Source of the DNA: Escherichia coli
GTDB lineage: Bacteria > Pseudomonadota > Gammaproteobacteria > Enterobacterales > Enterobacteriaceae
Strand: one strand, 5' to 3'
Assembly: GCF_050320075.1 (NCBI RefSeq)
Contig: NZ_CP190018.1
DNA: 64,000 nucleotides
In this document: piece after piece, positions 1 through 64,000 of the stretch
Numbering within the stretch: the stretch's first letter is position 1
Layout: every line of letters begins with the position of its first letter
Program-made: the position numbers and the translations under genes
Notes under the pieces: generated by a model
The model's database searches: none
Told to the model about the DNA's origin: nothing
Seen by the model: only the letters and a program-made list of their open reading frames with translations

Positions 1-15000: not shown

Positions 15001-16911
15001 CATCGCGGCGGCAGGTACCGTCAGACTCCAGGAGCCATCAGCCTGCACGGTAGTGGTAAAACTCTGTCCAGCCAGGGTTACTGTGACGGTTTGTCCTGTC
15101 TCGGCCTGTTGAGTGCTACCGGTAAGGGTCAGTGGCGCACCTTTTTCTGCGCCACTGATAATGTCATCGCCGGAGACGGTGTTAATGGTGATTAACGGAG
15201 AAACACCGACCAGCGTGATTGCTCGAGACGCCGCGCCGGTATTTCCTGCAGTATCTGTCACGGTGACGAAAATCGTATTGGCTCCGCGATCCAGCGTGCG
15301 GGTTACCGCTGGGTCCAGCGCCACATTCCAGCTGCCATCTGCCAGCACAATGCCCGTCAGGACATGAGTGCCCAATTTCACCGTTACCGTATCGCCAGGA
15401 GAAGCACCGCTGACTTGTCCGGAGATGATCTGCGCGACGGCCTGCTCAGCATTATTAAGAATATCGTCGCCCGCTACGGTATTAACACTGACCACGGGTG
15501 CTGAGGTATCTACCGTGAAATTCGCGCTGTGGCTGGTGCTGTTCCCTGCCCGATCGCTGACACTGGCATTGACAGCGTAATTACCCTCCGCCAGCGCCTG
15601 GACTTCCGTGGCAGGCAGCGTCACTTGCCAGGTTCCGTCGCTACCGACGGTTGCTGTATGGCTTTTCCCGTTGACGGTCAGTGTTACGGTTTGCCCCGCT
15701 TCTGCATTCGACGTGCCGCTCAGTACCAGCGCGACGTTATGTTCCGCAGCACTGATGATGTTGTCCTGAGCGATGGTGTTGATGGCAAGCGTTGGCGGTT
15801 GGGTATCGACCGTTAGCAGTTGCACGCCGGTGACGGTATTGCCTGTGGCGTCTTTCCCGCTGACCAGCACTGCCTGATTCCCTTCGCCTAACGCCTGCGC
15901 ATCGGCGGTCGGTACCTGCACGCTCCAGGCACCGTTAGCGCCTACGCTGGTGGTGTAGGTTTTGCCGTTTAGCGTAACGGTGAGTTCTGTTCCCTGTGCC
16001 AGATGACTACTGGTGCCAGAAAGCGTAAACCCGGCGGCCTGTTCGCTGGCGTTAATAATGTTATCGCCTGCGGTGGTGGCAACCTGCACGCTGGCCTGAC
16101 TATTGTCGATGGTTAACGTTATCGAACCGGCGTCAGTGATGGTACTGCCGACGATTTGCACCACTGACCAGGTATGTTCGCCCGCGCTTTGCGTGGGCAA
16201 ATCGACGCTCCAGCGTCCATCGCTACCGACCTGAGTACTGGCGATGGTGTCACCATTGCTGTCTTTAATCTGGATGGTCGCCCCCGCCTGCCCGCTGCCG
16301 CTAAAGGTTGGCGTAGTGTCATCGGTGGTATCGTTGGCGGAAAGAATACCGCGTTGATCGCCCTGATTATCGGTTACCAAAAACGATGGCGTGGCGTTGC
16401 CGGGTTCGGCTGGCGGTGGGTTGTTAACCACTTCAGTTTTTGAGTCATCATCGCCACCGCTTGCCAGTAAAGCGCCAAGCGCGCCGCCACCTACCGCCGC
16501 CCCCGCCAGCCATCCCCACGGGAAAGCCGTCGTCTGGCCGACGATATCAAGGTACGGCGCAATGCTTTCAATTGCGGTGGTCTGAGCGGTCAGCTCCACG
16601 GGCGCTAATCCACCTGCCGCGGTATCGGCAAATGTTACGTGGGTCAGTTGTTGACCATCGACAAACACCAGTTCGGATTGTTCGCTGGTATTTGCCGCTT
16701 GCAGGAAATAACCGTTGCAGCGGATCACCGTGCCGTCCTGCATATAGATCAACAAGTCATTTCCGTCACGAACATAACGCGCAACGGCAGATGCCTGAGC
16801 ATGAACCTGCACCACAGAGGGCTCATAAATGACAACCGTAACGTCGCCAGGATTGATCAGCGTTTGTTTGACGGATGTTTTTCGCGAAATAACATCAATA
16901 ATCAGGCTCAT
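1..16911 (-). CDS. Giant repetitive surface adhesin, probable type I secretion substrate (BapA/LapA-like, Ig-like tandem repeats); 5' end in window, 3' end beyond window start (partial, 5,637 codons in window)
   Basis: ATG at 16911-16909 with AGGAA about 8 nt upstream and an in-frame TAA 11 codons further upstream. Window positions 1-3 are in frame, and no minus-strand ORF ending inside 1-16911 is reported in this frame. My translation of the first ~600 codons gives an N-terminal module (MSLIIDVISRK...), a hydrophobic Gly/Ala stretch, then repeated ~100-aa units of the type VDTxxPxxxINTxAGDxIxxAxE...G.TVTxTLNG...DG.W. Plus-strand ORFs across the region are short low-complexity antisense shadows. 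Confidence 0.8.
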   Translation of the reverse strand, partial: MSLIIDVISRKTSVKQTLINPGDVTVVIYEPSVVQVHAQASAVARYVRDGNDLLIYMQDGTVIRCNGYFLQAANTSEQSELVFVDGQQLTHVTFADTAAGGLAPVELTAQTTAIESIAPYLDIVGQTTAFPWGWLAGAAVGGGALGALLASGGDDDSKTEVVNNPPPAEPGNATPSFLVTDNQGDQRGILSANDTTDDTTPTFSGSGQAGATIQIKDSNGDTIASTQVGSDGRWSVDLPTQSAGEHTWSVVQIVGSTITDAGSITLTIDNSQASVQVATTAGDNIINASEQAAGFTLSGTSSHLAQGTELTVTLNGKTYTTSVGANGAWSVQVPTADAQALGEGNQAVLVSGKDATGNTVTGVQLLTVDTQPPTLAINTIAQDNIISAAEHNVALVLSGTSNAEAGQTVTLTVNGKSHTATVGSDGTWQVTLPATEVQALAEGNYAVNASVSDRAGNSTSHSANFTVDTSAPVVSVNTVAGDDILNNAEQAVAQIISGQVSGASPGDTVTVKLGTHVLTGIVLADGSWNVALDPAVTRTLDRGANTIFVTVTDTAGNTGAASRAITLVGVSPLITINTVSGDDIISGAEKGAPLTLTGSTQQAETGQTVTVTLAGQSFTTTVQADGSWSLTVPAAAMGNLPDGAVAITASVTDLSGNTGNTSRTITVDSQAPALSIDPLTADNIINAAESGQDLPITGTTDAQPGQTVTVTLNGQTYQGVVQPDGTWSVTVPAANVGALADGNATVTASVNDIAGNPTSVSRVALVDATPPVVTINPVATDNVINTPEHTQAQIISGTVTGAQAGDIVTVTLNNVDYTTVVDGSGNWSLGVPASVVSGLVDGSYPINVSVTDRAGNTGSQSLTVTVNTAAPLIGINSIAGDDVINASEKGADLQITGTSDQPVNTAITVTLNGQNYTTTTDASGNWSVTVPASAVTALGQANYTVTAAVTSNIGNSNTASHNVLVDSALPGVTINPVATDDIINAAEAGVAQTISGQVTGAEDGDTVTITLGGNTYTATVGSNFTWSVSVPAADIQALGNGDLTVSASVTNQNGNTGSGTRDITIDANLPGLRVDTVAGDDVVNIIEHGQALVVTGSSSGLAEGTPLTVTINNVEYTTAVQADGSWSVGVTAAQVSTWPAGTVNIAVSGESSAGNSVSITHPVTVDLTPAAIAINTIATDDVINAAEKGADLTLSGTTTNVEPGQTVTVTFGGKNYTASVASDGSWTATLPAADLTALPEGSASAQASVSNINGNSASAVHNYSVDSSAPTIIINTVASDNIVNASEADAGVTVSGSTTAEAGQIVTVTLNSPTVQTYQATVQADGSWSINIPAADLEALTDGSHTLTATVNDKAGNPASTTHNLAVDLTVPVLTINTIAGDDIINAAEHGQALVISGSSTGGEAGDVVTVTLNSKTYTTTLDASGNWSVGVPAADVTALGSGPQTVMATVTDAAGNSDSETHTVTVNLTAPTIGINTIATDDIINATEKGADLQISGTSNQPAGTTITVTLNGQNYTATTDASGNWSTTVPASAVGALGEASYTVTANVTDSAGNSNSASHNVQVNTALPGVTINPVASDDIINAAESGVAQTISGQVTGATAGDTVTVTLGGKTYTATVQGNLSWSVDVPAADIQAIGNGDLTVNASVTNGVGNTGSGSRDITIDANLPGLRVDTVAGDDVVNSIEHGQALVITGSSSGLAAGAALTVVINNVTYGATVLADGTWSLGVPAADVGNWPAGTVNITVSGTNTAGTTTTITHPVTVDLAAVAISINTVSGDDVINAAEKSADLTLSGSTSGVEAGQTVTVTFGGKTYTATVAGDGSWTTTVPAADLSALRDGDATVQASVSTINGNTASATHAYSVDATAPTLAINTIATDDILNAAEAGNPLTISGSSNAEAGQTVTVTLNGVTYTGTVQADGSWSVSVPTADLSNLTASPYTVSASVNDKAGNPATATHGLAVDLTVPVLTINTVSGDDIINAAEHGQALVISGSSTGGEAGDVITVTLNSKTYTTTLDASGNWSVGVPAADVTALGSGPQTITATITDIAGNSDDASRTVTVNLTAPTIGINTIASDDVINATEKSADLQITGTSNQPAGTTITVTLNGQNYTATTDSSGNWSATVPASAVSALGEASYTVTANVTDSAGNSNSASHNVLVNSALPAVTINAVATDDIINAAESGNAQTISGQVTGAAAGDTVTVTLGGNTYTATVQANLSWSVSVPAADIQAIGNGSLTVNASVTNVVGNTGNGSRDITIDANLPGLRVDTVAGDDVINSIEHNQALVITGSSSGLTAGTALTVEINNVTYGATVLADGTWSLGIPAADVSNWPAGTVDITVSGTNSAGTTSTITHPVTVDLAGVAITINTLSGDDVINAVEKGETLVVSGSTSGVEAGQTVTVTFGGKNYTTTVESNGSWTVNVPPADLAALPDGAGNVQASVSNINGNSAQADRAYSVDATAPLVTINTIASDDILNVSEAGAGITISGTTTAQVGQTLTVTLNNNTYQTTVQADGTWSVNVPATDLSGLTASSYTVTATVSDKAGNPASADHALAVDVTAPDLTINTVAGDDIINAIEHGQALVVSGTSTGAAAGDVVTVTLNGKNYTTTLDASGNWTVGIPAADVTALATGSQTITASLSDRAGNSDSTTHNVTVDLSGPTLTISTVSDDDIINSTEKTQDLTISGGSSGLATGTTVTVMLNGLAYSATTDSSGNWSVTVPASAVGALGEAVYQISASATDSAGNNGSTTHTVNVESLLPGVIINTVAGDDIINAAEIAVAQTISGQVTGTAVAGNTVIVTIGGNQYTATVQPDLSWSVSVPANVLQALGNGELTISASVTNSANNTGTATHDIVIDANLPGLRVDTVAGDDVINSIEHTQALVITGSGSGLAAGAALTVVINSVTYGATVLADGTWSVGVPAADVTNWPAGTVNIAVSGTNTAGTTTSISHPVTVDLAAVAITINTLSTDDVINAAEKGSDLQLSGTTSDVEAGQTITVIFGGKSYTTTVAAGGTWGLTIPAADLATLPDGAANVQASVSNVAGNSAQATHAYSVDATAPSVTINTIASDDILNAAEAGSALTISGTSTAEAGQTVTVTLNGVNYSGNVQADGSWSVSVPTGDLANLTASPYTVSAAVSDKAGNPASATHNLTVDLAAPVVTINTVAGDDIINATEHAQAQIISGSATGATTGNTVSVTIGTTTYTTVLDANGNWSIGVPASVISALAQGDVTITATVTDSAGNSGTASHTVTVALGAPVLAINTIAVDDIINATEKGADLAISGSSNQPAGTQITVTLNGQNYTTTADASGNWSVTVPASRVSALGEATYTVTAAATDSDGNSGSASHNVQVNTALPGVTINVVATDDIINAAEAGVDQTISGQVTGATAGDTVTVTLGGATYTATVQANLSWSVDVPAAALQALGNGELTISASVTNSVGNTGNGTREITIDANLPGLRVDTVAGDDVVNIIEHGQALVITGSSSGLATDSNVTLTINGQTYVAAVLADGSWSVGVPAADVSAWPAGTVTITASGSTTAGNPVSVTHPVTVDLTAVAVSINAITADDVINAAEKGAALTLSGSTSGVEAGQTVTVTFGGKTYTASVAANGSWSTSVPAADMAALRNGDASAQASVSNVNGNNATTTHAYSVDASVPTVTINTIAGDDILNAAEAGAALTITGSSTAEAGQTVTVTLNGANYTGTVQTDGSWSISVPPADLSALTASNYTVSAAVSDKAGNPASVNHNLTVDTSVPVVTINTVAGDDVINATEHAQAQIISGSATGAATGSTVTVTIGTNTFTTVLDASGNWSVGVPASVVSALANGTVTINASVTDAAGNSGSATHQVTVNTGLPSITFNAISGDNVLNADEKGQPLTISGSSTGLATGAQVTVTLNGHNYSATTDAAGNWTLTVPVSDLAALGQANYIVSASATSAAGNTASSQANLLVDSGLPGVTINTVAGDDIINAAEAGAAQTISGVVTRAAAGDTVTVTLGGNTYTAQVQADLSWSVSVPAADLQALGNGDLTITASVTNANGNTGSGTRDITIDANLPGLRVDTVAGDDIVNSIEHGQALVITGGSSGLNAGVPLTITINGTAYSATVQADGSWSVGIPAANVSAWPAGALTVEVDGQSSAGNPVGVSHPFTVDLTAVAISISTVASDDVINAAEKGTNLTLSGSTSGIESGQTVTVTFGGKTYTASVAANGSWSVNVPAADLAILPDGAANVQASVSSASGNSASATHAYSVDASAPTLTINTIASDDILNATEAGSPLIISGTSTAETGQTVTVTLNGATYSGNVQADGSWSVSVPPSALGALSASNYTVSATVNDKAGNPGSASHNLAVDTTAPVLTINTVVGDDIINDAEHAQALVISGTSTGGEAGDVVSVVLNGKTYTTTLDASGNWSVGVPAADVAALGSGAQTITASVSDRAGNSDDASRTVTVSLTAPVISINTIAGDDVINATEKGSDLALSGISDQPAGTAITVTLNGQNYSATTDSSGNWSVTVPASAVSALGEASYSVTASVTNAQGNSSTASHNVQVNTALPGVTINPVTTDDIINAAEAGSAQTISGQVTGAAAGSTVTVELGGKTYTATVQADLSWNVSVPAADWQALGNGELTVNASVTNAVGNTGSGTRDITIDASLPGLRVDTVAGDDVVNIIEHSQAQVITGSSSGFAAGTALTVVINNQTYAATVLANGSWSVGVPATDVSNWPAGTLNITVSGANSAGTQTSITHPLTVDLTTVAVSINSITSDDVINAAEKGAALTLSGSTSGVEAGQTVTITFGGKTYTTTVAANGSWSTTVPAVDMATLRDGDASAQVRVTNVNGNSATATHEYSVDSAAPTVTINTIASDNIINASEAAAGVTVSGTSTAETGQTLTVTLNGTNYQTTVQADGSWSLTLPASDLTALANNGYTLTASVSDLAGNPGSASKGVTVDTTAPVISFNTVAGDDVINNVEHTQAQIISGTATGAVAGDRLVVTIAGQQYVTSTDASGNWSVGVPASVISGLADGTVTISATITDSAGNSSTQTHNVQVNTAAVSLSVSTISGDNIINAAEAGSALTLSGTGTNFAAGTVVTVLLNGKGYSATIQSNGSWSVNVPAADVAALSDGTSYTVSASAQDSAGNSATASRSVAVDLTAPVISINTVSTDDRLNAAEQQQPLTLNGSTSAEVGQTVTVTFGGKTYTATVAANGTWALNVPAADLAALGQGAQTITASVNDRAGNPGQTTHALTVDTVAPTVTIATVAGDDIINNAEQLAGQTISGTTTAEVGQTVTVTFNGQSWTATVGSGGSWSVFIPAQQFAGLSDGSYTISATVSDQAGNPGSASRGVTLNGDVPSVTINTFAGDDVVNAAEHGSSLVISGTTTAPVGQTLTLTLNGKTYTTTVQTGGSWSYTLGSVDVTALADGNAYVINASVSNAIGNTGSSNHTITVDLSAPAMGINIDSLQADTGLSSSDFITSVSPVVVNGSLTAALASNETAQISIDGGVTWTTLTVTGTTWRYNDSRTLTDGSYLYQVRVIDAAGNVGATDSQNVVIDTIAPDPAVKTIAINAITTDTGLITNDFVTSDTTLAVSGTLGAALSSGEFAQISIDGGTTWQNLSVSGLTWTYLDG
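300..16200 (-). repeat. Intragenic tandem repeat array: ~300-bp (about 100-aa) Ig-like units organised in ~1.8-kb super-repeats
   Basis: Recurring motifs at regular spacing: ctccagcttaaat near 3050, 4850, 6645, 8440, 10240, 12040 (and a variant near 13840); gttttgccgccaaaggtgacggtgac-like near 1291, 2489, 4276, 6076, 7871, 9671, 11471, 13271. Antisense shadow ORFs (MPPKVTVTVCP...) recur at 2489, 6080, 7874, 9674. Array bounds are approximate. Confidence 0.8.
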
Positions 16912-17019
16912 AATGGCATTCCTGATAAATGGCGCACATCCTTAGCGAGTCCATTTATCTAAATAAGACAAAGGTAATCACTCAACAACGATGCATACCT
17001 GATATTAATAATGGCAGGA

Positions 17020-18375
17020 TTATTTCAAGTCGGGTAAGTCGTTGTATAAGCCCTGTTTAATTCCCGCTAATGGAATAAGGTTATTAACCGCAGCGGCATA
17101 ATTCACTGCGGCGACCCAGCCATCATAATTGGCATTTATTTCAGCCGATTGCGCCTGAAAGACATCTTGCTCGACGGTTAATAGATCATTCAGGCTGCGT
17201 TTACCCAATTTATATTCATTTTGGTAGACATCTCGCGTTCTGTGCGCACTTTCAGATTGCGCTAACCCAGCCTCTTCACGACCCCGTGCGCCTGTCCAGT
17301 TGGCATATGCCACAGACGCTCGTTGCAGCACATCCAGTTTTGCCTGTTCGACCTGCGAGGCAGAGATTTTTTGTTGCCCTTCAGCCTGTTGCACCTGGGC
17401 AGAAACCGCGCCGCCCTGATACAGCGGCGCGTTAACGTTCAGTTGTAGCTGATCATCCCAATACGAGCGGTCGCTGGTCTGGTAGCGCGTTTTGCCCCCC
17501 TGAATACTCAGCGTTGGCCAGTATTGCGCTTTCGTTTTTTCCACGCCGTACTGTGCTGACTGGCGTAAGTTTTCTGCCGCCAGCACCAGCGGGATGGACT
17601 GGTAATCAATATTTTTCAGCGATACCGGCTGCTCGGCTAATTCAGCAGGTGGCGCGGCTATCGCCTCCGGCTGTACGCCAGTGAGCACCGCCAGTTGCGC
17701 TTTGGCGCTTGCCATCTGCGCCTGATATTGCTCCAGCGTTGAGCGCATTCCGGCAATGCGCGTCTGGGCCTGTAATTCATCCGACGACGAGTTCAGGCCA
17801 GCGTTAGCACGCAATGCTGCCATGTTGTAGACGTTTTCCAGCGAGTGAATATTGCGTTGAGCCGCATCGCACAAAGCCTGATAACGACTGACTTCCATAT
17901 AGGCAGTCGCCGTTTTCTCTGCAACATCGGTTAAGGTTGCCATCAATTTAAAGCGGTAGCTGTCACGGGCGGCAGTTTGCAGTTTGATATCGTTGTTAGT
18001 TTTACCAAAGTCATACACCAGCTGTGTCAGGGTTATGCCATACGAAACGTTGTTATCAAGCCTGCCACTGGAGTCCGTTTGTCGGGACGGTCCCGCATTG
18101 CCGGTTAATCCAACGTGCGGATACCAGGCACTTTTGGCTTCATCAATTTGCGCTTCGCCAATACCTATCTGCGCCGCCTGTTGAGTGACGTCGGGATTTC
18201 GCGCAAAGGCGCGTAATATACTTTCCTGTAAAGATAATTGGGCAACTGGCGTTACCGCTGGGGCGTTCGCCCATTGTGGCAGCGGTGCAGCAATTGTAGC
18301 TTCTCCCATCACCATAAAACTTATTAAAAAAATAAACCCATTATTTTTACGGCTTTTAAACTGGAATCGCGCCAT
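17020..18375 (-). CDS. TolC-family outer-membrane efflux/secretion protein (probable T1SS outer-membrane factor)
   Basis: 451-aa ORF with N-terminal signal-peptide-like segment (MARFQFKSRKNNGFIFLISFMVMGEATIA) and coiled-coil-rich Q/A/L composition typical of outer-membrane factor proteins; AGGAAG about 10 nt upstream; same strand and 108 bp upstream of the giant adhesin start. Confidence 0.7.
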   Translation of the reverse strand: MARFQFKSRKNNGFIFLISFMVMGEATIAAPLPQWANAPAVTPVAQLSLQESILRAFARNPDVTQQAAQIGIGEAQIDEAKSAWYPHVGLTGNAGPSRQTDSSGRLDNNVSYGITLTQLVYDFGKTNNDIKLQTAARDSYRFKLMATLTDVAEKTATAYMEVSRYQALCDAAQRNIHSLENVYNMAALRANAGLNSSSDELQAQTRIAGMRSTLEQYQAQMASAKAQLAVLTGVQPEAIAAPPAELAEQPVSLKNIDYQSIPLVLAAENLRQSAQYGVEKTKAQYWPTLSIQGGKTRYQTSDRSYWDDQLQLNVNAPLYQGGAVSAQVQQAEGQQKISASQVEQAKLDVLQRASVAYANWTGARGREEAGLAQSESAHRTRDVYQNEYKLGKRSLNDLLTVEQDVFQAQSAEINANYDGWVAAVNYAAAVNNLIPLAGIKQGLYNDLPDLK

Positions 18376-18680
18376 AGATAAGTCACTTCCTTCCAGGTCA
18401 TTATTTTAACTGGTTTTTATAACTAGTCTCATTTTATTAAGAAGGGTAATAACTTGTGCATCTCTTTTGTCGATCATTGATATTGGCAAAGAAATGCAGC
18501 TAAAAAGCTTATACGTTATTTATTTAGAATACACTACGACTTTTAGATTACCATCATACACATTAAGAATAATCCACGGCAATAAGTGATTAGCATCACA
18601 GATTTATCGCGTATATATCATTTTTTTGTGACTTATTTATTAAAGGAATAAGAAAGGTAATTTGAATTAAAGACAAAGGC

Positions 18681-18703
18681 GCAGTACAGGCTGTACTGCG
18701 CAC
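18681..18703 (-). terminator. Probable rho-independent terminator downstream of ybaT
   Basis: Perfect hairpin gcgcagtaca-ggc-tgtactgcgc followed on the minus strand by a T-rich run (CTTTGTCTTTAATT). Confidence 0.5.
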
Positions 18704-18712
18704 AGAGAGGTG

Positions 18713-20005
18713 TTATACGGTTTTATTGCGCTTCATGACCATTGCCACAATAAGGCTGAGTAAGATTGCACCAATAATCCATATCAACGCACGGCTGCCC
18801 TGGGACCACAGGCTGTAGATAAAGCCAATGATCACCAACAACATCACCAACGTACCAACGATAAGAATCGGCAACAAGGCGTGAATATCATGACGCAGGC
18901 GGATCGCCACCACAAACACCGCCAGATAGCAGATCAAAAAGGTGGCGCTGGCAACGCTGGCGAGTGAGCCTAAATTCAGCGCCGCCGTCATCAGCATAAT
19001 CAGCACCACGACAATGATGTTGCCCCAGGTACTCTGCCGCCACAGGGATTTATTCATTAGCTTCGGCAGTTCGCGTTCGCTGCCCATGTTGTCCATGATG
19101 TTAAACACGGCGAACAGGTTCGCGTTGATGGCTGAAGCCGTCGCCAGTAAAGCGCCGATGACGACGATCACATAACCCACATGCCCGAGCAGCGGAGAAG
19201 CTGCCTGCGCTACGGCGGTATCGGCATATTTTTCTAACTCTAAAGCCGATACATCGCTAAGCAAAACCAGCGCCAGCGAGATATAAAGCAACGTGGTAAC
19301 GCCAATCGCCACCAGAAACGCCCGTGGCATAATGACCTGCGGATCTTTCACTTTATCCGCCGCGTTCGCCATCATGCCAAAGCCCGCATAGGCAAGGAAG
19401 GTTATCCCGATACAGGAGAAGAACGCACCGGAGCTGGGGGGCGCAGAGACAGAAATATGCGCCGGTTGCAGCGACCAGACACCGGCAATAATCAGCAATA
19501 ACAGGATCATCATTTTAATGCCGACGAGGATCACTTCCAGCCGCCCTACCGCATGGTTGCTTAAGGAGTTGAAAAGCGTCATCACCGCAATGATCCCCAA
19601 CGCGTAGAGCAATATAAGGTGCTCCTCCTGGCTGCCTTCATGCAAAAACTGCACGGCATAAGCGCCAAAAGCACGGGCGACCATGGCGATGCTCACCGCC
19701 AGCGTCAACAGGTACAGTAACGAGAGCGCCAGCGAAAAGACGCCGTTGCCTAATCCGCGACGAAAGAAGTCGATAATACCGCCATTGCTGGGATAGCTCG
19801 CCCCCAGGCGCGCATAGGCATAACCGGAAAACATCGCCACAATACCGCCAAATGCAAAGGCGACCCAGGTCGAGGCTTCCATTAGCAACGCAGCCTGCCC
19901 CAGCAGCGCGAAGATCCCCGCCCCCACCATTGCCCCAATACCGATGGAAACGACGTTCCATAGACCGAGGGGTTTGTTACCGTTATTACCTTCCGTGTTC
20001 ATCAT
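18713..20005 (-). CDS. ybaT: APC-family amino acid permease YbaT
   Basis: 430-aa polytopic membrane protein ORF; start codon 2 nt from the glsA stop (operon with glsA). Confidence 0.9.
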   Translation of the reverse strand: MMNTEGNNGNKPLGLWNVVSIGIGAMVGAGIFALLGQAALLMEASTWVAFAFGGIVAMFSGYAYARLGASYPSNGGIIDFFRRGLGNGVFSLALSLLYLLTLAVSIAMVARAFGAYAVQFLHEGSQEEHLILLYALGIIAVMTLFNSLSNHAVGRLEVILVGIKMMILLLLIIAGVWSLQPAHISVSAPPSSGAFFSCIGITFLAYAGFGMMANAADKVKDPQVIMPRAFLVAIGVTTLLYISLALVLLSDVSALELEKYADTAVAQAASPLLGHVGYVIVVIGALLATASAINANLFAVFNIMDNMGSERELPKLMNKSLWRQSTWGNIIVVVLIMLMTAALNLGSLASVASATFLICYLAVFVVAIRLRHDIHALLPILIVGTLVMLLVIIGFIYSLWSQGSRALIWIIGAILLSLIVAMVMKRNKTV

Positions 20006-20007
20006 GA

Positions 20008-20940
20008 TCAGCCCTTAAACACGTTATAGCCGAGTTGCTTAGCGACCGATGCCACCATTTTTTGACCGCGAACACTGTTGCCTTCTTCGTCCAGCGGTGG
20101 TGAGAACGCGGCAATTCCCATCACGCCAGGGACGACCGCCAGAATACCGCCACCTACACCGCTTTTGCCCGGTAAACCAACGCGATACGCCCAGTCACCG
20201 GAGCGACCATACAGCCCTTCCATCATCATTTCAGCCAGAATGTACGGCACGTTGTCGGCCTGAAGAACGCGCTTATGAGTCAGCGGATTCACACCACCCG
20301 CCGCCAGCGTCGCGCCAAGCGTTGCCAGTTCAACAGTATTGATGAGCGTGGAGCACTGACGGGTGTACACGTCACAGGCTTCCATTGCATCACAATAGAG
20401 ATATCCGGCGGAGTACAGCAGCCAGGCAATGGCCCGGTTATGGAAGTTGGTTGTTTGTTCCGACTGGTTGACTTCGTCAGAGAGCGCTACCTGCTCACCA
20501 GCCAGTTGTTGTTGGATATGTAAAATTCGCTGCCAGCGTTGTTCGGCATTTTCAGCGTTAATCAGGCTGGTGGTGGCAATAGCGCCAGCATTTACCAGTG
20601 GCGACAGCGGTTTGCCGCCATGCAACTCTAAGGCGATAACTGAGTTAAAGGGCAATCCGGTCGGGTCAGCGCCAACTTTGTCCTGTACCGCCTGCGGGCC
20701 GACATCTTCTAACGCAAGGGCTAACGTACAGACTTTCGAGATGGATTCCAGCGCAAAACGGTAATCACTATCACCCGCGCGATAGATGTTGCCATCGCAG
20801 GTCACAATAGCCACTGCTGCCAGTTGACCAGGTACATTCGCCAGAAAGGGAATGTAGTCGGCATTTTGTCCGCCGTTAAGTGAGTGAAATTGGGTGTAAG
20901 CCTGATCCACTGCCTGCTGTAATTTGTTTGCATCTAACAT
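20008..20940 (-). CDS. glsA: Glutaminase 1
   Basis: 310-aa ORF, serine-dependent glutaminase family; sits upstream of ybaT on the same strand. Confidence 0.9.
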   Translation of the reverse strand: MLDANKLQQAVDQAYTQFHSLNGGQNADYIPFLANVPGQLAAVAIVTCDGNIYRAGDSDYRFALESISKVCTLALALEDVGPQAVQDKVGADPTGLPFNSVIALELHGGKPLSPLVNAGAIATTSLINAENAEQRWQRILHIQQQLAGEQVALSDEVNQSEQTTNFHNRAIAWLLYSAGYLYCDAMEACDVYTRQCSTLINTVELATLGATLAAGGVNPLTHKRVLQADNVPYILAEMMMEGLYGRSGDWAYRVGLPGKSGVGGGILAVVPGVMGIAAFSPPLDEEGNSVRGQKMVASVAKQLGYNVFKG

Positions 20941-21131
20941 CTTTTGTTAACTCCTTTTTATAGATGCGGGAGGTAATTCCTCACCCCGGTGCCGATTTTC
21001 AGGCATCCTGATTTAACTTAGCACCCGCAACTTAACTACAGGAAAACAAAGAGATAAATGTCTAATCCTGATGCAAATCGAGCCGATTTTTTAATCTTTA
21101 CGGACTTTTACCCGCCTGGTTTATTAATTTC

Positions 21132-21162
21132 TTGACCTTCCCCTTGCTGGAAGGTTTAACCT
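21132..21162 (+). promoter_or_regulatory. copA promoter with MerR-type 19-bp spacer and CueR operator dyad
   Basis: TTGACC (-35) followed by the dyad CCTTCCCCTTGCTGGAAGG (21136-21154) and a -10-like element about 19 bp downstream; located about 45 bp upstream of the copA ATG. Confidence 0.8.
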
Positions 21163-21202
21163 TTATCACAGCCAGTCAAAACTGTCTTAAAAGGAGTGTT
21201 TT

Positions 21203-23707
21203 ATGTCACAAACTATCGACCTGACCCTGGACGGCCTGTCCTGCGGTCACTGCGTTAAACGCGTGAAAGAAAGTCTCGAACAGCGCCCGGATGTTGAGCA
21301 GGCGGATGTGTCTGTCACTGAAGCGCACGTTACCGGGACTGCCAGTGCAGAACAGCTGATCGAAACCATCAAACAAGCGGGTTATGACGCATCTGTAAGC
21401 CACCCAAAGGCTAAACCGCTGGCGGAGTCATCAATCCCGTCGGAAGCACTGACAGCGGTTTCTGAGGCGCTTCCGGCAGCGACCGCCGATGACGATGACA
21501 GCCAGCAGTTGCTGCTGAGCGGCATGAGCTGCGCCAGCTGTGTCACCCGCGTACAAAATGCGTTGCAAAGCGTACCGGGCGTCACTCAGGCACGGGTAAA
21601 CCTGGCGGAGCGTACTGCGCTGGTGATGGGCAGTGCCTCCCCACAAGATTTAGTGCAGGCGGTGGAAAAAGCGGGCTACGGCGCGGAAGCGATTGAAGAT
21701 GACGCTAAACGCCGCGAGCGCCAGCAGGAAACCGCAGTCGCTACGATGAAGCGCTTCCGCTGGCAGGCAATTGTCGCACTGGCGGTGGGTATCCCGGTGA
21801 TGGTCTGGGGGATGCTCGGCGATAACATGATGGTCACCGCTGACAACCGCAGCTTGTGGTTAGTTATCGGCCTGATAACCCTGGCAGTGATGGTTTTCGC
21901 CGGCGGCCATTTTTACCGTAGTGCATGGAAAAGCCTGCTGAACGGTGCAGCGACGATGGATACGCTGGTGGCGCTAGGTACTGGCGTGGCGTGGCTCTAT
22001 TCGATGAGCGTCAACCTGTGGCCGCAGTGGTTCCCGATGGAAGCGCGACATCTTTATTACGAAGCCAGCGCGATGATTATCGGTCTGATCAATCTCGGCC
22101 ATATGCTGGAAGCGCGCGCGCGTCAGCGTTCTTCTAAGGCGCTGGAGAAATTACTCGATTTAACCCCACCGACGGCGCGCCTGGTCACCGACGAAGGTGA
22201 AAAAAACGTGCCGCTGGCAGATGTTCAGCCAGGTATGTTACTGCGCCTGACGACCGGCGACCGTGTGCCGGTAGATGGTGAGATTACCCAAGGCGAAGCG
22301 TGGCTGGATGAAGCGATGCTGACGGGCGAACCTATCCCGCAGCAAAAAGGCGAAGGCGATAGCGTCCATGCCGGGACAGTGGTACAGGACGGCAGTGTGC
22401 TGTTTCGTGCCAGTGCGGTCGGCAGCCATACTACGCTGTCACGGATCATTCGCATGGTGCGACAGGCCCAGAGCAGCAAGCCAGAAATCGGTCAACTGGC
22501 GGATAAAATCTCCGCCGTGTTTGTGCCGGTAGTGGTAGTCATTGCGCTGATCAGTGCGGCAATCTGGTATTTCTTTGGTCCGGCACCGCAGATTGTCTAT
22601 ACCCTGGTGATTGCCACCACGGTGCTGATTATCGCCTGTCCGTGTGCGCTGGGACTGGCGACGCCGATGTCGATTATTTCGGGCGTCGGGCGGGCGGCTG
22701 AGTTTGGTGTGCTGGTGCGGGACGCCGACGCGCTGCAACGCGCCAGTACGCTCGACACCGTGGTGTTCGATAAAACCGGGACGCTGACCGAAGGGAAGCC
22801 GCAGGTTGTCGCAGTAAAAACATTTGCTGATGTTGATGAAGCGCAGGCATTGCGTCTGGCGGCGGCGCTGGAGCAAGGTTCCAGCCACCCGCTGGCACGG
22901 GCGATCCTCGATAAAGCAGGTGATATGCAGCTACCGCAGGTCAACGGTTTCCGCACATTGCGCGGGCTGGGTGTGAGCGGTGAAGCTGAAGGTCATGCGG
23001 TATTGCTGGGCAATCAGGCGCTGTTAAATGACCAGCAAGTTGATACTAAAGCGATTGAGGCAGATATTTCAGCTCAGGCATCACAAGGGGCAACGCCTGT
23101 GCTGCTGGCGGTTGACGGGAAAGCGGTAGCCCTGCTGGCTGTACGCGATCCATTGCGTAGTGATAGCGTGGCGGCGCTGCAACGCCTGCATAAAGCGGGA
23201 TATCGTCTGGTGATGCTAACCGGGGATAACCCAACCACCGCCAATGCGATCGCCAAAGAAGCAGGGATTGATGAGGTGATAGCCGGGGTGCTACCGGACG
23301 GTAAAGCCGAAGCGATCAAACGTCTGCAAAGTGAAGGACGTCAGGTGGCAATGGTGGGCGACGGCATTAACGACGCGCCAGCGCTGGCTCAGGCGGATGT
23401 CGGTATTGCGATGGGTGGCGGCAGTGATGTTGCCATTGAAACCGCGGCGATTACCCTGATGCGCCATAGCCTGATGGGTGTTGCGGATGCGCTCGCGATT
23501 TCCCGCGCAACGCTGCGCAATATGAAGCAGAACCTGCTCGGCGCGTTTATCTACAACAGTATCGGTATTCCGGTCGCCGCCGGTATTTTGTGGCCGTTCA
23601 CTGGAACACTGCTTAACCCGGTGGTCGCCGGAGCGGCAATGGCGCTCTCGTCGATTACCGTAGTGAGTAACGCCAACCGGTTGCTGCGGTTTAAACCGAA
23701 GGAATGA
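21203..23707 (+). CDS. copA: Copper(I)-exporting P1B-type ATPase
   Basis: 834-aa ORF with two N-terminal GLSCGHC / GMSCASC metal-binding motifs, CPC transmembrane motif, DKTGT phosphorylation site and GDGIND motif; SD GGAG upstream. Confidence 0.95.
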
Positions 23708-23789
23708 TTGGTATTTACTTAATGCGTTTGTGAGATCCAGTTCTTGTTGCGCTCCTTTTATGAGTAATGCCATATAAAGTGACTGGCGC

Positions 23790-23990
23790 AGGGAGCGCGC
23801 AGGGGGCGGCCAATCGCCGCCGCCCCCTGCACCCCCGGGCTCTGGCGAACAAAATCTCCGCTGCGCGGTACCCTCAGCTTATCCCTTGCGGCTACCGGGT
23901 CGGGCGCGAGGTAACATCCCTGTAAAACGCGCCCTCAGCCCACATCCATGTGGGCTGCCCCGGCCTTCAGGGAACGCCTCGGCGATTTTG
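23790..23990. repeat. GC-rich palindromic non-coding element in the copA-ybaP spacer
   Basis: No ORF of 60 aa or more that is not attributable to overlap with copA or ybaP. Contains a 12-bp perfect inverted repeat gcagggggcggc / gccgccccctgc with an 8-nt loop and a second palindrome gcccacat-cc-atgtgggc; GC content well above the flanking sequence. Confidence 0.35.
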
Positions 23991-24135
23991 ACGCCACCAA
24001 CACCGGTGCAGTCTTTCGTTTCAAAGCAAAAACAATTTTTCGATCATATTTAAGCTACCACTGAACAAGCCTCATAACTCCATTTGCGCCATCCCTCCCC
24101 GCGCGCTAGCATGATATTTCACAAAGGGAGGTCGT

Positions 24136-24930
24136 ATGGATCTGTTGTACCGGGTAAAAACGCTTTGGGCCGCGCTGCGCGGTAATCATTACACCTGGCC
24201 TGCTATCGATATCTCTCTTCCCGGCAATCGCCATTTTCATCTGATTGGCAGTATTCATATGGGCAGCCACGATATGGCTCCCCTGCCCACCCGTTTGCTC
24301 AAAAAGCTCAAAAACGCCGATGCGCTGATCGTCGAGGCGGATGTTTCCACCAGCGATACGCCTTTTGCTAATTTGCCTGCCTGCGAGGCGCTGGAAGAGC
24401 GCATTAGCGAGGAGCAACTCCAAAACCTGCAGCACATTAGCCAGGAGATGGGCATTTCTACCTCACTCTTTTCTACCCAACCGCTGTGGCAAATCGCGAT
24501 GGTTCTTCAGGCGACGCAGGCACAAAAACTGGGGCTGCGGGCAGAATACGGTATCGATTACCAGCTATTGCAGGCGGCGAAGCAACAACATAAACCCGTG
24601 ATTGAACTGGAAGGGGCTGAAAACCAGATTGCCATGTTGCTCCAGCTCCCTGACAACGGACTGGCACTGCTGGACGATACGCTGACCCACTGGCACACCA
24701 ATGCACGGTTGCTGCAACAAATGATGAGCTGGTGGCTGAATGCGCCGCCGCAAAATAATGAAATAACGCTGCCTAATACGTTCAGTCAATCGCTGTACGA
24801 TGTGCTGATGCATCAGCGAAATCTCGCCTGGCGGGACAAATTATGCGCCATGCCGCCGGGGCGCTATGTGGTCGCAGTCGGTGCACTACACCTGTATGGA
24901 GAAGGGAATTTGTCGCAGATGTTGCGCTAA
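24136..24930 (+). CDS. ybaP: TraB/GumN-family protein YbaP
   Basis: 264-aa ORF, ATG at 24136 with GGAGG upstream. Confidence 0.85.
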   Translation: MDLLYRVKTLWAALRGNHYTWPAIDISLPGNRHFHLIGSIHMGSHDMAPLPTRLLKKLKNADALIVEADVSTSDTPFANLPACEALEERISEEQLQNLQHISQEMGISTSLFSTQPLWQIAMVLQATQAQKLGLRAEYGIDYQLLQAAKQQHKPVIELEGAENQIAMLLQLPDNGLALLDDTLTHWHTNARLLQQMMSWWLNAPPQNNEITLPNTFSQSLYDVLMHQRNLAWRDKLCAMPPGRYVVAVGALHLYGEGNLSQMLR

Positions 24931-25012
24931 AAAAATGGCCAATATCGCTATTGGCCCGTCAAAGAGGAATTTCATTTTTTTATTATTATGCCGTCACTTT
25001 AAGCGACGGTGT
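24929..25012 (-). ncRNA. chiX: ChiX (MicM/SroB) small regulatory RNA
   Basis: Minus-strand sequence ACACCGTCGCTTAAAGTGACGGCATAATAATAAAAAAATGAAATTCCTCTTTGACGGGCCAATAGCGATATTGGCCATTTTTT matches the ChiX sequence as I recall it, including the terminator hairpin (ggccaata/tattggcc) and U-run; lies between ybaP and ybaK. Confidence 0.85.
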
Positions 25013-25118
25013 AACTCGATTGTCGCTCAATCTCACCATCCTGCCAATACTCTTAGGCAAGATGACTCTTTTTTTTGGACCGCCATCAGGCGTATGCTTG
25101 CTTCGTTTTTTTGTTTAA

Positions 25119-25613
<495 letters not shown>

Positions 25614-25618
25614 GCATT

Positions 25619-25648
25619 GTGCCGGATGCAAATATCCGGCACTTTCGG
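25619..25648. terminator. Terminator hairpin shared by convergent ybaK and ushA
   Basis: gtgccggat-gcaaat-atccggcac stem-loop followed by TTTCGG on the plus strand, between the ybaK stop (25613) and the ushA stop (25650). Confidence 0.55.
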
Positions 25649-25649
25649 A

Positions 25650-27302
25650 TTACTGCCAGCTCACCTCACCTTTCGGTTCATAAACACTCACATCCAGCGG
25701 CGAGCTCTTCTGGATATACGCTTTCAGCACTTCGGCATCAATAAAGCCGGTATTCACATAGCCCGGTTTGTTATCAAGGCGCGGACAGCCATCACCGCCG
25801 GTGGCATTGAAGTTTAATGTCGCCATGCGGTAAGTTTTCGCCGGATCGACCGGTTCGCCGTTGATTTTCAGGTCGTTGAGTTTGCCGTCTTTCGCCACAA
25901 AGCTAACGTTAGCAAATTGCGGGTAGGCACCTGAATCTGGCTTCATTTGTGCGACGGCGGTCAGGTAATCAATCACCTCTTTCCCGGTCATGTCGGCATA
26001 CACCACCACATTGCCGAATGGCTGCACTTTCAGCACGTTTTTATAGCTGATATCGCCTGCTTCGATAGAATCACGAATTCCGCCTCCGCTCATCACCGCA
26101 AAGTCAGCACCAGTGCGATCCATTTGGGCTGCCAGAATTAACCGCCCCATATTGGTCTGTACAAAACGCACTTTGTCACGATCGCCTTCCAGACGACCAT
26201 TGGTTTCGCCTATTTTCACGTCCAGCTGCGCTTTGCCTTTGTTCTGGAACGGTGATAACAGCGAGATCATTTGCTGGTTTTCAGCGATTTCAGGAGTGTA
26301 AAGCACGCGCTCGCTTTTCCCGTCTTCCCAGGTCACTTTCTTCTTCAGGTTCACCGGAATCAGCTGGTAGTTAACCATTTTCATTTCGCCATTACGAAAC
26401 TCAAAATCAGCCCGTCCCACGTATTTGCCCCACTCATGCGCCTGCACAATCCAGATGCCGTTTTGTTGATCCGGTTTGCATGGCGTACCCGGCACGTAAT
26501 CGACCTGTTTTTTGTTTTCTGCCGCCATGCAGACCGGAGCTTGCGAGTGACCACCGACGATCATCGCCAGCGATCCGGCAGGCAGCGCGCGCGCCATCTC
26601 CACATCGCCCGGTGCGTTAGAGCCGTGCTCACCATTGTCGTAATGCCCCATATGGGTCGCCGCGATAATAATGTCTGGCTTTTCTGTCTGTTGCAGCTCC
26701 TGAATCACCAGCTTCGCTTCATCGGCGGGCTTACGGAACTCAATATCGGTGAAGTTTTCTGGGTTGCCTAACTTCGCTGTGTCATCCGTCGTCAGGCCAA
26801 TAACGGCAATTTTCAGATCCTGACGCTTAAACAGCGCCCATGGTTTAAACAGGCGCTCGCCGGTACTTTTCTGGTAGATATTGGCAGAAAGTAACGGGAA
26901 CTTTGCCCACTTTTCCTGCTGGCGTAATACGGTGAGCGGGTTATCAAATTCATGATTACCGATTGCCATCGCATCGTAGCCCACCAGATTCATGCCGCGA
27001 AAATCAGGTTCGGCATCCTGTAAGTCAGACTCGGGCACGCCAGTGTTAATGTCGCCACCGGAAAGTAGCAGCACGCTACCGCCTTCAGCCGCAACCTCTT
27101 TGCGGATACCATCCACCAGCGTTTTTTGCGCCGCCAGACCATATTCGCCATATTCATTGCGCCAAAAATGCCCATGATGATCATTGGTATGCAGAACTGT
27201 AATTTTGTAGGTTTTATCCTGCTCATACGCCAGAGCAGCTTCACTCGCCAGTGTAAATGTGGTTAACAGTGCTAACGCCACGCCCCGCTGCAATAATTTC
27301 AT
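25650..27302 (-). CDS. ushA: UDP-sugar hydrolase / 5'-nucleotidase (periplasmic)
   Basis: 550-aa ORF with signal peptide and NDHHGHF metallophosphoesterase motif. Confidence 0.95.
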   Translation of the reverse strand: MKLLQRGVALALLTTFTLASEAALAYEQDKTYKITVLHTNDHHGHFWRNEYGEYGLAAQKTLVDGIRKEVAAEGGSVLLLSGGDINTGVPESDLQDAEPDFRGMNLVGYDAMAIGNHEFDNPLTVLRQQEKWAKFPLLSANIYQKSTGERLFKPWALFKRQDLKIAVIGLTTDDTAKLGNPENFTDIEFRKPADEAKLVIQELQQTEKPDIIIAATHMGHYDNGEHGSNAPGDVEMARALPAGSLAMIVGGHSQAPVCMAAENKKQVDYVPGTPCKPDQQNGIWIVQAHEWGKYVGRADFEFRNGEMKMVNYQLIPVNLKKKVTWEDGKSERVLYTPEIAENQQMISLLSPFQNKGKAQLDVKIGETNGRLEGDRDKVRFVQTNMGRLILAAQMDRTGADFAVMSGGGIRDSIEAGDISYKNVLKVQPFGNVVVYADMTGKEVIDYLTAVAQMKPDSGAYPQFANVSFVAKDGKLNDLKINGEPVDPAKTYRMATLNFNATGGDGCPRLDNKPGYVNTGFIDAEVLKAYIQKSSPLDVSVYEPKGEVSWQ

Positions 27303-27519
27303 ACTTCTCTCCCTGACCTGATTTCAACGTGTTGAAAAATAGTATGACGCGACATCATAGACAAGTCTGCGTCCGGTGAAGATAAATCTGCATCCAGATT
27401 AGAAATTCTGTATTCGGCGTTGAGACTTCCTTCAGGCGACGCATACAGGTATGTTAGTCGGGTAATAATCACAAATAAGATCATTCTTTACATCGCAACC
27501 CTGAAAAAGTGACTTTCCT

Positions 27520-28740
27520 ATGGCAATGAGTGAACAAACCCAGCCTGTGGCGGGCGCGGCTGCGTCAACGACCAAGGCCCGAACATCGTTTGGTATTTTA
27601 GGTGCTATCAGCCTCTCACATCTGCTGAACGACATGATCCAATCCCTGATTCTGGCGATTTATCCGCTGCTTCAGTCAGAGTTTTCTCTGACATTTATGC
27701 AGATTGGCATGATAACCCTCACCTTCCAGCTCGCCTCTTCGCTACTGCAACCGGTGGTCGGTTACTGGACCGATAAATATCCGATGCCGTGGTCGTTGCC
27801 AATTGGCATGTGCTTTACCTTAAGTGGTCTGGTGCTGCTTGCGCTGGCGGGCAGTTTTGGCGCAGTTCTGCTGGCGGCGGCGCTGGTCGGTACCGGTTCA
27901 TCGGTCTTTCATCCGGAATCTTCTCGCGTGGCCCGTATGGCTTCTGGCGGGCGTCATGGCCTGGCGCAATCTATCTTTCAGGTCGGCGGCAACTTTGGCA
28001 GTTCCCTGGGGCCCTTGCTGGCAGCGGTAATTATCGCGCCTTATGGCAAAGGCAACGTAGCCTGGTTTGTACTTGCGGCACTGCTGGCGATCGTGGTGTT
28101 GGCGCAAATCAGCCGTTGGTACTCGGCACAGCACCGAATGAATAAAGGAAAACCAAAAGCGACGATTATCAATCCACTGCCGCGCAACAAAGTGGTACTG
28201 GCGGTCAGCATTCTGTTAATCCTCATTTTCTCGAAATATTTCTATATGGCGAGCATCAGCAGCTATTACACCTTTTATCTGATGCAAAAATTCGGATTAT
28301 CTATCCAGAATGCCCAGCTTCATCTGTTTGCCTTCCTGTTTGCCGTTGCGGCCGGTACGGTGATCGGCGGGCCTGTAGGGGATAAAATTGGGCGAAAATA
28401 TGTGATTTGGGGCTCTATCCTCGGCGTTGCGCCGTTTACGCTGATTTTACCCTACGCCAGCCTGCACTGGACGGGGGTTTTAACGGTGATTATTGGATTT
28501 ATCCTCGCTTCGGCATTCTCTGCCATTCTGGTCTACGCTCAGGAGCTGCTTCCGGGACGTATCGGTATGGTTTCTGGACTCTTTTTCGGTTTTGCTTTTG
28601 GCATGGGAGGTCTGGGAGCGGCAGTTCTGGGGCTTATCGCCGACCACACCAGCATCGAGTTAGTCTATAAAATCTGTGCTTTCCTGCCACTATTGGGGAT
28701 GTTGACCATATTCCTGCCTGATAACCGGCATAAAGAGTGA
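27520..28740 (+). CDS. fsr: MFS transporter, fosmidomycin resistance protein
   Basis: 406-aa 12-TM MFS ORF beginning MAMSEQ...; divergent from ushA. Confidence 0.9.
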   Translation: MAMSEQTQPVAGAAASTTKARTSFGILGAISLSHLLNDMIQSLILAIYPLLQSEFSLTFMQIGMITLTFQLASSLLQPVVGYWTDKYPMPWSLPIGMCFTLSGLVLLALAGSFGAVLLAAALVGTGSSVFHPESSRVARMASGGRHGLAQSIFQVGGNFGSSLGPLLAAVIIAPYGKGNVAWFVLAALLAIVVLAQISRWYSAQHRMNKGKPKATIINPLPRNKVVLAVSILLILIFSKYFYMASISSYYTFYLMQKFGLSIQNAQLHLFAFLFAVAAGTVIGGPVGDKIGRKYVIWGSILGVAPFTLILPYASLHWTGVLTVIIGFILASAFSAILVYAQELLPGRIGMVSGLFFGFAFGMGGLGAAVLGLIADHTSIELVYKICAFLPLLGMLTIFLPDNRHKE

Positions 28741-28977
28741 TTTCATTGCAGCCAAAGGCAAACTTTGGCTGCATCATTTTACAGTCGCCATAAGCCTTTC
28801 CTCTGTTAAACCGCCTTCAGTTTTCCGATCCGTGCTTTTTTTGCCGCTAATTCCATTTTTCTGCAAAATTCAACAATTATTCATAAACATCATCAATGAA
28901 ATTGTCATAAACTATTACCTGTAATTTTGGTTTTCCCGGCCAAAAATGGACAATAACCACCAGGAAAAGGAGACGGA

Positions 28978-30654
28978 ATGCATCACGCCACCCCGCTTAT
29001 CACCACCATTGTTGGCGGCCTTGTGCTCGCCTTTATCCTCGGCATGCTGGCCAATAAACTACGTATTTCTCCTCTGGTGGGATATCTGTTAGCGGGTGTG
29101 CTGGCAGGACCATTCACTCCGGGCTTTGTTGCCGATACCAAGCTTGCGCCGGAACTGGCTGAACTGGGCGTCATTCTGTTGATGTTTGGCGTCGGTTTGC
29201 ACTTTTCGCTGAAGGATTTGATGGCGGTAAAGGCCATCGCCATTCCCGGTGCGATCGCCCAGATAGCCGTGGCGACGCTGCTGGGTATGGCGCTCTCCGC
29301 CGTGCTGGGCTGGTCGTTAATGACCGGTATCGTGTTCGGCTTATGCCTTTCCACCGCCAGTACCGTGGTGTTACTGCGCGCACTTGAAGAACGGCAATTA
29401 ATAGACAGTCAGCGTGGGCAAATCGCCATCGGTTGGTTGATTGTGGAAGACCTGGTAATGGTTCTGACGCTGGTGTTGCTGCCCGCAGTGGCAGGAATGA
29501 TGGAACAAGGCGATGTGGGCTTTGCCACTCTTGCTGTCGATATGGGGATCACCATCGGCAAGGTGATCGCATTTATCGCCATTATGATGCTGGTAGGTCG
29601 CCGTCTGGTGCCGTGGATTATGGCACGCAGCGCAGCAACCGGTTCCCGTGAGCTGTTTACCCTGTCGGTGCTGGCGCTGGCGTTAGGGATTGCCTTTGGT
29701 GCGGTGGAGCTGTTTGATGTCTCCTTTGCACTCGGTGCGTTCTTTGCCGGGATGGTGCTGAACGAGTCTGAACTGAGTCACCGTGCCGCCCACGATACGC
29801 TGCCATTGCGCGACGCGTTTGCGGTGCTGTTTTTTGTCTCCGTCGGGATGTTGTTTGATCCGTTAATTCTGATTCAGCAACCGCTGGCAGTGCTGGCGAC
29901 GCTGGCGATTATTCTGTTTGGTAAATCGGTCGCGGCACTGTTCCTTGTGCGTCTGTTTGGTCACTCCCAGCGCACGGCGTTAACTATCGCCGCCAGCCTG
30001 GCGCAGATTGGTGAGTTCGCGTTTATCCTGGCGGGACTGGGAATGGCATTGAATTTACTGCCGCAGGCCGGACAAAACCTGGTACTGGCAGGGGCGATTT
30101 TGTCGATTATGCTCAACCCGGTCCTGTTTGCGCTGCTGGAGAAATATCTGGCGAAGACCGAAACGCTGGAAGAGCAGACGCTGGAAGAGGCTATCGAAGA
30201 AGAGAAGCAGATCCCAGTGGATATTTGCAACCATGCGCTACTGGTAGGTTACGGTCGTGTAGGCAGCCTGCTGGGGGAGAAATTGCTCGCCTCTGATATT
30301 CCTTTAGTGGTGATTGAGACGTCACGAACCCGTGTTGATGAACTGCGAGAGCGCGGGGTCCGCGCAGTATTGGGCAATGCGGCGAACGAAGAAATTATGC
30401 AACTGGCGCATCTGGAATGTGCAAAATGGCTGATCCTGACGATTCCCAACGGTTATGAAGCGGGTGAGATTGTGGCATCTGCCCGCGCGAAAAATCCGGA
30501 TATTGAGATTATTGCCCGCGCCCATTATGACGATGAAGTGGCGTATATCACCGAACGTGGTGCAAATCAGGTAGTGATGGGTGAGCGTGAAATCGCCCGT
30601 ACTATGCTGGAACTGCTTGAAACGCCACCGGCGGGTGAGGTGGTGACGGGGTAA
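28978..30654 (+). CDS. ybaL: CPA2-family cation/proton antiporter with C-terminal TrkA/RCK domain
   Basis: 558-aa ORF; membrane domain followed by LVGYGRVG Rossmann-type motif. Confidence 0.9.
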   Translation: MHHATPLITTIVGGLVLAFILGMLANKLRISPLVGYLLAGVLAGPFTPGFVADTKLAPELAELGVILLMFGVGLHFSLKDLMAVKAIAIPGAIAQIAVATLLGMALSAVLGWSLMTGIVFGLCLSTASTVVLLRALEERQLIDSQRGQIAIGWLIVEDLVMVLTLVLLPAVAGMMEQGDVGFATLAVDMGITIGKVIAFIAIMMLVGRRLVPWIMARSAATGSRELFTLSVLALALGIAFGAVELFDVSFALGAFFAGMVLNESELSHRAAHDTLPLRDAFAVLFFVSVGMLFDPLILIQQPLAVLATLAIILFGKSVAALFLVRLFGHSQRTALTIAASLAQIGEFAFILAGLGMALNLLPQAGQNLVLAGAILSIMLNPVLFALLEKYLAKTETLEEQTLEEAIEEEKQIPVDICNHALLVGYGRVGSLLGEKLLASDIPLVVIETSRTRVDELRERGVRAVLGNAANEEIMQLAHLECAKWLILTIPNGYEAGEIVASARAKNPDIEIIARAHYDDEVAYITERGANQVVMGEREIARTMLELLETPPAGEVVTG

Positions 30655-30689
30655 ACGGTGGTTGCCGGATAATAGGCGCGGATATGTAG

Positions 30690-30772
30690 GCCTGATAAGA
30701 CGCGCCAGCGTCGCATCAGGCATCGAGAGCCAAATGCCAGATGCGGCGTGAACGCCTTATCTGGCCTACGAA
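30690..30772. repeat. REP/BIME element (two inverted REP copies)
   Basis: gtaggcctgataagacgcgccagcgtcgcatcaggca and tgccagatgcggcgtgaacgccttatctggcctac, inverted relative to each other, in the ybaL-gsk convergent spacer. Confidence 0.7.
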
Positions 30773-30783
30773 CCGACGATAAC

Positions 30784-32088
30784 TTAACGATCCCAGTAAG
30801 ACTCTTCCAGGCTGTCTTCACGCTCCGGCAAGCCGCGCGTTAAACGAGGTGAATGCTGGTTCAGTACCTGATAGCTCACACGGTTAGCATATTTACACAC
30901 CTGCGCTAATGACGAATACGTCAACCAGGTGAATTTATGTTTGCTGGAGTTTGGTACGTTGCTACGGTGGTAGCTGTTGGCGGTAATGTCATGCAGCAAC
31001 GCTGCCAGTGCGCCATCCCCCGCTCCATTAGTGTTCATGATTTTTTCCGGCCCGCCCATATACGGCGCAATGTGCGAATAGACACGCAACGGATTCTGGC
31101 AATCCTTGTGGCGCATGGCGCGGCTAAACTCATACTGGTTAAATTCCGCTATAGCGCCCGGCAGCAGCGGATGCTGGGTTTTACGTTTCGCTTCGTCTTC
31201 AGTAAAGCCCGCCATATACAAGCCGATTGGCCCGGCGGTGCACAGCACCAGATCAACCCAGTCCAGCGCCTTGTCAGATGCCAACAACGGATCGCTTTCT
31301 CCGGTCAACGCTTCGGCTTCATCTTCGTTCATCGCAAGGATAGAAACGTGGTCTTTGAGGAATTGCTGCCACCACTGCGGATTCTCGGCAATGACAAACT
31401 TGGTGCCCAGCGTCAGCACCACCGGTACGTTATATTTCTTCGCGTACTCAATGGCTTTCATGGTTGCTTCCGGCATGGGTTCACCCGGCTTGCAACGCAC
31501 CAGATAAGAAGTGAGAACCAGTGCCGAGGCTCCGGCAATCACATCTTCCGGAATACTTTCAGCCCGCAGCTGGTTCATGTGGCCAGGGCTGATAGCAAAG
31601 GTACGTTCCCCGGACTCGCCAATCAGCGTAAAGCAACGACCAATCGGGCCATCCACGCCTTGTAGATAGTTAAGATCGGTACGGCTGGAGGTGTTACACA
31701 GGTAACGATAGGCATAGCTGCCAATTTCAATATTGCTACACATGACGCCCAGCAGCACCGAACGGTCGTCCGCGAGCACCGAGTAGTTGTGCATGGTGTT
31801 ACCAATAGTGCCACCCGCAAATTGATGGGTAATCAGGTTTTTCTGTTTTAGTTCCTGATAAAGCGCTTCGGCTACGTCATCCTCAATCACCAGTGAATGC
31901 CCGGCGCTTAATCCATAACGCTCAATGAATTCGTCATCCACTTTCGCTTCAATATCGACCAGCGTTTGATCGATACCCACTACCCAGGCGGCGCTGGTTT
32001 CGTTTTCTGGCTGGAATTGCTGAAGCAGCGGATCGCGTGCATTTACAGGGAAGTAATGTTTGGATTTACGTTTACCGGGAAATTTCAT
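30784..32088 (-). CDS. gsk: Inosine-guanosine kinase
   Basis: 434-aa ORF, PfkB-family sugar kinase fold with N-terminal extension; starts MKFPGKRKSKHYFPV. Confidence 0.95.
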   Translation of the reverse strand: MKFPGKRKSKHYFPVNARDPLLQQFQPENETSAAWVVGIDQTLVDIEAKVDDEFIERYGLSAGHSLVIEDDVAEALYQELKQKNLITHQFAGGTIGNTMHNYSVLADDRSVLLGVMCSNIEIGSYAYRYLCNTSSRTDLNYLQGVDGPIGRCFTLIGESGERTFAISPGHMNQLRAESIPEDVIAGASALVLTSYLVRCKPGEPMPEATMKAIEYAKKYNVPVVLTLGTKFVIAENPQWWQQFLKDHVSILAMNEDEAEALTGESDPLLASDKALDWVDLVLCTAGPIGLYMAGFTEDEAKRKTQHPLLPGAIAEFNQYEFSRAMRHKDCQNPLRVYSHIAPYMGGPEKIMNTNGAGDGALAALLHDITANSYHRSNVPNSSKHKFTWLTYSSLAQVCKYANRVSYQVLNQHSPRLTRGLPEREDSLEESYWDR

Positions 32089-32239
32089 GGTTGTTTTTAC
32101 GGGTGGTTAACTGAGCGGCGAATGTTAACACAATCTGACGGGAGCGCGCGAGACGCAGCCAGTTTCAATATCAGCAGGCGGGATCGCATTTTCATGGCAG
32201 TGGTTCCTTACAATGACGTAATTTGAAAGGAGTTTTTGC

Positions 32240-33199
32240 ATGAAGCTGGAAAACAAATTACCCGTTCTGGACCTTATTTCTGCTGAAATGAAGACCGTTG
32301 TGAATACTCTTCAGCCGGATTTACCGCCCTGGCCCGCAACGGGAACGATTGCTGAGCAACGACAGTATTACACGCTTGAGCGCCGATTCTGGAATGCGGG
32401 CGCTCCAGAAATGGCAACCAGAGCTTACATGGTTCCAACAAAATATGGGCAGGTGGAAACACGTCTCTTTTGTCCGCAGCCAGATAGCCCAGCGACGCTA
32501 TTTTATTTGCATGGAGGCGGTTTTATTCTCGGCAATCTCGATACCCACGATCGCATCATGCGCCTGCTGGCAAGCTACAGCCAATGTACGGTGATTGGTA
32601 TTGATTACACCCTTTCACCTGAAGCGCGTTTTCCGCAAGCGATAGAGGAAATTGTGGCTGCTTGTTGTTATTTCCACCAGCAGGCGGAGGATTATCAAAT
32701 CAATATGTCCCGCATTGGCTTTGCCGGTGATTCCGCAGGTGCCATGCTGGCGCTCGCCAGTGCGTTGTGGTTGCGTGATAAACAGATCGATTGCGGTAAA
32801 GTTGCGGGCGTTTTGCTGTGGTATGGGCTTTACGGATTACGGGATTCCGTGACTCGTCGTCTGTTGGGCGGTGTCTGGGATGGCTTAACGCAACAGGATT
32901 TACAGATGTATGAAGAGGCGTATTTAAGCAACGACGCGGACCGCGAGTCGCCGTATTACTGCCTGTTTAATAATGATCTCACTCGCGAAGTTCCGCCCTG
33001 TTTTATTGCCGGGGCGGAGTTCGATCCGCTGCTGGATGACAGCCGTCTGCTTTACCAGACGTTAGCGGCGCATCAGCAGCCCTGTGAGTTCAAACTCTAC
33101 CCAGGCACGCTGCACGCCTTTTTGCATTATTCACGGATGATGAAAACCGCCGACGAGGCTCTTCGCGACGGCGCTCAGTTCTTTACCGCTCAGCTTTAG
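32240..33199 (+). CDS. aes: Acetyl esterase
   Basis: 319-aa ORF with HGGGF oxyanion-hole motif and GDSAG nucleophile elbow (HSL-family alpha/beta hydrolase). Confidence 0.92.
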
Positions 33200-34158
33200 C
33201 GATACGCGGCAACAAGATTAGCCATCATCTCGATATGTTCCGGAGTGGCATTAAGCGCCGGAATATATTCATATTTTTTCCCGCCCGCACCGAGGAAGAC
33301 CTCACGGTTTTGCTCGGCAATCTCTTCCAGCGTCTCCAGACAATCCGCAGCAAAGCCCGGGCACATCACCTGAATATGACCTACGCCTTTTTCTCCGAGC
33401 ATTTTCAGCGTTTCGTCGGTATAAGGCATCAGCCAGGGTTCCCGCCCAAAGCGCGACTGAAAGGTCATCATCACTTTTTCCGGTGCCATCCCCAGTGCGG
33501 AAGCCAGTTCGCGAGTCGTTGTGCGGCAACGTTGCGGATAATCATCGCCTTCATCTGCATAACGCTGGGGAATGCCATGATAAGAGAGCAGCAGCAGATC
33601 CGGTTCGCCATGTTTAGCGAAAGAAGCACGTACGCTGTTCGCCAGTGCATTAATGTAATCGTGGTTATCGGCGTAATCACGAATAAACGATATCCCCGGA
33701 ATGCTACGTTTGCGCGCCAGAATGCGTGCCAGTTCATCCCATACCGCACCGACCGTTGAACAGGAGTATTGCGGATAAAGCGGCAGTACCACAATATGAT
33801 CTACATGCTCTGCCAGGAGTTCATCTACGGCGCTTTCCAGTGATGGCGAGCCGTAGCTCATTCCCAGCGCTACGGGCGTCTCCGGTAAACGTTGTGCCAG
33901 CGCCTGCTGTTGCTGGCGGCTGTAAACCATCAGCGGCGAGCCACCCTCCATCCAGACAGAGGCATACAGCTTCGCCACACGCGGCGAGCGCAGTGGCAAA
34001 ATCACGCCGCGCAGCAATGGCCACCATAACAACCGTGAGGTATCAACCACGCGTCTGTCGCTTAAAAATTGTTTCAGATAGCGTTTTACCGCTTCAGGTG
34101 TGGGGGCATCGGGCGTACCCAGGTTTGCTAGCAGGATACCGGTTTTAGTCTGACGCAT
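33196..34158 (-). CDS. hemH: Ferrochelatase
   Basis: 320-aa ORF, ferrochelatase family; its stop overlaps the aes stop by 4 nt (convergent). Confidence 0.95.
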
Positions 34159-34289
34159 TACCGCCTCTTATCGATTCAACTTGTTGATAATTGTAGCGGA
34201 AAAGTGAAGAAGAAGAACTAATTGCTGTGAGAGGTATTGCCTGAGGAGAATGAGCAGACCTGCCCGAAAGCAGATCTGCTGCGGCTTGA

Positions 34290-35006
<717 letters not shown>

Positions 35007-35114
35007 TCAAGAAAGGCACCTGGGGCTGAAACGGTTAATGGCGAGATAATTTGCGGAAAGTGCAGATAATGAAAAGAAAAATGCCGGATGACACGAAGGT
35101 CATCCGGCATGACA

Positions 35115-36989
35115 TCAGGAAACCAGCAGCTGGTTCATACGACGAATAAACAGGTTCGGATCTTCCAGCGTGCCGCGTTCTGCCAGCAGCGCCTGATCCA
35201 GCAGCAGTTCTACCCACTCGCTGAACTTCGCTTCATCTTCAGTATCTGCCGCACGTTTCACCAGTACGTGATCCGGGTTCAGTTCAAAGATGTATTTCAC
35301 TTCTGGCACTTTCTGGCCCGCCGCAGCGAACAGTTTCGCCATCTGGGTGCTCATTTCGTCCGCATCGGTAGAGACAATCGCTGGCGTATCGGTCAGACGG
35401 TGAGTCAGACGGACATCTTTCACACGCTCGCCGAGCAGGGCTTTCACACGGTCGATGAACGGAGTCAGTGCTTTCTCCGCTTCTTTCGCGCTCTCATCAA
35501 CTTCGTCAGCCAGTTTTTCCAGCGACTCGTCAACTTTAGACACCGACTGGAACGGTTTACCGTCGAACTCAGTCAGATAGTTCATCATCCACTCATCGAT
35601 GCGGTCGGAAAGCAGCAGAACTTCGATGCCTTTCTTACGCAGCAGTTCCAGGTGCGGGCTGCTCTTCGCTGCCGCATAGCTGTCTGCGGTAATGTAGTAG
35701 ATTTTCTCCTGCCCTTCTTTCATGCGGGAAACGTAGTCTTCCAGAGACACGGTCTGCGCAGAAGAATCGGTATGGGTAGAAGCAAAACGCAGCAGTTTGG
35801 CGATCGCTTCCTGGTTAGCGAAATCTTCCGCCGGACCTTCTTTCAGTACCAGGCCAAACTGTTGCCAGAAGGTCTGGTATTTTTCCGCGTCGTCTTTCGC
35901 CAGTTTTTCCAGCATTTGCAGCACACGCTTGGTCAGCGCATTGCGCAGGTTACGCGTTACCGTGCTGTCCTGGAGGATTTCACGGGAAACGTTCAGCGGC
36001 AGATCGCTGGAGTCAATCAGACCACGCACGAAGCGCAGATAGTTCGGCATGAACTGTTCTGCGTCGTCCATGATGAACACACGCTGAACATACAGTTTCA
36101 GACCGTGTTTATGATCGCGGTTCCACATATCCCACGGTGCCTGAGACGGAATGTACAGCAGGCTGGTGTACTCCTGCTTACCTTCAACGCGGTTGTGGCT
36201 CCAAGTCAGCGGATCGTTAAAGTCGTGGGCGATGTGTTTGTAGAACTCTTTGTACTCTTCATCGGTGATTTCCGACTTGTTACGAGTCCACAGCGCCTGC
36301 GCTTTGTTGATTTTTTCCCAAGAGATAACGGTTTCGCCGTCTTTCTCTTCGCGTTTTTCGATCTCTACCGGCAGCGCGATATGGTCGGAGTATTTGCTGA
36401 TGATGGAACGCACGCGCCAGTCATCGAGGAACTCGTCTTCGCCTTCACGCAGATGCAGGGTGATTTCAGTACCACGATCTTCTTTGGTGATGTCGGCAAC
36501 GGTGTATTCACCTTCACCAGCCGATTCCCAGAAAACACCGTTTTCTGGTTTTTCGCCTGCCGCGCGAGTACGCACGGTCACTTTGTCGGCCACGATAAAC
36601 GCAGAGTAGAAACCAACACCAAACTGACCGATCAGCTGGCTGTCTTTCGCCTGGTCAGAACCCAGGGATTCGAGGAATGATTTGGTGCCGGATTTAGCGA
36701 TAGTCCCCAGATGGTCAATCACTTCGTCGCGGGTCATCCCTACGCCGTTATCGGAGATGGTCAGCGTACGCTTGTCTTTATCGAAAGAGACACGAACGCG
36801 CAGTTCGCCATCACCTTCGTACAGGTCCGGGTTAGAGAGCGCGCGGAAACGCAGCTTGTCCGCCGCATCGGAGGCGTTAGAGATAAGCTCACGCAGGAAG
36901 ATTTCTTTATTGGAATAGAGAGAATGGATCATCAGGTGCAGAAGCTGTTTCACTTCTGACTGAAAACCACGAGTTTCTTGTCCTTTCAT
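35115..36989 (-). CDS. htpG: Hsp90-family molecular chaperone
   Basis: 624-aa ORF with N-terminal GHKL ATPase motifs ([14 protein letters not shown]). Confidence 0.97.
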
Positions 36990-37040
36990 GTAGGTCTACC
37001 TCAATAATGCCATTTTAAGGTTAAAAACAGGATGTGGGAG

Positions 37041-37070
37041 AGATGGGGACAAGGGAGAATAATTTCAAGC
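37041..37070 (-). promoter_or_regulatory. Sigma32 heat-shock promoter of htpG
   Basis: Minus strand reads CTTGAAA - 14 nt - CCCCATCT, matching the sigma32 -35/-10 consensus, about 50 bp upstream of the htpG ATG. Confidence 0.7.
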
Positions 37071-37098
37071 GAGAGCAGGTGATCCTGCTCTCGTTTGC

Positions 37099-37703
37099 TT
37101 AAAAACGAATCTTATGACGCCCGGCAAGGGAGTGTGACAGCGTGGTGCCATCGACCATTTCCAGTTCGCCGCCAACCGGTACGCCATGAGCGATTCGGCT
37201 GGCTTCCACGTCATATTGCGCGCAAAGCTCGGCAATGTAGTTAGCGGTAGCTTCACCTTCAACAGTGGGGTTGGTGGCGAGGATCACTTCAGTGATTTTT
37301 TCCTCTGCCAGACGCTGTTCCAGACGATCAAGGCCGATATCATCCGGACCGATGCCGTCCAGCGGTGACAGGTGCCCCATCAACACAAAATAACGGCCTG
37401 AAAACTGCCCCGTCTGCTCAATGGCGTAGATGTCCGCCGGACTCTCCACCACGCAGATTTGACCGTTTTCCTGACGACGCGGATTCGAACAGATGTTACA
37501 GACTTCCTGTTCGGTGAAGGTGCGGCAATCGGCGCAGTGGCCGATTTCCGACATCGCCCGGGTGAGCGCCTGCGCCAGACGCATCCCGCCGCTACGATCG
37601 CGCTGAAGCAGCGTGAACGCCATACGCTGCGCCGACTTCGGGCCAACGCCCGGCAGACAGCGCAGTGCTTCCATAAGCTGTGTTAACAGCGGGCTGGTTT
37701 GCA

Positions 37704-37704
<1 letters not shown>
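37099..37704 (-). CDS. recR: Recombination protein RecR
   Basis: 201-aa ORF with C4 zinc finger ([16 protein letters not shown]) and Toprim domain; start overlaps the ybaB stop. Confidence 0.95.
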
Positions 37705-38048
<344 letters not shown>

Positions 38049-38085
38049 TCACGTTAAGGATGACGAACGTAAGCTGTGCTTACGA

Positions 38086-40017
38086 TCAAATGGGGCGGAT
38101 ACTTTCTTCATCCAGCTCCGCATCGAAGAACCGACGCAGGGTCTGAATATTATTATCCGCAATAATGGACTCGCGCGCCTGCGCAAGTTTTTCTTCGTAT
38201 ATCGCCTGACGCCATTCCAGCGGCGTACGCACCGCGGGATTATCATCTTCAACGATAGTCAGTTCAACCGTTGAACCTTTTAACATGCTCAACGCTTCAG
38301 CCAGTTTTTGCTGTGCGCCGCGGTTGTTCAAATGCCGCTGAGAGGAGCGCAAATGCAGACATACTGCGTTGTCGCTCTCCTCTTTCCAGGCATTTAACGC
38401 CACCTGTTCGACCAGTTTTGGTAGCGAAAGTTGACTCACCTGAGCCGCCCACGGGTCGCGCTCAATGGCTTCTGCCGCCAGCTTCGCCGCCAGTTCCGGC
38501 GTTTTTTCATGTTCCAGCGCTTTTTTCAGCGCCTTCGGCGTAGCGACCACTTCTTTTTGCTGCATCACTGGAGTGGTGGCCTTCCAGCGATACGCTTCTT
38601 TTTTGGCTGGCGCTTTTTCCAGCGCCGATGGCACCGGACGCGCCTGAACGCGATCGGTGACCGAAGCCAGTCTTTCCAGCGCAGCGTTATTCACCGGCCG
38701 CGCGCGGGTAGCGGCTGCCGGTTCACTCTTTTTTGCTTTGGTTGCTCCCTGCACGCGCTGCAACTGCTGGCGCGCCGCCAGCACCTGGCTGGTGGTTTCC
38801 GGGAGCGGTACAGTCGGTGCCTGCTGCGGCGCTGATTGCGGTTGCGGCGGCACCTGGGTTGGCGTCATTACTGCCGTTGGCGCGACGGGCGCAAAGGACT
38901 GGCGTGGCACTTCTGGCTCAGGCAGCGGCATACGCGGATGGAACGCCAGCGCGCGCAACAGCGTCATCTCAACGCCCATACGGCGGTCTGGCGCATACGG
39001 TAATTCTTTGCGACCAATCAACAGCGTCTGATAGTAAAGCTGAATATCCGTCGGCGGTATGGTGCGCGCCAGTTCACGCATCCGCAGCTCGATAGCGGCC
39101 ATGTCGTTGCCAAGTGCAGCAGGCGAAAGTTGTACCATCGCAATACGATGCAACAGGCCGAGCATTTCCACCAGCAACGCTTCCCACTCGATACCACGGG
39201 CAGCGGCTTCATTAATCAGTGCCATTACGCGCTCGCCGTTGGCCTCGATCATCGCTTCAACCAGCGACAGCGCCTGATCGTCGTCAAGCGTACCCAGCAT
39301 CGCACTGACCGCCTGAGTTGAAACCTGGCCGTCACCGCTGGCAATCGCCTGGTCGGTCAGACTTAAGGCATCTCGCAGGCTGCCTTCAGCGGCGCGTGCC
39401 AGCAATTGCAGCGCCCGCGGCTCGTGAGCGATATGTTCTTCGTTGAGGATGTGCTCAAGCTGATGGCGAATTTGCTCGACATCCAGCGCCTTGAGATGAA
39501 ATTGCAGACAACGTGACAAAATCGTCACCGGCAATTTCTGCGGATCGGTCGTCGCCAGCAGAAACTTAACGTGCTCTGGCGGCTCTTCAAGGGTTTTTAA
39601 CAGTGCGTTAAAGCTGTGGCGCGACAGCATATGCACTTCGTCGATCAGATAAACTTTGAAACGACCACGCGCCGGAGCGTACTGGACGTTATCCAGCAGG
39701 TCGCGAGTGTCTTCAACTTTAGTGCGCGAGGCGGCATCGATTTCAATCAGATCGACAAAGCGCCCCTGCTCGATTTCACGACAGTTATCGCACACGCCGC
39801 ACGGCGTCGCGGTAATGCCGGTTTCGCAGTTTAGCCCCTTCGCCAGCAGTCGGGCGATAGAGGTTTTTCCGACGCCACGGGTGCCGGAAAAAAGATAAGC
39901 ATGATGAATACGCCCTAACGACAAGCCGTTCGCCAGTGCGGTCAGCACATGTTCCTGGCCGACGACGTCAGCAAAGGTTTGTGGGCGCCATTTTCGGGCT
40001 AAGACCTGATAACTCAT
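38086..40017 (-). CDS. dnaX: DNA polymerase III subunits tau and gamma
   Basis: 643-aa ORF with AAA+ Walker A (GTRGVGKT); contains the frameshift site listed separately. Confidence 0.97.
   Translation of the reverse strand: MSYQVLARKWRPQTFADVVGQEHVLTALANGLSLGRIHHAYLFSGTRGVGKTSIARLLAKGLNCETGITATPCGVCDNCREIEQGRFVDLIEIDAASRTKVEDTRDLLDNVQYAPARGRFKVYLIDEVHMLSRHSFNALLKTLEEPPEHVKFLLATTDPQKLPVTILSRCLQFHLKALDVEQIRHQLEHILNEEHIAHEPRALQLLARAAEGSLRDALSLTDQAIASGDGQVSTQAVSAMLGTLDDDQALSLVEAMIEANGERVMALINEAAARGIEWEALLVEMLGLLHRIAMVQLSPAALGNDMAAIELRMRELARTIPPTDIQLYYQTLLIGRKELPYAPDRRMGVEMTLLRALAFHPRMPLPEPEVPRQSFAPVAPTAVMTPTQVPPQPQSAPQQAPTVPLPETTSQVLAARQQLQRVQGATKAKKSEPAAATRARPVNNAALERLASVTDRVQARPVPSALEKAPAKKEAYRWKATTPVMQQKEVVATPKALKKALEHEKTPELAAKLAAEAIERDPWAAQVSQLSLPKLVEQVALNAWKEESDNAVCLHLRSSQRHLNNRGAQQKLAEALSMLKGSTVELTIVEDDNPAVRTPLEWRQAIYEEKLAQARESIIADNNIQTLRRFFDAELDEESIRPI
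38690..38734 (-). other. dnaX programmed -1 ribosomal frameshift site (A AAA AAG heptamer plus downstream stem-loop) generating gamma
   Basis: Minus strand GCAAAAAAGAGTGAACCGGCAGCCGCTACCCGCGCGCGGCCGG; slippery heptamer at 38734-38728, an in-frame-after-shift UGA two codons later, and a GC-rich stem-loop immediately 3'. Encodes the ...KAKKSEPAAATRARPVN... segment. Confidence 0.85.
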
Positions 40018-40145
40018 TGGCAGGCTCTGAAACGCTGGAAGGTGGATTCACGAAGGGGTAATGCTAACACAGCCCCGTCAGAACGGCGAGGCTGAATGCA
40101 CATCTTGTGCTGTCCGTAGCGTGGGCAGCACAAGACTGGCGATAA

Positions 40146-40697
40146 TTAATGGCCCGGGAACGGAACAAGGCTGTAGCTGGTAATGCCCTGTTTTTCGAGA
40201 CGCTGTTCGCCGCCGAGATCGAACAGATTGATAATGAACGCAGCATCAGCCACTTCACCACCCAGACGACGGATCAGTTTAACGGTCGCTTCGATAGTGC
40301 CGCCGGTTGCCAGCAGATCGTCCACCACCAGAACTTTGTCGCCCGGTTTGATGGCATCAACGTGGATTTCCAGCTGATCGGTGCCGTATTCCAGATCGTA
40401 AGTTTCACTGATGGTTTCACGCGGCAGTTTGCCCGGTTTACGGACCGGTACAAAGCCAACGCCCAGACCCAGAGCTACCGGAGCGCCAAACAAGAAGCCA
40501 CGCGCTTCGGTGCCGACAACTTTGGTAATGCCCGCATTTTTGTAACGCTCAACCAGCAAGTCGATGCTGAGAGCGTAAGCTTTCGGGTCTTCCAGTAAGC
40601 TGGTGACATCACGGAAAAGAATGCCGGGTTTTGGGTAGTCCTGAATGCTTTTGATGCTATTTTTGAGATACTCAAGCTGCTGTGCAGTCGCGGTCAT
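40146..40697 (-). CDS. apt: Adenine phosphoribosyltransferase
   Basis: 183-aa product starting [30 protein letters not shown]; internal ATG at 40697. Confidence 0.93.
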
Positions 40698-40849
40698 AAG
40701 TGTATGCCTGCTTGTTACGGTGGTACTCACGGCGCGTTTTAAACGTATCAAAAGTAACAGTTGTTTAACCTTTGACCGCCTGCGCCTGTGCTCGAAAACG
40801 CCAGAATGTACTGGCTGTACGCAATAATTGCAACTGCGATTGTTGTGCT

Positions 40850-41227
40850 TCAGTGCTTTTCTTGCTTTTCATCAATCACCGGAATTCGCCACATATAAAA
40901 AAGCAAACAGGCGAGAATTACCAGCAACATGATGCGCACCCATGGCATCTGGACGAACCACAGAGAAATTGCAAACGTGAGCAAAATAAGCAAAATCGCC
41001 CGCGGTTTGACGCCGCGCGGCATCGCATGATGTTTCTGCCAGAAACGTAGATAGCTGCCAAACCATGAGCGGTACAGCAACCAGGCGTGAAAGCGCGGGG
41101 AAGAACGGGCAAAGCACCAGGCCGCCAGCAGGATAAACGGCGTCGTCGGTAATACCGGTAATACCACGCCCAGCGTACCCAGCACTACCGCCAGCCAGCC
41201 AATGATGATTAAAATGATTCGTTGCAT
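40850..41227 (-). CDS. ybaN: Inner membrane protein YbaN (DUF454)
   Basis: 125-aa hydrophobic ORF. Confidence 0.85.
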
Positions 41228-41296
41228 ATTGAGTGTTGTCAGCTTACAGAGTGGCTACTTTAGCATAACAATTATCATTTTCATTGAGGTCTTATC

Positions 41297-41824
41297 ATGA
41301 AAACCGCCCTGCTGCTGGAAAAACTGGAAGGACAGCTCGCCACGCTGCGCCAGCGTTGTGCCCCGGTAGCGCAATTTGCCACGCTAAGTGCCCGCTTTGA
41401 CAGGCACCTTTTTCAGACCCGTGCGACAACACTGCAGGCTTGTCTCGATGAGGCGGGCGATAACATGGCTGCGCTTCGTCATGCGGTTGAGCAGCAACAG
41501 CTGCCGCAAGTGGCCTGGCTGGCAGAACATCTGGCGGCGCAACTGGAGGCTATAGCGCGTGAAGCCACAGCCTGGTCGCTACGCGAGTGGGACAGTGCGC
41601 CACCGAAAATTGCCCGCTGGCAGCGTAAACGTATTCAGCATCAGGATTTTGAGCGGCGGCTACGTGAGATGGTAGCCGAACGTCGAGCCCGCCTGGCGCG
41701 GGTGACCGATCTCGTGGAACAGCAAACGCTGCATCGTGAAGTGGAAGCCTATGAAGCGCGCCTGGCACGCTGCCGCCATGCGCTGGAAAAAATCGAAAAC
41801 AGGCTAGCGCGCTTAACCCGCTAG
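41297..41824 (+). CDS. priC: Primosomal replication protein N'' (PriC)
   Basis: 175-aa basic, Arg/Ala-rich ORF beginning [20 protein letters not shown]. Confidence 0.9.
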
Positions 41825-41837
41825 CAATGGAGAGAGT

Positions 41838-42002
41838 ATGTCACTGGAAAATGCCCCTGACGATGTCAAACTGGCTGTCGATTTGATTGTGCTGCTGGAA
41901 GAAAATCAGATCCCAGCCCGCACCGTGCTGCGCGCGCTGGATATTGTGAAGCGTGATTATGAAAAGAAGTTACAGAGCGATGAGGCTTCGCAAAGCGAGT
42001 AA
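41838..42002 (+). CDS. ybaM: Small protein YbaM (DUF2496), about 54 codons
   Basis: Below the ORF-track size cutoff; ATG at 41838 preceded by GGAGAG; my translation gives [54 protein letters not shown], stop TAA at 42000-42002, followed by a hairpin. Confidence 0.7.
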
Positions 42003-42040
42003 AAAATAAAGGGCGGCATCACTGTCGCCCTTTATTGTCC

Positions 42041-45000
42041 TTACCCTACCGCTGGTGTCGGATCGTCGCCTTTGTAGTCGCGTTTGACTTCCGTCACCTC
42101 ATCGCCCTTCTCGTTGTGCAGATGCACTTCAAGCTGGTTAAAGGCAATGTTGATATCGTTTTCACGGCACAGCTGATCGATAGTACGGTTCAGCTCATCG
42201 ACAGTACGGCTACGGTCACGCAGTTCACGCACATACAGACGCAGCTCATGATCCAACGTGCTGGCACCAAACGCCGTAAAGAAGACTTCCGGCATTGGTT
42301 CGTGCATCACCCTTGGGTGCTCAGTCGCCGCCTTCAGTAACACTTTACGCACTTTTTCCAGATCGGAGCCATAGGCCACGCCGAGACGGATCACCAGACG
42401 CGTAGTAGTGTCAGTCAACGACCAGTTGATCAGACGCTCGGTAACAAACGCTTTGTTCGGGATGATCACTTCTTTGCGATCGAAATCGGTAATCGTTGTC
42501 GCACGAATACGGATCTTACTTACCGTCCCCGAGAAGCTACCAATGGTTACCGTATCGCCAATGCGCACCGGACGTTCGAACAGAATGATCAAACCGGAGA
42601 CGAAGTTACCGAAGATCTCTTGTAAACCAAAACCAAGACCTACGGATAATGCTGCCGCCAGCCACTGGAGTTTATCCCACGAGACGCCCAGCGATCCGAA
42701 CACCGTCATCGCACCAACGGCAATAATGATGTAGTTAAGGATGGTAGTAATGGCATACGACGCGCCCTGCCGCATGTTCAGGCGCGAGAGCACCAACACT
42801 TCCAACAGACCAGGCAGGTTGCGAATCAACGCCCAGGCTACCATTGAGGCGATAATCGCAAACAACAGACTGCCCATGGTGACGTTTTTCACCACCGCAG
42901 CGCCAGCTTCAGTGCCGTTGTAATGCCAGAGCGTGATGCTGTCCAGATAGCTGAACACGGTGATCAAATCGGACCAAATTGCCCAGAACATGACACCGAA
43001 CAGCGCAAACATCAGCAACATGGTAATACGCAGCGTCTGCTGGTTAACCTGCTCCAGTGCAATGGTGGGTTCTTCCGGCGGTTCAGCACCTTCCGCGCCC
43101 TCTTTCACCAGATTCTGCCGACGCGCCAGCGCACGACGCCAGGCGATACGCCGCGCCGCTACGCTTAAGCCGCGCAATACCGTCTGGTACAGCAGGTTCC
43201 AGATGATCACCAAATAAACGGTTTCAATCCAACGCCCGGAGAGGCGCAGCGTGGTGTAGAAATAACCCGTGGCGGTCAGCACCATCAACGCAATCGGGAT
43301 AATCGACAGCACGGTAATGGTGACCAGTCGCATGGTGTGCGACTCTTTATCACGCCAGCTTTCGCGGCACATCGGCCATACCAGGAAGGCAATCAGCAGC
43401 AGGTTGAAGAAAATCATCGCCTGCCCCAGCACATCATCCATCAGATGCAGCGGGGAAAGTTCTGCCACCACAGACCAGAAATGGATAGGCAGCAATGCGA
43501 GACTGATGCGGACAATTTGCCGACGCCAGTGGCTGGTCTGCTGTTCCGGCATACCAAAGTGACGCACGGCAACGCCGTTTTTCTCCAGTACCTTCCAGCA
43601 CAGGCCAAACACCAGCCAGAAAATCGCCAGTTTTTTACTGAACGACCATAGCAGTTCGCTGATGTTGAGTTGCATGGTCAACAGAATCAGGCCAACCGCG
43701 AGAATAATCAGGCACACCGGCAGCGCACGGATCAGGTCGATAAGGATCGCTTTTGGTGTGTTGAGCTGGCTGTCGTTACGCAGGGAACCCACAGCGGAAG
43801 CCAGTTTCTGTTGATACGCTTTCAGCCAGCCCAGACGCCAGTGGATCAGCCCGGCAATCAACAGCAGCGGCAAACCGGCGAGGAAAGCGATAAAAACGGC
43901 AGGCCATGCTTTTTCCCAGTTCACTGTGATTTTCATCGACTTAAATTCATCTTTCAGGCTTTGCGGGAACGCTTTGATCCAGTCCCAGTCCATTGGACGG
44001 TTACTGTTCACCCAAAAGATTTGCTGAGTCAGGATGGATTTCAGGTTTTTCGACACACTCATTAACTGCTGCTGGTTGATTTGCAGGTTAATGGCCATCA
44101 TCAGCTGGTTACCCAACTGTTTGTTAAGCTGATCCAGCAATTCGCGACGCATATCAACTACTTGCAATAACGCATCGTGAACTTCGCTGTTGACTTCGTT
44201 GGTGTGACCTTCTTCCAGTTTGTTGACGAACGCATCGCTCTGGAAGAGTGCATCACGCTGCTGGTTAACTTCAAACTGTTCGAGACGCAAATCCGCGATG
44301 CGGTTGGTCATGTTTTCCAGCTCATCCGCCGAGGGCAGCGTTTGTTGTTGCTGGTAAAGGATACGAGACAACAGCAGGCTGCCCTTCAGGACGGCAATCT
44401 GCTCTTTAATATTGCGTTCCGATTGCAGCGCCCGCTCCAGCCAGTTTTTGACTTTAATGTTTTGCTGCATCAACTGATTACCGTTTTCAGTCGCGGTAAT
44501 CAGACGCTGACTTAACTGCTGGTTAATTTCCAGTTCCTGCTTCACCAGCGGATTAGCCTGAATACGCGCGGCTTCATCCGGGGAGACGGCTTCCTGCGCC
44601 GTTTTTTCGGTTAAAGTCAGGCGCTTGCTGTTTACTGCTTCTTGCAACAGCTGCAACTGGTGCTCCAGACGGGCGCTGTTCGCCGTCACGTAATCCCGTT
44701 GCTTTTGCAAGGTATCCTGTAAGACTGTGTTCCCTTCCAGGCTTTTACGCTGCTGGTCAATCTCGGCATTCAGCAAAGCCTGCTGAGCCTGCATTAACAC
44801 TTTCTGGCTGGGACGTAAGGCAGTCTCGCCGACATCAGTCCCATCCAGACGACTGCGAATTTGTTGCAGCTGCTGCGAAGCGTTATACATCGCATTTTGC
44901 ACGCGTTCGGGCTGCGTCTGTAACGAAACCAACTGGCTGTTATAAGACGCCAGATCGTTTTGTGCGTTCTGCAAATCGTCCAGCGCCTGGGCAACGCGAG

Positions 45001-45403
45001 TTTCCAGCTGGCGCAACGAAAGCGTACTCAGAATTTTGCGCGTTTCTTCGTCATTATCGACATCGCTAAGTGCAGTTAACGCCGCGGTCGCCTGGCGCAT
45101 TTTTTCCGGCGCTTCAGCGACTTTTTGCCGTAGCTGAACTGTCTCTTCTTTTACGCGATCGATTTTATCGAGGGTGGCTAATGTATCTGTCAGATCCTGC
45201 TGCACCAGTTTGTCCTGAGCAGAAAGATCTTTTTGTTTATTCAGTGAGTCAAGTTGTGCCTGCAGGTCCGCTTTTGTCGGCAGATCACCATTCGATGACG
45301 CCCGCGCAAACGCCGTGTTCTGGCATAACAAGACAAAAACAAAAGCAATAAATGCTGAAAAAACAAAATGCCGTGATCGTTTGTAATACTGGAACATAGT
45401 CAT
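42041..45403 (-). CDS. mscK: Potassium-dependent mechanosensitive channel MscK (KefA)
   Basis: 1120-aa ORF: signal peptide, long coiled-coil periplasmic region, multiple TM segments and C-terminal MscS-like domain. Confidence 0.95.
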   Translation of the reverse strand: MTMFQYYKRSRHFVFSAFIAFVFVLLCQNTAFARASSNGDLPTKADLQAQLDSLNKQKDLSAQDKLVQQDLTDTLATLDKIDRVKEETVQLRQKVAEAPEKMRQATAALTALSDVDNDEETRKILSTLSLRQLETRVAQALDDLQNAQNDLASYNSQLVSLQTQPERVQNAMYNASQQLQQIRSRLDGTDVGETALRPSQKVLMQAQQALLNAEIDQQRKSLEGNTVLQDTLQKQRDYVTANSARLEHQLQLLQEAVNSKRLTLTEKTAQEAVSPDEAARIQANPLVKQELEINQQLSQRLITATENGNQLMQQNIKVKNWLERALQSERNIKEQIAVLKGSLLLSRILYQQQQTLPSADELENMTNRIADLRLEQFEVNQQRDALFQSDAFVNKLEEGHTNEVNSEVHDALLQVVDMRRELLDQLNKQLGNQLMMAINLQINQQQLMSVSKNLKSILTQQIFWVNSNRPMDWDWIKAFPQSLKDEFKSMKITVNWEKAWPAVFIAFLAGLPLLLIAGLIHWRLGWLKAYQQKLASAVGSLRNDSQLNTPKAILIDLIRALPVCLIILAVGLILLTMQLNISELLWSFSKKLAIFWLVFGLCWKVLEKNGVAVRHFGMPEQQTSHWRRQIVRISLALLPIHFWSVVAELSPLHLMDDVLGQAMIFFNLLLIAFLVWPMCRESWRDKESHTMRLVTITVLSIIPIALMVLTATGYFYTTLRLSGRWIETVYLVIIWNLLYQTVLRGLSVAARRIAWRRALARRQNLVKEGAEGAEPPEEPTIALEQVNQQTLRITMLLMFALFGVMFWAIWSDLITVFSYLDSITLWHYNGTEAGAAVVKNVTMGSLLFAIIASMVAWALIRNLPGLLEVLVLSRLNMRQGASYAITTILNYIIIAVGAMTVFGSLGVSWDKLQWLAAALSVGLGFGLQEIFGNFVSGLIILFERPVRIGDTVTIGSFSGTVSKIRIRATTITDFDRKEVIIPNKAFVTERLINWSLTDTTTRLVIRLGVAYGSDLEKVRKVLLKAATEHPRVMHEPMPEVFFTAFGASTLDHELRLYVRELRDRSRTVDELNRTIDQLCRENDINIAFNQLEVHLHNEKGDEVTEVKRDYKGDDPTPAVG

Positions 45404-45530
45404 GATGAATGAAGGTTTCTGAACCTGAAGAACGACCTGAAAAAGTCAAACCGCAAGAATATCACGACGCAGTGAACCAGAATAGCAACGACGAAAATGT
45501 CCAGGAAAAATCCTGGAGTCAGATTCAGGG

Positions 45531-46178
45531 TTATTCGTTAGTGGCAGGATTACGAAGCGTGGGGCACAGGAGATACATCTCCAGTAAGATGGCGACGTAA
45601 TCGCGGGCTTCTTTTTTAAGATCAAAAGATTGCGGGGCAAAGAGCCAGTTTTCCATCAGGCCGGAAATATAGCCGCGCATAATAATTGCTGCCCGACGCG
45701 TCATTAAATCCGCAGGCAACATTTTCGCTTCAATACAATGTTTTAACGTTTGTTCTATACGGTCATAACTTTCCAGACAGAGATTACGTTGTGCCTGTTG
45801 CACAACAGCCATTTCTCCGACAAATTCGCATTTGTGGAATATAATCTCCATCAATAATCGACGCCGTTCTTCTGTCACCGTGGATTCAAGAACATGAATT
45901 AATATCTCTCTTAATACTGAGAGTGGATCGCCAGGGAATTTTGCCTGATACTCAAGCTCTAGTTCACCAATATTGGATTCTGACAGTTCCCAGATCTCAC
46001 TGAACAAATCCGACTTGTCTTTAAAATGCCAGTAGATTGCACCGCGCGTAACGCCAGCTGCTTTTGCAATCTCACCCAGCGAGGTGGATGATACCCCCTG
46101 CTGTGAGAAAAGACGTAGAGCCACATCGAGGATGTGTTGGCGCGTTTCTTGCGCTTCTTGTTTGGTTTTTCGTGCCAT
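45531..46178 (-). CDS. acrR: TetR-family repressor of acrAB
   Basis: 215-aa ORF with N-terminal TetR HTH ([21 protein letters not shown]); divergent from acrA. Confidence 0.95.
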
Positions 46179-46206
46179 ATGTTCGTGAATTTACAGGCGT
46201 TAGATT

Positions 46207-46230
46207 TACATACATTTGTGAATGTATGTA
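46207..46230. promoter_or_regulatory. AcrR operator (24-bp palindrome) in the acrR-acrA divergent promoter region
   Basis: tacatacatttgtgaatgtatgta, a perfect inverted repeat, sits between the acrR and acrA starts. Confidence 0.8.
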
Positions 46231-46319
46231 CCATAGCACGACGATAATATAAACGCAGCAATGGGTTTATTAACTTTTGACCATTGACCAATTTGAAATC
46301 GGACACTCGAGGTTTACAT

Positions 46320-47513
46320 ATGAACAAAAACAGAGGGTTTACGCCTCTGGCGGTCGTTCTGATGCTCTCAGGCAGCTTAGCCCTAACAGGATGTGACGAC
46401 AAACAGGCCCAACAAGGTGGCCAGCAGATGCCCGCCGTTGGCGTAGTAACAGTCAAAACTGAACCTCTGCAGATCACAACCGAGCTTCCGGGTCGCACCA
46501 GTGCCTACCGGATCGCAGAAGTTCGTCCTCAAGTTAGCGGGATTATCCTGAAGCGTAATTTCAAAGAAGGTAGCGACATCGAAGCAGGTGTCTCTCTCTA
46601 TCAGATTGATCCTGCGACCTATCAGGCGGCATATGACAGCGCGAAAGGCGATCTGGCGAAAGCCCAGGCTGCAGCCAATATCGCGCAATTGACGGTGAAT
46701 CGTTATCAGAAATTGCTCGGTACTCAGTACATCAGTAAGCAAGAGTACGATCAGGCTCTGGCTGATGCGCAACAGGCGAATGCTGCGGTAACTGCGGCGA
46801 AAGCTGCCGTTGAAACTGCGCGGATCAATCTGGCTTACACCAAAGTTACCTCTCCGATTAGCGGTCGCATTGGTAAGTCGAACGTGACGGAAGGCGCATT
46901 GGTACAGAACGGTCAGGCGACTGCGCTGGCAACCGTGCAGCAACTTGATCCGATCTACGTTGATGTGACCCAGTCCAGCAACGACTTCCTGCGCCTGAAA
47001 CAGGAACTGGCGAATGGCACGCTGAAACAAGAGAACGGCAAAGCCAAAGTGTCGCTGATCACCAGTGACGGCATTAAGTTCCCGCAGGACGGTACGCTGG
47101 AATTCTCTGACGTTACCGTTGATCAGACCACCGGGTCTATCACCCTACGCGCTATCTTCCCGAACCCGGATCACACTCTGCTGCCGGGTATGTTCGTGCG
47201 CGCACGTCTGGAAGAAGGGCTTAATCCAAACGCTATTTTAGTCCCGCAACAGGGCGTAACCCGTACGCCGCGTGGCGATGCCACCGTACTGGTGGTTGGC
47301 GCGGATGACAAAGTGGAAACCCGTCCGATCGTTGCAAGCCAGGCTATTGGCGATAAGTGGCTGGTGACAGAAGGTCTGAAAGCAGGCGATCGCGTAGTAA
47401 TAAGTGGGCTGCAGAAAGTGCGTCCTGGTGTCCAGGTAAAAGCACAAGAAGTTACCGCTGATAATAACCAGCAAGCCGCAAGCGGTGCTCAGCCTGAACA
47501 GTCCAAGTCTTAA
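46320..47513 (+). CDS. acrA: RND efflux periplasmic adaptor (membrane fusion protein) AcrA
   Basis: 397-aa product starting MNKNRGFTPLAVVLMLSGSLALTGC (lipoprotein signal with lipobox Cys); internal ATG at 46320. Confidence 0.95.
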   Translation: MNKNRGFTPLAVVLMLSGSLALTGCDDKQAQQGGQQMPAVGVVTVKTEPLQITTELPGRTSAYRIAEVRPQVSGIILKRNFKEGSDIEAGVSLYQIDPATYQAAYDSAKGDLAKAQAAANIAQLTVNRYQKLLGTQYISKQEYDQALADAQQANAAVTAAKAAVETARINLAYTKVTSPISGRIGKSNVTEGALVQNGQATALATVQQLDPIYVDVTQSSNDFLRLKQELANGTLKQENGKAKVSLITSDGIKFPQDGTLEFSDVTVDQTTGSITLRAIFPNPDHTLLPGMFVRARLEEGLNPNAILVPQQGVTRTPRGDATVLVVGADDKVETRPIVASQAIGDKWLVTEGLKAGDRVVISGLQKVRPGVQVKAQEVTADNNQQAASGAQPEQSKS

Positions 47514-47532
47514 CTTAAACAGGAGCCGTTAA

Positions 47533-50685
<3,153 letters not shown>

Positions 50686-50702
50686 TACAACGTGTAATCA
50701 CA

Positions 50703-50727
50703 AAGGCCGCGCAAGCGGCCTTTTTTA
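50703..50727 (+). terminator. Rho-independent terminator after acrB
   Basis: aggccgc-gcaa-gcggcct hairpin followed by TTTTTTA. Confidence 0.6.
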
Positions 50728-51230
50728 TGCATAACCGACGAACATTAAGGAGTCATTGAACCACCAACTCAGGATCTCATACGAAAACCAGTATTAACCT
50801 CGCATAAAATTCATAAAAAATACTGATTGTTAGTTAATTTATATTAAGTAGCGCTAATAAATTTAATAATCCATAATCATTTAGAGGCTATTCTTAATTA
50901 TTTGCGGTAATTCTTTATTCATTCCTCGGTTATTACGTCATATTCAGAGCAATCCTGGTATTAGTGTCACCAATTTCATCTGGCGATAATCCTGAAATGT
51001 TATGAATAGTTCGAGCAGACTGCTTTTACCTACTGCGGGTTAGTGCTAGTATGAAAAAATGAGTCCTGTCCCGATTCCTTCCTAATTGTAATTTTTCGTA
51101 ATAATGCGATGAAAACCTGCAAAGAGTGGCTTATAGTTAAGCTAACAAACGAGAGGGCAAGTCCAGGTCAGTAAGTTTTTTCCATCCCGAAAGGTGTCCG
51201 TTAGTTCAACCACTAAGAAGGGGACGCGTT

Positions 51231-51605
51231 ATGGATGAATACTCACCCAAAAGACATGATATCGCACAGCTTAAGTTTCTCTGTGAAACCCTGTATCATG
51301 ACTGTCTTGCAAACCTTGAAGAAAGCAATCATGGCTGGGTTAACGACCCAACCTCGGCGATCAACCTCCAGTTGAATGAACTGATTGAGCATATTGCGAC
51401 CTTCGCACTTAATTACAAAATTAAGTATAATGAAGACAATAAGCTCATTGAGCAGATCGACGAATATCTGGATGACACCTTTATGTTGTTCAGCAGTTAT
51501 GGTATTAATATGCAGGATCTTCAGAAATGGCGGAAGTCAGGTAATCGACTATTCCGTTGTTTTGTCAATGCGACGAAAGAGAATCCTGCGAGTTTATCTT
51601 GTTAG
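51231..51605 (+). CDS. tomB: Hha toxicity modulator TomB (YbaJ)
   Basis: 124-aa ORF immediately upstream of hha. Confidence 0.9.
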
Positions 51606-51630
51606 AATTATTACAACCATGGGTAGAAGT

Positions 51631-51849
51631 ATGTCCGAAAAACCTTTAACAAAAACCGATTATTTAATGCGTTTACGTCGTTGCCAGACAATTGACACGC
51701 TGGAGCGTGTTATCGAGAAAAATAAATACGAATTATCAGATAATGAACTGGCGGTATTTTACTCAGCCGCAGATCACCGCCTCGCCGAATTGACCATGAA
51801 TAAACTGTACGACAAGATCCCTTCCTCAGTATGGAAATTTATTCGCTAA
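51631..51849 (+). CDS. hha: Haemolysin expression modulator Hha
   Basis: 72-aa product [75 protein letters not shown] at 51631 inside a longer out-of-context ORF. Confidence 0.92.
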
Positions 51850-52020
51850 TAAATAATTCGCTTTCGGAGCTATAACCGGCTGTTTATTAAGAATTTTATA
51901 CTTTTTCGCCATGAAGACGTACCCTATGTGATCTTTATCACACAGATGTAATGGGAACGTTCTCTTCACTGACTTTTCGTCTTACTGTGTTGCCGCATTT
52001 TCAGCAACCGGAGGTCAGTA

Positions 52021-52572
52021 ATGAGCACAGAAAAAGAAAAGATGATTGCTGGTGAGTTGTATCGCTCGGCAGATGAGACGTTATCTCGCGATCGCCTGCG
52101 CGCTCGTCAGCTTATTCACCGATACAATCATTCCCTGGCGGAAGAGCACACATTACGCCAGCAAATTCTCGCTGATTTATTCGGTCAGGTGACAGAGGCT
52201 TATATTGAGCCAACGTTTCGCTGTGATTATGGCTATAACATTTTTCTCGGCAATAATTTTTTCGCCAACTTCGATTGCGTGATGCTTGATGTCTGCCCTA
52301 TTCGCATCGGTGATAACTGTATGTTGGCACCAGGCGTTCATATCTACACGGCAACACATCCCATCGACCCTGTAGCACGTAATAGCGGTGCTGAACTGGG
52401 GAAACCCGTCACCATCGGTAATAACGTCTGGATTGGCGGACGCGCGGTCATTAACCCTGGTGTGACCATTGGTGATAACGTCGTGGTAGCCTCAGGTGCA
52501 GTTGTCACAAAAGATGTCCCGGACAACGTTGTCGTGGGCGGTAATCCAGCCAGAATAATTAAAAAATTGTAA
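52021..52572 (+). CDS. maa: Maltose O-acetyltransferase (hexapeptide-repeat acyltransferase)
   Basis: 183-aa ORF with left-handed beta-helix hexapeptide repeats ([14 protein letters not shown]...[25 protein letters not shown]). Confidence 0.9.
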
Positions 52573-52687
52573 TAGGTTTTTCGCAACTGTTATGCAAAAT
52601 TGTGGTAAATCTGTTACTTTCCCTCTACTATTCCCACGTTAAAATAGGGTGTTCCCTGGAAAGTTGCAGATACCACGAAGGCAAACG

Positions 52688-53158
52688 ATGACCGAAATAC
52701 AACGCCTGCTGACCGAAACAATTGAGTCTCTAAATACCCGCGAAAAACGCGACAACAAACCCCGCTTTAGTATCAGTTTTATCCGTAAACATCCGGGGCT
52801 GTTTATCGGTATGTATGTTGCTTTTTTTGCCACCCTGGCGGTGATGTTGCAGTCCGAAACGCTTTCAGGCTCTGTCTGGCTACTGGTTGTATTATTTATC
52901 CTGCTTAATGGTTTCTTCTTTTTCGATGTCTACCCACGCTACCGCTATGAAGATATCGACGTGCTGGATTTCCGCGTTTGCTATAACGGCGAATGGTACA
53001 ACACGCGCTTTGTACCTGCCGCGCTGGTTGAAGCCATCTTGAACTCTCCGCGTGTCGCGGATGTTCATAAAGAACAACTGCAAAAAATGATCGTCCGTAA
53101 AGGTGAACTGTCTTTTTACGATATTTTTACCCTCGCTCGCGCCGAATCAACATCTTAA
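52688..53158 (+). CDS. ylaC: Inner membrane protein YlaC
   Basis: 156-aa product starting [31 protein letters not shown] at 52688 with GAAGG upstream. Confidence 0.8.
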
Positions 53159-53315
53159 GTTAGGGTTACATACCAGGCGTAAAGCTCTGCGCCTGGTCAA
53201 ATGACAACGTTCGTTTCCACCCATCCCTTCATGAAATCCCGGCTCTACCTCCTTATCTCCTGCAAGCCTTTTTCCACAATCAGATATACTTTCCCTACAC
53301 TGTGTTAATAAGGAT

Positions 53316-54872
53316 ATGGTGGTGAGAACACGACATCTGGTCGGCCTTATTTCGGGAGTACTGATTCTTTCAGTATTGCTGCCTGTCGGCTTAAGCATCT
53401 GGCTGGCCCATCAGCAGGTAGAAACATCATTTATTGAAGAGCTGAATACGTATTCCTCCCGCGTCGCTATTCGGGCCAATAAGGTGGCGACACAAGGGAA
53501 AGATGCGCTGCAAGAGCTGGAAAGATGGCAAGGCGCTGCCTGTAGCGAAGCCCATCTCATGGAAATGCGTCGGGTATCTTACAGTTATCGCTATATTCAG
53601 GAAGTGGTTTATATCGATAACAACGTTCCCCAGTGTTCGTCTCTGGAGCATGAAAGCCCGCCCGATACCTTCCCCGAGCCAGGTAAAATTTCGAAAGATG
53701 GTTATCGTGTCTGGTTAACATCGCATAACGATTTAGGCATTATCCGTTACATGGTTGCCATGGGAACGGCACATTATGTCGTCATGATCGACCCCGCTTC
53801 CTTTATTGATGTCATTCCCTATAGCTCATGGCAAATTGATGCCGCCATTATTGGCAATGCCCATAACGTTGTGATAACCAGCAGCGATGAAATTGCTCAG
53901 GGAATTATTACCAGACTACAAAAAACACCCGGTGAGCATATCGAAAATAATGGAATCATTTACGATATCCTGCCCTTCCCGGAAATGAATATTTCGATCA
54001 TCACCTGGGCTTCAACGAAAATGTTGCAGAAAGGCTGGCATCGGCAAGTCTTTATTTGGTTACCGCTCGGGTTGGTGATTGGCCTGCTGGCAGCGATGTT
54101 TGTGCTGCGTATTTTGCGCCGTATCCAGTCACCGCATCATCGGCTGCAGGATGCTATCGAAAATCGTGATATTTGCGTGCACTATCAGCCGATTGTCTCC
54201 TTAGCCAATGGCAAAATTGTCGGTGCTGAGGCACTGGCGCGCTGGCCGCAGACAGACGGTAGTTGGTTGTCACCAGATAGTTTTATTCCGCTGGCACAGC
54301 AAACGGGCCTTTCTGAGCCATTGACGCTACTGATTATAAGAAGCGTCTTTGAAGATATGGGCGACTGGCTGCGTCAGCATCCGCAGCAGCATATTTCGAT
54401 CAATCTTGAATCCACCGTGCTCACCTCGGAAAAAATCCCGCAATTGCTGCGTGAAATGATCAATCACTATCAGGTTAATCCCAGACAGATCGCGCTTGAA
54501 CTCACTGAACGCGAGTTTGCCGATCCGAAAACCAGCGCCCCGATAATTTCTCGCTACCGGGAGGCGGGCCATGAAATTTATCTTGATGATTTTGGTACGG
54601 GGTATTCAAGTTTAAGTTATTTACAGGATCTGGATGTCGACATTCTGAAGATCGATAAATCTTTCGTTGATGCGCTGGAATATAAAAATGTCACGCCGCA
54701 TATCATCGAAATGGCAAAAACACTGAAACTGAAAATGGTAGCGGAGGGAATCGAAACCAGTAAACAAGAAGAGTGGTTACGCCAGCATGGCGTGCACTAC
54801 GGTCAGGGCTGGCTCTACAGCAAGGCATTACCGAAAGAAGATTTCTTACGCTGGGCCGAGCAACATTTGTGA
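53316..54872 (+). CDS. pdeB: CSS-motif sensor / EAL-domain c-di-GMP phosphodiesterase (YlaB/PdeB)
   Basis: 518-aa ORF: N-terminal TM, periplasmic domain, second TM, then C-terminal EAL domain (EALARW..., DDFGTGYSSL). Confidence 0.85.
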   Translation: MVVRTRHLVGLISGVLILSVLLPVGLSIWLAHQQVETSFIEELNTYSSRVAIRANKVATQGKDALQELERWQGAACSEAHLMEMRRVSYSYRYIQEVVYIDNNVPQCSSLEHESPPDTFPEPGKISKDGYRVWLTSHNDLGIIRYMVAMGTAHYVVMIDPASFIDVIPYSSWQIDAAIIGNAHNVVITSSDEIAQGIITRLQKTPGEHIENNGIIYDILPFPEMNISIITWASTKMLQKGWHRQVFIWLPLGLVIGLLAAMFVLRILRRIQSPHHRLQDAIENRDICVHYQPIVSLANGKIVGAEALARWPQTDGSWLSPDSFIPLAQQTGLSEPLTLLIIRSVFEDMGDWLRQHPQQHISINLESTVLTSEKIPQLLREMINHYQVNPRQIALELTEREFADPKTSAPIISRYREAGHEIYLDDFGTGYSSLSYLQDLDVDILKIDKSFVDALEYKNVTPHIIEMAKTLKLKMVAEGIETSKQEEWLRQHGVHYGQGWLYSKALPKEDFLRWAEQHL

Positions 54873-54913
54873 ATTGTAGGGCTGACGGCACGCCGCACAG
54901 CCCATCACGCTAC

Positions 54914-55267
54914 CTATTCGTCGATGATTGACTCGAATCCGCCATAGATCATTCGCTTACCATCAAACGGCATGGACTCGCCGAACTCTTTCATCCGTGG
55001 GTCCGACATCATCTTTTGATTAGCAGCGTCGCGGACCTCTTTTGAAGGGTATTCAATCCAGCTAAAGACAACCTCTTCATTCTCTTCAGCTTTTACCGCC
55101 ATACGAAAATCGGTCACTTTGCCATCCGGTACATCGCTGGCCCAGCATTCGACAATACGAAGCGCGCCAAACTCTTTAAACAATGGCGCAGCCTTAGCAG
55201 CCATTTCCCGATAGGCATCCTTTTTATCGACAGGAACGGCAACCACAAAACCATCAACATACTTCAT
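54914..55267 (-). CDS. ybaA: DUF1428-family protein YbaA
   Basis: 117-aa ORF starting MKYVDGFVVAVPVDKKDAYREMAAKAAPLFKEFG. Confidence 0.85.
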   Translation of the reverse strand: MKYVDGFVVAVPVDKKDAYREMAAKAAPLFKEFGALRIVECWASDVPDGKVTDFRMAVKAEENEEVVFSWIEYPSKEVRDAANQKMMSDPRMKEFGESMPFDGKRMIYGGFESIIDE

Positions 55268-55377
55268 CAGACATACCTCCGAAGCGTACTGCGCAGCCAG
55301 ACAATTCTTGCGACGTCAGTTGTGGTTAAAGTTTAGCCATATTGGGATTTTTTGACGAAACGGGGGGAGGCAGAAAT

Positions 55378-55492
55378 GGGTGGGGGCCCTGCCAGCTACA
55401 TCCCGGCACACGCGTCATCTGCCTTGGCTGCTTCCTTCCGGACCTGACCTGGTAAACAGAGTAGCGTTGCGGGAGAACCAACAGAGCCCCCA
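55378..55492 (-). ncRNA. ffs: 4.5S RNA (signal recognition particle RNA)
   Basis: Minus strand reads GGGGGCTCTGTTGGTTCTCCCGCAACGCTACTCTGTTTACCAGGTCAGGTCCGGAAGGAAGCAGCCAAGGCAGATGACGCGTGTGCCGGGATGTAGCTGGCAGGGCCCCCACC, matching the 4.5S RNA including the conserved domain IV region; ends are +/- 2 nt. Confidence 0.9.
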
Positions 55493-55567
55493 TTGAGAGC
55501 GTTGAGAACCAACGCGCAGGCGCATTATCACTGCTGCCCCGGCTAATTGCAACCCATTGCGTGCCGG

Positions 55568-55957
55568 ATGCTGGTTTCTTGCGCAATGCGGCTTCACTCG
55601 GGCGTTTTTCCAGATTATGCTGAAAAATTACCTCAGGAAGAAAAGATGGAAAAAGAAGATTCATTTCCCCAACGCGTCTGGCAAATCGTCGCCGCTATTC
55701 CCGAAGGCTATGTCACCACTTACGGTGATGTGGCGAAACTGGCAGGATCGCCCCGCGCCGCGCGCCAGGTGGGCGGTGTGTTAAAGCGTCTCCCCGAAGG
55801 CAGCACCTTACCCTGGCACCGGGTGGTTAATCGCCACGGCACAATTTCGCTAACCGGACCGGATTTACAGCGTCAACGACAGGCATTACTGGCAGAAGGT
55901 GTGATGGTATCGGGAAGCGGGCAAATCGACTTGCAGCGTTATCGCTGGAACTACTAA
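55568..55957 (+). CDS. atl: Alkyltransferase-like DNA base-flipping protein Atl (YbaZ)
   Basis: 129-aa product starting MLVSCAMRLHSGVFPDYAEK, containing PWHRVVN; internal ATG at 55568. Confidence 0.85.
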   Translation: MLVSCAMRLHSGVFPDYAEKLPQEEKMEKEDSFPQRVWQIVAAIPEGYVTTYGDVAKLAGSPRAARQVGGVLKRLPEGSTLPWHRVVNRHGTISLTGPDLQRQRQALLAEGVMVSGSGQIDLQRYRWNY

Positions 55958-55987
55958 CCCTCTCCGGGCGGAGAGGGTTAACTGCGC
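55958..55987. terminator. Hairpin between convergent atl and ybaY (probable bidirectional terminator)
   Basis: aaccctctccg-ggc-ggagagggtt, a perfect 10-bp stem immediately after both stop codons. Confidence 0.5.
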
Positions 55988-56560
55988 TTAATATTGCGTA
56001 GGAGCTGGAACTGCCGAAGACGGATTCACCTGAGTTGGTGAAGTCGAAGGTACGGTAGTCGTTGCGCCACCGCTGGCCTGAACCGGCACGGCGGTTTGCT
56101 GCACCGGCACCAATGTCAGGTCGGCTTTAGTTCCGCCCTGGTTGATCACCGGCTGAACGGTATCGGTAATAAATACCAGTTTGTCATTCACGGTAATCGC
56201 CGCACTCAACAGAATACGCGCATTCGGCTGAACATCTGCCGGGTTAAATGGCAGAACAAAGCTGAATGGTGACTGTTTGCCTTCGGTACGCACCGCTTTC
56301 TGCGCCAGTACTTTTGACGGTGCATCGGCTAACGACGCGTCAGAAAGTGTCACGGTCAGCACAGCATCAGGCGGCAGTGCGACTTTCTGACGGATCCAGA
56401 CGGTACCGGAGACATTCGGTTGCTGGATAGCAGGTTGTTGTGTTGCTGAAATAGACGTATTTGCAGCCGGTGCTGGCGTCTGAATATCCGCGCTTTTATC
56501 TGCGCAAGCCGCCAACGCAATCGCAACCGCTAAACCACTGGCCATGTGCACGAGTTTCAT
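55988..56560 (-). CDS. ybaY: Lipoprotein YbaY
   Basis: 190-aa ORF with lipoprotein signal (MKLVHMASGLAVAIALAAC). Confidence 0.85.
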   Translation of the reverse strand: MKLVHMASGLAVAIALAACADKSADIQTPAPAANTSISATQQPAIQQPNVSGTVWIRQKVALPPDAVLTVTLSDASLADAPSKVLAQKAVRTEGKQSPFSFVLPFNPADVQPNARILLSAAITVNDKLVFITDTVQPVINQGGTKADLTLVPVQQTAVPVQASGGATTTVPSTSPTQVNPSSAVPAPTQY

Positions 56561-56777
56561 TCACTTCTCCTTATTATCAATGCACCAGCGGGCTAACTTT
56601 CCTCGCCGGAAGAGTGGTTAACAAAATAGTAACGTCAACAAGTGTGGCACACATCACGCATTTCTGCCTGTAATTAGCCCGTAATTCAGACCATTGCACC
56701 CATCGGACCAGTGGCAAATTTGCGTTATACTCAACTCACTTTGGCTTGCTGCGGCAGCTTTGTTACTGGAGAGTTAT

Positions 56778-57638
56778 ATGAGTCAGGCGCTAAAAAATTT
56801 ACTGACATTGTTAAATCTGGAAAAAATTGAGGAAGGACTCTTTCGCGGCCAGAGTGAAGATTTAGGTTTACGCCAGGTGTTTGGCGGCCAGGTCGTGGGT
56901 CAGGCCTTGTATGCTGCAAAAGAGACCGTCCCTGAAGAGCGGCTGGTACATTCGTTTCATAGCTACTTTCTTCGCCCTGGCGATAGTAAGAAGCCGATTA
57001 TTTATGATGTCGAAACGCTGCGTGACGGTAACAGCTTCAGCGCCCGCCGGGTTGCTGCTATTCAAAACGGCAAACCGATTTTTTATATGACTGCCTCTTT
57101 CCAGGCACCAGAAGCGGGTTTCGAACATCAAAAAACAATGCCGTCCGCGCCAGCGCCTGATGGCCTGCCTTCGGAAACGCAAATCGCCCAATCGCTGGCG
57201 CACCTGCTGCCGCCAGTGCTGAAAGATAAATTCATCTGCGATCGTCCGCTTGAAGTCCGTCCGGTGGAGTTTCATAACCCACTGAAAGGGCACGTCGCAG
57301 AACCGCATCGTCAGGTGTGGATCCGCGCAAATGGTAGCGTGCCGGATGATCTGCGCGTTCATCAGTATCTGCTCGGTTACGCTTCTGATCTTAACTTCCT
57401 GCCGGTAGCTCTACAGCCGCACGGCATCGGTTTTCTCGAACCAGGAATTCAGATAGCGACCATCGACCATTCCATGTGGTTCCATCGCCCGTTTAATTTG
57501 AATGAATGGCTGCTGTATAGCGTGGAGAGCACCTCGGCGTCCAGCGCACGCGGCTTTGTGCGCGGTGAGTTTTATACCCAGGACGGCGTGCTGGTTGCCT
57601 CGACCGTTCAGGAAGGAGTAATGCGTAATCACAATTAA
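56778..57638 (+). CDS. tesB: Acyl-CoA thioesterase II
   Basis: 286-aa product starting [44 protein letters not shown]; internal ATG at 56778. Confidence 0.93.
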
Positions 57639-57686
57639 AAAAATAGCCGGAGGTGAAAACCGTCCGGCTGTTTTTTGCAGTGCTTG

Positions 57687-58973
57687 TTACGCGTTATAGG
57701 CATTTTCGCCGTGGCTGTTGACGTCAAGCCCTTCTCGCTCCTGTTCTTCCGGCACACGCAGGCCAACCGTCAGATCCGCCAGTTTGTAGCCGATAAATGC
57801 CACCACACCGGACCAGACGATCGTAATGGCGATGCTTTCCAGCTGTACCAGCAACTGATGGCCCATCGTCACACCTTCAGCGAAGCCCACGCCGCCCAGC
57901 GAACTGGCGGCAAAAATCCCGGTCATGATACAGCCGACAATGCCACAAACGCCGTGCACACCGAAGACATCGCAGGGATCATCCACCCGCAGCAAGCGTT
58001 TGAGCATGGTAACGCCCCACAAGCCCGCCAGACCAGCTACCACGCCGATAATCAACGCGCCGCCAACACCAATGTAGCCACACGCTGGCGTCACGCCGAC
58101 CAGACCGGCAATCGCGCCAGAACACGCTCCCAGCAGTGAAGGCTTTCCGCGCAGCGCCCATTCACCGAAGATCCAGCCAAGAATTGCTGCCGCCGTTGCG
58201 ACCACAGTATTCACAAATGCCAGTGCCGCGATTTCATTCGCCGTGCCCGCTGACCCGGCGTTAAAGCCAAACCAACCGATATAGAGAATGGCAGTCCCGG
58301 TGAAGACCATCGGCAGGTTGTGCGGTTTAAACGCCTCTTTACCGAAGCCCACGCGTTTGCCTATCAGATATGCGCCCACCAGACCGGCGATTGCGGCGTT
58401 AATGTGCACCACCGTGCCACCCGCGAAATCCAGCGCACCGTGAGAAGCCAGCAAACCACCGCCCCAGACCATATGCGCAATCGGAATGTAGGAGAGCGTC
58501 AGCCATACCACCACGAAAATCAACACAGCTGAGAAGCGGATTCGTTCCGCCAGCGCCCCAACTATCAAGCCTACGGTAATGCAGGCAAACGATCCCTGAA
58601 ACGCTACGTGGATATACTGATAAATGCTGCCCATCACCGCCGTCAGTTCGATGTTTTTCAGCATCAACCAGTTAATGTTGCCGAAGAAGTTGTTTCCCTC
58701 ACCAAACGCCAGCGAGTAACCGTAAACCACCCAGAGAATACAGACCAGTGCAAACGTCACCGTCACCTGCGTCAGCATCGACAGCACGTTTTTGCCGCGA
58801 ATCAACCCACCGTAAAACAGGGCAATCCCCGGAATAGTCATAAACAGCACCAGCGCAGTACAAATCATCATAAACGCATTGTCGGCTTTATCGGCCACCG
58901 CAGGTGCAGCCATTACCAGTCCCGGCAGCATCGCCAGTGAAGCAAGCCCAGTTTTTATCGTCGCTATCTTCAT
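57687..58973 (-). CDS. amtB: Ammonium transporter AmtB
   Basis: 428-aa ORF with signal peptide and Amt/MEP/Rh family features; 30 bp downstream of glnK on the same strand. Confidence 0.95.
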   Translation of the reverse strand: MKIATIKTGLASLAMLPGLVMAAPAVADKADNAFMMICTALVLFMTIPGIALFYGGLIRGKNVLSMLTQVTVTFALVCILWVVYGYSLAFGEGNNFFGNINWLMLKNIELTAVMGSIYQYIHVAFQGSFACITVGLIVGALAERIRFSAVLIFVVVWLTLSYIPIAHMVWGGGLLASHGALDFAGGTVVHINAAIAGLVGAYLIGKRVGFGKEAFKPHNLPMVFTGTAILYIGWFGFNAGSAGTANEIAALAFVNTVVATAAAILGWIFGEWALRGKPSLLGACSGAIAGLVGVTPACGYIGVGGALIIGVVAGLAGLWGVTMLKRLLRVDDPCDVFGVHGVCGIVGCIMTGIFAASSLGGVGFAEGVTMGHQLLVQLESIAITIVWSGVVAFIGYKLADLTVGLRVPEEQEREGLDVNSHGENAYNA

Positions 58974-59002
58974 TTTTCGTTCCTGTTGCTGTGTGCCAGA
59001 GA

Positions 59003-59341
59003 TTACAGCGCCGATTCGTCGGCTTCGCCGGTACGAATACGAATGACGCGTTGCAATTCAGCGACGAAGATTTTGCCGTCGCCAATTTTTCCGGTGTAAG
59101 CCGCTTTGCTGACGATATCGATCACTTCATCGAGTTGGTCATCAGCAATCGCCACATCAATTTTTACTTTTGGCAGGAAATTGACGCTGTATTCCGCCCC
59201 CCGGTACAGCTCGGCATGTCCTTTCTGACGCCCGAAACCTTTCACTTCGGTGACGGTCAGGCCCTGAATACCAATGGAAGATAACGCTTCACGAACGTCT
59301 TCCAGCTTGAATGGTTTGATTATCACGGTCACCAGCTTCAT
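59003..59341 (-). CDS. glnK: PII nitrogen regulatory protein GlnK
   Basis: 112-aa product MKLVTVIIKPFKLEDVREALSSIGIQGLTVTEVKGFGRQKGH...; internal ATG at 59341. Confidence 0.95.
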   Translation of the reverse strand: MKLVTVIIKPFKLEDVREALSSIGIQGLTVTEVKGFGRQKGHAELYRGAEYSVNFLPKVKIDVAIADDQLDEVIDIVSKAAYTGKIGDGKIFVAELQRVIRIRTGEADESAL

Positions 59342-59393
59342 AGATCCCCTCCGGTCAGAATTCGGTAATGGTTCTGCTACACGAAGAAGGTAT

Positions 59394-59409
59394 TGCAAGC
59401 GGTGTGCCA
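59394..59409 (-). promoter_or_regulatory. Sigma54 (-24/-12) promoter of glnK-amtB
   Basis: Minus strand reads TGGCACaccgcTTGCA, a match to the sigma54 consensus, about 55 bp upstream of the glnK ATG; TGCACCA-like NtrC half-sites further upstream near 59495-59515 (weaker). Confidence 0.65.
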
Positions 59410-59521
59410 GAAATGAAAAACGAGAAGGAGAGCAGGAAGTTAAGAAGATTGAAAACAAAAACGCACTATGACAGTGCACAGTGCGTTACATTTTTGCACC
59501 AACGATGAAATATTGCGCTAT

Positions 59522-63068
<3,547 letters not shown>

Positions 63069-63097
63069 GCGTTGTGTCCTGACCTGATTCTGGATAT

Positions 63098-63556
63098 TTA
63101 TTCGATGGGTAAAGAAGTGGTGTATTTAATCTGTTCCATCGCGAAGCTGGAAGTGACGTCCGACAGCCCCGGCACGCTGTTTACCAGGCGCTTATAAAAC
63201 TCGTCGTAGCGTTTCATGTCGGCAACCTGGACGCGCATCAGATAATCGTATTCACCAGCCATGCGCCAGAACCCCAGCACTTCTGGCATTTCGGTAACCA
63301 CCGTGACAAAGCGGCAATACCATTCGCTGCTGTGATGTTGCGTTTTTATCAGCACAAAGGCGGTCAGGCCGAGGCCTATTTTTTCCGGATCCAGCAGGGC
63401 GACTTTGCCGATAAGAATACCGTCGTCCTCCAGCCGTTTCAGACGCTTCCAGCAGGGGGTAGTTGTCAGATTAACGGCTTCAGCCAGTGCCTGCAAAGAG
63501 AGGGTGCAATCCTGCTGTAGTAAGGCCAGCAGCTTACGGTCAATTTTATCTAACAT
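63098..63556 (-). CDS. decR: AsnC/Lrp-family transcriptional regulator (YbaO/DecR)
   Basis: 152-aa product starting [48 protein letters not shown]; internal ATG at 63556. Confidence 0.85.
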
Positions 63557-63677
63557 AGCCCTTCCACGGAGAATTTTTTTCTCTTTTAATTCTATTTTAA
63601 AGGTGAAATCGCGACAATTTATTCTGTGCGGTTTAAACACCACGGCACAAAATGACAAATTCAACGCAAATAAATAT

Positions 63678-64000
63678 CCTCCGGCATAGCCGGAGGTTTT
63701 TCAAATGCGCCTGTAAGGCTCTGTTACCAGCCGCGCCCTAACAGGCGCATACGATCTGACATTTGCATTCAACTTCGTTACTTACGGCCCGTAAACGGGC
63801 TGCCCGGATATGGAATCGATAACTGCTCCCCCATTTTATCCTCTTCAAGCTGGTGCTTTATGTAGTCCTGTATCTTCGCCGTGTTCTTACCCACCGTATC
63901 GACATAGTACCCTCGGCACCAGAACTCCCTGTTTCTGTATTTGAATTTCAAATCCCCAAACTGCTCGTAAAGCATCAGACTGCTTTTCCCTTTCAGATAT
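63678..64000 (-). mobile_element. Partial IS200-like insertion sequence (one end plus 3' part of tnpA)
   Basis: tnpA fragment plus flanking structured sequence: perfect hairpin cctccggc-ata-gccggagg with T-run (63678-63701) and an 8-bp inverted repeat gcgcctgt...acaggcgc (63706-63747). The exact IS terminus was not determined. Confidence 0.5.
63778..64000 (-). CDS. tnpA: IS200-family (Y1/HUH) transposase TnpA, C-terminal part only (5' end beyond window end)
   Basis: Reported ORF MLYEQFGDLKFKYRNREFWCRGYYVDTVGKNTAKIQDYIKHQLEEDKMGEQLSIPYPGSPFTGRK matches the C-terminal third of IS200 TnpA as I recall it; the reading frame continues upstream past position 64000. Confidence 0.75.
   Translation of the reverse strand, partial: YLKGKSSLMLYEQFGDLKFKYRNREFWCRGYYVDTVGKNTAKIQDYIKHQLEEDKMGEQLSIPYPGSPFTGRK

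Follow-up and report, generated by a model that had tools for sequence, protein, structure and literature searches.

The AT-rich gap downstream of ybaT in Escherichia coli is very probably the known control region of the O-island 28 giant-adhesin secretion operon

We show that the locus in the window (the whole 64-kb stretch of E. coli DNA analysed here) is O-island 28 of E. coli O157:H7, which has been published before, and that the AT-rich gap after ybaT is, with high probability, the already studied promoter and control region of a giant-adhesin secretion operon with the outer-membrane factor (OMF) gene first. Because this gap has already been studied, the observation made in the earlier note is real yet ordinary. 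In O157:H7, others have established a transcription start site (TSS), an active promoter, binding by RstA and dependence on both RpoS and PhoB, and the locus, promoter region, one activator site, start site and stationary-phase, PhoB and RstA control are already in the literature. The elements mapped in O157:H7 have counterparts in the window by sequence identity (Table 1). All experimental evidence on the promoter and its regulation comes from O157:H7, a strain other than that of the window.

Table 1 Features of the ybaT-OMF-siiEA region in window coordinates.
Feature	Position	Strand	Basis
siiEA, 5' part; BapA-related giant adhesin, runs off window start	1..16911	-	Open frame, domains, PGAP
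Gap between OMF and adhesin genes, 108 bp	16912..17019	-	ORF ends
TolC-family type I secretion OMF (Z0608/ecs0540/tolC28/siiCA), first gene of the operon	17020..18375	-	ORF, profiles, PGAP
Internal TSS within OMF gene, weak, stationary phase	17211	-	EDL933 iTSS 581059, mapped onto window
5' UTR, 144 nt	18376..18519	-	From mapped TSS to OMF ATG
Shine-Dalgarno (SD) of OMF gene, GGAAGGAAG	18386..18394	-	Sequence
Minor operon TSS	18501	-	EDL933 Cappable-seq, mapped onto window
Main operon TSS	18519	-	EDL933 Cappable-seq TSS 579751, mapped onto window
-10 hexamer TATTCT of mapped promoter	18526..18531	-	bTSSfinder output, PMC10469882 supplement
-35-like TATGAT	18553..18558	-	21 nt from -10
CRP-like site TGTGATGCTAATCACT, inferred	18585..18600	-	Centred at -73.5 from TSS
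TATATA, -10-like hexamer	18612..18617	-	Exactly 10 nt past Pho-box-like element
Pho-box-like element CTTTAATAAATAAGTCAC, inferred	18628..18645	-	14/18 consensus matches
Published RstA box TAATTCAAATTACC	18656..18669	-	Exact sequence match to PMC12758282
Intrinsic-terminator-like hairpin after ybaT, GCGCAGTACAGCCTGTACTGCGC then CTTTGTCTTT	18679..18701	-	Folding, tail
ybaT, APC-family permease, upstream core gene	18713..20005	-	ORF; PGAP of strain 746

Gene annotation was taken from the PGAP record of E. coli strain 746, to which the window is 100% identical. The locus lies between ybaT and cueR, and its operon runs in the order OMF, siiEA adhesin, ABC transporter and HlyD-type adaptor; in strain 746, siiEA, a T1SS permease/ATPase and an HlyD-family adaptor are found directly downstream of the OMF gene, the transporter genes falling beyond the left edge of the window. 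The EDL933 counterpart (579895-604850) has a matching layout. In O157:H7 the genes are known as Z0608-Z0635 (Z0608, or tolC28, with Z0609/Z0615, Z0634 and Z0635) and, in Sakai, as ecs0540-0544, and the annotations of E. fergusonii and UMN026 name them siiCA to siiDA. The OMF ORF (451 aa) matches TIGR01844 type_I_sec_TolC at 415.9 bits (cutoff 225.15) over residues 46-445 and profile positions 2-412 of 414, a full-length match, and carries two Pfam OEP domains (PF02321; 163.5 bits, cutoff 22). The siiEA frame stays open across all 5637 codons from its ATG at 16911 to the window edge, strain 746 encodes an intact product of 6924 aa, and the N-terminal part of siiEA has matches to BapA_N and Big_13 repeats; an AGGA 8 nt upstream of the ATG agrees with the earlier note that the adhesin has its own SD. 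Placement of the OMF gene first, also pointed out there, recurs beyond this strain in about 25 homologous loci across Enterobacterales, in which GC is 0.30-0.45 over the 300 bp preceding the OMF gene and 0.44-0.60 within it.

The spacer (18376-18712) is 337 bp long, with a GC of 0.32 overall and 0.29 for 18376-18678, the lowest-GC 303-bp stretch of the window (a GC this low is reached in only 0.006% of such stretches). The OMF gene has a GC of 0.51, the adhesin gene one of 0.60, and ybaT and the whole window both have 0.54; the sharp contrast between spacer and adhesin gene described earlier is thus confirmed. The EDL933 spacer is likewise 337 bp, without indels and 97.9% identical, none of the seven differences lying within -45 to +10 of the TSS or in the RstA box. 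An Rfam search of 16500-19000 at E<=1 returned just a chance tmRNA fragment (9.6 bits vs a gathering score of 47), and hence no known RNA family in the spacer or in the 108-bp gap. Small ORFs of 20-40 aa in the spacer are annotated in none of the 958 spacer-bearing genomes.

That the spacer carries the operon promoter is borne out by the published TSS, lacZ fusion activity and RstA binding. Specifically, public EDL933 Cappable-seq data place the main start upstream of 18375, where the earlier note had suggested looking, at window 18519; this TSS (579751) was detected in six of eight conditions, with relative read scores of 0 in exponential LB, 64.7 in stationary LB and 53.0 in stationary minimal medium (PMC10469882 supplement). 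From -45 to +10 around it, EDL933 and the window are identical, and the promoter is the one that BPROM predicted (PMC12758282). The -35 assignment is doubtful, since the -35-like TATGAT is 21 nt away from the -10. Counted from the mapped start, only 144 nt are transcribed ahead of the OMF gene, and the 337-bp leader proposed from the sequence must be shortened accordingly, the upstream ~160 bp being promoter/operator DNA. A predicted fold of the 5' UTR pairs the SD region with CCCUUCUU (dG -35.2 kcal/mol, z = -2.5).

Among the regulators, RstA is tied to a mapped site. The RstA box lies at -294 to -281 from the OMF ATG in the window, in agreement with the published -294 to -280, and at -150 to -137 from the mapped TSS. 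In O157:H7, RstA binding is backed by ChIP-qPCR and EMSA and is lost on removing TAATTCAAATTACC, the tolC28 upstream lacZ fusion is active and RstA-dependent, and all five operon genes fall 3-5 fold in an rstA mutant (PMC12758282). In E. whittamii and Escherichia sp. E1V33, the box lacks conservation in its 3' half. RpoS dependence, reported as 55-fold for Z0608 and 20-fold for Z0609 (PMC2907692), fits the stationary-phase induction, and RpoS may be the sigma factor reading the 18519 promoter. PhoB activation of ecs0540-0544 is attributed by citing papers to Yoshida 2010 (Mol Genet Genomics 284:197). In the window, a Pho-box-like element matches 14 of 18 positions of the Pho-box consensus (P = 0.03 against shuffles) and sits in a block conserved across Escherichia; it may differ from the box mapped by Yoshida 2010. 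Together with the TATATA hexamer beyond it, whose surrounding GATATATA is invariant in the Escherichia alignment (A1), this element could form a candidate PhoB-dependent promoter. No TSS was mapped to this hexamer in the Cappable-seq data, whose conditions left out phosphate-limited medium. Further downstream, a CRP-like site has one mismatch to TGTGA-N6-TCACA, of which about two chance matches are expected per 64 kb; its half-sites are conserved among Escherichia species and the 6-nt spacer between them varies. Neither Pho-like nor CRP-like motifs occur in the scanned homologous loci outside Escherichia, and there is thus no cross-genus support for either motif; both positions are predictions from sequence.

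We propose that these elements work together as follows. Transcription of glsA-ybaT would stop at the hairpin at 18679-18701, and the ~160 bp past it would act as operator and promoter DNA, with the RstA box abutting the terminator tail, the Pho-box-like element and its -10-like hexamer next and the CRP-like site last. RNA polymerase would initiate at 18519, using the -10 TATTCT and a poor -35, at a promoter that is all but inactive in exponential LB and active in stationary phase, and the 144-nt 5' UTR would lead into the OMF gene. The transcript would then most likely run on through the 108-bp gap to include siiEA and the genes of the transporter.

The last step was judged plausible in the earlier note, given that only 108 bp separate the OMF stop from the adhesin ATG, and both the exact distance and the plausibility stand: the gap (102 bp in EDL933) has no terminator-like site in or before it and no significant structure (fold z = -1.6), EDL933 Cappable-seq has no TSS inside it, all five genes respond jointly to rstA deletion, and the literature describes an operon-like PhoB-regulated unit. 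Co-transcription of the OMF and adhesin genes as a single mRNA is therefore the probable reading. Public data answer the checks by start-site mapping and by comparison that the earlier note had proposed. We consider it unlikely that the two genes are instead separate units, the spacer promoter serving mainly the OMF gene and siiEA being read from an internal promoter in the OMF 3' part or the gap. What favors such an arrangement is the internal TSS at 17211, which precedes the siiEA ATG by ~300 nt and has a relative read score in stationary LB of 16.8 (64.7 for the main TSS), a promoter-like match (17048-17019) overlapping the OMF stop codon, and the unequal RpoS dependence of Z0608 and Z0609. 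The internal TSS, along with weak starts just inside siiEA in EDL933 (PMC10469882 supplement), suggests extra transcription units, but an internal promoter for siiEA would supplement read-through from the spacer promoter rather than exclude it.

The hairpin after ybaT bears on how old this arrangement is. The earlier note was right about its presence and 2 nt off in its coordinates (18679-18701, not 18681-18703). It begins 11 nt past the ybaT stop codon, is followed by CTTTGTCTTTAATT, and is GC-rich with a T-rich tail, as in an intrinsic terminator (10-bp stem, dG -16.1 kcal/mol, z = -5.1 vs shuffles); the tail CTTTGTCTTT is interrupted, making terminator efficiency uncertain. Other Escherichia species retain the hairpin, with changes in the loop and a single G-U pair. 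Within E. coli, it is not the conserved core feature it was taken for, being found only in island-bearing genomes: the spacer is present in 958 of 5426 complete genomes, and 4458 of the 5426, including K-12, share one common deletion scar that cuts through the hairpin, leaving just its 5' arm, without the 3' arm and T-tract. Judging by this comparison, the ybaT "terminator" belongs to the island haplotype and is not core sequence. In the scar genomes, ~95 bp from the 3' end of hlyD also survive as a decayed remnant, everything from the hairpin 3' arm up to the remnant being deleted, which marks the K-12-type genomes as deletion derivatives. That the spacer is the edge of a recently inserted mobile island, with the hairpin as conserved core flank, is accordingly very improbable, and we rejected this model on account of the hlyD remnant in K-12. 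It could draw on the presence of the spacer in just 958 genomes, on the listing of the locus as an O-island absent from K-12 and on its framing as acquired in a published paper. Weighing against it, in addition to the remnant, the half hairpin and the single scar common to 4458 genomes, cueR and the hlyD stop codon overlap (ATGA) where the island is present, the ybaT-spacer-OMF-adhesin arrangement occupies the same site in E. whittamii and E1V33, and we saw no integrase, no tRNA gene and no flanking repeats. The island has therefore long occupied the ybaT site, and the horizontal acquisition assumed in the earlier note does not hold in the sense of a recent event, while the 60% GC of the adhesin gene still allows an ancient foreign origin.

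The age of the island is also relevant to whether the AT-rich spacer serves mainly for H-NS nucleation, silencing a horizontally acquired operon, with RpoS, PhoB and RstA chiefly acting as counter-silencers. We regard this as possible, if somewhat less probable than its opposite. The spacer is more AT-rich than its surroundings (GC 0.29 vs 0.54), as H-NS-type promoters are, and is the lowest-GC stretch in the window; the promoter, silent in exponential LB, comes on in stationary phase, expression is strongly RpoS-dependent, and the adhesin gene, at 0.60, has an atypical GC for E. coli. Relief of H-NS repression by sigma-S and by OmpR-family activators is frequent, which also counts in its favor. 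On the other hand, many E. coli promoter regions typically have low GC, the island did not arrive recently, and a literature search on the O-island 28 locus found no H-NS ChIP or hns-mutant data. The curvature analysis proposed in the earlier note yielded nothing beyond AT-richness: by simple proxies, A-tract number (P = 0.34), helical phasing at 10-11 bp (P = 0.14-0.26 for 10-10.5 bp) and the best match to an H-NS motif (8/10, P = 0.61) are all as base composition predicts. Any H-NS role at the spacer would be compatible, as an added layer of control, with the regulated promoter that we favor.

Descriptions of the locus usually present it as an acquired O-island; the comparative evidence indicates that most E. 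coli lost it by a single shared deletion. Specifically, the common K-12-type chromosome (82% of complete genomes) is, from genome comparison, nearly certainly a ~26-kb deletion derivative of the island-bearing state, with the left breakpoint inside the ybaT terminator hairpin and the right one inside hlyD. In EDL933, the native promoter of cueR starts transcription within hlyD (TSS at -160), and K-12-type genomes have no terminator-like site left between ybaT and cueR. Along with the entire T1SS-adhesin operon, the deletion took the terminator and this native promoter. It is conceivable, at slightly less than an even chance, that cueR was thereby fused transcriptionally to glsA-ybaT. If true, such a regulatory consequence would tie expression of a copper regulator to an acid-resistance operon in most E. 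coli and not in island-bearing lineages such as O157:H7.

Overall, the closest relative of the window locus is O-island 28 of O157:H7 itself, which has the same site, gene order and 337-bp spacer and an identical RstA box, -10 hexamer and TSS region. The two differ in that siiEA of EDL933 is split by an internal stop into two "RTX" ORFs, Z0609 and Z0615, whereas siiEA is intact in strain 746; in O157 strain 493/89, the OMF gene is frameshifted too. Several O157 strains carry the locus as pseudogenes, which bears on the reading of published adhesion phenotypes. The E. coli sii gene names derive from Salmonella SPI-4 (siiABCDEF), where a giant Ig-repeat adhesin (SiiE) is likewise clustered with a dedicated OMF, adaptor and ABC transporter. 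In SPI-4, siiA and siiB precede the OMF gene siiC, which is third, and the adhesin gene comes after that for the adaptor; the O-island 28 cluster lacks siiAB homologues and runs OMF, adhesin, ABC, adaptor. A likeness to Salmonella BapA/bapBCD and Pseudomonas LapA/lapEBC is seen in the siiEA N-terminus, with its BapA_N prefix-like domain and Big_13 repeats, and in the membership of the OMF in the type I secretion TolC subfamily. PGAP names the siiEA product "BapA-related", not BapA, and in bapABCD the adhesin gene comes first, unlike O-island 28. Finally, hlyCABD shares an ABC transporter with an HlyD-type adaptor and an AT-rich regulatory region with multiple global regulators. The haemolysin system uses an unlinked housekeeping TolC and exports a pore-forming toxin, whereas the O-island 28 operon has its own OMF gene, in first place, and an adhesin as its substrate.

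The locus is O-island 28 (Z0608, Z0609/Z0615, Z0634 and Z0635; ecs0540-0544 in Sakai). The protein of the outer-membrane factor (OMF) gene belongs to the type I secretion TolC family (TIGR01844, 415.9 bits against a cutoff of 225) and carries two OEP repeats, while the adhesin reading frame continues for 5637 codons without a stop up to the window edge, with BapA_N and Big_13 matches at its N-terminus. E. coli strain 746, among others, matches the region at 100% identity, and its PGAP gene order is TolC-family outer membrane protein, siiEA ('BapA-related adhesin', 6924 aa), T1SS permease/ATPase, HlyD-family adaptor and cueR. The layout in EDL933 is the same, and in island genomes the hlyD stop codon overlaps the cueR ATG (ATGA; cueR 8394-8801 and hlyD 8798-9973 in the island-bearing locus L002). 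In O157:H7 EDL933 (L038 21354-41513) and in O157 strain 493/89, siiEA carries an internal stop and is marked by PGAP as a pseudogene; strain 493/89 also has a frameshifted TolC-family gene (L035 1146-2500). The adhesin gene is interrupted in the serotype that yielded the published adhesion phenotypes.

Features of the ybaT-OMF spacer and its flanking genes (window coordinates)
Feature	Position	Strand	Remarks
glsA	20008-20940	minus	precedes ybaT
ybaT	18713-20005	minus	
Perfect 10-bp hairpin	18679-18701	minus	11 bases past ybaT stop codon
RstA box TAATTCAAATTACC	18656-18669	minus	unchanged; -294 to -281 from ATG
Pho-box-like element CTTTAATAAATAAGTCAC	18628-18645	minus	14/18 consensus positions, P=0.03 vs shuffles
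CRP-like site TGTGA-N6-TCACT	18585-18600	minus	centre -73.5
-10 hexamer TATTCT	18526-18531	minus	
Main TSS	18519	minus	579751 of EDL933 carried over; 5' UTR 144 nt
Minor TSS	18501	minus	579769 of EDL933 carried over
OMF gene	17020-18375	minus	ORF, 451 aa
Adhesin gene	start 16911	minus	AGGA upstream, 8-nt spacing

The earlier note's overall description, namely a hairpin, an AT-rich spacer, the OMF gene first and the adhesin next, was confirmed. The spacer (18376-18712) is 337 bp long and, outside the hairpin, has a GC content of 0.29, the minimum among all 303-bp stretches of the 64-kb window, versus 0.60 in the adhesin gene, 0.51 in the OMF gene and 0.54 in ybaT. The hairpin itself is present (dG -16.1 kcal/mol; z = -5.1 against 200 shuffles) and followed by CTTTGTCTTTAATT, although it had been placed 2 nt too far right. 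The second most AT-rich region of the window (50621-51162, GC 0.31) has a perfect CRP consensus, TGTGATCTTTATCACA, close by (51927-51942). Elsewhere, the copA-ybaP gap (23708-24135) spans ~430 bp with no ORF; in K-12 and EDL933 it is ~700-800 bp and holds ybaQ (HigA-family antitoxin), which appears to be missing from the window strain.

The proposal that a promoter within the AT-rich spacer drives an OMF-first operon is borne out by the published EDL933 start-site map, which already answers this question. Cappable-seq tables assign TSS 579751 to the TolC-family gene, with relative read scores of 64.7 in stationary LB, 53.0 in stationary minimal medium and 0 in exponential LB, and list a minor TSS at 579769 (PMC10469882 supplements). 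Because both spacers are 337 bp long with 0 indels and an identical -45 to +10 region, the main start can be carried over to the window. The suggested -35 of this promoter, 21 nt off, is doubtful. The predicted UTR fold would pair an upstream CCCUUCUU with the Shine-Dalgarno region (z = -2.5). Weak antisense or orphan starts also occur in the spacer at 18562 and 18653 on the plus strand (EDL933 579708 and 579617, minus strand there; PMC10469882). In E. coli ECNB21-M121, an IS1 lies within the last ~65 bp ahead of the OMF start codon (L037 1748-2445), and in SCPM-O-B-8794 a deletion spans the boundary between spacer and OMF gene (L030 ~3990-4160).

Co-transcription of the OMF and adhesin genes, which had been considered plausible, gained support. 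The gap measures exactly 108 bp, as described, and contains no terminator-like site, no significant structure (fold z = -1.6) and no TSS in the EDL933 tables (PMC10469882); the two genes are co-regulated. The adhesin has its own Shine-Dalgarno sequence, as had been noted. A start internal to the OMF gene (window 17211), weaker than the main one, and faint starts just within siiEA are mapped in EDL933 (PMC10469882). A single OMF-adhesin transcript, with the internal start contributing in part, is therefore most likely.

Regulation of this promoter has been addressed experimentally. Activity of a lacZ fusion of the tolC28 upstream region was RstA-dependent, RstA binding was seen by EMSA and ChIP-qPCR and abolished by removal of TAATTCAAATTACC (-294 to -280), all five genes dropped 3-5 fold in an rstA mutant, and extracellular calcium increased expression via RstA (Niu et al. 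2025, PMC12758282). In the window, this box begins 10 nt past the ybaT hairpin. RpoS dependence reached 55-fold for Z0608 and 20-fold for Z0609 (Dong and Schellhorn 2009, PMC2907692).

We aligned the window's spacer with those of two further E. coli (O157 and one more strain) and of Escherichia sp. E1V33 and E. whittamii, and compared it with CRP and Pho-box consensus sequences. The half-sites of the CRP-like site are conserved and its inner spacer varies between species; chance alone would give about 2 matches of such quality in 64 kb. An invariant TATATA lies exactly 10 nt past the Pho-box-like element, the usual distance of a -10-like hexamer from the Pho box at PhoB promoters, making a second promoter possible. 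According to papers citing Yoshida et al. 2010, ecs0540-0544 are activated PhoB-dependently from an upstream promoter. Neither motif was found in homologous loci outside Escherichia, and these readings, drawn from sequence comparison, are best taken as leads.

The AT-rich spacer had been likened to horizontally acquired, H-NS-silenced promoters. Exponential-phase silence and RpoS dependence are compatible with H-NS control; the number of A-tracts in the spacer, helical phasing and the strongest match to the H-NS motif all fall where base composition alone would put them, and a literature search found no H-NS data for O-island 28. A fresh junction is contradicted by E. whittamii and Escherichia sp. 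E1V33: in both, glsA-ybaT is followed by a spacer of about 342-344 bp and then by the OMF and adhesin genes. An OMF gene placed first behind AT-rich DNA is also seen in Enterobacter, Pseudocitrobacter, Lelliottia, Trabulsiella, Rosenbergiella and Budvicia, next to different genes, so the module has at some time passed between genera, yet in E. coli it is no newcomer. By these comparisons, the island is old at the ybaT site. A 2.3-kb contig of a Collinsella MAG (L004) has ~100% identity to the E. coli ybaT-OMF-siiEA junction and so has almost certainly been mis-binned from E. coli; a related enterobacterial OMF fragment sits on a 'Bacillota' MAG contig (L033).

The K-12 state is itself a deletion scar. 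In its 124-bp ybaT-cueR spacer (L003 5870-5993), the 5' arm of the ybaT hairpin, GCGCAGTAC, runs into an hlyD remnant of ~95 bp from the gene's 3' end; this remnant shares ~90% identity with intact hlyD (counterpart L002 8798-8895) and has a 1-bp deletion in the A-run. The ybaT terminator is thus no conserved core feature, being reduced to one arm in K-12. A 261-bp query across this junction matched in one piece in 4458 of the 5426 complete E. coli genomes, so most E. coli share one ~26-kb deletion; the 337-bp spacer was found in 958. With half a hairpin joined to a decayed hlyD remnant left behind, the 'O-island' is ancestral and its absence derived. Past the window's left end, the cueR-ybbJ interval of island-bearing strains (L002 5969-8390) holds extra genes absent there in K-12 (a YadA-family autotransporter adhesin, a lipoprotein and hypothetical proteins).

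This loss may affect cueR. Its EDL933 TSS (L038 604687) lies 160 nt upstream, within hlyD, in DNA absent from K-12, where the ybaT-cueR interval shows neither a terminator-like nor a sigma-70-like site, and an older paper described ybaS-ybaT-cueR as an operon; together these suggest that cueR transcription may differ between island and scar haplotypes. Relative to what has been described for this system, the spacer promoter and OMF-first operon were already known; the only mildly new points are that the K-12 state arose by deletion and that this may influence how cueR is transcribed.

Follow-up and report, generated by a model that had tools for sequence, protein, structure and literature searches.

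The copA promoter of Escherichia coli K-12 (PcopA) is controlled by CueR, a regulator of the MerR family, and has been described with a core of CCTTCC-N7-GGAAGG, a spacer of 19 bp and a distance of 2 bp to the -10 hexamer (PMC8169799). The arrangement of the two genes differs between enterobacteria: Salmonella carries them as a divergon, whereas a comparative study of 2006 predicted a ybaS-ybaT-ybbI operon for E. coli (PMC1526738). In K-12, cueR follows ybaT after 124 bp. The second described system that is relevant here is O-island 28 (OI-28), reported as an acquired O-island which encodes a type I secretion system (T1SS) with RTX/Ig-like adhesins required for early adherence, and which is activated by RstA and Ca2+, with RstA binding shown in strain EDL933 (PMC12758282, Gut Microbes 2025). 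Neither cueR nor ybaT is mentioned in that publication, and our literature search found no paper linking cueR, ybaT and a T1SS or an hlyD remnant.

Here, we present the analysis of a 64-kb stretch of DNA (64,000 nucleotides, hereafter the window) that contains copA and its upstream genes. Positions 15500-21300 show about 100% identity to many RefSeq genomes and identify the DNA as E. coli chromosome. The genome of strain YZLc1-3 (NZ_CP123240.1) differs from the window by a single mismatch in 24,419 bp compared and was used to extend the map beyond the left edge. The features of the region are as follows.

1-18684, no strand: in-window part of the O-island 28 segment absent from K-12 (blastn breakpoints, K-12 versus an island strain).
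16911 to beyond position 1, minus strand: siiEA, giant BapA-related T1SS adhesin (5,637 codons in the window, all open).
17020-18375, minus strand: tolC28, TolC-family outer-membrane component of the O-island 28 T1SS (TIGR01844, E 1.8e-124).
18376-18678, minus strand: T1SS-cluster regulatory region in front of tolC28, with an exact RstA box copy within.
18656-18669, upstream of tolC28: RstA box TAATTCAAATTACC, an exact copy of the published box.
18679-18701, minus strand: intact intrinsic terminator of glsA-ybaT (terminator scan; 10-bp stem, T-rich tail).
18713-20005, minus strand: ybaT, amino-acid permease of the APC family (profile match and annotation).
20008-20940, minus strand: glsA (ybaS), glutaminase A (NF009020 equivalog, E 2.6e-169; annotation).
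20941-21202, no strand: glsA-copA intergenic region, same as in K-12 except for one extra A.
21132-21162, plus strand: copA promoter (-35 TTGACC, 21132-21137; 19-nt spacer, 21138-21156; -10 TAACCT, 21157-21162).
21203-23707, plus strand: copA, Cu(I)-exporting P-type ATPase (open reading frame; RefSeq annotation of identical DNA).

The copA gene is the same as in K-12, where a joined coding sequence for the CopA(Z) chaperone is annotated; the slippery heptamer CCCAAAG, from which the CopA(Z) frameshift product arises, is kept at 21403-21409. An exact match to the sigma-54 motif reported for K-12 ybaT (PMC4591121) was not found in the window. The Rfam scan of positions 16500-26000 returned sroB/ChiX as its sole match.

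The first-pass annotation of this DNA had attributed a canonical CueR operator with a 19-bp spacer to copA, and this is fully borne out. The window contains a single copy of the 19-mer CCTTCCCCTTGCTGGAAGG, on the plus strand at 21136-21154, with a chance expectation of about 0.02 matches even if three mismatches are tolerated. It corresponds to the dyad core CCTTCC-N7-GGAAGG lying within the 19-nt spacer, the extended dyad ACCTTCC-N7-GGAAGGT occupying 21135-21155; its final GG extends to 21154 and the first base of the -10 hexamer is 21157, which leaves the gap of 2 bp. A spacer over-long for sigma-70 with a dyad inside is what characterizes MerR-type promoters, and a sigma-70 scan with spacers of 16-18 nt failed to pick up the copA promoter because of this length, as would be expected. 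The whole stretch, at a distance of 41 nt from the downstream copA start codon (ATG, 21203), is base for base the same as in K-12 and EDL933, including both hexamers, the spacer and the dyad of K-12 PcopA; the extra A of the window lies in the copA 5' untranslated region just before the Shine-Dalgarno sequence. A search of the whole window for further CueR boxes with up to two mismatches gave four additional weak matches, a number within chance, and none of them is situated at a promoter. By its sequence, the copA promoter is a textbook CueR-responsive promoter of the kind already known.

The place next to ybaT is occupied by the T1SS/adhesin cluster, as had been noticed before, with tolC28 and siiEA as its members in the window. 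In NZ_CP123240.1, the order is ybaT, a tolC-like gene, siiEA (20,775 nt, 6,924 amino acids, named ‘BapA-related adhesin SiiEA’ in RefSeq), an ABC permease/ATPase gene, a gene for an HlyD-family adaptor, and cueR. The island thus comprises tolC28, siiEA, hlyB28 and hlyD28, siiEA being situated between tolC28 and hlyB28, and it constitutes a type I secretion system with a giant adhesin. The NCBIfam cut-offs were exceeded for TIGR01844 in the window and for TIGR03375 and TIGR01843 in NZ_CP123240.1 to the left of it, so that a complete T1SS set of TolC-family protein, ABC permease/ATPase and HlyD-family adaptor is present; hlyB28, hlyD28 and cueR all lie beyond the left edge of the window. The O-island 28 of EDL933 (tolC28, rtxA28/rtxB28, hlyB28, hlyD28) shares the ybaT-cueR locus and the gene order, has the RstA box upstream of tolC28 in common, and encodes HlyD and CueR proteins under the same RefSeq accessions as NZ_CP123240.1. 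The adhesin gene is the point of difference: in EDL933 it is pseudogenised by an internal stop that splits it into the two published ‘RTX’ genes, whereas siiEA is uninterrupted over its 5,637 codons in the window and over the 6,924 amino acids in NZ_CP123240.1. Since EDL933 shows the same layout, the cluster next to ybaT is identified by its gene content as the already known O-island 28 of EHEC.

The cueR gene itself is not found within the 64-kb window. The first-pass annotation had given the K-12 order correctly and had reasoned that cueR must be at least 18 kb away or elsewhere; in NZ_CP123240.1 the gene is present 25,910 bp from ybaT, at the window-equivalent positions -7605 to -7198 and hence about 7.2 kb to the left of base 1. 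It lies at this distance because the strain retains O-island 28. As in EDL933, cueR directly follows hlyD28, and its ATG overlaps the hlyD28 stop codon (ATGA, in the context CGATGA). The encoded CueR of 135 amino acids differs from the K-12 protein solely by D103N, and S77 as well as the Cu(I)-binding Cys112 and Cys120 are all kept. In a survey of complete E. coli genomes, cueR was found in 5,424 of 5,426, the siiEA-tolC28-ybaT side of the island in 958 and the hlyD28-cueR side in 959. These counts, together with the place of the gene in the matching genome, indicate that cueR is almost certainly part of the source genome and stands there right after hlyD28, a position deduced from genomes that match over 24.4 kb. 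The distance from cueR to the copA operator would then be 28.3 kb in the island arrangement compared with about 2.6 kb in K-12. The earlier suggestion that the copper regulon is probably intact agrees with the unchanged promoter and with the intact cueR of the matching genome.

A comparison of the two arrangements places the origin of the difference in K-12. Relative to the island strain, K-12 is without a segment of 25,786 bp (window-equivalent -7101 to 18684). The breakpoint at 18684/18685 cuts the ybaT terminator in its 3' arm, and the second one leaves the final 95 nt of hlyD28 in place. In the alignment, the 124-bp ybaT-cueR spacer of K-12 consists of 28 bp after the ybaT stop codon, a single nucleotide, and a 95-nt remnant of the 3'-end of hlyD28, in which one base is missing from an A-run and causes a frameshift. 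The remnant is translated as VVAVDIRTGKK, followed after the frameshift by VLEYLLKPFNKAQEALRER and a stop codon, the counterpart in HlyD28 being MVATVDIRTGKKSVLDYLLKPFNKAQEALRER and a stop codon. HlyD28 aligns with the TIGR01843 profile (type_I_hlyD) through the last profile position (422/422), and the K-12 remnant is therefore regarded as the fossil of a real gene and K-12 as a deletion derivative. In a K-12 genome, PGAP annotates the remnant as a frameshifted partial pseudogene. Chance similarity was considered as an explanation of the remnant and is excluded by a gapped alignment that runs unbroken from the remnant through cueR, with 478 of 504 positions identical (95%). The terminator tells the same story from the other end, with a fold of -16.1 kcal/mol (z -3.9) in the window compared with no hairpin in K-12 (z +1.0). 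Given the hlyD28 fossil and the truncated ybaT terminator at the junction, the K-12 order reads as a deletion scar, and the adjacency of ybaT and cueR in K-12 is evidently a derived state brought about by a 25.8-kb deletion.

The K-12 junction was counted where a query spanning it was covered to 80% or more at a single place, and it is present in 4,459 of the 5,426 complete E. coli genomes; the island segment is absent from 82%. Among the matches listed, position 1077 of the query is the break point in every genome with the scar, including K-12 relatives, O104:H4 and ST131. This shared junction points to a single deletion allele, with recombinational spread and vertical inheritance not being distinguished by it. 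Sliding windows between K-12 and the island strain showed a mild rise in divergence, of about 5% in cueR versus 2-2.6% in the flanks. The comparison had been aimed at an abrupt recombination boundary close to the island, but gave no more than this mild elevation, which is not taken as evidence of one.

A further reading, which we hold only tentatively and consider less probable than not, is that the position of cueR affects the regulation of cueR itself and not that of copA. In strains with the island, the T1SS operon activated by RstA and Ca2+ would have cueR as its final cistron, and in strains of the K-12 type cueR would be reached by read-through from the acid- and copper-induced glsA-ybaT. 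Several observations are consistent with this: no terminator could fit between hlyD28 and cueR with their ATGA overlap, glsA, cueR and every gene between them share one direction, and the ybaT terminator is intact in the window and destroyed in K-12. The loss of half of this terminator would give a structural basis to the predicted glsA-ybaT-cueR operon of K-12, which corresponds to the operon prediction of 2006 cited above. In addition, simple sigma-70 scans upstream of cueR detected no consensus promoter in cueR sense in either haplotype. Two candidates noted by eye, a possible -35 hexamer improved in K-12 by the change from CTGGAT to TTGAAT and a TATTAT created by the K-12 deletion junction, were dropped for lack of a credible partner hexamer. 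Three different decay products of the island retain at least the final 55-95 nt of hlyD28. On the other side, a weak internal promoter could evade a simple scan, CueR abundance is described as also being controlled by proteolysis (PMC5329002), and copA output is not known to respond to small shifts in CueR dose. It is thus a possibility, though a doubtful one, that cueR is wired into whichever upstream operon adjoins it, namely the O-island 28 T1SS in about 18% of E. coli and glsA-ybaT in the K-12 type, and that the terminal 55-95 nt of hlyD28 contain expression signals of cueR. If true, such signals would explain the retention of the hlyD28 end in every independent decay of the island, and cueR could be perturbed in the delta-OI-28 and delta-hlyD28 mutants that have been published. 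Because hlyD28 and cueR overlap, cueR expression should be checked in strains with deletions of OI-28 or hlyD28.

The first-pass annotation had regarded the cluster as an insert, and according to this view the T1SS/adhesin island entered a K-12-like ybaT-cueR junction and displaced cueR in the present lineage. The view can appeal to the absence of the segment from K-12 and the majority of complete E. coli genomes and to the literature, in which the segment is called an acquired O-island (PMC12758282). It is nevertheless highly improbable and is contradicted by the K-12 junction itself, since the frameshifted end of hlyD28 and half of the ybaT terminator are found exactly there, and the stretch that was kept codes for the conserved C-terminus of the HlyD family. 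The distribution within the genus argues in the same direction. In E. whittamii and Escherichia sp. E1V33, hlyD28 and cueR are joined and the island occupies the same site. The decay products elsewhere differ from one another: the scar of one further Escherichia species is that of K-12, the scar of E. albertii is another one and retains about 65 nt of hlyD28, and a mosaic of internal deletions is seen in one divergent E. coli-like lineage. As the island or its remnants occur in other Escherichia species, it evidently predates E. coli and has undergone several separate decays.

The older history of the locus becomes apparent from other genera. A CueR scan of species-representative genomes returned 80 loci, in most of which copA and cueR are adjacent and divergent with 96-110 bp between them; the genera with such a divergent pair include Citrobacter, Enterobacter, Klebsiella, Kluyvera, Lelliottia, Trabulsiella and Yokenella. 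In the divergons of Salmonella, Citrobacter, Enterobacter, Klebsiella and Kluyvera, the -35, the dyad and the -10 are the same as in the window and copA is orthologous. The difference lies upstream, with the cueR start codon only about 10 nt from the copA -35 in the divergon genera and the same gap filled in Escherichia by glsA-ybaT plus the T1SS island or its scar. Aligned with nine other enterobacterial copA-cueR spacers, the homology of E. coli breaks off at 21130/21131, directly in front of the -35. In several other genera, unrelated cargo of 0.6-7.7 kb was observed in the same gap. Since copA and cueR are adjacent in other enterobacterial genera, their physical link must have been broken before the K-12 deletion and, judged by this comparison, was already broken in the Escherichia ancestor. 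The earlier statement that the linkage is broken therefore holds in part: cueR is indeed displaced from ybaT, but not by an insert, and the link between copA and cueR had already been lost in the ancestor of the genus.

Taken together, the region is very probably an ordinary copper control region, with an intact cueR 25.9 kb past ybaT behind a retained O-island 28, and with the K-12 order having arisen by later deletion. The ancestral enterobacterial state would have been the tight copA/cueR divergon. The glsA-ybaT genes and the T1SS cluster would then have entered this divergon in the Escherichia lineage, in the same direction as cueR, and most E. coli including K-12 would subsequently have lost 25.8 kb in one deletion, which created the adjacency of ybaT and cueR. 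With respect to function, established CueR biology suggests that a diffusible CueR dimer would bind the dyad in the 19-bp spacer, and that its Cu(I)-loaded form would distort the DNA for the sigma-70 polymerase. Because CueR acts in trans, the distance between the genes should be irrelevant to copA induction, and normal copper regulation of copA is expected despite the separation of 28 kb. That cueR might be missing or relocated, with its canonical operator orphaned and copA misregulated, derives from the absence of the gene from the window and can practically be dismissed in view of its near-universal presence in complete E. coli genomes, the matching counts of the two island sides, and its position directly after hlyD28 in both NZ_CP123240.1 and EDL933.

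Both the promoter and the island are already known, and the scar has already been flagged by automatic annotation. For copper biology, the arrangement described here is of little consequence, as the promoter follows the textbook and a trans-acting regulator is present. With regard to the genus, O-island 28 is commonly presented as an acquisition of EHEC, whereas here it emerges as an old Escherichia feature that was lost by K-12 and most E. coli, and the region upstream of cueR in the K-12 reference is the fossil of a secretion gene.

Presence/absence differences lie on both flanks of cueR, because strains that keep O-island 28 (OI-28, the tolC28-siiEA-hlyB28-hlyD28 cluster between ybaT and cueR), EDL933 included, carry an additional 2.6 kb between cueR and ybbJ (13368-15976 of the locus of NZ_CP123240.1, the genome matching the window; outside the window) that K-12 does not have. 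This segment encodes a YadA-family adhesin, a lipoprotein or hypothetical protein, and two further hypothetical proteins, whereas in K-12 the stop codons of cueR and ybbJ abut. The sequence of cueR itself also differs between the island haplotype and the K-12-type scar haplotype, in which a remnant of hlyD28 remains. Over 504 bp (4280-4782 of the K-12 locus), cueR and the remnant are approximately 5% divergent, and the core genes flanking this segment are 2-2.6% divergent. The raised value could reflect an old polymorphism or recombination.

On the island side, the stop codon of hlyD28 overlaps the start codon of cueR (ATGA, 16381-16384 of the NZ_CP123240.1 locus, outside the window). The EDL933 mutants delta-OI-28 and delta-hlyD28, described in PMC12758282, have therefore lost DNA just 5′ of cueR or overlapping its start; a possible polar effect of these deletions on cueR is not discussed in that study. 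Over the 24.4 kb compared, the window has one mismatch to NZ_CP123240.1, a non-synonymous change at 12105, in codon 1603 of siiEA (Thr in the window, Ala in NZ_CP123240.1).

Around copA, the sole difference from K-12 across the 262-bp intergenic region is one additional A in the 5′ UTR (~21188), directly before the Shine-Dalgarno sequence, giving AAAAGGAG instead of the AAAGGAG of K-12 and EDL933. The heptamer in the coding sequence, listed below, is a programmed frameshift site leading to the soluble chaperone CopA(Z), which is annotated in K-12 as a joined CDS. In addition, at 23706-24075 the window lacks ybaQ, a HigA-family antitoxin gene that K-12 and EDL933 carry between copA and ybaP. 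Its position is occupied by a GC-rich segment of approximately 370 bp, whose core (~23742-24012) is a repeat that carries no annotation and is present in multiple copies in E. coli, at 2-8 places per genome. The ybaQ-less arrangement is common to 346 of 5,426 genomes. An Rfam scan of 16500-26000 detected a single small RNA and nothing else.

Further features of the window:
21403-21409: slippery heptamer CCCAAAG in copA, kept
24929-25012, minus strand: sroB/ChiX small RNA (Rfam RF00368, 82 bits), between ybaP and ybaK
~63778-64000: IS200/IS605-family tnpA, starting close to the right edge of the window, from the annotation of the matching genome

Beyond E. coli, the copA-cueR spacer, otherwise approximately 108 bp long, contains 0.6-7.7 kb of unrelated genes in several species of Citrobacter, Enterobacter, Kosakonia, and Pseudescherichia. 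Such cargo was found at L012, L032, L042, L064 and other loci of our CueR scan of species-representative genomes. The gap between copA and cueR appears to be a recurrent integration site across the Enterobacteriaceae.

Follow-up and report, generated by a model that had tools for sequence, protein, structure and literature searches.

A predicted additional Replication Risk Sequence in the copA-ybaP spacer of Escherichia coli and the fold of its G-quadruplex strand

In Escherichia coli K-12, ybaQ is present between ybaP and copA. The stretch of E. coli DNA analyzed here (64,000 nucleotides of contig NZ_CP190018.1, assembly GCF_050320075.1; hereafter the window) contains both flanking genes, and a reading of it from the sequence alone had found no small gene between them. 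It had described instead a GC-rich, palindromic block, which it suggested might be a dispersed repeat of the box C type or the scar of a deletion or replacement. Here we ask what this block is, how it came to occupy the place of ybaQ, and what it may do at this locus.

The copA-ybaP spacer

The spacer between copA and ybaP is 428 bp long (Table 1). The ORFs lying wholly within it are 38–55 aa in length, and the sole ORF of at least 60 aa that enters it (23291–23773, minus strand, 160 aa) is antisense to copA, so the absence of a credible gene was confirmed. Two coding candidates were considered and rejected. The short ORFs of the block are broken by 1-nt indels in the Kluyvera copies of the element, and a small ORF following a Shine-Dalgarno-like AAGGAG at the 3' end varies between copies in both its start codon and its peptide. 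The GC content is 0.61–0.71 across 23750–24000, compared to 0.43–0.44 in the flanks, which bears out the GC-rich block, and both palindromes are present with perfect arms. The 18-mer GCCCACATCCATGTGGGC has a chance expectation of 0.16 per window. A scan of 23600–24250 detected no intrinsic terminator (a GC hairpin followed by a U-tract) on either strand, a scan of the spacer region found no sigma-70 promoter, and manual inspection of 21 upstream flanks of copies of the element revealed no conserved −35/−10 pair.

A base-by-base alignment with K-12 accounts for the missing gene. About 355 bp of the window stand in place of about 730 bp of K-12 sequence. The copA-ybaP interval of K-12 also holds a cluster of three REPs after copA, and this cluster, ybaQ and part of the ybaQ-ybaP intergenic region are all lost relative to K-12. 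The left junction falls inside the stop codon of copA (TGA here, TAA in K-12), and the right junction is located ∼73 bp upstream of ybaP. The scar suspected in the earlier reading is thus a replacement, in which a segment with ybaQ and the REP cluster has been exchanged. K-12 does have ybaQ at this place, as the earlier reading had expected. A tblastn search with K-12 YbaQ (E up to 10) found no YbaQ-like coding sequence anywhere in the 64-kb window, which disposes of the idea that the ORF could be recovered by correcting a sequencing error.

The exchanged allele is a minority one, found in 346–347 of 5,426 complete E. coli genomes (∼6%). Across the 1 kb surrounding the spacer, the window and strain YZLc1-3 show 100% identity, and this 1-kb sequence recurs at 99–100% identity in more than 300 independent complete genomes.

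Table 1. Features of the copA-ybaP region (positions in the window).
Feature	Position	Strand	Remarks
copA	21203–23707	+	flanking gene; left junction in its stop codon
Replacement segment, RRS cassette	23705–24062		core and less conserved tails; from K-12 alignment
Conserved repeat core, RRS family	23742–24012	−	∼270 bp; minus is the G4 strand and has the better-supported fold
Terminal hairpin	23749–23798	−	arms GCGCTCC (23749–23755) and GGAGCGC (23792–23798)
Equivalent of the published 222-bp near-perfect RRS repeat	23783–24004	−	K-12 lysO and dusC copies near-identical there
GC hairpin, 12-bp perfect inverted repeat	23799–23830		8-nt loop; arms 23799–23810 and 23819–23830
G-quadruplex-forming motif GGGGGTGCAGGGGGCGGCGG	23817–23836	−	exact match to published motif
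TwoAYGGAY-like domain	23837–24002	−	Rfam RF01731; long irregular closing stem and two hairpin caps
Closing stem P1, 3' arm	23850–23865	−	pairs with 23975–23990; compensatory changes
Apical hairpin 2	23902–23934	−	loop region UUACAGGGAUGU; from covariation alignment
Apical hairpin 1, CAGCCCAC-AUGGAU-GUGGGCUG (ACAUGGAUGU)	23936–23957	−	perfect 10-nt arms 23936–23945 and 23948–23957
Closing stem P1, 5' arm	23975–23990	−	pairs with 23850–23865
ybaP	24136–24930	+	flanking gene; within predicted gap zone

Identity and orientation of the repeat

The block is not unique. A sensitive blastn search for other copies, as the sequence-only reading had recommended, matched the core in 5,425 of 5,426 complete E. 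coli genomes, at a median of 3 places per genome (range 1–10), with query positions 43–313 matched in nearly all of them. The dispersed GC-rich repeat was therefore correctly recognized, although not as box C. Box C is a ∼56-bp GC-rich element with ∼30 copies in K-12. Judged by these figures it is a different element, since the unit here is ∼270 bp and K-12 carries two full copies, one between aqpZ and lysO and one between yohP and dusC, and, between yegH and asmA, a third copy that is truncated and belongs to a second subfamily. Relatives of full length with 85–98% identity come from further species of Escherichia, from Pseudocitrobacter and Kluyvera, and from a metagenome-assembled genome of the Enterobacteriaceae; in Klebsiella, as many as 13 places fall in a single chromosome-sized record. 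The 64-kb window holds no further copy.

Neither terminal inverted repeats, target duplications nor an associated transposase were seen at the copies, and no transposase or integrase adjoins the copies in Lachnospiraceae. A MITE or IS model was rejected for want of the terminal repeats and target duplications. An origin from a phage or plasmid was likewise rejected: no phage matches were found, and the 34 matching records of a plasmid collection are all typed as non-mobilizable, those inspected being chromosome-sized or carrying chromosomal genes. A TTAC upstream of the element is present at some copies only and is inconsistent. The orientation of the element to its neighbor genes is mixed, mostly antisense or convergent, and in ∼30 of 36 loci the element lies 3' end to 3' end with a convergent gene.

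A literature search by sequence string found nothing. A search by gene name returned only resequencing tables, in which intermediate-frequency variant calls occur at both K-12 copies. The lysO and dusC repeats of K-12 are nevertheless known: they were described as Replication Risk Sequences (RRS) by Pham, Wood, Dunbar, Cox and Goodman (Pham et al. 2023, PMC10287960; Pham et al. 2024, PMC10592627), and Rudd (1999) had listed the K-12 repeats as TRIP1, with the third partial copy included. The window core is 93.7% identical to RRS-lysO and 92.6% identical to RRS-dusC over 271 bp, and 96.9% identical to K-12 RRS over 229 bp. The published G-quadruplex (G4) motif, GGGGGTGCAGGGGGCGGCGG, is matched exactly; it is unique in the window, with 0 expected by chance, and occurs on one strand only. 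The 12-bp perfect inverted repeat consists of the G-tract of this motif and its complement. Based on this family identity and the exact G4 motif, the copA-ybaP block is by its sequence an additional copy of RRS (TRIP1), an element of known kind at a new locus.

The new copy shares the G4 motif and the hairpins with the K-12 pair, to which it is 93–97% identical, and has the strand orientation and replichore of RRS-lysO. It differs from them in having tails of its own, which are weakly similar to the tails of other RRS copies, and about six substitutions within the 222-bp block. It is also a third full copy, limited to ∼6% of genomes, and lies ∼1.08 Mb from dif in K-12 coordinates; gap formation by it is putative. 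Additional RRS are present in some species according to PMC10592627 and PMC10287960.

How an RRS acts has been described for the K-12 pair. According to PMC10592627 and PMC10287960, two 222-bp GC-rich repeats lie ∼650 kb on either side of dif and border the Ter macrodomain. In vitro, their G-rich strand is a block to Pol I, II and IV, and in vivo the repeats give rise to lagging-strand gaps of up to ∼2 kb onto which RecA and SSB are loaded. For K-12, RRS are reported as conditionally essential and as having an influence on supercoiling across the genome. The strand that carries GGGGGTGCAGGGGGCGGCGG is the lagging-strand template at both K-12 sites, and the effect is reported at any site provided that the sequence is in the gap-triggering orientation; RRS engineered into fabR, djlC and dinI each produced a new RecA/SSB peak (PMC10592627). 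A preprint (Kusi-Appauh et al. 2026, PMC13308219) describes gaps at essentially every replisome encounter in vitro, and gaps at lower frequency when the complementary strand is the template.

The GC skew of the window, being too flat, did not reveal the direction of replication, and the orientation of the new copy was assigned through YZLc1-3. In this strain, the copA copy and RRS-lysO have their G4 strands on one strand of the record, and RRS-dusC has its own on the opposite one; relative to the flanking genes, both native copies are arranged as in K-12. The copA-ybaP copy lies 471 kb origin-proximal of RRS-lysO. In K-12 coordinates copA-ybaP is at ∼0.51 Mb, which places the copy outside the canonical pair at 650 kb from dif. 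Since its G4 strand is the same as that of RRS-lysO on the same replichore, we infer by synteny with K-12 that this strand would be the lagging-strand template.

We therefore consider it likely that the copA-ybaP spacer of this minority lineage holds, in place of ybaQ and the REP cluster, an additional RRS, which would trigger gaps. As described for the K-12 copies, the G-rich strand would fold into a G-quadruplex and extensive hairpins when the fork unwinds the site. On such a folded template the lagging-strand polymerase would stall and re-prime, which would leave a post-replication single-stranded gap of up to ∼2 kb loaded with SSB and RecA; the RRS authors propose that such gaps relieve topological stress. 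At this locus, the copA side is the one from which the lagging-strand polymerase would arrive; it would stall at the G4/GC hairpin, and the gap would extend from the RRS towards ybaP, chiX and ybaK. The pilE G4 of Neisseria gonorrhoeae, the only other bacterial example named by the RRS authors (PMC10592627), is similarly a G-quadruplex that triggers gap formation. However, its sequence is unrelated, it serves antigenic variation, and it has no multi-helix fold.

The orientation of the native copies was surveyed by searching 5,426 complete E. coli genomes for allele-specific junction sequences. The aqpZ-lysO RRS is of the K-12 type in 4,121 genomes and inverted in 908 (17%), and the dusC RRS is of the K-12 type in 3,411 and inverted in 2,002 (37%). 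Given these two frequencies, at least a fifth of the genomes cannot carry the K-12 orientation at both native loci. The orientation alleles are old cassette alleles and not recent flips, because each has its own tails of 40–60 bp and, at dusC, the alleles also differ in the last codons of the gene. The RRS papers (PMC10592627, PMC10287960) describe conservation of position and sequence; the orientation of RRS is evidently less conserved than either. The inversion frequencies at lysO and dusC are not given in PMC10592627 or in the parts read of PMC10287960 and PMC13308219. Native RRS occur in nature in both orientations, so the constraint on orientation may be weaker than the model implies.

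Fold of the G4 strand and its overlap with TwoAYGGAY

On the G4 strand, the fold consists, in order, of a closing stem with two adjacent hairpins, the GC hairpin and the terminal hairpin. In an alignment of 22 copies of this strand, 98.6% of the cells are paired and 13 pairs (44 cells) have compensatory changes; none of 500 shuffles reached the observed values for pairing and covariation, and slid controls gave 39–47% pairing with 0–3 compensatory pairs. Six pairs with compensatory changes fall in the P1 stem region (helices 2–6). In the terminal hairpin two pairs covary, and the second subfamily has the arms CGTTCAC/GTGAACG. Apical hairpin 1 is invariant in the alignment by construction, the sequences having been collected with its exact 18-mer; in Klebsiella copies retrieved by BLAST its stem is kept through a compensatory change from A-U to G-C. 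Hairpin 2 in Kluyvera and in L029 has the loop AUGGAU, with the changes in the stem compensated.

The 5' arm of the GC hairpin (minus strand) lies inside the G4 motif. In other copies this hairpin carries the compensatory changes CGGC>AGGA and GCCG>TCCT. Since both the pairing and the G-runs survive these changes, the hairpin is under constraint, and not the G4 alone.

The fold is also specific to one strand. With RNA parameters, the G4 strand is the more stable one in 22 of 22 copies (mean −149 vs −132 kcal/mol), and among the 38 pairs that the predictions for the two strands share, the ratio of G-U to A-C is 14 to 1. With DNA parameters, the minus strand of the window folds at −77.8 kcal/mol (z −5.3) and the plus strand at −72.1 kcal/mol (z −5.8), relative to shuffled sequences. 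The G4 strand carries a covariation-supported, strand-specific multi-helix fold. The folding that the sequence-only reading had suggested as a check for a structured RNA accordingly revealed a real fold of one strand, which may act as single-stranded DNA. A keyword search of PMC10592627 found no mention of Rfam, RNA motifs, CsrA or hairpins, and these points are absent from the parts read of PMC10287960 and PMC13308219.

The minus strand of the window matches the Rfam family RF01731 (TwoAYGGAY) over the whole model (positions 1–168) with 32.8 bits (E 0.009), below the gathering score of 43; no other Rfam family matched the block at E up to 1. The score is 30.6 bits for K-12 RRS-lysO, 34.8 bits for Shewanella and 41–42 bits for Edaphovirga copies. 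Scores above the threshold are reached by the Kluyvera orthologue (L042; 54.2 bits over the whole model) and by diverged sister elements that stand head-to-head next to RRS in Pseudocitrobacter and Kluyvera (49.2 bits). Members from Lachnospiraceae score 72–79 bits, and the Klebsiella copies are not detected by the model. A long closing stem capped by two adjacent GGA-loop hairpins is common to RRS and TwoAYGGAY. The motif's rule of two AYGGAY loops does not hold for the window copy: loop 1, AUGGAU, conforms, but loop 2, AGGGAU, has G at the Y position; in Kluyvera and in L029 both loops read AUGGAU. The founding TwoAYGGAY alignment (Weinberg et al. 2010) includes a gut-metagenome sequence with a 3' domain of the RRS type, a G-rich hairpin followed by CGUUCAC...GUGAACGGAAC. 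In contrast, the 3' extension of RRS (G4/GC hairpin and terminal hairpin) is missing from the clostridial members inspected, and what the literature documents for RRS is a DNA element, not an RNA. The seven TwoAYGGAY copies in Psychromonas comprise three divergent pairs and one single copy, without a simple replichore rule.

The apical loops also resemble binding sites of CsrA, which TwoAYGGAY has been proposed to bind (Gardner and Eldai). The CsrA SELEX consensus is RUACARGGAUGU, with the GGA in a hairpin loop. The loops of the window read UUACAGGGAUGU and CCACAUGGAUGU, with their GGA at 23917–23919 and 23945–23947; on the minus strand, ACAGGGAUGU and ACAUGGAUGU are 28 nt apart, which presents ACA...GGA...UGU contexts at bridging distance. 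Only two ACANGGATGT sites exist in the 64 kb, both on the same strand. From Escherichia to Klebsiella, the GGA is invariant and the stems covary, with GCA...UGC replacing the 'invariant' ACA in the Klebsiella copies. Invariant GGA loops and a match to an Rfam RNA motif lie outside the predictions of a pure polymerase-roadblock model.

We tentatively propose, as a possibility well short of established, that the 'DNA' element RRS and the 'RNA' element TwoAYGGAY belong to one family of structured elements, ranging from Enterobacteriaceae to Psychromonas, Shewanella and gut Clostridia, whose two invariant GGA loops would be read by a partner acting in trans. This partner might be CsrA bound to a transcript of the minus strand, or else a factor recognizing the folded lagging-strand template.

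A distinct alternative to the gap-triggering RRS, and in our view a rather unlikely one, is that the element is, or also is, a minus-strand RNA of the TwoAYGGAY class whose two GGA hairpins bind one CsrA dimer; the RNA would then be a small CsrA decoy or would itself be stabilized by CsrA. The minus-strand RF01731 match, with the Kluyvera orthologue and the sister elements above threshold, the RRS-like sequence in the founding alignment, the earlier proposal of CsrA binding, the retention of GGA among covarying stems, and two loops that resemble the SELEX consensus and form the only such pair in 64 kb are all in its favor. However, the scans described above found no sigma-70 promoter, intrinsic terminator or conserved upstream promoter from which such an RNA would be made, and the orientation to neighboring genes is inconsistent and mostly antisense or convergent. 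The Klebsiella copies depart from the expected context (GCA...UGC) and escape the Rfam model. In the tables of Potts et al. (2017), dusC and ybjE are marked 'No' in CLIP-seq and in three other CsrA target sets, with the reservation that these tables are gene-level and may lack reads that were intergenic or mapped to several places. The strand asymmetry is no proof of RNA, because folded single-stranded DNA also tolerates G-T wobbles. The sponge RNAs CsrB, CsrC and Rsm likewise display GGA motifs that match the SELEX consensus in hairpin loops, but RRS has two sites only, no promoter or terminator that we could find, and no CLIP support at the genes flanking the K-12 copies.

Remaining alternatives and implications

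It is improbable, in our estimate, that the copA-ybaP copy is a selfish or neutral dispersed repeat without a function of its own here, which arrived by horizontal transfer and recombination in the flanks or by an unknown form of transposition. Its patchy presence at this locus (346–347 of 5,426 genomes), the variation from 1 to 10 copies per genome and the 13 places in a Klebsiella record would suit such an element, as would its position in gene 3' regions, which tolerate insertions, and the exchange at lysO and dusC of whole intergenic cassettes with allele-specific tails in both orientations. The lack of terminal inverted repeats, target duplications, a transposase, phage matches and mobilizable plasmids speaks against it. 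So does the internal fold, which is maintained by compensatory substitutions, and RRS is reported to be active wherever it is placed in this orientation (PMC10592627).

A role as an RNA structure at the 3' end of copA, an exonuclease barrier or insulator standing in for the K-12 REP cluster, is very unlikely. The element does abut the copA stop codon where K-12 has three REPs, its plus strand also folds strongly, and in ∼30 of 36 loci its 3' end faces that of a convergent gene. However, no U-tract terminator was found in the scan of 23600–24250, the strand asymmetry favors the opposite strand, and the same element occurs elsewhere without an upstream co-oriented gene. REP/BIME elements are comparable in being intergenic, palindromic and rich in GC; they too are found at the 3' ends of genes and have been linked to chromosome topology, and a BIME occupies the same copA-ybaP spot in K-12. 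However, they have no sequence similarity to RRS, consist of ∼35-bp units in hundreds of copies (vs 270 bp and 2–10 copies for RRS), and are gyrase sites or insulators, not lagging-strand roadblocks.

The idea that the block is what is left of a degenerate ybaQ, or that an error of sequencing or assembly conceals the ybaQ ORF, has only the positional expectation from K-12 behind it and can be dismissed with near certainty, as the window has no similarity to YbaQ (tblastn), the K-12 alignment shows a segment homologous to RRS copies elsewhere and not to ybaQ, and the same 1-kb sequence recurs in more than 300 independent genomes.

RRS were recognized as functional only in 2023–2024. A third natural RRS, which we infer to be in the forward orientation ∼0.47 Mb origin-proximal of RRS-lysO, offers a test of the claim that RRS produce gaps wherever they are placed. 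It also allows the effects of added gaps to be examined on topology, on the neighbors ybaP, chiX and ybaK, and on rearrangements that involve several RRS copies. In itself the copy is of modest interest; what matters more is the fold, the way the family overlaps with TwoAYGGAY and its CsrA-like loops, and the alleles with inverted native RRS. The fold, the overlap with an orphan Rfam motif and the inverted native RRS each pose a testable challenge to the RRS model. If RRS and TwoAYGGAY do form one family with loops read in trans, RRS would possess a layer of recognition beyond a G4 that blocks polymerase, and the members of TwoAYGGAY found in other phyla may serve as programmed triggers of replication gaps. 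The inversion alleles and extra copies would then be natural experiments on the RRS/TwoAYGGAY system.

Arrangement and occupancy of the repeat

RRS/TwoAYGGAY elements occur as head-to-head (divergent) pairs in Pseudocitrobacter, Kluyvera, Edaphovirga and Psychromonas (loci L016 1868-2400, L074, L042 9360-9777, L029 and L044 4179-4540, and Psychromonas NC_008709.1). The two members, which often belong to different subfamilies, are separated by tens of bp to ∼2 kb. When the element is read in the sense of its G4 strand, the gene past its 3′ end runs convergently to it in ∼30 of 36 RRS/TwoAYGGAY loci, not all of which are independent. Where the two flanking genes of such a locus are in tandem, the element mostly runs antisense to the pair.

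A subfamily-2 RRS of E. whittamii (L066, 8438–8823) carries a 75-nt GC-rich insertion within the closing stem. An RRS lies between the genes for a glycoside hydrolase 31 and the ABC-F protein YbiT in Klebsiella (L095); the same spacer in E. coli YZLc1-3 (L097/L096) is only 180 bp long and lacks an RRS. YZLc1-3 has seven RRS-matching places, three of which were located.

Possible exchange between copies, and nearby IS1 elements

A contig of a metagenome-assembled genome (L015, JAFAEO010000008.1, 1–772) contains an RRS that bridges the 3′ ends of copA and dusC; a further RRS, partial and inverted, lies at the end of the contig. The copA-RRS-dusC joint reflects either a chromosomal inversion through recombination between two RRS copies or a chimera created at the repeat during assembly. 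In K-12, positions 915,226 and 2,229,177–2,229,205, which lie at the two RRS copies, were reported as intermediate-frequency "mutations" in a resequencing study (PMC11510482). The pattern of these variants resembles that expected if reads cross-map, or gene conversion occurs, between the two repeats.

An IS1 copy is found ∼0.15–0.5 kb from an RRS in three unrelated strains, each time at a different locus (see table). This proximity may be due to chance, or may reflect a target preference close to gap-prone DNA.

IS1 copies near RRS elements in other strains, and Rfam matches in the window
Feature	Sequence	Position	Strand	Remarks
IS1 in aqpZ	14EC033 (L004)	2687-3384		near RRS
IS1 in last codons of dusC	YZLc1-3 (L099)	15179-15876		near RRS; 9-bp duplication TGCAAGGGC
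IS1 between asmA and yegH	MB53 (match H47)			near RRS
chiX sRNA gene	window	24929-25012	-	Rfam sroB, 82 bits
naRNA4, REP-derived nucleoid-associated RNA	window	30689-30766	-	Rfam, gathering-level
dnaX frameshift element	window	38689-38753	-	Rfam, gathering-level
SRP RNA	window	55387-55483	-	Rfam, gathering-level

The dusC transcript and CsrA

The dusC mRNA of K-12 carries the G4-strand sequence of an RRS directly 3′ of the stop codon. Its half-life was 3.25 min in the wild type versus 1.74 min in a csrA mutant, a log2 change of −0.90 that was flagged as not significant (Potts et al. 2017, Supplementary Data 2).

Other features of the window

The GC content over window positions 1–16000 is 0.60–0.62, which is unusually high for E. 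coli. This region may represent an Rhs element, an assignment that we presume from synteny with K-12. Closer to the repeat, the sroB match places chiX so that it abuts or overlaps the stop codon of ybaP. The gene lies within the zone of lagging-strand gaps that is predicted for the window RRS.

Follow-up and report, generated by a model that had tools for sequence, protein, structure and literature searches.

An open-reading-frame view of the window, by which we mean the whole 64-kb stretch of Escherichia coli DNA that was analysed, shows two plus-strand genes, ybaP and ybaK, with a short and seemingly empty spacer between them. The question raised by this locus is whether the spacer holds a gene of its own on the opposite strand, as the first-pass annotation had proposed by placing the small RNA ChiX there, or whether the hairpin that lies just beyond ybaP simply belongs to the end of that gene. 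The genes of the neighborhood are arranged as follows:

21203..23707, plus strand: copA
24136..24930, plus strand: ybaP, flanking gene, from the open reading frame list
24929..25012, minus strand: chiX (sroB/MicM/RybC), small RNA gene of 84 nt, from a full-length match to Rfam RF00368 and 84/84 identity to K-12 b4585
25134..25613, plus strand: ybaK, flanking gene
25650..27302, minus strand: ushA

The minus strand at window positions 24929..25012 reads ACACCGUCGCUUAAAGUGACGGCAUAAUAAUAAAAAAAUGAAAUUCCUCUUUGACGGGCCAAUAGCGAUAUUGGCCAUUUUUUU. In order to identify this stretch, the entire 64-kb window was scanned with cmscan against all 4227 Rfam families, and RF00368 (sroB) matched exactly the coordinates and strand that had been proposed for ChiX. 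The match reaches 82.1 bits, where the gathering score is 44, and spans positions 1-83 of the 83 in the model, with an E-value of 1.8e-10 for the whole window and of 4.6e-12 when the local stretch alone is scanned. The first-pass annotation had staked its assignment on a significant match to a ChiX covariance model. A strong match is what the scan returned, but the model goes by the name of sroB and no Rfam model is called ChiX; sroB is the Rfam name for the RNA otherwise known as ChiX, MicM and RybC (PMC4098024; PMC3384567).

Alignment with chiX (b4585) of E. coli K-12 MG1655, a comparison that had also been suggested, shows that all 84 of 84 bases are common to the two RNAs, so that what was described as a match "essentially base for base" is in fact exact. 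Identity to K-12 continues through the 121-nt spacer up to the ybaK start codon, putative promoter included, and over 241 nt the window differs from K-12 at only two positions, both within the ybaP coding sequence. The gene lies between ybaP and ybaK, as claimed and as reported for MicM/ChiX (PMC3384567), and is divergent from ybaK and convergent with ybaP, which is the K-12 layout in reversed orientation. In NC_000913.3 the ncRNA chiX is located at 507204..507287, between ybaK (b0481) and ybaP (b0482); ybaP ends at 507286 and chiX at 507287, with the last two chiX bases inside ybaP. The same 2-nt overlap is found in the window, where the ybaP stop codon TAA occupies 24928..24930 and the last base of the RNA is 24929. 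The RNA had been said to start 1-2 nt from this stop codon. It does adjoin the codon, but with its 3' end and not its start, and by way of an overlap and not a gap. In short, the two loci agree in the complete RNA (84 bases), in the spacer with the putative promoter, in having ybaK and ybaP as neighbors and in the overlap with the ybaP stop; the differences, all outside the gene, are two synonymous-region substitutions in ybaP and the copA-ybaP spacer about 0.9 kb away. We conclude, with a probability of roughly 98%, that the locus is the chromosomal gene for ChiX, the Hfq-dependent, trans-acting 84-nt small RNA of Enterobacterales, whose expression, Hfq binding and regulatory outcomes in the source strain we infer from what has been published for the K-12 RNA of the same sequence.

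The transcript and the region immediately upstream of it can be divided into the following parts:

25019..25047, minus strand: putative sigma-70-like promoter, -35 TTGGCA (25047..25042), 17-nt spacer, -10 GACAAT (25024..25019), 9/12 matches in a consensus scan
24991..25009, minus strand: 5' stem-loop, RNA nt 4-22, 8 bp with loop UAA, in both the MFE and the centroid fold
24973..24990, minus strand: A/U-rich single-stranded linker, RNA nt 23-40, from a triplet count and alignment
24955..24972, minus strand: seed or target-pairing region AAAUUCCUCUUUGACGGG, RNA nt 41-58, from perfect 12-bp target complements
24937..24956, minus strand: terminator hairpin GGCCAAUA-GCGA-UAUUGGCC, RNA nt 57-76, from a terminator scan
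24929..24935, minus strand: U7 tail, RNA nt 78-84, 3' end of the RNA, from the sequence

The TTGGCA-17-GACAAT arrangement is the sole promoter-like site that the consensus scan found in 24700..25300, and the RNA 5' end (25012) lies 7 nt downstream of its -10 hexamer; from its sequence, this site would act as the chiX promoter. In a fold of ChiX on its own, the 5' stem-loop and the terminator hairpin flank a linker and seed that stay open, the linker being A/U-rich; the fold energy is -24.1 kcal/mol (z = -3.9 relative to dinucleotide shuffles). The seed region is unpaired in the centroid fold and its anti-Shine-Dalgarno core is CCUCU. It had been called C-rich, a label that does not fit UUCCUCUUUGACGGG, which is pyrimidine (CU)-rich. 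The terminator that had been claimed was recovered independently, as the terminator scan ranks the hairpin, followed by AU7, as the strongest terminator-like site. The U7 tail, whose last two bases are those that overlap the ybaP stop codon (24928..24930, plus strand), is where the proximal face of Hfq would be expected to bind. In the linker, AUAAUAAUAA is mostly conserved in the homologue alignment, and RNA nt 26-37 (window 24976..24987) form four consecutive ARN triplets, AAU AAU AAA AAA.

An (ARN)4 stretch together with a U-tail is the signature that would be expected of a class II Hfq-binding small RNA, and ChiX has been reported to be class II and constitutively expressed (bioRxiv 10.1101/2021.05.11.443692; PMC5778611). 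Other class II Hfq small RNAs, MgrR, CyaR and McaS, resemble ChiX in that they have an ARN-rich single-stranded region and a U-tailed terminator and compete strongly for Hfq (bioRxiv 10.1101/2021.05.11.443692; PMC5778611). However, their sequences, seeds and regulons are unrelated to those of ChiX, and ChiX differs from them in being made constitutively and in being controlled by decoy and sponge RNAs and not at its promoter.

Target pairing was assessed with sequences from K-12, as the targets chiP, chbB-chbC and dpiB lie outside the 64-kb window. We took the longest perfect complement as the measure of pairing, with 2000 shuffles of ChiX as the control. Nucleotides 45-56 of ChiX (UCCUCUUUGACG) are perfectly complementary over 12 bp to CGUCAAAGAGGA in the K-12 chiP leader, at a site that covers the AGAGGA/Shine-Dalgarno sequence and ends 7 nt before the AUG. 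Perfect 12-bp complements are also formed by nt 47-58 with CCCGUCAAAGAG in the chbB-chbC spacer, and by nt 46-57 with CCGUCAAAGAGG, located 25 nt upstream of the dpiB start. Of the 2000 shuffles, no more than 1 reached 12 bp with any one of the three targets. The targets originally named, chiP/ybfM and dpiB, are consistent with these complements and with the literature, the support for dpiB being its 12-bp complement and the title of a paper on DpiA/DpiB regulation by RybC (Mandin & Gottesman 2009), as cited in PMC3536696 (ref. 19).

The longest-perfect-complement measure replaced RNAduplex, which, given full-length ChiX and target windows of 128-150 nt, returned inflated duplexes with huge interior loops and a weak shuffle control (4/300, 0/300 and 23/300 for the three targets). 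Within the window, a search for further ChiX target sites with no more than two mismatches to CGUCAAAGAGGAA recovered only the antisense strand of chiX itself and two matches at chance level. A survey of 5426 complete E. coli genomes located the chiP leader in 5424 of them and the chb spacer in 5404. Given that both are near-universal in the species, the source strain almost certainly carries them.

From these features and the published work on the K-12 RNA, a mechanism can be proposed. Minus-strand transcription of ChiX would begin at a promoter of its own between ybaK and chiX and would stop at the intrinsic terminator, the U-tail of which runs into the ybaP stop codon. As a class II small RNA, it would contact the proximal face of Hfq through the U-tail and the distal face through the (ARN)4 linker, leaving the single-stranded CU-rich seed (nt 45-58) to pair with the ribosome-binding region of the chiP (ybfM) mRNA. 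This pairing would block translation and promote Rho-dependent termination and decay, such that the chitoporin is silenced by ChiX when chitosugars are absent. The dpiB leader would be a further pairing partner of this seed. Once the chb operon is induced by chitobiose, its chbB-chbC spacer would serve as a decoy, pairing with ChiX and leading to its decay, and chiP would be de-repressed; ChiZ, derived from the chiP leader, would be a second ChiX sponge. Repression of chiP by ChiX and the chb decoy have been described (PMC4098024), as have the proof of ChiX-chiP pairing by compensatory mutations, the part played by Rho and the ChiZ sponge (PMC7815308).

Conservation beyond E. coli was examined by scanning one genome per species for a pattern made up of the seed and a downstream T-run, which returned 120 loci. 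About 105 of these are genuine ChiX homologues, distributed over many genera of Enterobacterales that include Escherichia, Salmonella, Citrobacter, Klebsiella, Enterobacter, Serratia, Yersinia, Rahnella, Pantoea, Erwinia, Proteus and Hafnia, among others. The remaining 15 or so (from Xanthomonas, Bacillota, Leptospira, Alcaligenaceae and others) have neither the GGCC terminator nor the ybaK/ybaP context and were set aside as chance matches. A convergent YbaP homologue is found at all 102 loci with enough flanking sequence, at a median of 6 nt from the RNA 3' end, and a divergent YbaK homologue at 97 loci, at a median of 120 nt upstream. The ChiX RNAs of Salmonella, Citrobacter, Klebsiella, Enterobacter, Serratia, Yersinia, Pantoea and Proteus and others have the same seed AAAUUCCUCUUUGAC, the same GGCC-AUAG-loop terminator stem with a U-tail, the A/U-rich linker and the ybaK/ybaP synteny. 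That the seed is invariant among the homologues collected follows in part from the scan itself, whose pattern included it.

What differs between homologues is the linker, by 1-2 nt in length, and above all the 5' stem-loop, the sequence of which is different in almost every genus and which is weak in Serratia, Yersinia and Hafnia. Across 81 aligned homologues the terminator stem is paired in 99.5% of cells and shows A-U to G-C compensatory changes at two pairs. RNAalifold on the MAFFT alignment of these 81 sequences recovered the terminator only; the 5' hairpin is not in register in that alignment, with 45% of cells paired and no clear signal. Among 91 homologues there are 76 distinct sequences of the paired region of the 5' hairpin, and when each is folded separately and compared with shuffles, the hairpin is usually kept (MFE of -5 kcal/mol or lower in 73 of 91; median z = -2.4). 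The 5' helix is therefore best regarded as a predicted element, for which the evidence is per-sequence folding and not column-wise covariation.

How well, then, does ChiX account for this locus compared with the alternatives? None of the data speak against ChiX. One alternative is that the hairpin and its T-run are merely the transcription terminator or 3' untranslated region of ybaP, with no independent RNA gene involved. The hairpin begins only 6 nt past the ybaP stop codon, and RIL-seq pipelines have labelled ChiX reads as 'ybaP.EST3UTR' (PMC10954441). However, a T-run follows the hairpin on the minus strand only; on the plus strand the hairpin stands between an upstream A7 and a downstream CGTCAAAG, and without a T-run it is not an intrinsic terminator for ybaP. 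Furthermore, the 60 nt that precede the hairpin on the minus strand are conserved and a promoter-like site sits at the right distance, the sroB model is matched over its full length, and an independent ncRNA is annotated at this place in K-12. We consider this explanation very improbable. Even less credible is that the stretch codes for protein. Two plus-strand open reading frames in the six-frame list, 24843..25118 (91 aa) and 24866..25150 (94 aa), do cross chiX, but they overlap the ybaP 3' end and the ybaK start, RefSeq annotates no coding sequence at the chiX stretch, and in other genera the linker differs by indels of 1 and 2 nt and the 5' hairpin has been replaced wholesale, with seed and terminator left invariant, which is the conservation of an RNA and not of codons. 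We would discount just as heavily the idea that this is a decayed or silent chiX pseudogene that has lost its role in the source strain. No evidence supports it, and it is raised solely because the copA-ybaP spacer is rearranged relative to K-12. That rearrangement lies beyond ybaP, at a distance of more than 900 nt. Neither the RNA nor any part of the spacer upstream of it differs from the functional K-12 gene (100% identity), and chiX is present once, as it is in 5422 of the 5426 E. coli genomes.

A further possibility concerns transcription across the ChiX gene rather than its identity. The terminator scan found no canonical intrinsic terminator for ybaP on the plus strand in 24931..25133, the only terminator-like site before ybaK on that strand being a weak one of 5 pairs at 25087..25100, and the consensus scan found no consensus-like ybaK promoter in the 121-nt spacer. 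Transcription of ybaP may therefore read through chiX into ybaK. The resulting mRNA would be antisense to all 84 nt of ChiX and might sequester it as a cis-encoded sponge, or might give rise to transcriptional interference, which would couple expression of ybaP and ybaK to ChiX levels. We think this very unlikely, and as ChiX is reported to be abundant and constitutive, a significant effect of such read-through is improbable.

In E. coli, the 84-nt query finds one chiX copy in 5422 of 5426 complete genomes, at 99% identity or higher in 5011 of those 5422; four genomes have no match, and two of the 5422 matches are on records labelled as plasmids. Despite this distribution, RefSeq lists only ybaP under the chiX match in most of these genomes, as the small RNA is not annotated by PGAP. 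In the RefSeq records that were inspected, such as NZ_CP042899.1, PGAP gives only ybaP and ybaK, whereas chiX is annotated in the K-12 reference. Consequently, an ORF-based view of the window misses a functional gene. The 'ybaP.EST3UTR' label noted above had similarly to be replaced by ChiX (PMC10954441). The presence of chiX at this location is already known, and finding it here is correct but ordinary and brings no new biology. Its value is one of annotation, in that the ybaP-ybaK spacer should not be read as empty nor the hairpin as a ybaP terminator, and the gene concerned is that of a textbook small RNA: it keeps the chitoporin ChiP constitutively silenced, a decoy mRNA relieves this silencing, and it competes strongly for Hfq.

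Several other features came to light during the analysis. Citrobacter braakii ATCC 51113 has, in addition to a normal chiX (L114), a second locus with the exact ChiX seed AAAUUCCUCUUUGAC at L113:2467..2556 on the minus strand. This locus has a different terminator hairpin, GGGUG-CUCAUAU-CACCC followed by a U-run, gives a sub-threshold sroB match of 24.3 bits, and adjoins an ORF that by eye resembles a transposase fragment, in a stretch without long ORFs. It could be a seed-sharing small RNA carried on a mobile element, or it could be chance.

The copA-ybaP spacer of the window (23708..24135) lacks ybaQ and the three REP elements found at this place in K-12, the 794-nt K-12 spacer being replaced by 428 nt of mostly unrelated sequence. 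This spacer includes an unannotated repeat of about 270 nt, located at approximately 23742..24012 with its RNA sense on the minus strand, which E. coli genomes carry at a median of 4 places each; the repeat-bearing copA-ybaP arrangement is found in 346 of 5426 complete genomes. Paralogues of the repeat are located in the K-12 aqpZ-lysO spacer and in the dusC-yohP spacer. The Rfam family TwoAYGGAY (RF01731), which is predicted to bind CsrA (PMC4333381), matches the repeat over its full length at 23837..24002 on the minus strand, at a sub-threshold 32.8 bits against a gathering score of 43; the K-12 aqpZ-lysO paralogue reaches 30.6 bits against the same score. The hairpin loops ACAUGGAUGU and ACAGGGAUGU carry GGA and resemble CsrA sites, and four copies of the repeat have a common and very stable fold of -140 kcal/mol with 3 compensatory pairs. 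The repeat may be the old 'RSA' repeat of K-12 (PMC5172473) and is not part of the ChiX finding.

The Rfam scan also returned three further matches in the window, each above its gathering score:

38689..38753, minus strand: DnaX programmed -1 ribosomal frameshifting element, RF00382, 96.8 bits against a gathering score of 35
55387..55483, minus strand: 4.5S/small SRP RNA (ffs), RF00169, 68.1 bits against a gathering score of 40
30689..30766, minus strand: naRNA4, a REP-element-derived 'nucleoid-associated' RNA, RF02564, 80.7 bits against a gathering score of 59.5

The frameshifting element is expected for the dnaX gene in that part of the E. coli chromosome, and the naRNA4 match at 30689..30766 is most simply read as a REP/BIME repeat pair.

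Follow-up and report, generated by a model that had tools for sequence, protein, structure and literature searches.

A single BIME-2-type REP unit in the convergent ybaL–gsk spacer of Escherichia coli and its possible role at transcript 3' ends

In Escherichia coli, ybaL and gsk are convergent, and their spacer carries two REP sequences, one of type Y and one of type Z2, arranged in inverse orientation. We are practically certain that together they form a single BIME-2-type unit. The repeat family is an ordinary, textbook one in E. coli, and the K-12 copy of the element has already been catalogued in a genome-wide survey. Taken as a whole, the element is probably best explained as a BIME-2 unit that would have been spread by the REP-associated transposase (RAYT) and that would protect RNA 3' ends. 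Beyond annotation, the importance of the element is small. The present analysis adds a corrected sub-type (BIME-2 and not IHF-binding), exact boundaries, a census of alleles and a link to a published Rho-dependent boundary.

Results

The window analysed here is a stretch of 64,000 nt of E. coli DNA (assembly GCF_050320075.1, contig NZ_CP190018.1). The features of the ybaL–gsk region are listed in Table 1. The gene names were taken from the RefSeq annotation beneath 100%-identical matches. The product of ybaL belongs to the K+ efflux transporter family. The REP pair is extragenic and lies between the two stop codons. The tetranucleotide GTAG is found at 30686–30689 on the + strand, and CTAC at 30766–30769 is the GTAG of the − strand. 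REP1 and REP2 are copies in inverse orientation, and both are also palindromic in themselves (inverted repeats I1–I4).

Table 1. Features of the ybaL–gsk region in the window
Feature	Position	Strand	Length	Remarks
ybaL CDS	28978–30654	+	558 aa	ORF; Pfam Na_H_Exchanger and TrkA_N; stop TAA at 30652–30654
Spacer between the stop codons	30655–30783		129 nt	ybaL and gsk convergent
Flank, ybaL stop to REP1	30655–30685		31 nt	weak, possibly decayed half-REP ttgccggataataggcg
Element proper (REP1, linker, REP2)	30686–30769		84 nt	
REP1, Z2-type	30686–30722	+	37 nt	GTAG-first on +; gtaggcctgataagacgcgccagcgtcgcatcaggca
Rfam RF02564 (naRNA4) match	30689–30766	−		model positions 1–77; Y–linker–Z2 unit
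Inner linker	30723–30734		12 nt	tcgagagccaaa; joins the non-GTAG ends of both REPs
REP2, Y-type	30735–30769	−	35 nt	GTAG-first on −; tgccagatgcggcgtgaacgccttatctggcctac
Gap, REP2 to gsk stop	30770–30783		14 nt	
gsk CDS (inosine/guanosine kinase)	30784–32088	−	434 aa	ORF; Pfam PfkB; stop TAA at 30784–30786

The initial annotation of this DNA had placed a REP/BIME element in the convergent spacer and had quoted two repeat sequences for it. Both were found exactly and are mutually inverted. It had also put the gsk stop within about 15 bp of the element, and the distance measured from the CTAC end of REP2 agrees with this. In substance the annotation was correct, but two details had to be changed. 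The REP copies were said to fill the spacer, but the element proper takes up only 65% of it. The range of 30661–30783 given for the element does contain it, but overshoots it by 25 nt on the ybaL side and by 14 nt on the gsk side.

In the flank next to ybaL, a fuzzy match to the tail of Y was seen at 30661–30685: CGCCTATTATCCGGC versus CGCCTTATCCGGC, with 2 inserted bases. This weakly suggests a third, decayed REP, and the stretch may be at most a half-REP relic. The flank at 30655–30685 is not the same in K-12. A weak sigma-70-like match on the − strand (30669–30698; TTATCA, 18-nt spacing, TATTAT; 9/12 positions) overlaps REP1 and is directed into antisense ybaL. In the 800-nt region there are 3 sigma-70-like matches, with 0.9 expected.

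The E. coli REPs, or palindromic units Y and Z2, reportedly go back to Stern 1984 and Gilson 1991. REP1 and REP2 resemble them in size (37 and 35 nt, within the range of 30–40 nt typical of REPs), in the 5' GTAG, in the imperfect palindrome with an AA/GC internal mismatch, and in their extragenic position at gene 3' ends. A GTAG tetranucleotide located 5' of the stem foot is a conserved feature of REPs (PMC3333891). For the units flanking the E. coli RAYT gene, Table 1 of Nunvar et al. 2010 gives GTAGGacgGATAAGgCGttCACGcCGCATCcGGCA (Y) and GTAGGcatGATAAGaCGcgcCAgCGtCGCATCaGGCA (Z2) (PMC2817692). It turned out that REP2, read on the − strand, has all the conserved positions of this Y consensus, and that REP1 agrees in the same way with the Z2 consensus. 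A search against the REP consensus had been proposed earlier as a check on the element, and this is its outcome. The published Z2 string is found unchanged in the K-12 copy of REP1. REP1 of the window differs from the tabulated Z2 by CCT in place of cat, at a variable position. In REP2, an A-T pair replaces the G-C pair of the Y consensus, which is a compensatory change.

Using the REP tail CTTATCNGGCCTAC as a query, we found 2 exact occurrences in 64 kb, both of them in the ybaL–gsk spacer. No further REP copy was detected in the 64-kb window, and looser matches to the REP head were at or below the level of shuffled sequence. Of 5426 complete E. coli genomes, 5425 were matched by a 451-nt query that includes the element, with a median of 12 places in each. 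Thus, the element is dispersed.

Ton-Hoang et al. 2012 define BIME-1 as Z1 plus Y with a long L linker, often with an IHF site, and BIME-2 as Z2 plus Y joined by a short linker and mostly present as tandem copies (PMC3333891). By these published definitions, Y and Z2 joined by a linker of 12 nt make a single BIME-2-type unit. Tandem copies, which are usual for BIME-2, are not found here, as the element consists of one unit only; other E. coli alleles at the ybaL–gsk site do have two units, but these are of other REP types. Table DS3 of Sutormin et al. catalogues the K-12 copy as BIMEs2 500669–500752 (PMC6379681). When the table was mapped to K-12, an offset of +775 bp placed this interval and its four neighbours in K-12 intergenic spacers. 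REP features are absent from the RefSeq K-12 annotation, even at REP325.

IHF binding had also been attributed to the REP copies, which would make the element a BIME-1 (a RIB/RIP element). Binding of IHF to certain REP pairs is known in general. The present pair, however, has Z2 and not Z1, and the linker is far from the long L type. The element is also shorter than the listed BIME-1, which measure about 97 bp, and the K-12 copy stands under BIME-2 in Table DS3, not under BIME-1 (PMC6379681). The IHF core WATCAANNNNTTR has no match in 30655–30783, even with one mismatch allowed. With the IHF core absent, the linker short and a Z2 unit present, this reading is effectively refuted, and we give it almost no credence.

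BIME-2 REP325, located between yjdM and yjdN, has in common with the element the unit types, their inverse orientation and the RF02564 match. It differs in having six tandem 100-bp units (Y, 11-nt linker, Z2, 17-nt spacer), where the element has one. The inner linker occupies the matching position in both and is one nucleotide longer in the element (TTTGGCTCTCGA versus ACGGTGCCGAC in REP325). On RF02564, the element scores 80.7 bits on the − strand (gathering score 59.5; E = 1e-12 for the whole window) and 58.3 bits on the + strand, just under the threshold. Genuine REP325 units score 95–111 bits on the same model. As the locus is gsk–ybaL and not yjdM–yjdN, the element is a paralogous copy of the repeat and not the naRNA4 gene.

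Could the element act at the level of DNA or the nucleoid? It would then serve as a site of gyrase binding and cleavage, or would give rise to an RNA of the naRNA4 kind that links DNA cruciforms together with HU. The naRNA4 match above the gathering score fits this idea, and REP RNAs with two hairpins, together with HU, condense DNA in vitro (PMC4550694). However, RF02564 recognises any Y–Z2 unit, so that the match reflects only membership in the repeat family, and the score of the element is below that of REP325. Y plus Z2 is the type preferred by gyrase (PMC1475751; PMC6379681), and the earlier attribution of gyrase and IHF binding is a generic one for the family that fits this copy only in part. 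BIME-2 are preferred gyrase targets of which only a subset is cleaved (PMC6379681). For the K-12 copy, 0 gyrase cleavage sites are recorded under four Topo-seq conditions (ciprofloxacin, rifampicin plus ciprofloxacin, microcin B17 and oxolinic acid; PMC6379681), and the BIME-2 that are cleaved are mostly multi-unit, whereas the element is a single unit. A role at the DNA level therefore appears improbable to us.

We also assessed how the RNA of the spacer may fold. The predicted folding energy is −57.6 kcal/mol for the − strand and −58.9 kcal/mol for the + strand. The z-score is about −4.9 on both strands, and 0 of 200 shuffled sequences were as stable. The hairpin of REP1 on its own has −21.9 kcal/mol, and that of REP2 has −19.4 to −19.8 kcal/mol. 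The form with two hairpins reaches about −41 kcal/mol, and one long REP1:REP2 hairpin reaches −47 to −49 kcal/mol. To assess the conservation of the stem, we used an alignment of 17 hand-picked REP copies from the gsk–ybaL spacer of E. coli alleles, E. albertii, Citrobacter and Kluyvera. In this hand-picked set, 97.8% of the cells are paired, and 5 pairs are changed on both sides. Columns 8 and 34 show all four Watson–Crick types, including the compensatory pair of REP2. In the controls, 0 of 500 shuffles were as good, and slid alignments gave 18–43% pairing. Thus, the REP stem is kept by compensatory changes among copies. No intrinsic terminator (a GC hairpin followed by a T run) was found in 30300–31100 on either strand. 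As the hairpin has no subsequent T run, the intrinsic-terminator reading was rejected.

The initial annotation had suggested looking for copy-number variation at this site in other strains. Such variation is present: alleles with one, two and four REPs occur among the 5426 complete E. coli genomes of our census, in which about 50 genomes fall outside all classes. The two-REP form (129 nt in the window, 132 nt in K-12) is found in 4666 genomes. In 583 genomes the spacer is 83 nt long and holds one REP, which has a different sequence and different flanks and lies 32 nt from the gsk stop. The four-REP form is found in 17 genomes; it is 208 nt long and lies about 18 nt from the gsk stop. A further 97 genomes carry IS1397 in the loop of REP1, after 30707 (30707/30708). 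An insertion of two genes bounded by REPs is complete in 3 genomes and partial in 10 more. Thus, the ybaL–gsk spacer is a minor hotspot at which REPs turn over and insertions occur.

IS1397 is an insertion sequence specific to REPs (PMC1525189). Its position in the loop of REP1 is therefore an independent confirmation of the family assignment. The 15 IS1397 junctions that were listed are 100% identical throughout, and this suggests a single insertion with later clonal spread. In one carrier, E. coli 2020N21-110, the insertion lies at L004 66–1497. The flanking duplication is imperfect, with CCA on one side and GCA on the other.

The two-gene cassette in the gsk–ybaL spacer encodes proteins of 98–111 aa and 150–153 aa and is bounded by REPs. 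It is carried by Escherichia sp. E1V33 (L010 3295–4285) and E. coli 2013C-4282 (L092 2436–3186), and in the latter it is also bounded by a diverged duplicate of the 3' end of ybaL. The search for families returned only a sub-threshold match to DUF7336 in Pfam and no match in NCBIfam.

A second type of REP pair, GTCGGATGCGGCGTAAACGCCTTATCCGACCTAC with GTAGGCCGGATAAGATGCG.CAGCATCGCATCCGGCA, is located downstream of gsk in 1 to 2.5 tandem units. It was found in E. whittamii (L013) and in other Escherichia lineages (L009, L012 and L090). Its presence in other lineages makes the allele of the window and K-12 look like a replacement and not like an expansion of this second array.

Outside E. coli, gsk and ybaL are convergent in 78 of 80 Enterobacterales species, with a spacer of 29–1776 nt. 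Species-typical REPs occupy this spacer in Escherichia, Citrobacter, Kluyvera and Kosakonia; there is one REP in E. albertii, and there are five in E. whittamii. Many genera have no REPs at this site, and their spacer of 29–45 nt holds a short, plain GC hairpin. In Erwinia and Mixta the spacer is 29–35 nt long and holds only a short GC hairpin. Thus, in the lineages examined, the gsk–ybaL site always holds some hairpin, and in Escherichia this hairpin comes from REPs that turn over.

The distance between the element and the gsk stop codon bears on translation. According to Liang, Rudd and Deutscher 2015, as cited in PMC12306157, ribosomes stall at REPs that lie no more than 15 nt from the stop codon. 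The REP hairpin might then stall the ribosome near the gsk stop, trigger tmRNA and lower the output of Gsk. The GTAG of REP2 begins 14 nt after the gsk UAA, and in the long REP:REP hairpin the G of this GTAG is the first paired base. However, the lone Y hairpin, which is the first to form in transcription, pairs from 18 nt, beyond the reported limit. The distance to the stop codon is also not conserved among the one-REP and four-REP alleles. With 14 nt standing against 18 nt and with the distance varying among alleles, an effect on translation is a borderline case, and we consider it doubtful.

We also considered the alleles as a natural series in REP number, REP type and distance to the gsk stop (14, 32 and about 18 nt) that would set the translation of Gsk or the stability of its mRNA. 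We judge this quite unlikely. If true, it would lead to heritable differences in purine salvage between E. coli lineages. The REP-bounded spacer is also an entry point for IS1397 and the two-gene cassette.

Rho-dependent boundaries near the element have been reported for K-12. Adams et al. 2021 sequenced K-12 RNA directly with and without bicyclomycin and listed Rho termination regions in Supplementary file 2 (PMC7815308). One of them, at 501531 on the + strand, has a Rho score of 2.59 (p = 9e-7; PMC7815308). On the gsk-sense strand, this position follows the CTAC of Z2 by 4 nt. As the Rho positions derive from coverage windows of 800 nt, this 4-nt closeness may be partly fortuitous. Another region, at 501016 on the − strand, has a Rho score of 6.3 (PMC7815308) and lies on the ybaL-sense strand, about 0.4 kb inside antisense gsk. 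According to Adams et al., such positions are nearer to processed 3' ends than to the true sites of termination (PMC7815308). In the Term-seq 3' ends of their Supplementary file 1, gsk and ybaL are absent (PMC7815308). Neither Dar and Sorek 2018 nor the RepRanger paper has anything on gsk or ybaL in its supplements, and we found no literature that names ybaL, gsk and REP together. On the gsk strand, the RNA past the element is C-rich and G-poor, with a C/G ratio of 1.4–1.9 over 600 nt. This fits Rho loading, but antisense coding RNA is generally C-rich.

Discussion

Dar and Sorek 2018 describe transcripts that are terminated by Rho and whose ends are protected by REPs and other stem-loops (PMC6061677). 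The element resembles these cases in that its stable stem-loop stands at a gene end and lacks a U tract, the boundary beside it in K-12 is sensitive to bicyclomycin, and C-rich RNA follows downstream. It differs from them in that, for gsk and ybaL, the exonuclease trimming and the stabilisation are what we infer. REP-stabilised 3' ends of Rho-terminated transcripts are reportedly also the subject of Peters 2012.

Since the element lies in the shared 3' UTR of two convergent genes, it is transcribed from both sides. The repeat family, selfish in origin, would have been spread and reshuffled by the REP-associated transposase TnpA-REP (RAYT). RNA of either strand may fold into two stable hairpins or into one long REP:REP hairpin. 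The most probable course of events is the following. Transcription would pass the element and would be ended by Rho farther on, where the antisense RNA is untranslated. Exonucleases acting in the 3'-to-5' direction would trim the RNA back to the foot of the hairpin. The hairpin foot would thus define and protect the 3' end of the gsk mRNA and probably that of the ybaL mRNA too. On balance, we favour the view that the hairpins both define the 3' ends of gsk transcripts, and probably of ybaL transcripts, terminated by Rho and protect them; in this view the Rho boundary comes from published K-12 data, and the protection from exonucleases is presumed from the hairpins.

The initial annotation had stated that the REPs stabilise upstream mRNA. 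This is plausible at the ybaL–gsk site and agrees with the K-12 Rho region next to the element, although as worded it was a generic statement about the family.

The element could also be a selfish or neutral repeat without a selected role, because intergenic 3' regions tolerate the insertion of REPs and their RAYT-mediated turnover. The spacer is strongly polymorphic in the presence and the type of its repeats, as the allele counts in E. coli show, and the same is seen in the differing REP numbers of E. albertii and E. whittamii and in the many genera where only 29–45 nt separate the two genes. The BIME-2 cluster of K-12 between ybaQ and copA is likewise missing from the window strain. However, some stable hairpin, be it formed by a REP or by a simple GC stem, is present in every lineage examined, and in K-12 a Rho-dependent boundary lies at the foot of the element. 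A selfish origin is, moreover, compatible with an effect on RNA 3' ends. A purely neutral repeat is thus a less likely explanation, to which we give perhaps a minor share of our belief, and 3'-end protection by a RAYT-spread unit is preferred. Against such protection stands that the site requires no particular architecture, since one, two or four REPs of differing types occur there and an IS insertion is tolerated.

With its variation in REP number and in the distance to a stop codon, within a single pair of convergent genes, the ybaL–gsk site could serve as a natural test bed.

Other differences between the window strain and K-12 were observed nearby. Between copA and ybaP, K-12 carries ybaQ and a five-REP BIME-2 cluster (L094 12560–12874), and the window strain is without both. 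In the window, the copA stop (23707) and the ybaP start (24136) are separated by a gap of 428 nt (23708–24135) without an ORF of more than 55 aa. This gap aligns to K-12 only over the first 71 nt beside ybaP.

Further Rfam matches above the gathering score were found in the window on the − strand: the dnaX frameshift element (38689–38753), the small RNA sroB (ChiX; 24929–25012) and the small SRP RNA (55387–55483). All of them are expected in this region of E. coli.

Follow-up and report, generated by a model that had tools for sequence, protein, structure and literature searches.

Programmed -1 ribosomal frameshifting in dnaX is reportedly the subject of primary reports by Tsuchihashi and Kornberg (1990), Blinkowa and Walker (1990), Tsuchihashi and Brown (1992) and Larsen et al. 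(1994 and 1997), and the frameshift in the dnaX gene of E. coli K-12 is said to have been described by Flower and McHenry (1990) as well. In E. coli, 50% of the ribosomes that translate dnaX shift and terminate one codon later; the single tRNA-Lys of this bacterium carries a modified U34 (mnm5s2U34) that pairs better with AAA than with AAG, and the shift is stimulated by an upstream Shine-Dalgarno (SD) sequence and a downstream 11-bp stem-loop (PMC5009743). Kinetic and single-molecule work indicates that the slip occurs mainly during translocation of the two tRNA-Lys, which is hindered by the hairpin; a slow, one-tRNA 'hungry' route is taken under limitation of aminoacyl-tRNA (PMC6771820). In a reconstituted system, the efficiency of the dnaX shift was 84%, compared to 50% when AGGGAG was mutated, 20% when the hairpin was deleted, and 2% with G_AAG_AAG at the slippery site (PMC5389563, Kim & Tinoco).

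Several described systems resemble dnaX in part. The copA gene of E. coli, in which a slip at C_CCA_AAG yields CopA(Z), shares with dnaX the -1 direction, an X_XXY_YYZ heptamer ending in AAG, a near-immediate stop and a short N-terminal product, but the gene and the heptamer are different and the product consists of 70 aa. Two DnaX products in a ratio of about 1:1 are likewise made in Thermus thermophilus, by transcriptional slippage, and in Caulobacter, by proteolysis of tau (PMC5009743). These routes differ from that of E. coli in that they involve no ribosomal -1 slippage and lack the cassette of SD sequence, heptamer and hairpin.

We analyzed a stretch of 64,000 nucleotides from the E. coli contig NZ_CP190018.1 (hereafter, the window), in which the only long minus-strand open reading frame (ORF) of the flagged region, at 38086-40017 in the ORF list, is dnaX. 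This gene almost certainly carries the canonical programmed -1 ribosomal frameshift cassette of E. coli dnaX, unchanged from K-12. The features of the locus are as follows:

38086-40017, minus strand: zero-frame dnaX ORF with an ATG start, encoding tau, 643 aa (ORF list, NCBIfam NF005942, Pfam domains I-V)
38723-40017, minus strand: coding region of the predicted gamma, 431 aa (computed; same layout as the joined K-12 gamma CDS YP_009518751.1)
38689-38753, minus strand: complete DnaX frameshifting element, RF00382 (Rfam match and identity to K-12)
38745-38750, minus strand: internal SD-like sequence AGGGAG, a putative stimulator (read from the sequence; stimulator role according to PMC5009743, PMC6771820 and PMC5389563)
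38728-38734, minus strand: slippery heptamer A_AAA_AAG, Lys429-Lys430 (phase check)
38723-38728, minus strand: -1 frame GAG (38728-38726, gamma Glu431) followed by the UGA stop (38725-38723)
38693-38722, minus strand: 3' stimulatory stem-loop (folding, Rfam consensus structure, inverted repeat I4, covariation)

The cassette reads, 5' to 3' on the minus strand, ...UGC AGGGAG CAACCAAAGC A_AAA_AAG AGUGA ACCGGCAGCCGCUACCCGCGCGCGGCCGGU GAAU..., with the AGGGAG lying upstream of the heptamer at a distance of 10 nt (38744-38735). The first A of the heptamer is nucleotide 1284 of the gene, that is, the third base of codon 428, which places the heptamer in the X_XXY_YYZ phase, at codons 429-430 of the 643 codons of dnaX. 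The gamma reading frame follows the zero frame from 40017 to 38728, re-reads G38728 after the -1 slip, and continues through GAG to UGA. Because the GAG codon precedes the -1 frame UGA, the computed 431-aa gamma ends in ...QRVQGATKAKKE (...KAKKE). The stem-loop starts 5 nt 3' of the heptamer (5-6 nt spacing) and consists of a lower stem of 6 bp, in which 38722-38717 pairs with 38698-38693, and an upper stem of 5 bp with one bulged C, in which 38715-38711 pairs with 38705-38703 and 38701-38700; an A/G apposition separates the two stems, and the loop is UACCC. The minimum free energy of this structure is -18.0 kcal/mol when 30 nt are folded and -19.1 kcal/mol when 39 nt are folded, and its arms were also recovered as the inverted repeat I4.

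The initial annotation, which proposed an intact cassette with the heptamer at 38734-38728 on the minus strand, a GC-rich downstream stem-loop, and products of 643 aa (tau) and about 431 aa (gamma), is borne out on all these points: the heptamer is present in the correct phase, the stem-loop occupies 38722-38693 and folds at -18 to -19 kcal/mol, and the computed products are of 643 and 431 aa. Two details required adjustment. The -1 frame UGA had been called immediate; it is present, but one GAG codon intervenes between it and the slippery site, as is already implicit in the gamma terminus ...KAKKE given in that annotation. The cassette had been assigned to 38690-38734, a span that omits the upstream AGGGAG; the complete element is 38753-38689. 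That account is extended here by the intact SD stimulator and by the precise location of GAG and UGA.

The identity of the protein as DnaX is established by the match to the NCBIfam equivalog NF005942 (981.6 bits, with a cutoff of 613). In Pfam searches, residues 20-230 were assigned to the clamp-loader ATPase module, residues 232-358 to domain III, residues 417-498 to the DnaB-binding tau domain IV and residues 500-640 to tau domain V, which binds the Pol III alpha subunit. Domains IV and V are lost in gamma because the shift occurs at codon 430 and the stop comes after codon 431, and it is precisely by this loss that gamma is known to differ from tau.

Compared to dnaX of K-12 MG1655 (b0470), for which both tau and the joined gamma CDS are annotated, the gene in the window shows 98.65% nucleotide identity, with 26 nucleotide differences, most of them synonymous; the sole amino acid difference is at residue 257, which is I here and V in K-12. 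All these differences lie outside the element. The nearest ones, at nucleotides 1128 and 1440 of the gene, are more than 100 nt beyond either end of the cassette, whereas the 65-nt cassette itself is the same as in K-12 base for base, including the stimulators and their spacings, the phase, the -1 stop and the lengths of both products. Comparison of the frameshift region with K-12 and a search for a mutated heptamer or a lost stem-loop, both suggested in the initial annotation, accordingly turned up complete identity and neither of the two defects. In another chromosome, NZ_CP123240.1, the dnaX gene is 100% identical to that in the window and carries a PGAP annotation, 'DnaX frameshifting element', at nucleotides 1265-1329 of the gene; the cassette has the same coordinates in the dnaX gene of the window.

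The assignment is further supported by the match to Rfam family RF00382 (DnaX ribosomal frameshifting element), with a score of 96.8 bits against a gathering score of 35 and E = 5.8e-20; the match extends from end to end of the model (positions 1-65 of 65) without truncation. Together with the identity to K-12, this full-length match confirms that the -1 frameshift cassette is intact. Two simpler statistics were set aside as sole tests. The AAAAAAG heptamer occurs 15 times in the window, compared to 9.5 +/- 3.0 expected from shuffled sequences, which is not significant and falls within the shuffle range. The folding z-scores of the hairpin, -2.3 for 39 nt and -0.7 for 81 nt, are modestly unusual and are weak because the surrounding gene is GC-rich. 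Taken singly, such pieces are weak evidence; their combination is decisive, by way of the RF00382 score.

Within E. coli, the cassette is nearly invariant. A single copy of dnaX is present in 5424 of the 5426 complete genomes, and 5372 of 5423 complete genomes carry the 65-nt cassette with 100% identity; in the remaining 51, the identity is 95-99%, with the lowest-ranked record deviating at the final 3 nt only. An intact cassette is the expected state and occurs in essentially every E. coli genome. The allele in the window as a whole is rarer, with dnaX genes at least 99% identical to it in only 186 of 5424 genomes.

For comparison across species, we scanned one genome per species with the pattern AGGGAG-N10-AAAAAAGAGTGA, from which the hairpin was deliberately left out. 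Among the matches listed (at least 120 stretches), 77 are in dnaX homologs; the taxa are a sample and include Citrobacter, Enterobacter, Kosakonia, Kluyvera, Pluralibacter, Trabulsiella, Buttiauxella, Serratia, Pantoea, Erwinia and Mixta. The SD sequence, the 10-nt gap, the heptamer and GAGUGA, which are common to these enterobacterial elements, were demanded by the pattern, so that their constancy among these sequences carries no independent weight; the 6-bp lower stem at an equal distance was not demanded and is shared nonetheless. The other 43 of the at least 120 listed matches are outside dnaX and none is related to frameshifting: 35 represent one conserved Collinsella gene start, with a real SD sequence followed by GTG CCA AAA AAG AGT GAG, and the other 8 are scattered and probably due to chance.

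We aligned 63 distinct enterobacterial sequences, that from the window included, and analyzed the covariation in the stem-loop. The lower stem can form in all 63, with three pairs invariant and three variable. Pair 35-58 is G-C in 62 sequences and G-U in one, pair 36-57 is G-C in 62 and A-U in one, and the closing pair 32-61 is A-U in 42, including E. coli, G-C in 19, including Pantoea and Erwinia, and unpaired in 2. Across the 63 sequences, 87-90% of the cells are paired, compared to 25-55% after displacement of the 3' partners by 1-3 columns, and none of 500 shuffles reached the observed covariation score. The upper stem adopts two alternative registers that together cover nearly all 63 sequences: about 27 of the 63, of the E. 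coli and Citrobacter type, have pairs 41-51, 42-50 and 43-49 and a bulged C, whereas 33-36 of the 63, of the Enterobacter and Pantoea type, have pairs 41-52 and 42-51 and no bulge. The 3' arm of the hairpin coincides with a linker of the protein that is poorly conserved, and the maintenance of pairing at this arm points to selection at the RNA level.

From the published work on K-12, we infer the slippage mechanism, its efficiency of about 50% and the roles of the products in this strain. A ribosome on the dnaX mRNA would reach A_AAA_AAG with tRNA-Lys in both the P and the A sites, while the hairpin, located 5-6 nt downstream at the mRNA entrance, would hinder translocation and the AGGGAG located 10 nt upstream would pair with the anti-SD sequence of 16S rRNA. 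Both tRNA-Lys would then re-pair one base back, on AAA AAA, whereupon GAG would be read and translation would terminate at UGA. The resulting gamma protein (431 aa) would comprise domains I-III and should be capable of clamp loading, and tau (643 aa) would additionally possess the DnaB-binding domain IV and the Pol III alpha-binding domain V, the two being produced in roughly equal amounts. The 100% identity of the cassette to that of K-12 suggests that gamma and tau are both made in this strain. The requirement for a host with a single tRNA-Lys that decodes both AAA and AAG is assumed here from the species, given that the window is 99.99% identical to an E. coli chromosome, and from PMC5009743; this tRNA and the enzymes that modify it are encoded elsewhere than in the window, where no tRNA genes were found.

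Of the alternatives to this reading, the one that denies any recoding function, and attributes the element to a chance co-occurrence of A-rich Lys-Lys codons with GC-rich coding sequence, can be given next to no probability. Although the number of AAAAAAG heptamers in the window and the modest z-scores of the hairpin would fit chance, the E value of 5.8e-20 over the full Rfam model, the correct phase of the heptamer, the -1 stop one codon away, the SD sequence at the right distance, the near-invariance in 5423 genomes and the compensatory stem changes across genera all run against it; indeed, these results already refute the chance-motif interpretation. It is also extremely improbable that gamma is produced mainly via a non-ribosomal route, either by proteolysis of tau, as in Caulobacter, or by transcriptional slippage, as in Thermus thermophilus. 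Both routes are known in other bacteria (PMC5009743), and six consecutive A are present at the site, but the runs for which bacterial transcriptional slippage has been described comprise about 9 A or T (PMC5009743), ribosomal frameshifting at this exact sequence has been experimentally established in E. coli, and a conserved, covarying hairpin is predicted by the ribosomal mechanism and not by proteolysis.

A change in output with the cassette intact is another matter: distant differences in dnaX, tRNA-Lys modification or ribosome load could in principle bring about a gamma:tau ratio noticeably unlike that of K-12. This would be compatible with the minority status of the dnaX allele (the 186 of 5424 genomes given above, with 26 nucleotide differences from K-12) and with the tunability of the frameshift, whose efficiency rises to 176% of the wild type upon two substitutions in the stem (PMC5009743). 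Such a shift in ratio is nevertheless very unlikely, given that the 100 nt on either side of the cassette are free of differences, that the three stimulators and their spacings are all identical to those of K-12, and that a long-range stimulator of dnaX is not described in the reviews PMC5009743 and PMC6771820. Further AAAAAAG heptamers, out of phase, are present in the region encoding tau domain IV, at 38604-38598 and 38526-38520, and both are found in K-12 as well; there is similarly little chance that the minority dnaX lineage differs in its gamma:tau ratio or that these extra runs give rise to minor truncated products.

Terminator, promoter and antisense functions of the hairpin were considered and discarded. 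The hairpin is not followed by a U-run, and no terminator-like site is found at its position; the single such site, at 38485-38501 on the plus strand, lies away from the hairpin and is within chance expectation. No promoter-like sites were found in 38300-39100. The plus-strand ORFs that overlap this region are mechanical antisense ORFs and carry no RefSeq annotation.

The dnaX cassette is already known; its description here is a correct annotation point and no discovery. For annotation, the consequence is that dnaX should be assigned two products, tau of 643 aa and, via the -1 frameshift, gamma of 431 aa, and that the element should be labeled RF00382. The frameshift sets the subunit stoichiometry of the DNA polymerase III clamp loader, and a connection of gamma with UV resistance and with Pol IV-dependent mutagenesis has been described (PMC5009743). 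The comparison across species is a small by-product that confirms selection on the hairpin at the RNA level.

Several observations pertain to other parts of the window. The ybaQ gene of K-12 is missing from it. Its first 26.4 kb are 99.992% identical to E. coli YZLc1-3, and the first 18.7 kb, which have no counterpart at this site in K-12, contain a TolC-family gene and the greater part of siiEA, a giant adhesin gene related to BapA. The copA frameshift site is also present in the window, at 21403-21409 on the plus strand; it is a known site, identical to that of K-12.

The dnaX gene carries two further AAAAAAG runs in domain IV, and copA contains a -1 heptamer of its own.

AAAAAAG runs in dnaX domain IV and the copA heptamer
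38598-38604, minus strand, AAAAAAG run in dnaX domain IV (gene nt 1414)
38520-38526, minus strand, AAAAAAG run in dnaX domain IV (gene nt 1492)
21203-23707, plus strand, copA, containing a -1 frameshift heptamer

Both domain IV runs lie in phase 0 (AAA AAA G) and have neither AGGGAG upstream nor a hairpin downstream. K-12 dnaX is the same as that of the window at both positions. Neither run is a canonical -1 site.

A second programmed -1 frameshift site in the window is located at 21403-21409 on the plus strand, inside copA. The heptamer, C_CCA_AAG, starts at gene nt 201 in the X_XXY_YYZ phase and is followed in the -1 frame by GGC and then a UAA stop; the predicted frameshift product is the 70-aa CopA(Z) copper chaperone, with the C-terminus ...HPKG. 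The copA genes of K-12 and the window are identical over nt 190-300, and in the K-12 region RefSeq annotates a joined CDS as 'soluble Cu(+) chaperone'.

Outside E. coli, the pattern AGGGAG-N10-AAAAAAGAGTGA also matches a conserved Collinsella sequence, CTATGAAGGGAGAATCTGTGCCAAAAAAGAGTGAGAGC, found in 35 contigs among the matches listed (L006, L007, L016, L017 and L020 included). This sequence reads as a genuine Shine-Dalgarno element and GTG start of a gene beginning M-P-K-K-S-E-S; the Collinsella matches show no homology to dnaX, and their likeness to the frameshift pattern is therefore coincidental. A different case is L069 (CACSKA010000001.1, labelled Chryseobacterium sp. 18061), which encodes a dnaX protein 85.6% identical to that of E. 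coli, together with a complete enterobacterial frameshift cassette. The presence of such a gene and cassette in a genome of Flavobacteriia is implausible, and the assembly is likely to be mislabelled or contaminated; L066, its sister record in the same project, is 'Citrobacter sp. 18056'. In Candidatus Pantoea persica (L056), the frameshift hairpin is a variant that keeps the lower stem, with one G-U pair (GCCGGC...GCUGGC), and has a much larger loop or a different sequence in place of the upper stem; the stimulator of this symbiont may be relaxed or altered.

Among the 5426 complete E. coli genomes, a dnaX match is absent in 2 and a match to the 65-nt cassette in 3, and two dnaX matches sit on records labelled as plasmids. 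Given that dnaX is essential, both the plasmid-labelled and the missing genes probably reflect problems of replicon labelling or assembly. Of 5424 E. coli genomes, only 186 carry a dnaX at least 99% identical to that of the window, which places the window in a minority lineage. Positions 1-26419 align with the chromosome of E. coli YZLc1-3 (NZ_CP123240.1), a strain from chicken faeces (Yangzhou), at 99.992% identity, with 2 mismatches and 0 gaps.

The following features are also present in the window, the last three being further Rfam matches over threshold.

Other features of the window
1-18684, mainly minus strand, block without a K-12 counterpart at the same site
~17020-18375, minus strand, TolC-family outer-membrane protein gene, after the adhesin ORF
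24929-25012, minus strand, sroB (ChiX sRNA), 82.1 bits
30689-30766, minus strand, naRNA4 (REP-type element), 80.7 bits
55387-55483, minus strand, ffs (4.5S SRP RNA), 68.1 bits

The block adjoins ybaT, whereas K-12 has cueR at that position. It includes an ORF that is open over 5647 codons, extends past the window start and has internal repeats of ~75% identity; this ORF makes up the greater part of a 20.8-kb gene that bears the annotation 'BapA-related adhesin SiiEA' in NZ_CP123240.1. Taken with the TolC-family gene, the adhesin ORF appears to belong to an adhesin island of the type 1 secretion kind. Between copA and ybaP, ~360 bp (23705-24064) have no K-12 match by megablast; the K-12 segment 508151-508877, with ybaQ, is missing or replaced in this interval, and the annotation of the near-identical genome NZ_CP123240.1 lists no ybaQ. 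The sroB, naRNA4 and ffs elements all lie where K-12 synteny predicts.

Follow-up and report, generated by a model that had tools for sequence, protein, structure and literature searches.

The 545-bp acrB–tomB spacer of Escherichia coli as a probable control region of tomB-hha

In Escherichia coli, the operon tomB-hha is preceded by several hundred base pairs of very AT-rich DNA that separate it from acrB, and the question raised by this locus is what that DNA does. In the window analysed here, a stretch of 64,000 nucleotides of E. coli DNA, a first-pass annotation had described the spacer as an unusually long leader of tomB-hha, likely to be a target of nucleoid proteins (H-NS/Hha) and possibly hiding a small RNA or a leader peptide. 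The reading that we favour, with a probability of about 0.8, is that the spacer is the intergenic control region of tomB-hha, consisting of a terminator, an AT-rich tract, a promoter, and a 5' UTR of about 87 nt, and not a long transcribed leader.

Boundaries of the spacer and the acrB terminator

The elements that frame the spacer are as follows.

47536–50685, plus strand: acrB coding sequence (an open reading frame of 1049 aa; the homologous K-12 locus is annotated acrB).
50702–50726, plus strand: intrinsic terminator of acrB (9-bp stem AAAGGCCGC/GCGGCCUUU, GCAA loop, then a U tail).
51231–51849, plus strand: operon tomB-hha (tomB 51231–51605, hha 51631–51849; open reading frames, K-12 annotation, and the Pfam families YbaJ and HHA on relatives).

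The stop codon of acrB ends at 50685 and the ATG of tomB is located at 51231, positions that confirm the extent originally given for the spacer (50686–51230, 545 bp, upstream of tomB-hha). Of 5426 complete E. coli genomes, 5423 contain this spacer, and it carries no annotation. The corresponding region of K-12 (ybaJ-hha) is the same locus, with a spacer of the same 545 bp and about 98% identity to the window; there it occupies 480,709–481,253 of U00096.3, read on the minus strand. Although the window represents a different E. coli lineage, the substitutions are few and none of them is found in the boxes or hexamers described below, so that nothing essential differs. The H-NS flag and the listed regulators CpxR and PdhR are likewise common to the K-12 region and the locus in the window.

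The stem-loop and U run that follow acrB begin 17 nt past its stop codon and have the form of an intrinsic (Rho-independent) terminator. The 46-nt stretch that contains them folds with -19.3 kcal/mol, compared to -8.6 kcal/mol for shuffled sequences (z = -4.6), and the element is kept in 20 representative spacers from about 18 genera, with a compensatory variant of the stem (GGTCGC/GCGACC) in Citrobacter amalonaticus. Folding and conservation thus establish the terminator, which had already been noticed on first inspection, as real. A simple terminator scan of the spacer returned no matches, a false negative for this element, as folding showed. The probable cause is that the first Ts of the tail are taken up by A-U pairing at the foot of the stem.

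Core promoter, CpxR-type box, and 5' untranslated region

The part of the spacer closest to tomB contains three adjacent elements.

51083–51103, plus strand: nearly invariant block TAATTGTAATTTTTCGTAATA, which contains the CpxR-type tandem repeat GTAAT-N5-GTAAT (51088–51102).
51109–51137, plus strand: core promoter of tomB-hha (-35 ATGAAA 51109–51114, 17-bp spacer, -10 TATAGT 51132–51137; start predicted at about 51144).
51144–51230, plus strand: predicted 5' UTR of tomB, about 87 nt (conserved CCAGGTCAGT; CCATCCC 51182–51188; Shine-Dalgarno sequence AAGGGGA 51218–51224).

The promoter, located about 95 bp upstream of tomB, scores 9/12 in the promoter scan, and its hexamers and their spacing are those of a sigma-70 promoter (16–18 bp). 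The scan of the region found four such sites versus 4.2 expected by chance, so that it is conservation and the literature that identify the promoter. The -10 hexamer TATAGT is invariant in 78 Enterobacteriaceae spacers, and in every one of these with an exact CpxR-type box it lies 44–45 bp downstream of the start of the box. Identical hexamers have been published as the constitutive sigma-70 promoter of tomB-hha (PMC3946193), the arrangement ATGAAA-17-TATAGT being the same in the window as in the K-12 region (genomic SELEX, Shimada et al. 2014; RegulonDB/EcoCyc). Peaks of sigma-S ChIP and of SELEX cover the promoter-proximal spacer, and the sigma-S ChIP peak corresponds to approximately 51048–51243. 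In Salmonella, out of 1 kb of upstream DNA, only the tomB-proximal fragment drives GFP expression, whereas the distal fragments with predicted promoters are inactive, and deletion of the proximal fragment mimics hha and tomB mutants (PMC5133643). Erwinia amylovora keeps the module of box and promoter, although its upstream gene is different and the long spacer is absent. Judged by its sequence, the core promoter with the CpxR-type box is ancient: it does not vary across Enterobacteriaceae and can still be recognised in Erwinia.

The length predicted for the leader, about 87 nt, follows from the position of this promoter, which is the only well-supported one, with the start inferred from the -10 hexamer. 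The remaining ~400 bp are predicted to be upstream DNA and not transcribed leader. A leader of 545 nt, as first proposed, does not agree with a sole well-supported promoter at 51109–51137, nor with the activity of only the proximal fragment in Salmonella. As far as sequence and literature tell, the locus has a single start near tomB and no conserved structured segment, the very outcome that the first-pass annotation had named as speaking against its proposal.

The box upstream of the promoter reads GTAAT-TTTTC-GTAAT (51088–51102) and agrees with GTAAA-N5-GTAAA, the CpxR operator motif, in four of five positions of each half, with the canonical gap of 5 nt; the CpxR consensus is quoted as TTTAC-N4-8-TTTAC in PMC13353760. 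The box, GTAATTTTTCGTAAT, adjoins the -35 hexamer and is identical in 65 of the 78 spacers; it differs by one base in the representative of C. werkmanii (C. freundii complex), and it reads GTAATTTTTAGTAAG in Erwinia amylovora. In Yersinia pseudotuberculosis, phosphorylated CpxR binds and activates the promoter of the orthologous operon, ymoBA, which has a CpxR motif positioned 56 bp upstream of TSS2 (PMC13353760). This distance between motif and main start is also that between the start of the E. coli box (51088) and the predicted start at 51144, and this geometry, together with the presence of the box in Erwinia amylovora, suggests that the boxes of Yersinia and E. coli are homologous. The two operons differ in that the UTR of ymoBA is 106 nt long, compared to the 87 nt predicted for tomB, and that in Yersinia a second start has been mapped at -188.

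The combination of a poor -35 hexamer, a good -10 hexamer, and a tandem repeat centred at about -49 agrees with a promoter that phosphorylated CpxR activates during envelope stress. RegulonDB names CpxR as a regulator of both tomB and hha, and tomB is included in the CpxR iModulon; in ChIP-exo, tomB is not listed among the direct CpxR targets (PMC7657598). Expression of tomB rises 6–11 fold on inhibition of LolCDE, alongside Cpx and Rcs genes (rcsA, wza-type, cpxP).

In Klebsiella, RamA up-regulates hha-ybaJ, an effect that might instead stem from acrAB transcripts reading through. A MarA/RamA marbox considered within the invariant block was rejected by eye as a poor match.

The predicted 5' UTR contains the conserved sequence CCATCCC (51182–51188), which is complementary to the Shine-Dalgarno sequence and start codon of tomB, and pairing between them would create a hairpin controlling translation, for example a thermosensor. 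CAUCCC is complementary to GGGAUG of the Shine-Dalgarno region, and among 19 representatives 92% of cells pair in this register, versus 17–67% in slid registers. In the RNAalifold consensus, CCAUCCC is paired with the Shine-Dalgarno sequence and AUGG, and the minimum free energy fold of the E. coli UTR also encloses the Shine-Dalgarno sequence. A role of temperature would agree with the behaviour of Hha/YmoA systems, which are temperature-responsive, YmoA being degraded at 37 °C (cited in the Yersinia ymoBA paper, PMC13353760). However, RNAalifold and the pair counts yield no compensatory changes, since both sides of the pairing are nearly invariant, and the consensus energy is only -3.2 kcal/mol. 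In addition, the single-sequence fold of the E. coli UTR is no better than that of shuffled sequences (z = -0.38), the Shine-Dalgarno sequence of E. coli reads GGGGAC, which breaks one pair, and the loop of the hairpin would comprise some 30–50 nt. We consider a translation-control hairpin unlikely.

AT-rich upstream DNA

Between the terminator and the CpxR-type box, the following segments can be distinguished.

50728–50820, plus strand: AT-rich insert found only in Escherichia (a gap in all non-Escherichia rows of the alignment).
50821–50943, plus strand: most AT-rich core of the upstream region (GC 29–33%; delimited in alignments; target of IS1 in some strains).
50944–50957, no strand assigned: RcsAB-box-like palindrome (degenerate TCAGAGCAATCCTG in E. 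coli, TAAGAATATTCCTA-type in other genera).
50959–50975, no strand assigned: PdhR-box-like palindrome TATTAGTGTCACCAATT (12/14 to AATTGGTnnnACCAATT; specific to E. coli).
50992–51012, plus strand: conserved block (CTAAC-N3-ATGAA-N4-TAAGG in other genera; majority fraction 0.65 versus 0.43 in the flanks).
51044–51052, plus strand: weak candidate for an extended -10, TGcTAGTAT (in only 4 of 20 representatives, those of E. coli, Citrobacter, and Salmonella).

The GC content amounts to 29–33% at 50700–51000 and to 37.6% for the spacer overall, compared to 54.3% for the 64-kb window. The lowest value for 300 bp within the spacer, 31.3%, marks the second lowest stretch of the 64 kb, with 0.17% of 300-bp windows being as low. 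TpA steps are 2.7 times as frequent as on average in the window, and AA/TT dinucleotides show a 10.5-bp periodicity that is reached by 0.5% of shuffled sequences, a fraction uncorrected for the five periods tested. The very AT-rich stretch pointed out at the beginning is thus real and exceeds chance, and in composition, TpA content, and periodicity the spacer has the character of the AT-rich, TpA-rich, curved DNA expected of an H-NS region. The genomic SELEX table marks the tomB-acrB spacer with an H-NS flag (PMC3946193), which together with the extreme composition makes the suggested nucleoid-protein (H-NS/Hha) target plausible. The AT-rich core contains no good match to the high-affinity H-NS motif TCGATAAATT, whose sole match with two mismatches within the spacer is found at 51090–51099 on the minus strand, on the CpxR-like block. 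We infer that spreading of H-NS is the reason for the AT-rich spacer.

Length (435–559 bp) and GC content (35–40%) of the spacer are similar in all 76 loci measured, which represent about 20 genera. The AT-rich part itself is essentially unalignable between genera, with an identity of 31–45% (about 31% in 50958–51082), so that only the size and composition of the upstream tract have been maintained. The insert at 50728–50820 is divergent even in E. albertii, E. whittamii, and Escherichia sp. E1V33. The core that follows (50821–50943) is well kept within Escherichia, and it includes short blocks (CTTATTG, a TATAAT-like block, and GGCTATTCTTAATT) common to some other genera. Such short conserved islands persist inside the AT-rich part despite its mostly unconserved sequence. 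Strain Nord58 carries IS1 in the spacer, with a 9-bp target duplication of 50864–50872, and in one strain an IS1-associated deletion has removed most of the spacer.

These features might be read to mean that the AT-rich DNA outside the core promoter and UTR is neutral filler, its low GC content the result of unconstrained drift, with no regulatory role. Near-random identity between genera over much of its length would agree with this, as would the ~90-bp Escherichia-only insert, which shows that indels are tolerated, the tolerated IS1 insertions and deletion, and the complete absence of the spacer in Erwinia. Bacterial genomes are nevertheless subject to a deletional bias, in spite of which the narrow range of length and GC content has been held in 76 of 76 loci. 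The conserved islands and the H-NS flag at the spacer (PMC3946193) also argue against neutral filler, which we regard as improbable.

A spacer that is long, non-coding, and unannotated could also encode a small RNA or a leader peptide that has so far escaped annotation. An Rfam scan of 50000–52500 at permissive E-values gave a best E-value of 0.27, and the best as well as most of the weak matches, among them all of the few in the spacer or close to it, fell on the acrB terminator. Inside the spacer, no terminator-like element is found downstream of a promoter-like site, as a small-RNA gene would require. Two open reading frames could be considered as candidates for a leader peptide, one of 13 codons that starts with TTG behind a perfect AAGGAG (50756–50797) and one of 21 codons that starts with ATG (51109–51174). 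The former, however, belongs to the Escherichia-only segment and is already broken in E. albertii, whereas the latter has its first codon in the -35 hexamer and thus ahead of the predicted start. Among 277 open reading frames of at least 8 aa in 20 spacers, no family has a consistent start, frame, or Shine-Dalgarno sequence, and the block 50992–51012 is not the start of any conserved one. The apparent families LLRKITI and VIFRN were rejected, since they arise when the invariant DNA block is translated in different frames, at different lengths, and on different strands, in most cases with no Shine-Dalgarno sequence. The initial remark that no convincing open reading frame with a Shine-Dalgarno sequence was present is upheld by this survey. 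A hidden small RNA or leader peptide finds no such backing in the Rfam result, in DNA unalignable between genera, or in spurious open reading frame families, and we consider it very improbable.

Palindromes in the upstream DNA and the control of tomB-hha

Each of the 78 spacers has a match to the core of the palindrome at 50944–50957, NN[AG]GA-N4-TC[CT]NN, and nearly always this match lies at about the homologous place. The consensus of the RcsAB box is reportedly TaAGaatatTCctA, a 14-bp palindrome with the core TN[AG]GA-N4-TC[CT]NA. Compared to this consensus, the palindrome of Kluyvera is an exact match and those of most genera agree in 12–14 of 14 positions, whereas TCAGAGCAATCCTG of E. coli keeps the GA-N4-TC core but agrees in only 9 of 14. 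The palindromes of Salmonella and Kluyvera read TAAGAATATTCCTG and TAAGAATATTCCTA, respectively. With at most two mismatches, TAAGAATATTCCTA is matched at -400 to -220 from the tomB ATG in 54 of 80 loci, versus three matches elsewhere in 410 kb. In many genera, a second half-site of Rcs type is located about 35–60 bp upstream of the palindrome.

Capsule operons (wza/cps, Erwinia ams) have this 14-bp palindrome, TaAGaatatTCctA, as their RcsAB box. The tomB site differs from theirs in its variable location relative to the promoter (about 190 bp in E. coli, mostly 156–187 bp across loci), as well as in the degenerate copy of E. coli. RcsB is the presumed binder of the palindrome, and the literature searched contains no link between tomB and the Rcs regulon. 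This conserved RcsAB-box-like operator is the one lead that may be new, if a minor one.

The adjacent palindrome, TATTAGTGTCACCAATT, conforms to the PdhR-box motif, and its core is the only match with one mismatch to ATTGGTNNNACCAAT in 64 kb. K-12 has the identical sequence, whereas degenerate versions are found in other Escherichia species. According to reviews, PdhR directly controls tomB-hha (PMC3265435). A PdhR gSELEX peak from 2020 corresponds to approximately 50393 in the window, inside acrB and about 570 bp from TATTAGTGTCACCAATT, and its authors assigned a different site, which matches in 8 of 14 positions.

Alternatively, one or more additional promoters within the AT-rich part could give rise to some tomB-hha transcripts with a leader of about 170–235 nt and regulatory content of its own. 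The PdhR box, with its 12 of 14 matches, lies about 170 bp upstream of the main promoter, and such a position would be more natural for a repressor with a promoter nearby. The candidates are the extended -10 TGcTAGTAT (51044–51052) and a PdhR-controlled promoter near GATAAT (50985–50990). The extended -10 in E. coli would place a start about 85 nt before the main one, and in Yersinia ymoBA 82 nt separate the two starts that have been mapped (-188 and -106 from the ATG; PMC13353760). An additional promoter might also have to do with the otherwise unexplained conserved block at 50992–51012, for which no convincing match to a FliA, RpoE, or RpoH promoter was found. Against such a promoter, the extended -10 occurs in just those 4 of 20 representative spacers, the DNA that separates the candidates from the core promoter cannot be aligned, the distal Salmonella fragments are inactive (PMC5133643), and the extra leader would have neither a conserved open reading frame nor a conserved structure. 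We regard additional promoters as doubtful.

In the reading as an intergenic control region, the strong intrinsic terminator would end transcription of acrAB, and the ~360 bp of very AT-rich non-coding DNA that follow would be the probable landing and spreading platform of H-NS, with Hha as its co-factor. Regulators bound at the operator islands (of RcsB/RcsAB type in most genera, of PdhR type in E. coli) might adjust this silencing or work against it. The core promoter with its CpxR-type repeat would be activated by phosphorylated CpxR under envelope stress, and transcripts would begin with the ~87-nt 5' UTR that ends in a strong Shine-Dalgarno sequence.

A more specific proposal, which is possible and which we put forward tentatively, is that the AT-rich tract constitutes a silencing and anti-silencing module, in which H-NS and Hha would coat the ~360 bp upstream of tomB-hha and exert negative feedback on the production of Hha, and in which the palindrome of RcsB type, with its second half-site in many genera, would allow the Rcs envelope-stress phosphorelay to relieve the silencing. 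Most Enterobacteriaceae would then place tomB-hha under joint control by Cpx and Rcs, in Escherichia part of the Rcs input would have disappeared and the PdhR box been acquired, and the anti-Shine-Dalgarno sequence of the UTR might add translational control. A similar arrangement is that of bgl and leuO, whose H-NS-silenced AT-rich upstream regions are relieved by an activator of the RcsB family (RcsB-BglJ). Like these, tomB-hha appears to be preceded by AT-rich DNA flagged for H-NS, in which a palindrome of RcsB type lies far upstream of the core promoter. Unlike them, it is a core gene pair that was not horizontally acquired, the palindrome is degenerate in E. coli, and both binding and anti-silencing are putative.

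The control region of tomB-hha is ordinary and largely already known, with no new kind of element, and the analysis yields a comparative map of a promoter region that had been catalogued before. Hha, itself modulated by TomB, serves the global silencer H-NS as a co-factor; the amounts in which Hha and TomB are made therefore affect the silencing of virulence genes, biofilm formation, and persistence in enteric bacteria. The Rcs-like operator, if real, would tie the production of this H-NS co-factor to the Rcs envelope-stress response.

Composition and extent of the acrB–tomB spacer

The 545-bp stretch reported by the first-pass annotation coincides exactly with the spacer between acrB and tomB (50686–51230), already known as the promoter region of tomB-hha (ybaJ-hha). 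Of 5426 complete E. coli genomes, 5423 contain this spacer, for the most part with 95–99% identity, and it is devoid of any RefSeq annotation. The window is E. coli chromosomal DNA, and its + strand also bears maa, ylaC, and pdeB. The features discussed below are as follows.

Features of the acrB–tomB region
46284–47513, +, acrA
47536–50685, +, acrB
50702–50726, +, acrB terminator: 9-bp stem AAAGGCCGC/GCGGCCUUU, GCAA loop, then Us
50959–50975, PdhR-box-like TATTAGTGTCACCAATT, 12/14 match, directly adjoining the palindrome in E. coli
51088–51102, CpxR-type tandem repeat GTAAT-TTTTC-GTAAT, 10-bp period
51109–51137, +, tomB-hha promoter ATGAAA-17-TATAGT (promoter scan)
51231–51605, +, tomB
51631–51849, +, hha

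Several database proteins of ~185–205 residues (P0005, P0008, P0010, P0026, and others) contain both YbaJ (TomB) and HHA Pfam domains, and look like either TomB-Hha fusions or read-through products that were mis-called in some E. coli assemblies.

The terminator noted previously is real; the 46-nt stretch around it folds with −19.3 kcal/mol vs −8.6 ± 2.3 for shuffles (z = −4.6). It is kept in 20 representative spacers (~18 genera), where one variant, GGTCGC/GCGACC, is compensatory. It escaped a consensus terminator scan, probably as A-U pairing at the base of the stem uses up the first Ts of the tail.

The AT-richness claimed for the spacer is equally clear, with a GC content of 29–33% at 50700–51000 vs 54.3% in the window. 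Positions 50806–51105 form the second lowest-GC 300 bp in the 64 kb (only 0.17% of 300-bp windows reach so low a value), and TpA steps are 2.7 times as frequent in the spacer as the window average. The 10.5-bp periodicity of AA/TT is matched by 0.5% of shuffles; with five periods tested and the figure uncorrected for them, the evidence for curvature is mild. In every one of 76 loci the spacer has a length of 435–559 bp and a GC content of 35–40%, and the identity to E. coli is just 14–45% in most AT-rich segments (~31% at 50958–51082), with 50728–50820 confined to Escherichia in the alignments. Such divergent DNA might be neutral filler, a reading that we regard as distinctly improbable; instead, spreading of H-NS/Hha could be the reason why size and composition, not sequence, were kept.

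At 28.7% GC, positions 18378–18677 are the lowest 300 bp of the window and more extreme than the acrB–tomB spacer; they belong to a ~340-bp AT-rich spacer between the minus-strand ORFs 17020–18375 and 18713–20005. The first ~16 kb (~60% GC) have almost no listed ORFs because one giant ORF extends beyond the start of the window. This ORF corresponds to part of siiEA, a giant adhesin gene (BapA-related) that 958 of the 5426 complete E. coli genomes carry, with 2–8 matching places per genome due to its internal repeats.

An intact acrB–tomB spacer is missing in ~15 of the 5423 genomes, and in some strains IS1 sits in its most AT-rich part (L082, NZ_CP139846.1; L083, NZ_CP128912.1). In strain Nord58, otherwise 100% identical to the window, IS1 is accompanied by a 9-bp target duplication of 50864–50872. 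In strain TUM13773, IS1 replaces most of the spacer, of which 30% is left; only ~72 bp separate the transposase gene from tomB, which has therefore probably lost its native promoter.

The core promoter and the CpxR-type box

The match to ATGAAA-17-TATAGT alone means little, since the promoter scan found four sites vs 4.2 expected by chance. Identical hexamers were described by Shimada et al. as the constitutive σ70 promoter of tomB-hha in the tomB–acrB spacer, with an H-NS flag (PMC3946193). A σS ChIP-seq peak (K-12 479,920–480,115, converting to ~51048–51243 in the window; PMC4447067) covers this area, and an RpoS SELEX peak also falls in the spacer. Among 80 loci fetched from ~20 Enterobacteriaceae genera, all 78 spacers examined contain TATAGT, which lies 44–45 bp downstream of the start of GTAATTTTTCGTAAT wherever that exact box occurs, and 32 of the 58 columns at 51083–51140 are invariant in a 20-sequence alignment.

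With the −10 hexamer ending at 51137, we infer that tomB transcription starts near 51144, which predicts a leader of ~87 nt; the 545-nt leader proposed earlier does not agree with this published and conserved promoter. Salmonella data agree with this promoter: of three promoters predicted in the 1 kb upstream of tomB, the proximal one alone gave GFP expression, and strains lacking it resembled hha and tomB mutants (PMC5133643). Additional upstream promoters would yield a longer leader, which we consider rather unlikely. Inside tomB, upstream of hha, TTCGCA-18-TATAAT (10/12, 51402–51431) is the best σ70-like match in the scanned region. Both the RpoD and the RpoS SELEX tables also place a peak inside tomB before hha, which makes an internal promoter for hha possible.

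The repeat GTAAT-TTTTC-GTAAT matches the CpxR consensus GTAAA-N5-GTAAA in 4/5 + 4/5 positions (quoted elsewhere as TTTAC-N4-8-TTTAC, PMC13353760). The orthologous ymoB-ymoA operon of Yersinia pseudotuberculosis has starts at −188 and −106, with a CpxR motif 56 bp upstream of the latter; its fragment is shifted by CpxR~P, and promoter activity increases on Cpx activation. In E. coli, the distance from the start of the box to the predicted transcription start is also 56 bp. RegulonDB includes tomB and hha among CpxR targets; tomB is also a member of the CpxR iModulon (PMC7657598), although it is absent from the direct CpxR targets listed by ChIP-exo in the same study.

In Erwinia amylovora, the upstream neighbor of tomB is not acrB and the long spacer is absent, yet CTGTAATTTTTAGTAAG is retained, with a −10-like TATATT at an unchanged offset behind it. 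The module of ~150 bp comprising the box, promoter, and UTR is therefore old, and the long AT-rich tract is an addition found in Enterobacteriaceae. In E. amylovora, tomB is directly preceded by an unannotated 117-residue ORF (locus L084, 1004–1357) with no Pfam match, whose stop codon overlaps the CpxR-type box.

Conserved islands within the AT-rich tract

Short conserved islands sit within the AT-rich tract (50728–51082) in the alignment, the clearest being a palindrome at 50944–50957, which resembles the RcsAB box (TaAGaatatTCctA). Its sequence is TAAGAATATTCCTG, TAGGAATATTCCTA, TAAGAATATTCTTA, or CAGGAATATTCCTG in most genera, and in Escherichia it is degenerate (TCAGAGCAATCCTG, 9/14). With at most two mismatches, TAAGAATATTCCTA occurs between −400 and −220 from the tomB ATG in 54 of 80 loci, and elsewhere only three times in 410 kb of both strands. 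A second site, half or full (ATTCTTAATT), lies 35–60 bp upstream in many genera. The distance to the CpxR-type box varies (mostly 156–187 bp, outliers 85 to 220), thus, for the main promoter, the palindrome is not an activator site of the classical promoter-proximal kind. No link between tomB and the Rcs regulon was found in the literature searched. Inhibition of LolCDE raises tomB 6–11 fold, alongside rcsA, capsule genes, and cpxP, which is compatible with Rcs or Cpx input without separating them.

The core of TATTAGTGTCACCAATT is the sole one-mismatch PdhR box match in the window; K-12 has the identical box, and the other species of Escherichia a degenerate one. Direct PdhR control of tomB-hha has been reported, but the assignment of this box is uncertain because the 2020 gSELEX peak converts to a position inside acrB, ~570 bp away. 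A further block, CTAAC-N3-ATGAA-N4-TAAGG (~50992–51012), is conserved ~50 bp downstream of the palindrome in most genera (loci L006–L081), with no convincing fit to an ORF, a σ-factor consensus, or a known operator.

Coding potential, RNA signals, and a proposed arrangement

The suggestion that the spacer could hide a small RNA or a leader peptide found no support. A permissive Rfam search gave weak matches only (best E = 0.27), the best and most others lying on the acrB terminator, and scans found no terminator-like site and no minus-strand promoter-like site inside the spacer. Clustering of 277 ORFs of at least eight codons from 20 spacers produced families only around the invariant DNA block (51083–51103), whose members differ in start, length, frame, and strand and seldom have an SD. 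We therefore conclude that the spacer has no conserved small gene, and an encoded sRNA or peptide is extremely unlikely. One candidate, a 13-codon AAGGAG-TTG ORF (50756–50797), lies in the Escherichia-only segment and is already absent in E. albertii.

The tomB 5′ UTR contains several conserved blocks in the alignment. Of these, CCAUCCC (51182–51188) could pair with the SD (GGGGAU) and with AUGG, to both of which it is complementary; RNAalifold chooses this pairing, and 92% of alignment cells are paired vs 17–67% in slid registers. However, the consensus energy is only −3.2 kcal/mol, the E. coli fold is not better than shuffles (z = −0.38), and the pairing has no covariation, since hardly any position varies on either side. 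A hairpin controlling translation is thus possible but unsupported, and an anti-SD translational switch as an additional layer seems unlikely.

We propose that the spacer is the control region of tomB-hha, composed of the terminator, an AT-rich platform, a CpxR-assisted promoter with a weak −35, and a short UTR. The palindrome may serve as an operator of the RcsB type that either counters silencing or acts on a minor upstream promoter. Promoter identity, H-NS flagging, RNAP/σS occupancy, and CpxR and PdhR regulation come from the literature, and the promoter, the H-NS flag, and both regulators were already public in databases and papers; the anatomy, the conservation pattern, and the lack of coding or RNA-family signals were established here. 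The new leads are modest, namely the comparative map and an RcsAB-like operator kept outside Escherichia.

Follow-up and report, generated by a model that had tools for sequence, protein, structure and literature searches.

The glnK-amtB operon belongs to the core of the enterobacterial nitrogen-starvation response, with functions in nitrogen sensing and ammonium uptake, and its promoter, glnKp, is a textbook nitrogen-regulated promoter. Since glnKp also serves as a standard reporter of NtrC activity, recognising it at the locus described here is a matter of annotation, not of discovery. In K-12 work, glnKp is treated as dependent exclusively on NtrC phosphorylation, and specific NtrC activity was found to be ~400-fold higher under starvation (PMC3870243). 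The -24/-12 17-mer of the K-12 promoter, CTGGCACACCGCTTGCA, is sigma-54 ChIP-seq site OS03, which stood 18-fold above threshold, with the peak centre 7 bp away from the centre of the glnK motif (PMC4591121). NtrC ChIP-seq peak no. 1 (39.7-fold) falls in the spacer between mdlB and glnK and was assigned to glnK-amtB, and glnK mRNA was not readily detected in nitrogen-starved cells with a glnG deletion (PMC4066584). In gSELEX, RpoN holoenzyme and NtrC each recovered the same spacer on their own as well as in combination (PMC8743547). The published NtrC box is TGCACCAnnnTGGTGCA, in which the GCAnnA...TnnTGC positions are the most conserved (PMC8743547). In Salmonella, reporter assays showed that the glnK promoter is sigma-54 dependent, and a promoter fusion rose from 1.1 to 1778 Miller units on nitrogen limitation.

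We analyzed a stretch of 64,000 nucleotides, referred to as the window, whose source is E. coli. A 501-base query across the locus gave 100% matches to several complete genomes, and 5421 of the 5426 complete E. coli genomes matched it over at least 80% of its length with at least 95% identity; the matches carry mdlB and glnK annotation (RefSeq). On the minus strand, the gene order is mdlA, mdlB, a 180-bp spacer (59521-59342), glnK and amtB, followed by the convergent tesB, which is the order found in K-12 (mdlA-mdlB-glnK-amtB-tesB). The upstream ORF, mdlB, ends with a TGA stop codon at 59524-59522 (ORF list, RefSeq annotation of the identical sequence and K-12 annotation). The glnK coding sequence (59341-59003; ORF list, RefSeq and K-12 annotation) encodes a PII-family nitrogen regulator of 112 amino acids, with its ATG at 59341-59339, and is preceded by the Shine-Dalgarno (SD) sequence GGAGGGG (59352-59346), which lies in a block conserved among enterics. 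The second gene of the operon, amtB (58973-57687; ORF list and K-12 annotation), starts 29 nt past glnK and encodes an ammonium transporter of 428 amino acids. A hairpin with a T-run located 3' of amtB (57669-57637, minus strand), bidirectional with tesB and passing the strict hairpin/T-run rule described below, is likely the end of the glnK-amtB operon. We identify the locus as glnKp, the sigma-54-dependent, NtrC-activated promoter of the E. coli glnK-amtB operon, with a probability of about 0.95.

Comparison with K-12 glnKp (b0450-b0451), a check proposed in an earlier note on this DNA, revealed only four substitutions in 221 aligned columns, with no difference in the -24/-12 17-mer, in either NtrC box, in the leader or in the SD sequence. 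Two of the substitutions fall in the T-rich tail past the proximal NtrC box (window, GTTTTTGTTTTC; K-12, GTTTTCATTTTC), one just downstream of this tail (AATC in the window versus AAAC) and one in the distal CT tract (CTCCTTC in the window versus CTCTTTC). Among E. coli sequences from metagenomes, the tail variant of the window occurs less often than the other, and it resembles the tail of E. albertii. Occupancy of the promoter by sigma-54 and NtrC and its dependence on NtrC and nitrogen are shown by the published experiments on the near-identical K-12 sequence; the identity to K-12, the quality of the motifs and the deep conservation of the layout were established in the present analysis. The nitrogen-limitation control of glnK-amtB that the earlier note had put forward is supported by all of these lines, namely, K-12 identity, sigma-54 and NtrC ChIP-seq, gSELEX, expression in the glnG deletion strain, position weight matrices and cross-species footprinting.

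The sigma-54 -24/-12 element, CTGGCACACCGCTTGCA, occupies positions 59410-59394 on the minus strand, with its GG at 59408-59407 and its GC at 59396-59395, one helical turn apart and in agreement with the pattern TGGCAC-N5-TTGCW, and equals both the K-12 ChIP-seq motif OS03 and the gSELEX motif. The earlier note had called it a strong match to TGGCAC-N5-TTGCA at 59409-59394, about 55 bp upstream of glnK. The sequence is indeed composed of TGGCAC (59409-59404), the spacer ACCGC and TTGCA (59398-59394), and the ATG is 52 nt away from the 3' end of the motif and 54 nt away from the -12 GC, in fair agreement with the distance stated in the note. This 11-base core has a single exact match in the 64 kb, compared to ~0.03 matches expected by chance on both strands from the base composition of the window. 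We then scored the window with a 17-position matrix trained on the 41 remaining intergenic-sense sites that Bonocora et al. obtained by sigma-54 ChIP-seq (PMC4591121). The glnK site came first in the window with 16.0 bits and, when ranked together with these 41 sites, was 21st of 42. The description as strong thus holds in the sense that the site is consensus-like, typical and the best of the window, but the site is not exceptional, as 16.0 bits was reached somewhere in 99 of 200 random 64-kb sequences. Because about half of such random sequences attain this score, the motif by itself would not prove a promoter, and its significance stems from its position and its conservation.

With regard to position, the element is in the sense orientation relative to glnK and at a short distance from the gene start. 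No sigma-70-like promoter was found in the spacer when the region 58900-59700 was scanned. The transcription start is predicted at 59383 on the minus strand, both by the convention of motif centre + 19 and by the published prediction of a start 42 nt before the glnK ATG (PMC4591121), giving a predicted 5' untranslated region of 42 nt (59383-59342). In 2015, the EcoCyc status of the glnK promoter was "predicted." The accessible literature, including primer-extension reports and searches for start site coordinates, yielded no mapped base-resolution start for E. coli glnK, and the predicted coordinates in both K-12 versions retrieved unrelated matches only. Of the box sequences of the promoter, the sigma-54 17-mer alone was found in the literature searched.

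Conservation was assessed in 79 glnK loci from other species, one genome per species, with thresholds of at least 13.5 bits for a sigma-54 site within 400 nt upstream and at least 11 bits for an NtrC box at -60 to -230. A sense-strand sigma-54 site was present in 58 of the 79 loci, an antisense site in none, and 48 of the 58 sigma-54-positive loci also had an NtrC box, compared to 0.6% of shuffled controls. The layout was the same in all 14 other enteric loci, where the gap between the sigma-54 motif and the ATG ranged from 43 to 88 nt.

Alignment of 16 enteric sequences, namely, the 14 other species, the window and K-12, revealed three conserved blocks: the proximal NtrC box, the -24/-12 element and the SD region. 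Within the proximal box, GCAC-N7-GGTGCG was invariant across all 16 sequences. The distal box shows little or no change in E. albertii, Citrobacter and Enterobacter and is always 20 bp from the proximal one. Escherichia, Citrobacter, Enterobacter, Yersinia and Rahnella share this two-box module with its 20-bp spacing, but at varying distances from the promoter, the proximal enhancer being centred at -87 in Escherichia, at -97 in Citrobacter and at about -141 in most enterics. What the present analysis adds to the known picture is that the Escherichia enhancer lies ~50 bp nearer the promoter than in most enterics; judging from the alignment, Escherichia has lost ~50 bp between enhancer and promoter with the 20-bp box spacing kept.

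Turning to the NtrC boxes themselves, the TGCACCA-like half-sites claimed upstream of the sigma-54 element were all found, as TGGTGCA (59501-59495), TGCAC (59478-59474) and GTGCG (59466-59462). An NtrC enhancer was taken to comprise at least two 17-bp dyad boxes resembling TGCACCA-N3-TGGTGCA, each scored over 14 positions, 8 of which form the core. At 10/14 or better, the window contained 50 sites compared to ~33 expected, and plain consensus counting failed to lift the glnK boxes above the 64-kb background. Because the count does not separate the boxes from this background, we replaced it by a symmetrised matrix trained on 16 sites from 8 of 10 other NtrC-associated K-12 sigma-54 promoters; glnK was excluded, and the two remaining promoters gave no training site. 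The training sites were chosen by consensus match, and the matrix is therefore independent of glnK but not fully of the consensus. To place all promoters on a common scale, the start was set at the sigma-54 motif centre + 19, following the rule of PMC4591121. On this scale, the boxes of glnA fall at -140/-108 and those of glnH, which overlap, at -108/-121. These are the positions known from the literature, and their reproduction supports the scale.

In the scan with this matrix, 59478-59462 ranked first (12.3 bits) and 59498-59482 ranked tenth (10.5 bits) of ~64,000 positions, and these two were the only pair 18 to 34 bp apart at that threshold, compared to 0.03 pairs expected per 64 kb. The proximal candidate box, TGCACTGTCATAGTGCG, is centred at -87, matches the consensus at 10/14 positions and the core at 7/8, and is conserved; the distal candidate box, TGCAAAAATGTAACGCA, is centred at -107, with 9/14 consensus and 7/8 core matches. 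The centres of the two boxes are 20 bp apart, corresponding to whole helical turns, and are located within about -80 to -160 upstream of the sigma-54 element. We infer the exact boxes from the matrices and from conservation, and they should be regarded as candidates. A possible third, weak box, AGCGCCTGAATAGCGCA (59530-59514; centre -139), scored 9.5 bits (rank 19 in the window) and overlaps the mdlB stop codon, 32 bp beyond the distal box. Enterobacter, Yersinia, Rahnella and Acerihabitans also have a box at the mdlB stop, located 61 to 62 bp upstream of the proximal box, and the third box at -139 is proposed tentatively.

An 11/14 NtrC-like match inside mdlB (59680-59664, at -289) was also considered and was rejected as an unsupported extra site. 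Its matrix score is lower (10.0 bits, rank 13), and it is part of a coding sequence, where conservation is inseparable from protein constraint.

The published NtrC ChIP-seq interval (471741-471821 in U00096.2) corresponds to positions 59422-59342 of the window, that is, to the core promoter, 40 to 135 bp downstream of the boxes. In the same table, the intervals for glnH and rutA likewise contain sigma-54 motif centres, and the offset towards the core promoter looks like a property of that dataset. Since the interval covers the core promoter, ChIP-seq does not pin down the boxes, and gSELEX, too, locates NtrC in the spacer at less than base resolution. In the model that we favour for glnKp, sigma-54 RNA polymerase would wait in a closed complex at the -24/-12 element (59410-59394). 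Under nitrogen limitation, NtrC~P would bind the imperfect 17-bp dyads at about -87 and -107, and possibly at -139, oligomerise, loop the DNA to touch the polymerase and spend ATP to open the promoter. Transcription would then run from near 59383 through the 42-nt leader, glnK and amtB and end at the amtB-tesB hairpin. The bases contacted by NtrC, the exact start site and the looping are the parts of this model that we infer.

Sigma-54 promoters can carry a CT-rich anti-SD tract that acts as an insulator, and glnKp is the founding example (Levy et al., bioRxiv 10.1101/086108). The window shares with the published insulator a CT tract centred near -4, namely, the proximal CT-rich anti-SD segment CCTTCTTC, also given as CCUUCUUC, at 59390-59383 on the minus strand just upstream of +1. 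In the predicted fold of a read-through transcript, CCUUCUUC pairs with the native glnK SD sequence GGAGGGG (59352-59346), and the segment is missing from the predicted sigma-54 transcript starting at 59383. The energy of the read-through fold was no better than that of shuffled sequences (z = 0.57). In addition, the published insulator tests used reporter ribosome binding sites, whereas the pairing with the native glnK SD sequence seen here is a fold prediction; the predicted fold of the window thus agrees with the insulator model but does not prove it. A distal CT-rich tract, CTTCTTAACTTCCTGCTCTCCTTCTC (59447-59422, minus strand), lies between enhancer and promoter. The insulator study describes it as the distal CT-rich region, and mutations there showed no correlation with a loss of insulation (bioRxiv 10.1101/086108).

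A further element of the spacer is a terminator-like hairpin, AACGCACUGUG-CACUGU-CAUAGUGCGUU, with a U-rich tail (59487-59450, minus strand), detected by a terminator scan, by RNA folding and by a strict rule, under which the hairpin must reach at least -11 kcal/mol and 7 or more of the 9 residues immediately behind it must be T. The element is located 35 to 70 nt after the mdlB stop and overlaps both NtrC boxes, the proximal box lying inside the hairpin. The stem comprises 11 bp, the hairpin reaches -13.5 to -14.8 kcal/mol, 8 of the next 9 residues are T, and the RNA fold of the stretch gave -25 kcal/mol (z = -2.8). The strict rule was satisfied by 16 sites in the window, the mdlB-proximal hairpin among them, compared to 5.8 ± 2.1 in random sequence. 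The compact matches to this rule, to which the mdlB-proximal hairpin belongs, were seen at gene ends; another marks the end of the sroB RNA match, and amtB and tesB share the bidirectional pair mentioned above.

These features raise the possibility of a dual use, added to the promoter reading, in which the DNA of the NtrC enhancer, once transcribed as mdlAB RNA, would form a hairpin and U-tract terminator that shields glnK-amtB. Passing the strict rule at 35 to 70 nt past the mdlB stop speaks for this reading, as does the presence of mdlB upstream and on the same strand in 15 of 15 enteric loci. In the eight Enterobacteriaceae sequences of the enteric set, the proximal box is followed by 7 to 8 T in 9, and in seven of the eight the hairpin reaches -13 to -19 kcal/mol, with the box starting 43 to 70 nt after the mdlB stop; for Enterobacter Ag1, the script chose the box at the stop codon, and the T-run there rests on the alignment and on a strict-rule match. 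A metagenome scan anchored on the glnK start, and not on the hairpin, raised the sample to 122 sequences, of which 113 (45 distinct) had the box and the T-run, a feature conserved in most Enterobacteriaceae; T positions 32 to 35 were invariant, while the rest of the tract drifted. Four metagenome loci (L100, L108, L175 and L200), where the anchor pattern lay in an unrelated context, were left out. The pair count is suggestive at most: the long stem was paired in 93% of cells, compared to 23 to 66% when slid, and displayed a single double change (C:G in 29, U:A in 7, unpaired in 2). This change amounts to about one event with two exceptions and is confined to the related Escherichia/Citrobacter group, which weakens it as support, and the proximal-box palindrome, which could form an alternative stem, never varies and is thus uninformative for covariation. 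The hairpin is the main terminator-like element of the spacer in nine Enterobacteriaceae, the NtrC boxes of glnA have no T-run behind them, and published work shows read-through into glnKp to be important enough that there is a second insulator, which acts on translation (bioRxiv 10.1101/086108). Against a dual use stands the fact that two tandem NtrC boxes automatically create hairpin potential. Moreover, among the Term-seq rows listed there is no entry for mdlB or glnK, and our searches found no literature linking mdlB, glnK and a terminator. One Enterobacteriaceae lineage is without the T-run, and no terminator-like element was found in the spacers of Yersinia, Rahnella, Acerihabitans and one Photorhabdus, indicating that a terminator is not universally required. 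The lineages without the T-run mostly have no terminator elsewhere in the spacer, an observation that supports neither view. As the T-run is absent from Yersinia, Rahnella and Photorhabdus, the overlap of enhancer and putative terminator appears to be an innovation of the Enterobacteriaceae. The main alternative to this dual role is that the conserved T-run after the proximal box acts as an intrinsic DNA bend that aids a short NtrC-sigma-54 loop at a promoter with no IHF site. Sigma-54 promoters that lack IHF rely on intrinsic curvature, the Escherichia enhancer is unusually close (-87/-107), and a second T-tract, CGTTTTTCATTT (59421-59410), follows ~40 bp downstream of the first one, roughly in helical phase. 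The T-run nevertheless stays with the box where the enhancer is at -141 and looping is easier, and it is missing from Yersinia, Rahnella and Photorhabdus, where the same box and promoter are present. Overall, we consider a bending role unlikely, and the dual use of the enhancer as a terminator to be a serious candidate that still falls somewhat short of even odds.

Two other readings would question the promoter itself or its enhancer. The upstream palindromes might serve only as the mdlB terminator, with NtrC acting elsewhere or indirectly, a view that could draw on the weak consensus matches of the boxes (10/14 and 9/14), on the centring of the NtrC ChIP-seq interval on the core promoter and not on the palindromes, and on the 11/14 match within mdlB. 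However, a matrix derived from other promoters put the proximal box first in the window, above the intragenic match (10.0 bits, rank 13, in coding sequence), the box is invariant also in lineages without the T-run, and Pseudomonas, Marinobacter and others, whose upstream context is unrelated, have NtrC boxes at equivalent positions before glnK, making this explanation very improbable. Even less credit can be given to the idea that the -24/-12 match arose by chance or is an unproductive sigma-54 site, as is the case for many intragenic sites in E. coli. About half of random 64-kb sequences do contain a match with such a matrix score, and two other sigma-54 ChIP sites within the window are intragenic (PMC4591121). 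Yet the glnK element has the right strand and distance and recurs ahead of glnK in 58 of the 79 loci, in antisense in none, and the published dependence of glnK expression on NtrC and nitrogen already contradicts this idea, whose probability we regard as negligible. The locus provides a worked example of motifs, here a perfect sigma-54 core and NtrC-like half-sites, that become significant only through their position and through comparison between species.

Besides the identification of glnKp, the analysis adds the testable suggestion that the NtrC enhancer overlaps a putative mdlB terminator. If the dual use were true, the same ~40 bp would be read as a duplex by NtrC dimers and as an RNA hairpin and U-tract by polymerase, and, together with the anti-SD tract, glnK-amtB would gain two layers of insulation against read-through.

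We finally compared glnKp with other NtrC-dependent promoters. Like glnKp, glnAp2 of E. coli combines a sigma-54 -24/-12 element with tandem 17-bp NtrC dyads and has no sigma-70 activity from the element. However, its near-consensus boxes (13/14 and 12/14) are located at -140/-108, with weaker ones nearer the promoter, while those of glnKp match at 10/14 and 9/14 and are located at -87/-107. In the literature, glnKp is viewed as firing later, at higher NtrC~P levels (PMC3870243). Boxes that match at only 10/14 and 9/14 positions fit this view. The later firing at higher NtrC~P was reportedly described by Atkinson et al. in 2002. The weaker NtrC promoters have boxes no better than those of glnK (10 and 9 for rutA, 10 and 9 for ddpX, 10 and 10 for yhdW). 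Among these, ddpX and rutA, whose NtrC enhancers are of low affinity, carry similar pairs of 9 to 10/14 boxes spaced by 21 bp, and the ddpX pair at -85/-106 nearly superimposes on the glnKp pair at -87/-107, although the downstream genes of ddpX and rutA differ from those of glnKp. The glnK gene of Pseudomonas has its boxes at -109/-142 and a gap of 160 to 210 nt between the sigma-54 motif and the ATG, in contrast to the 43 to 88 nt of the enterics. Experiments showed the Salmonella glnK promoter to be sigma-54 and nitrogen dependent, a feature shared with glnKp.

Among the metagenome loci recovered by the scan anchored on the glnK start, L163 (contig Ga0209547_100038) carried a glnK core promoter and leader of the E. 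coli type, and upstream of about -45 unrelated sequence was found in place of both NtrC boxes. Judged from the sequence, this loss of both boxes suggests an insertion or rearrangement that would have displaced the enhancer. In loci L120, L141, L151, and L189, which represent one Enterobacteriaceae lineage, the proximal NtrC box (CGCACCAAAGCGGTGCG) was good, and another NtrC box was located at the mdlB stop. No T-run was found directly 3' of the proximal box in these loci; another GC-rich hairpin, with a weak T-tract, was located about 10 nt farther downstream.

We also considered NtrC-like matches elsewhere in the window. One of them (GACACCATTCTGGTGCT, 59664-59680), which agrees with the consensus at 11 of 14 positions and scores 10.0 bits (rank 13), lies inside mdlB at about -289 from the predicted glnK transcription start. 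This match recurs in Citrobacter and is weaker in E. albertii, but since it is located within coding sequence, its conservation says little. At 52580-52609, two NtrC-matrix matches, ranked second and eighth, overlap with a sigma-54 PWM match of 12.3 bits on the minus strand (52582-52598), a cluster that probably arose by chance. Many further chance matches to the NtrC consensus in the window stem from the regular repeats of an adhesin gene, whose period corresponds to multiples of about 300 bp.

This gene is an open frame on the minus strand (1-16941) that continues past the window start and encodes at least 5,647 aa. At its N terminus, a BapA_N prefix domain precedes Ig-like repeats of the Big_13, Big_6, and Big_3_3 types, and on the basis of this domain content we assign the frame to a BapA-like giant repeat adhesin. 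It is adjoined by a gene of the TolC family (OEP; 451 aa, 17023-18375, minus strand). Because cueR is presumably the next gene after ybaT in the K-12 order, the region comprising the adhesin and the TolC-family gene looks like a strain-specific island.

Between the convergent genes amtB (stop at 57687) and tesB (stop at 57638), we found a bidirectional terminator-like element, composed of a hairpin and a T-run (57637-57677); the hairpin energies were -14.7 (minus strand) and -17.1 kcal/mol (plus strand). Rfam matches in the window, counted only if above the gathering score, were sroB sRNA (24929-25012), naRNA4 (30689-30766), the DnaX frameshift element (38689-38753), and the small SRP RNA (ffs; 55387-55483), all on the minus strand.

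The second-ranking sigma-54 PWM match in the window, TTGGCGCGTTTCTTGCG (14.6 bits, 46137-46153, plus strand), is located inside acrR and is the same as the ChIP-seq site IA05, described as intragenic antisense within acrR (PMC4591121); the K-12 coordinate of IA05 projects exactly onto this position. The third-ranking match, CTGGCGCTGGTTTTGCT (19260-19276, minus strand), falls within a 430-aa ORF (18713-20005) that is taken, from its length and position, to be a putative ybaT. It corresponds to the intragenic sense site IS02, CTGGCACTGGTTTTGCT (PMC4591121), from which it differs at motif position 6, where A is replaced by G. As it sits 642 bp off the K-12 projection of IS02, an indel therefore separates the window strain from K-12.
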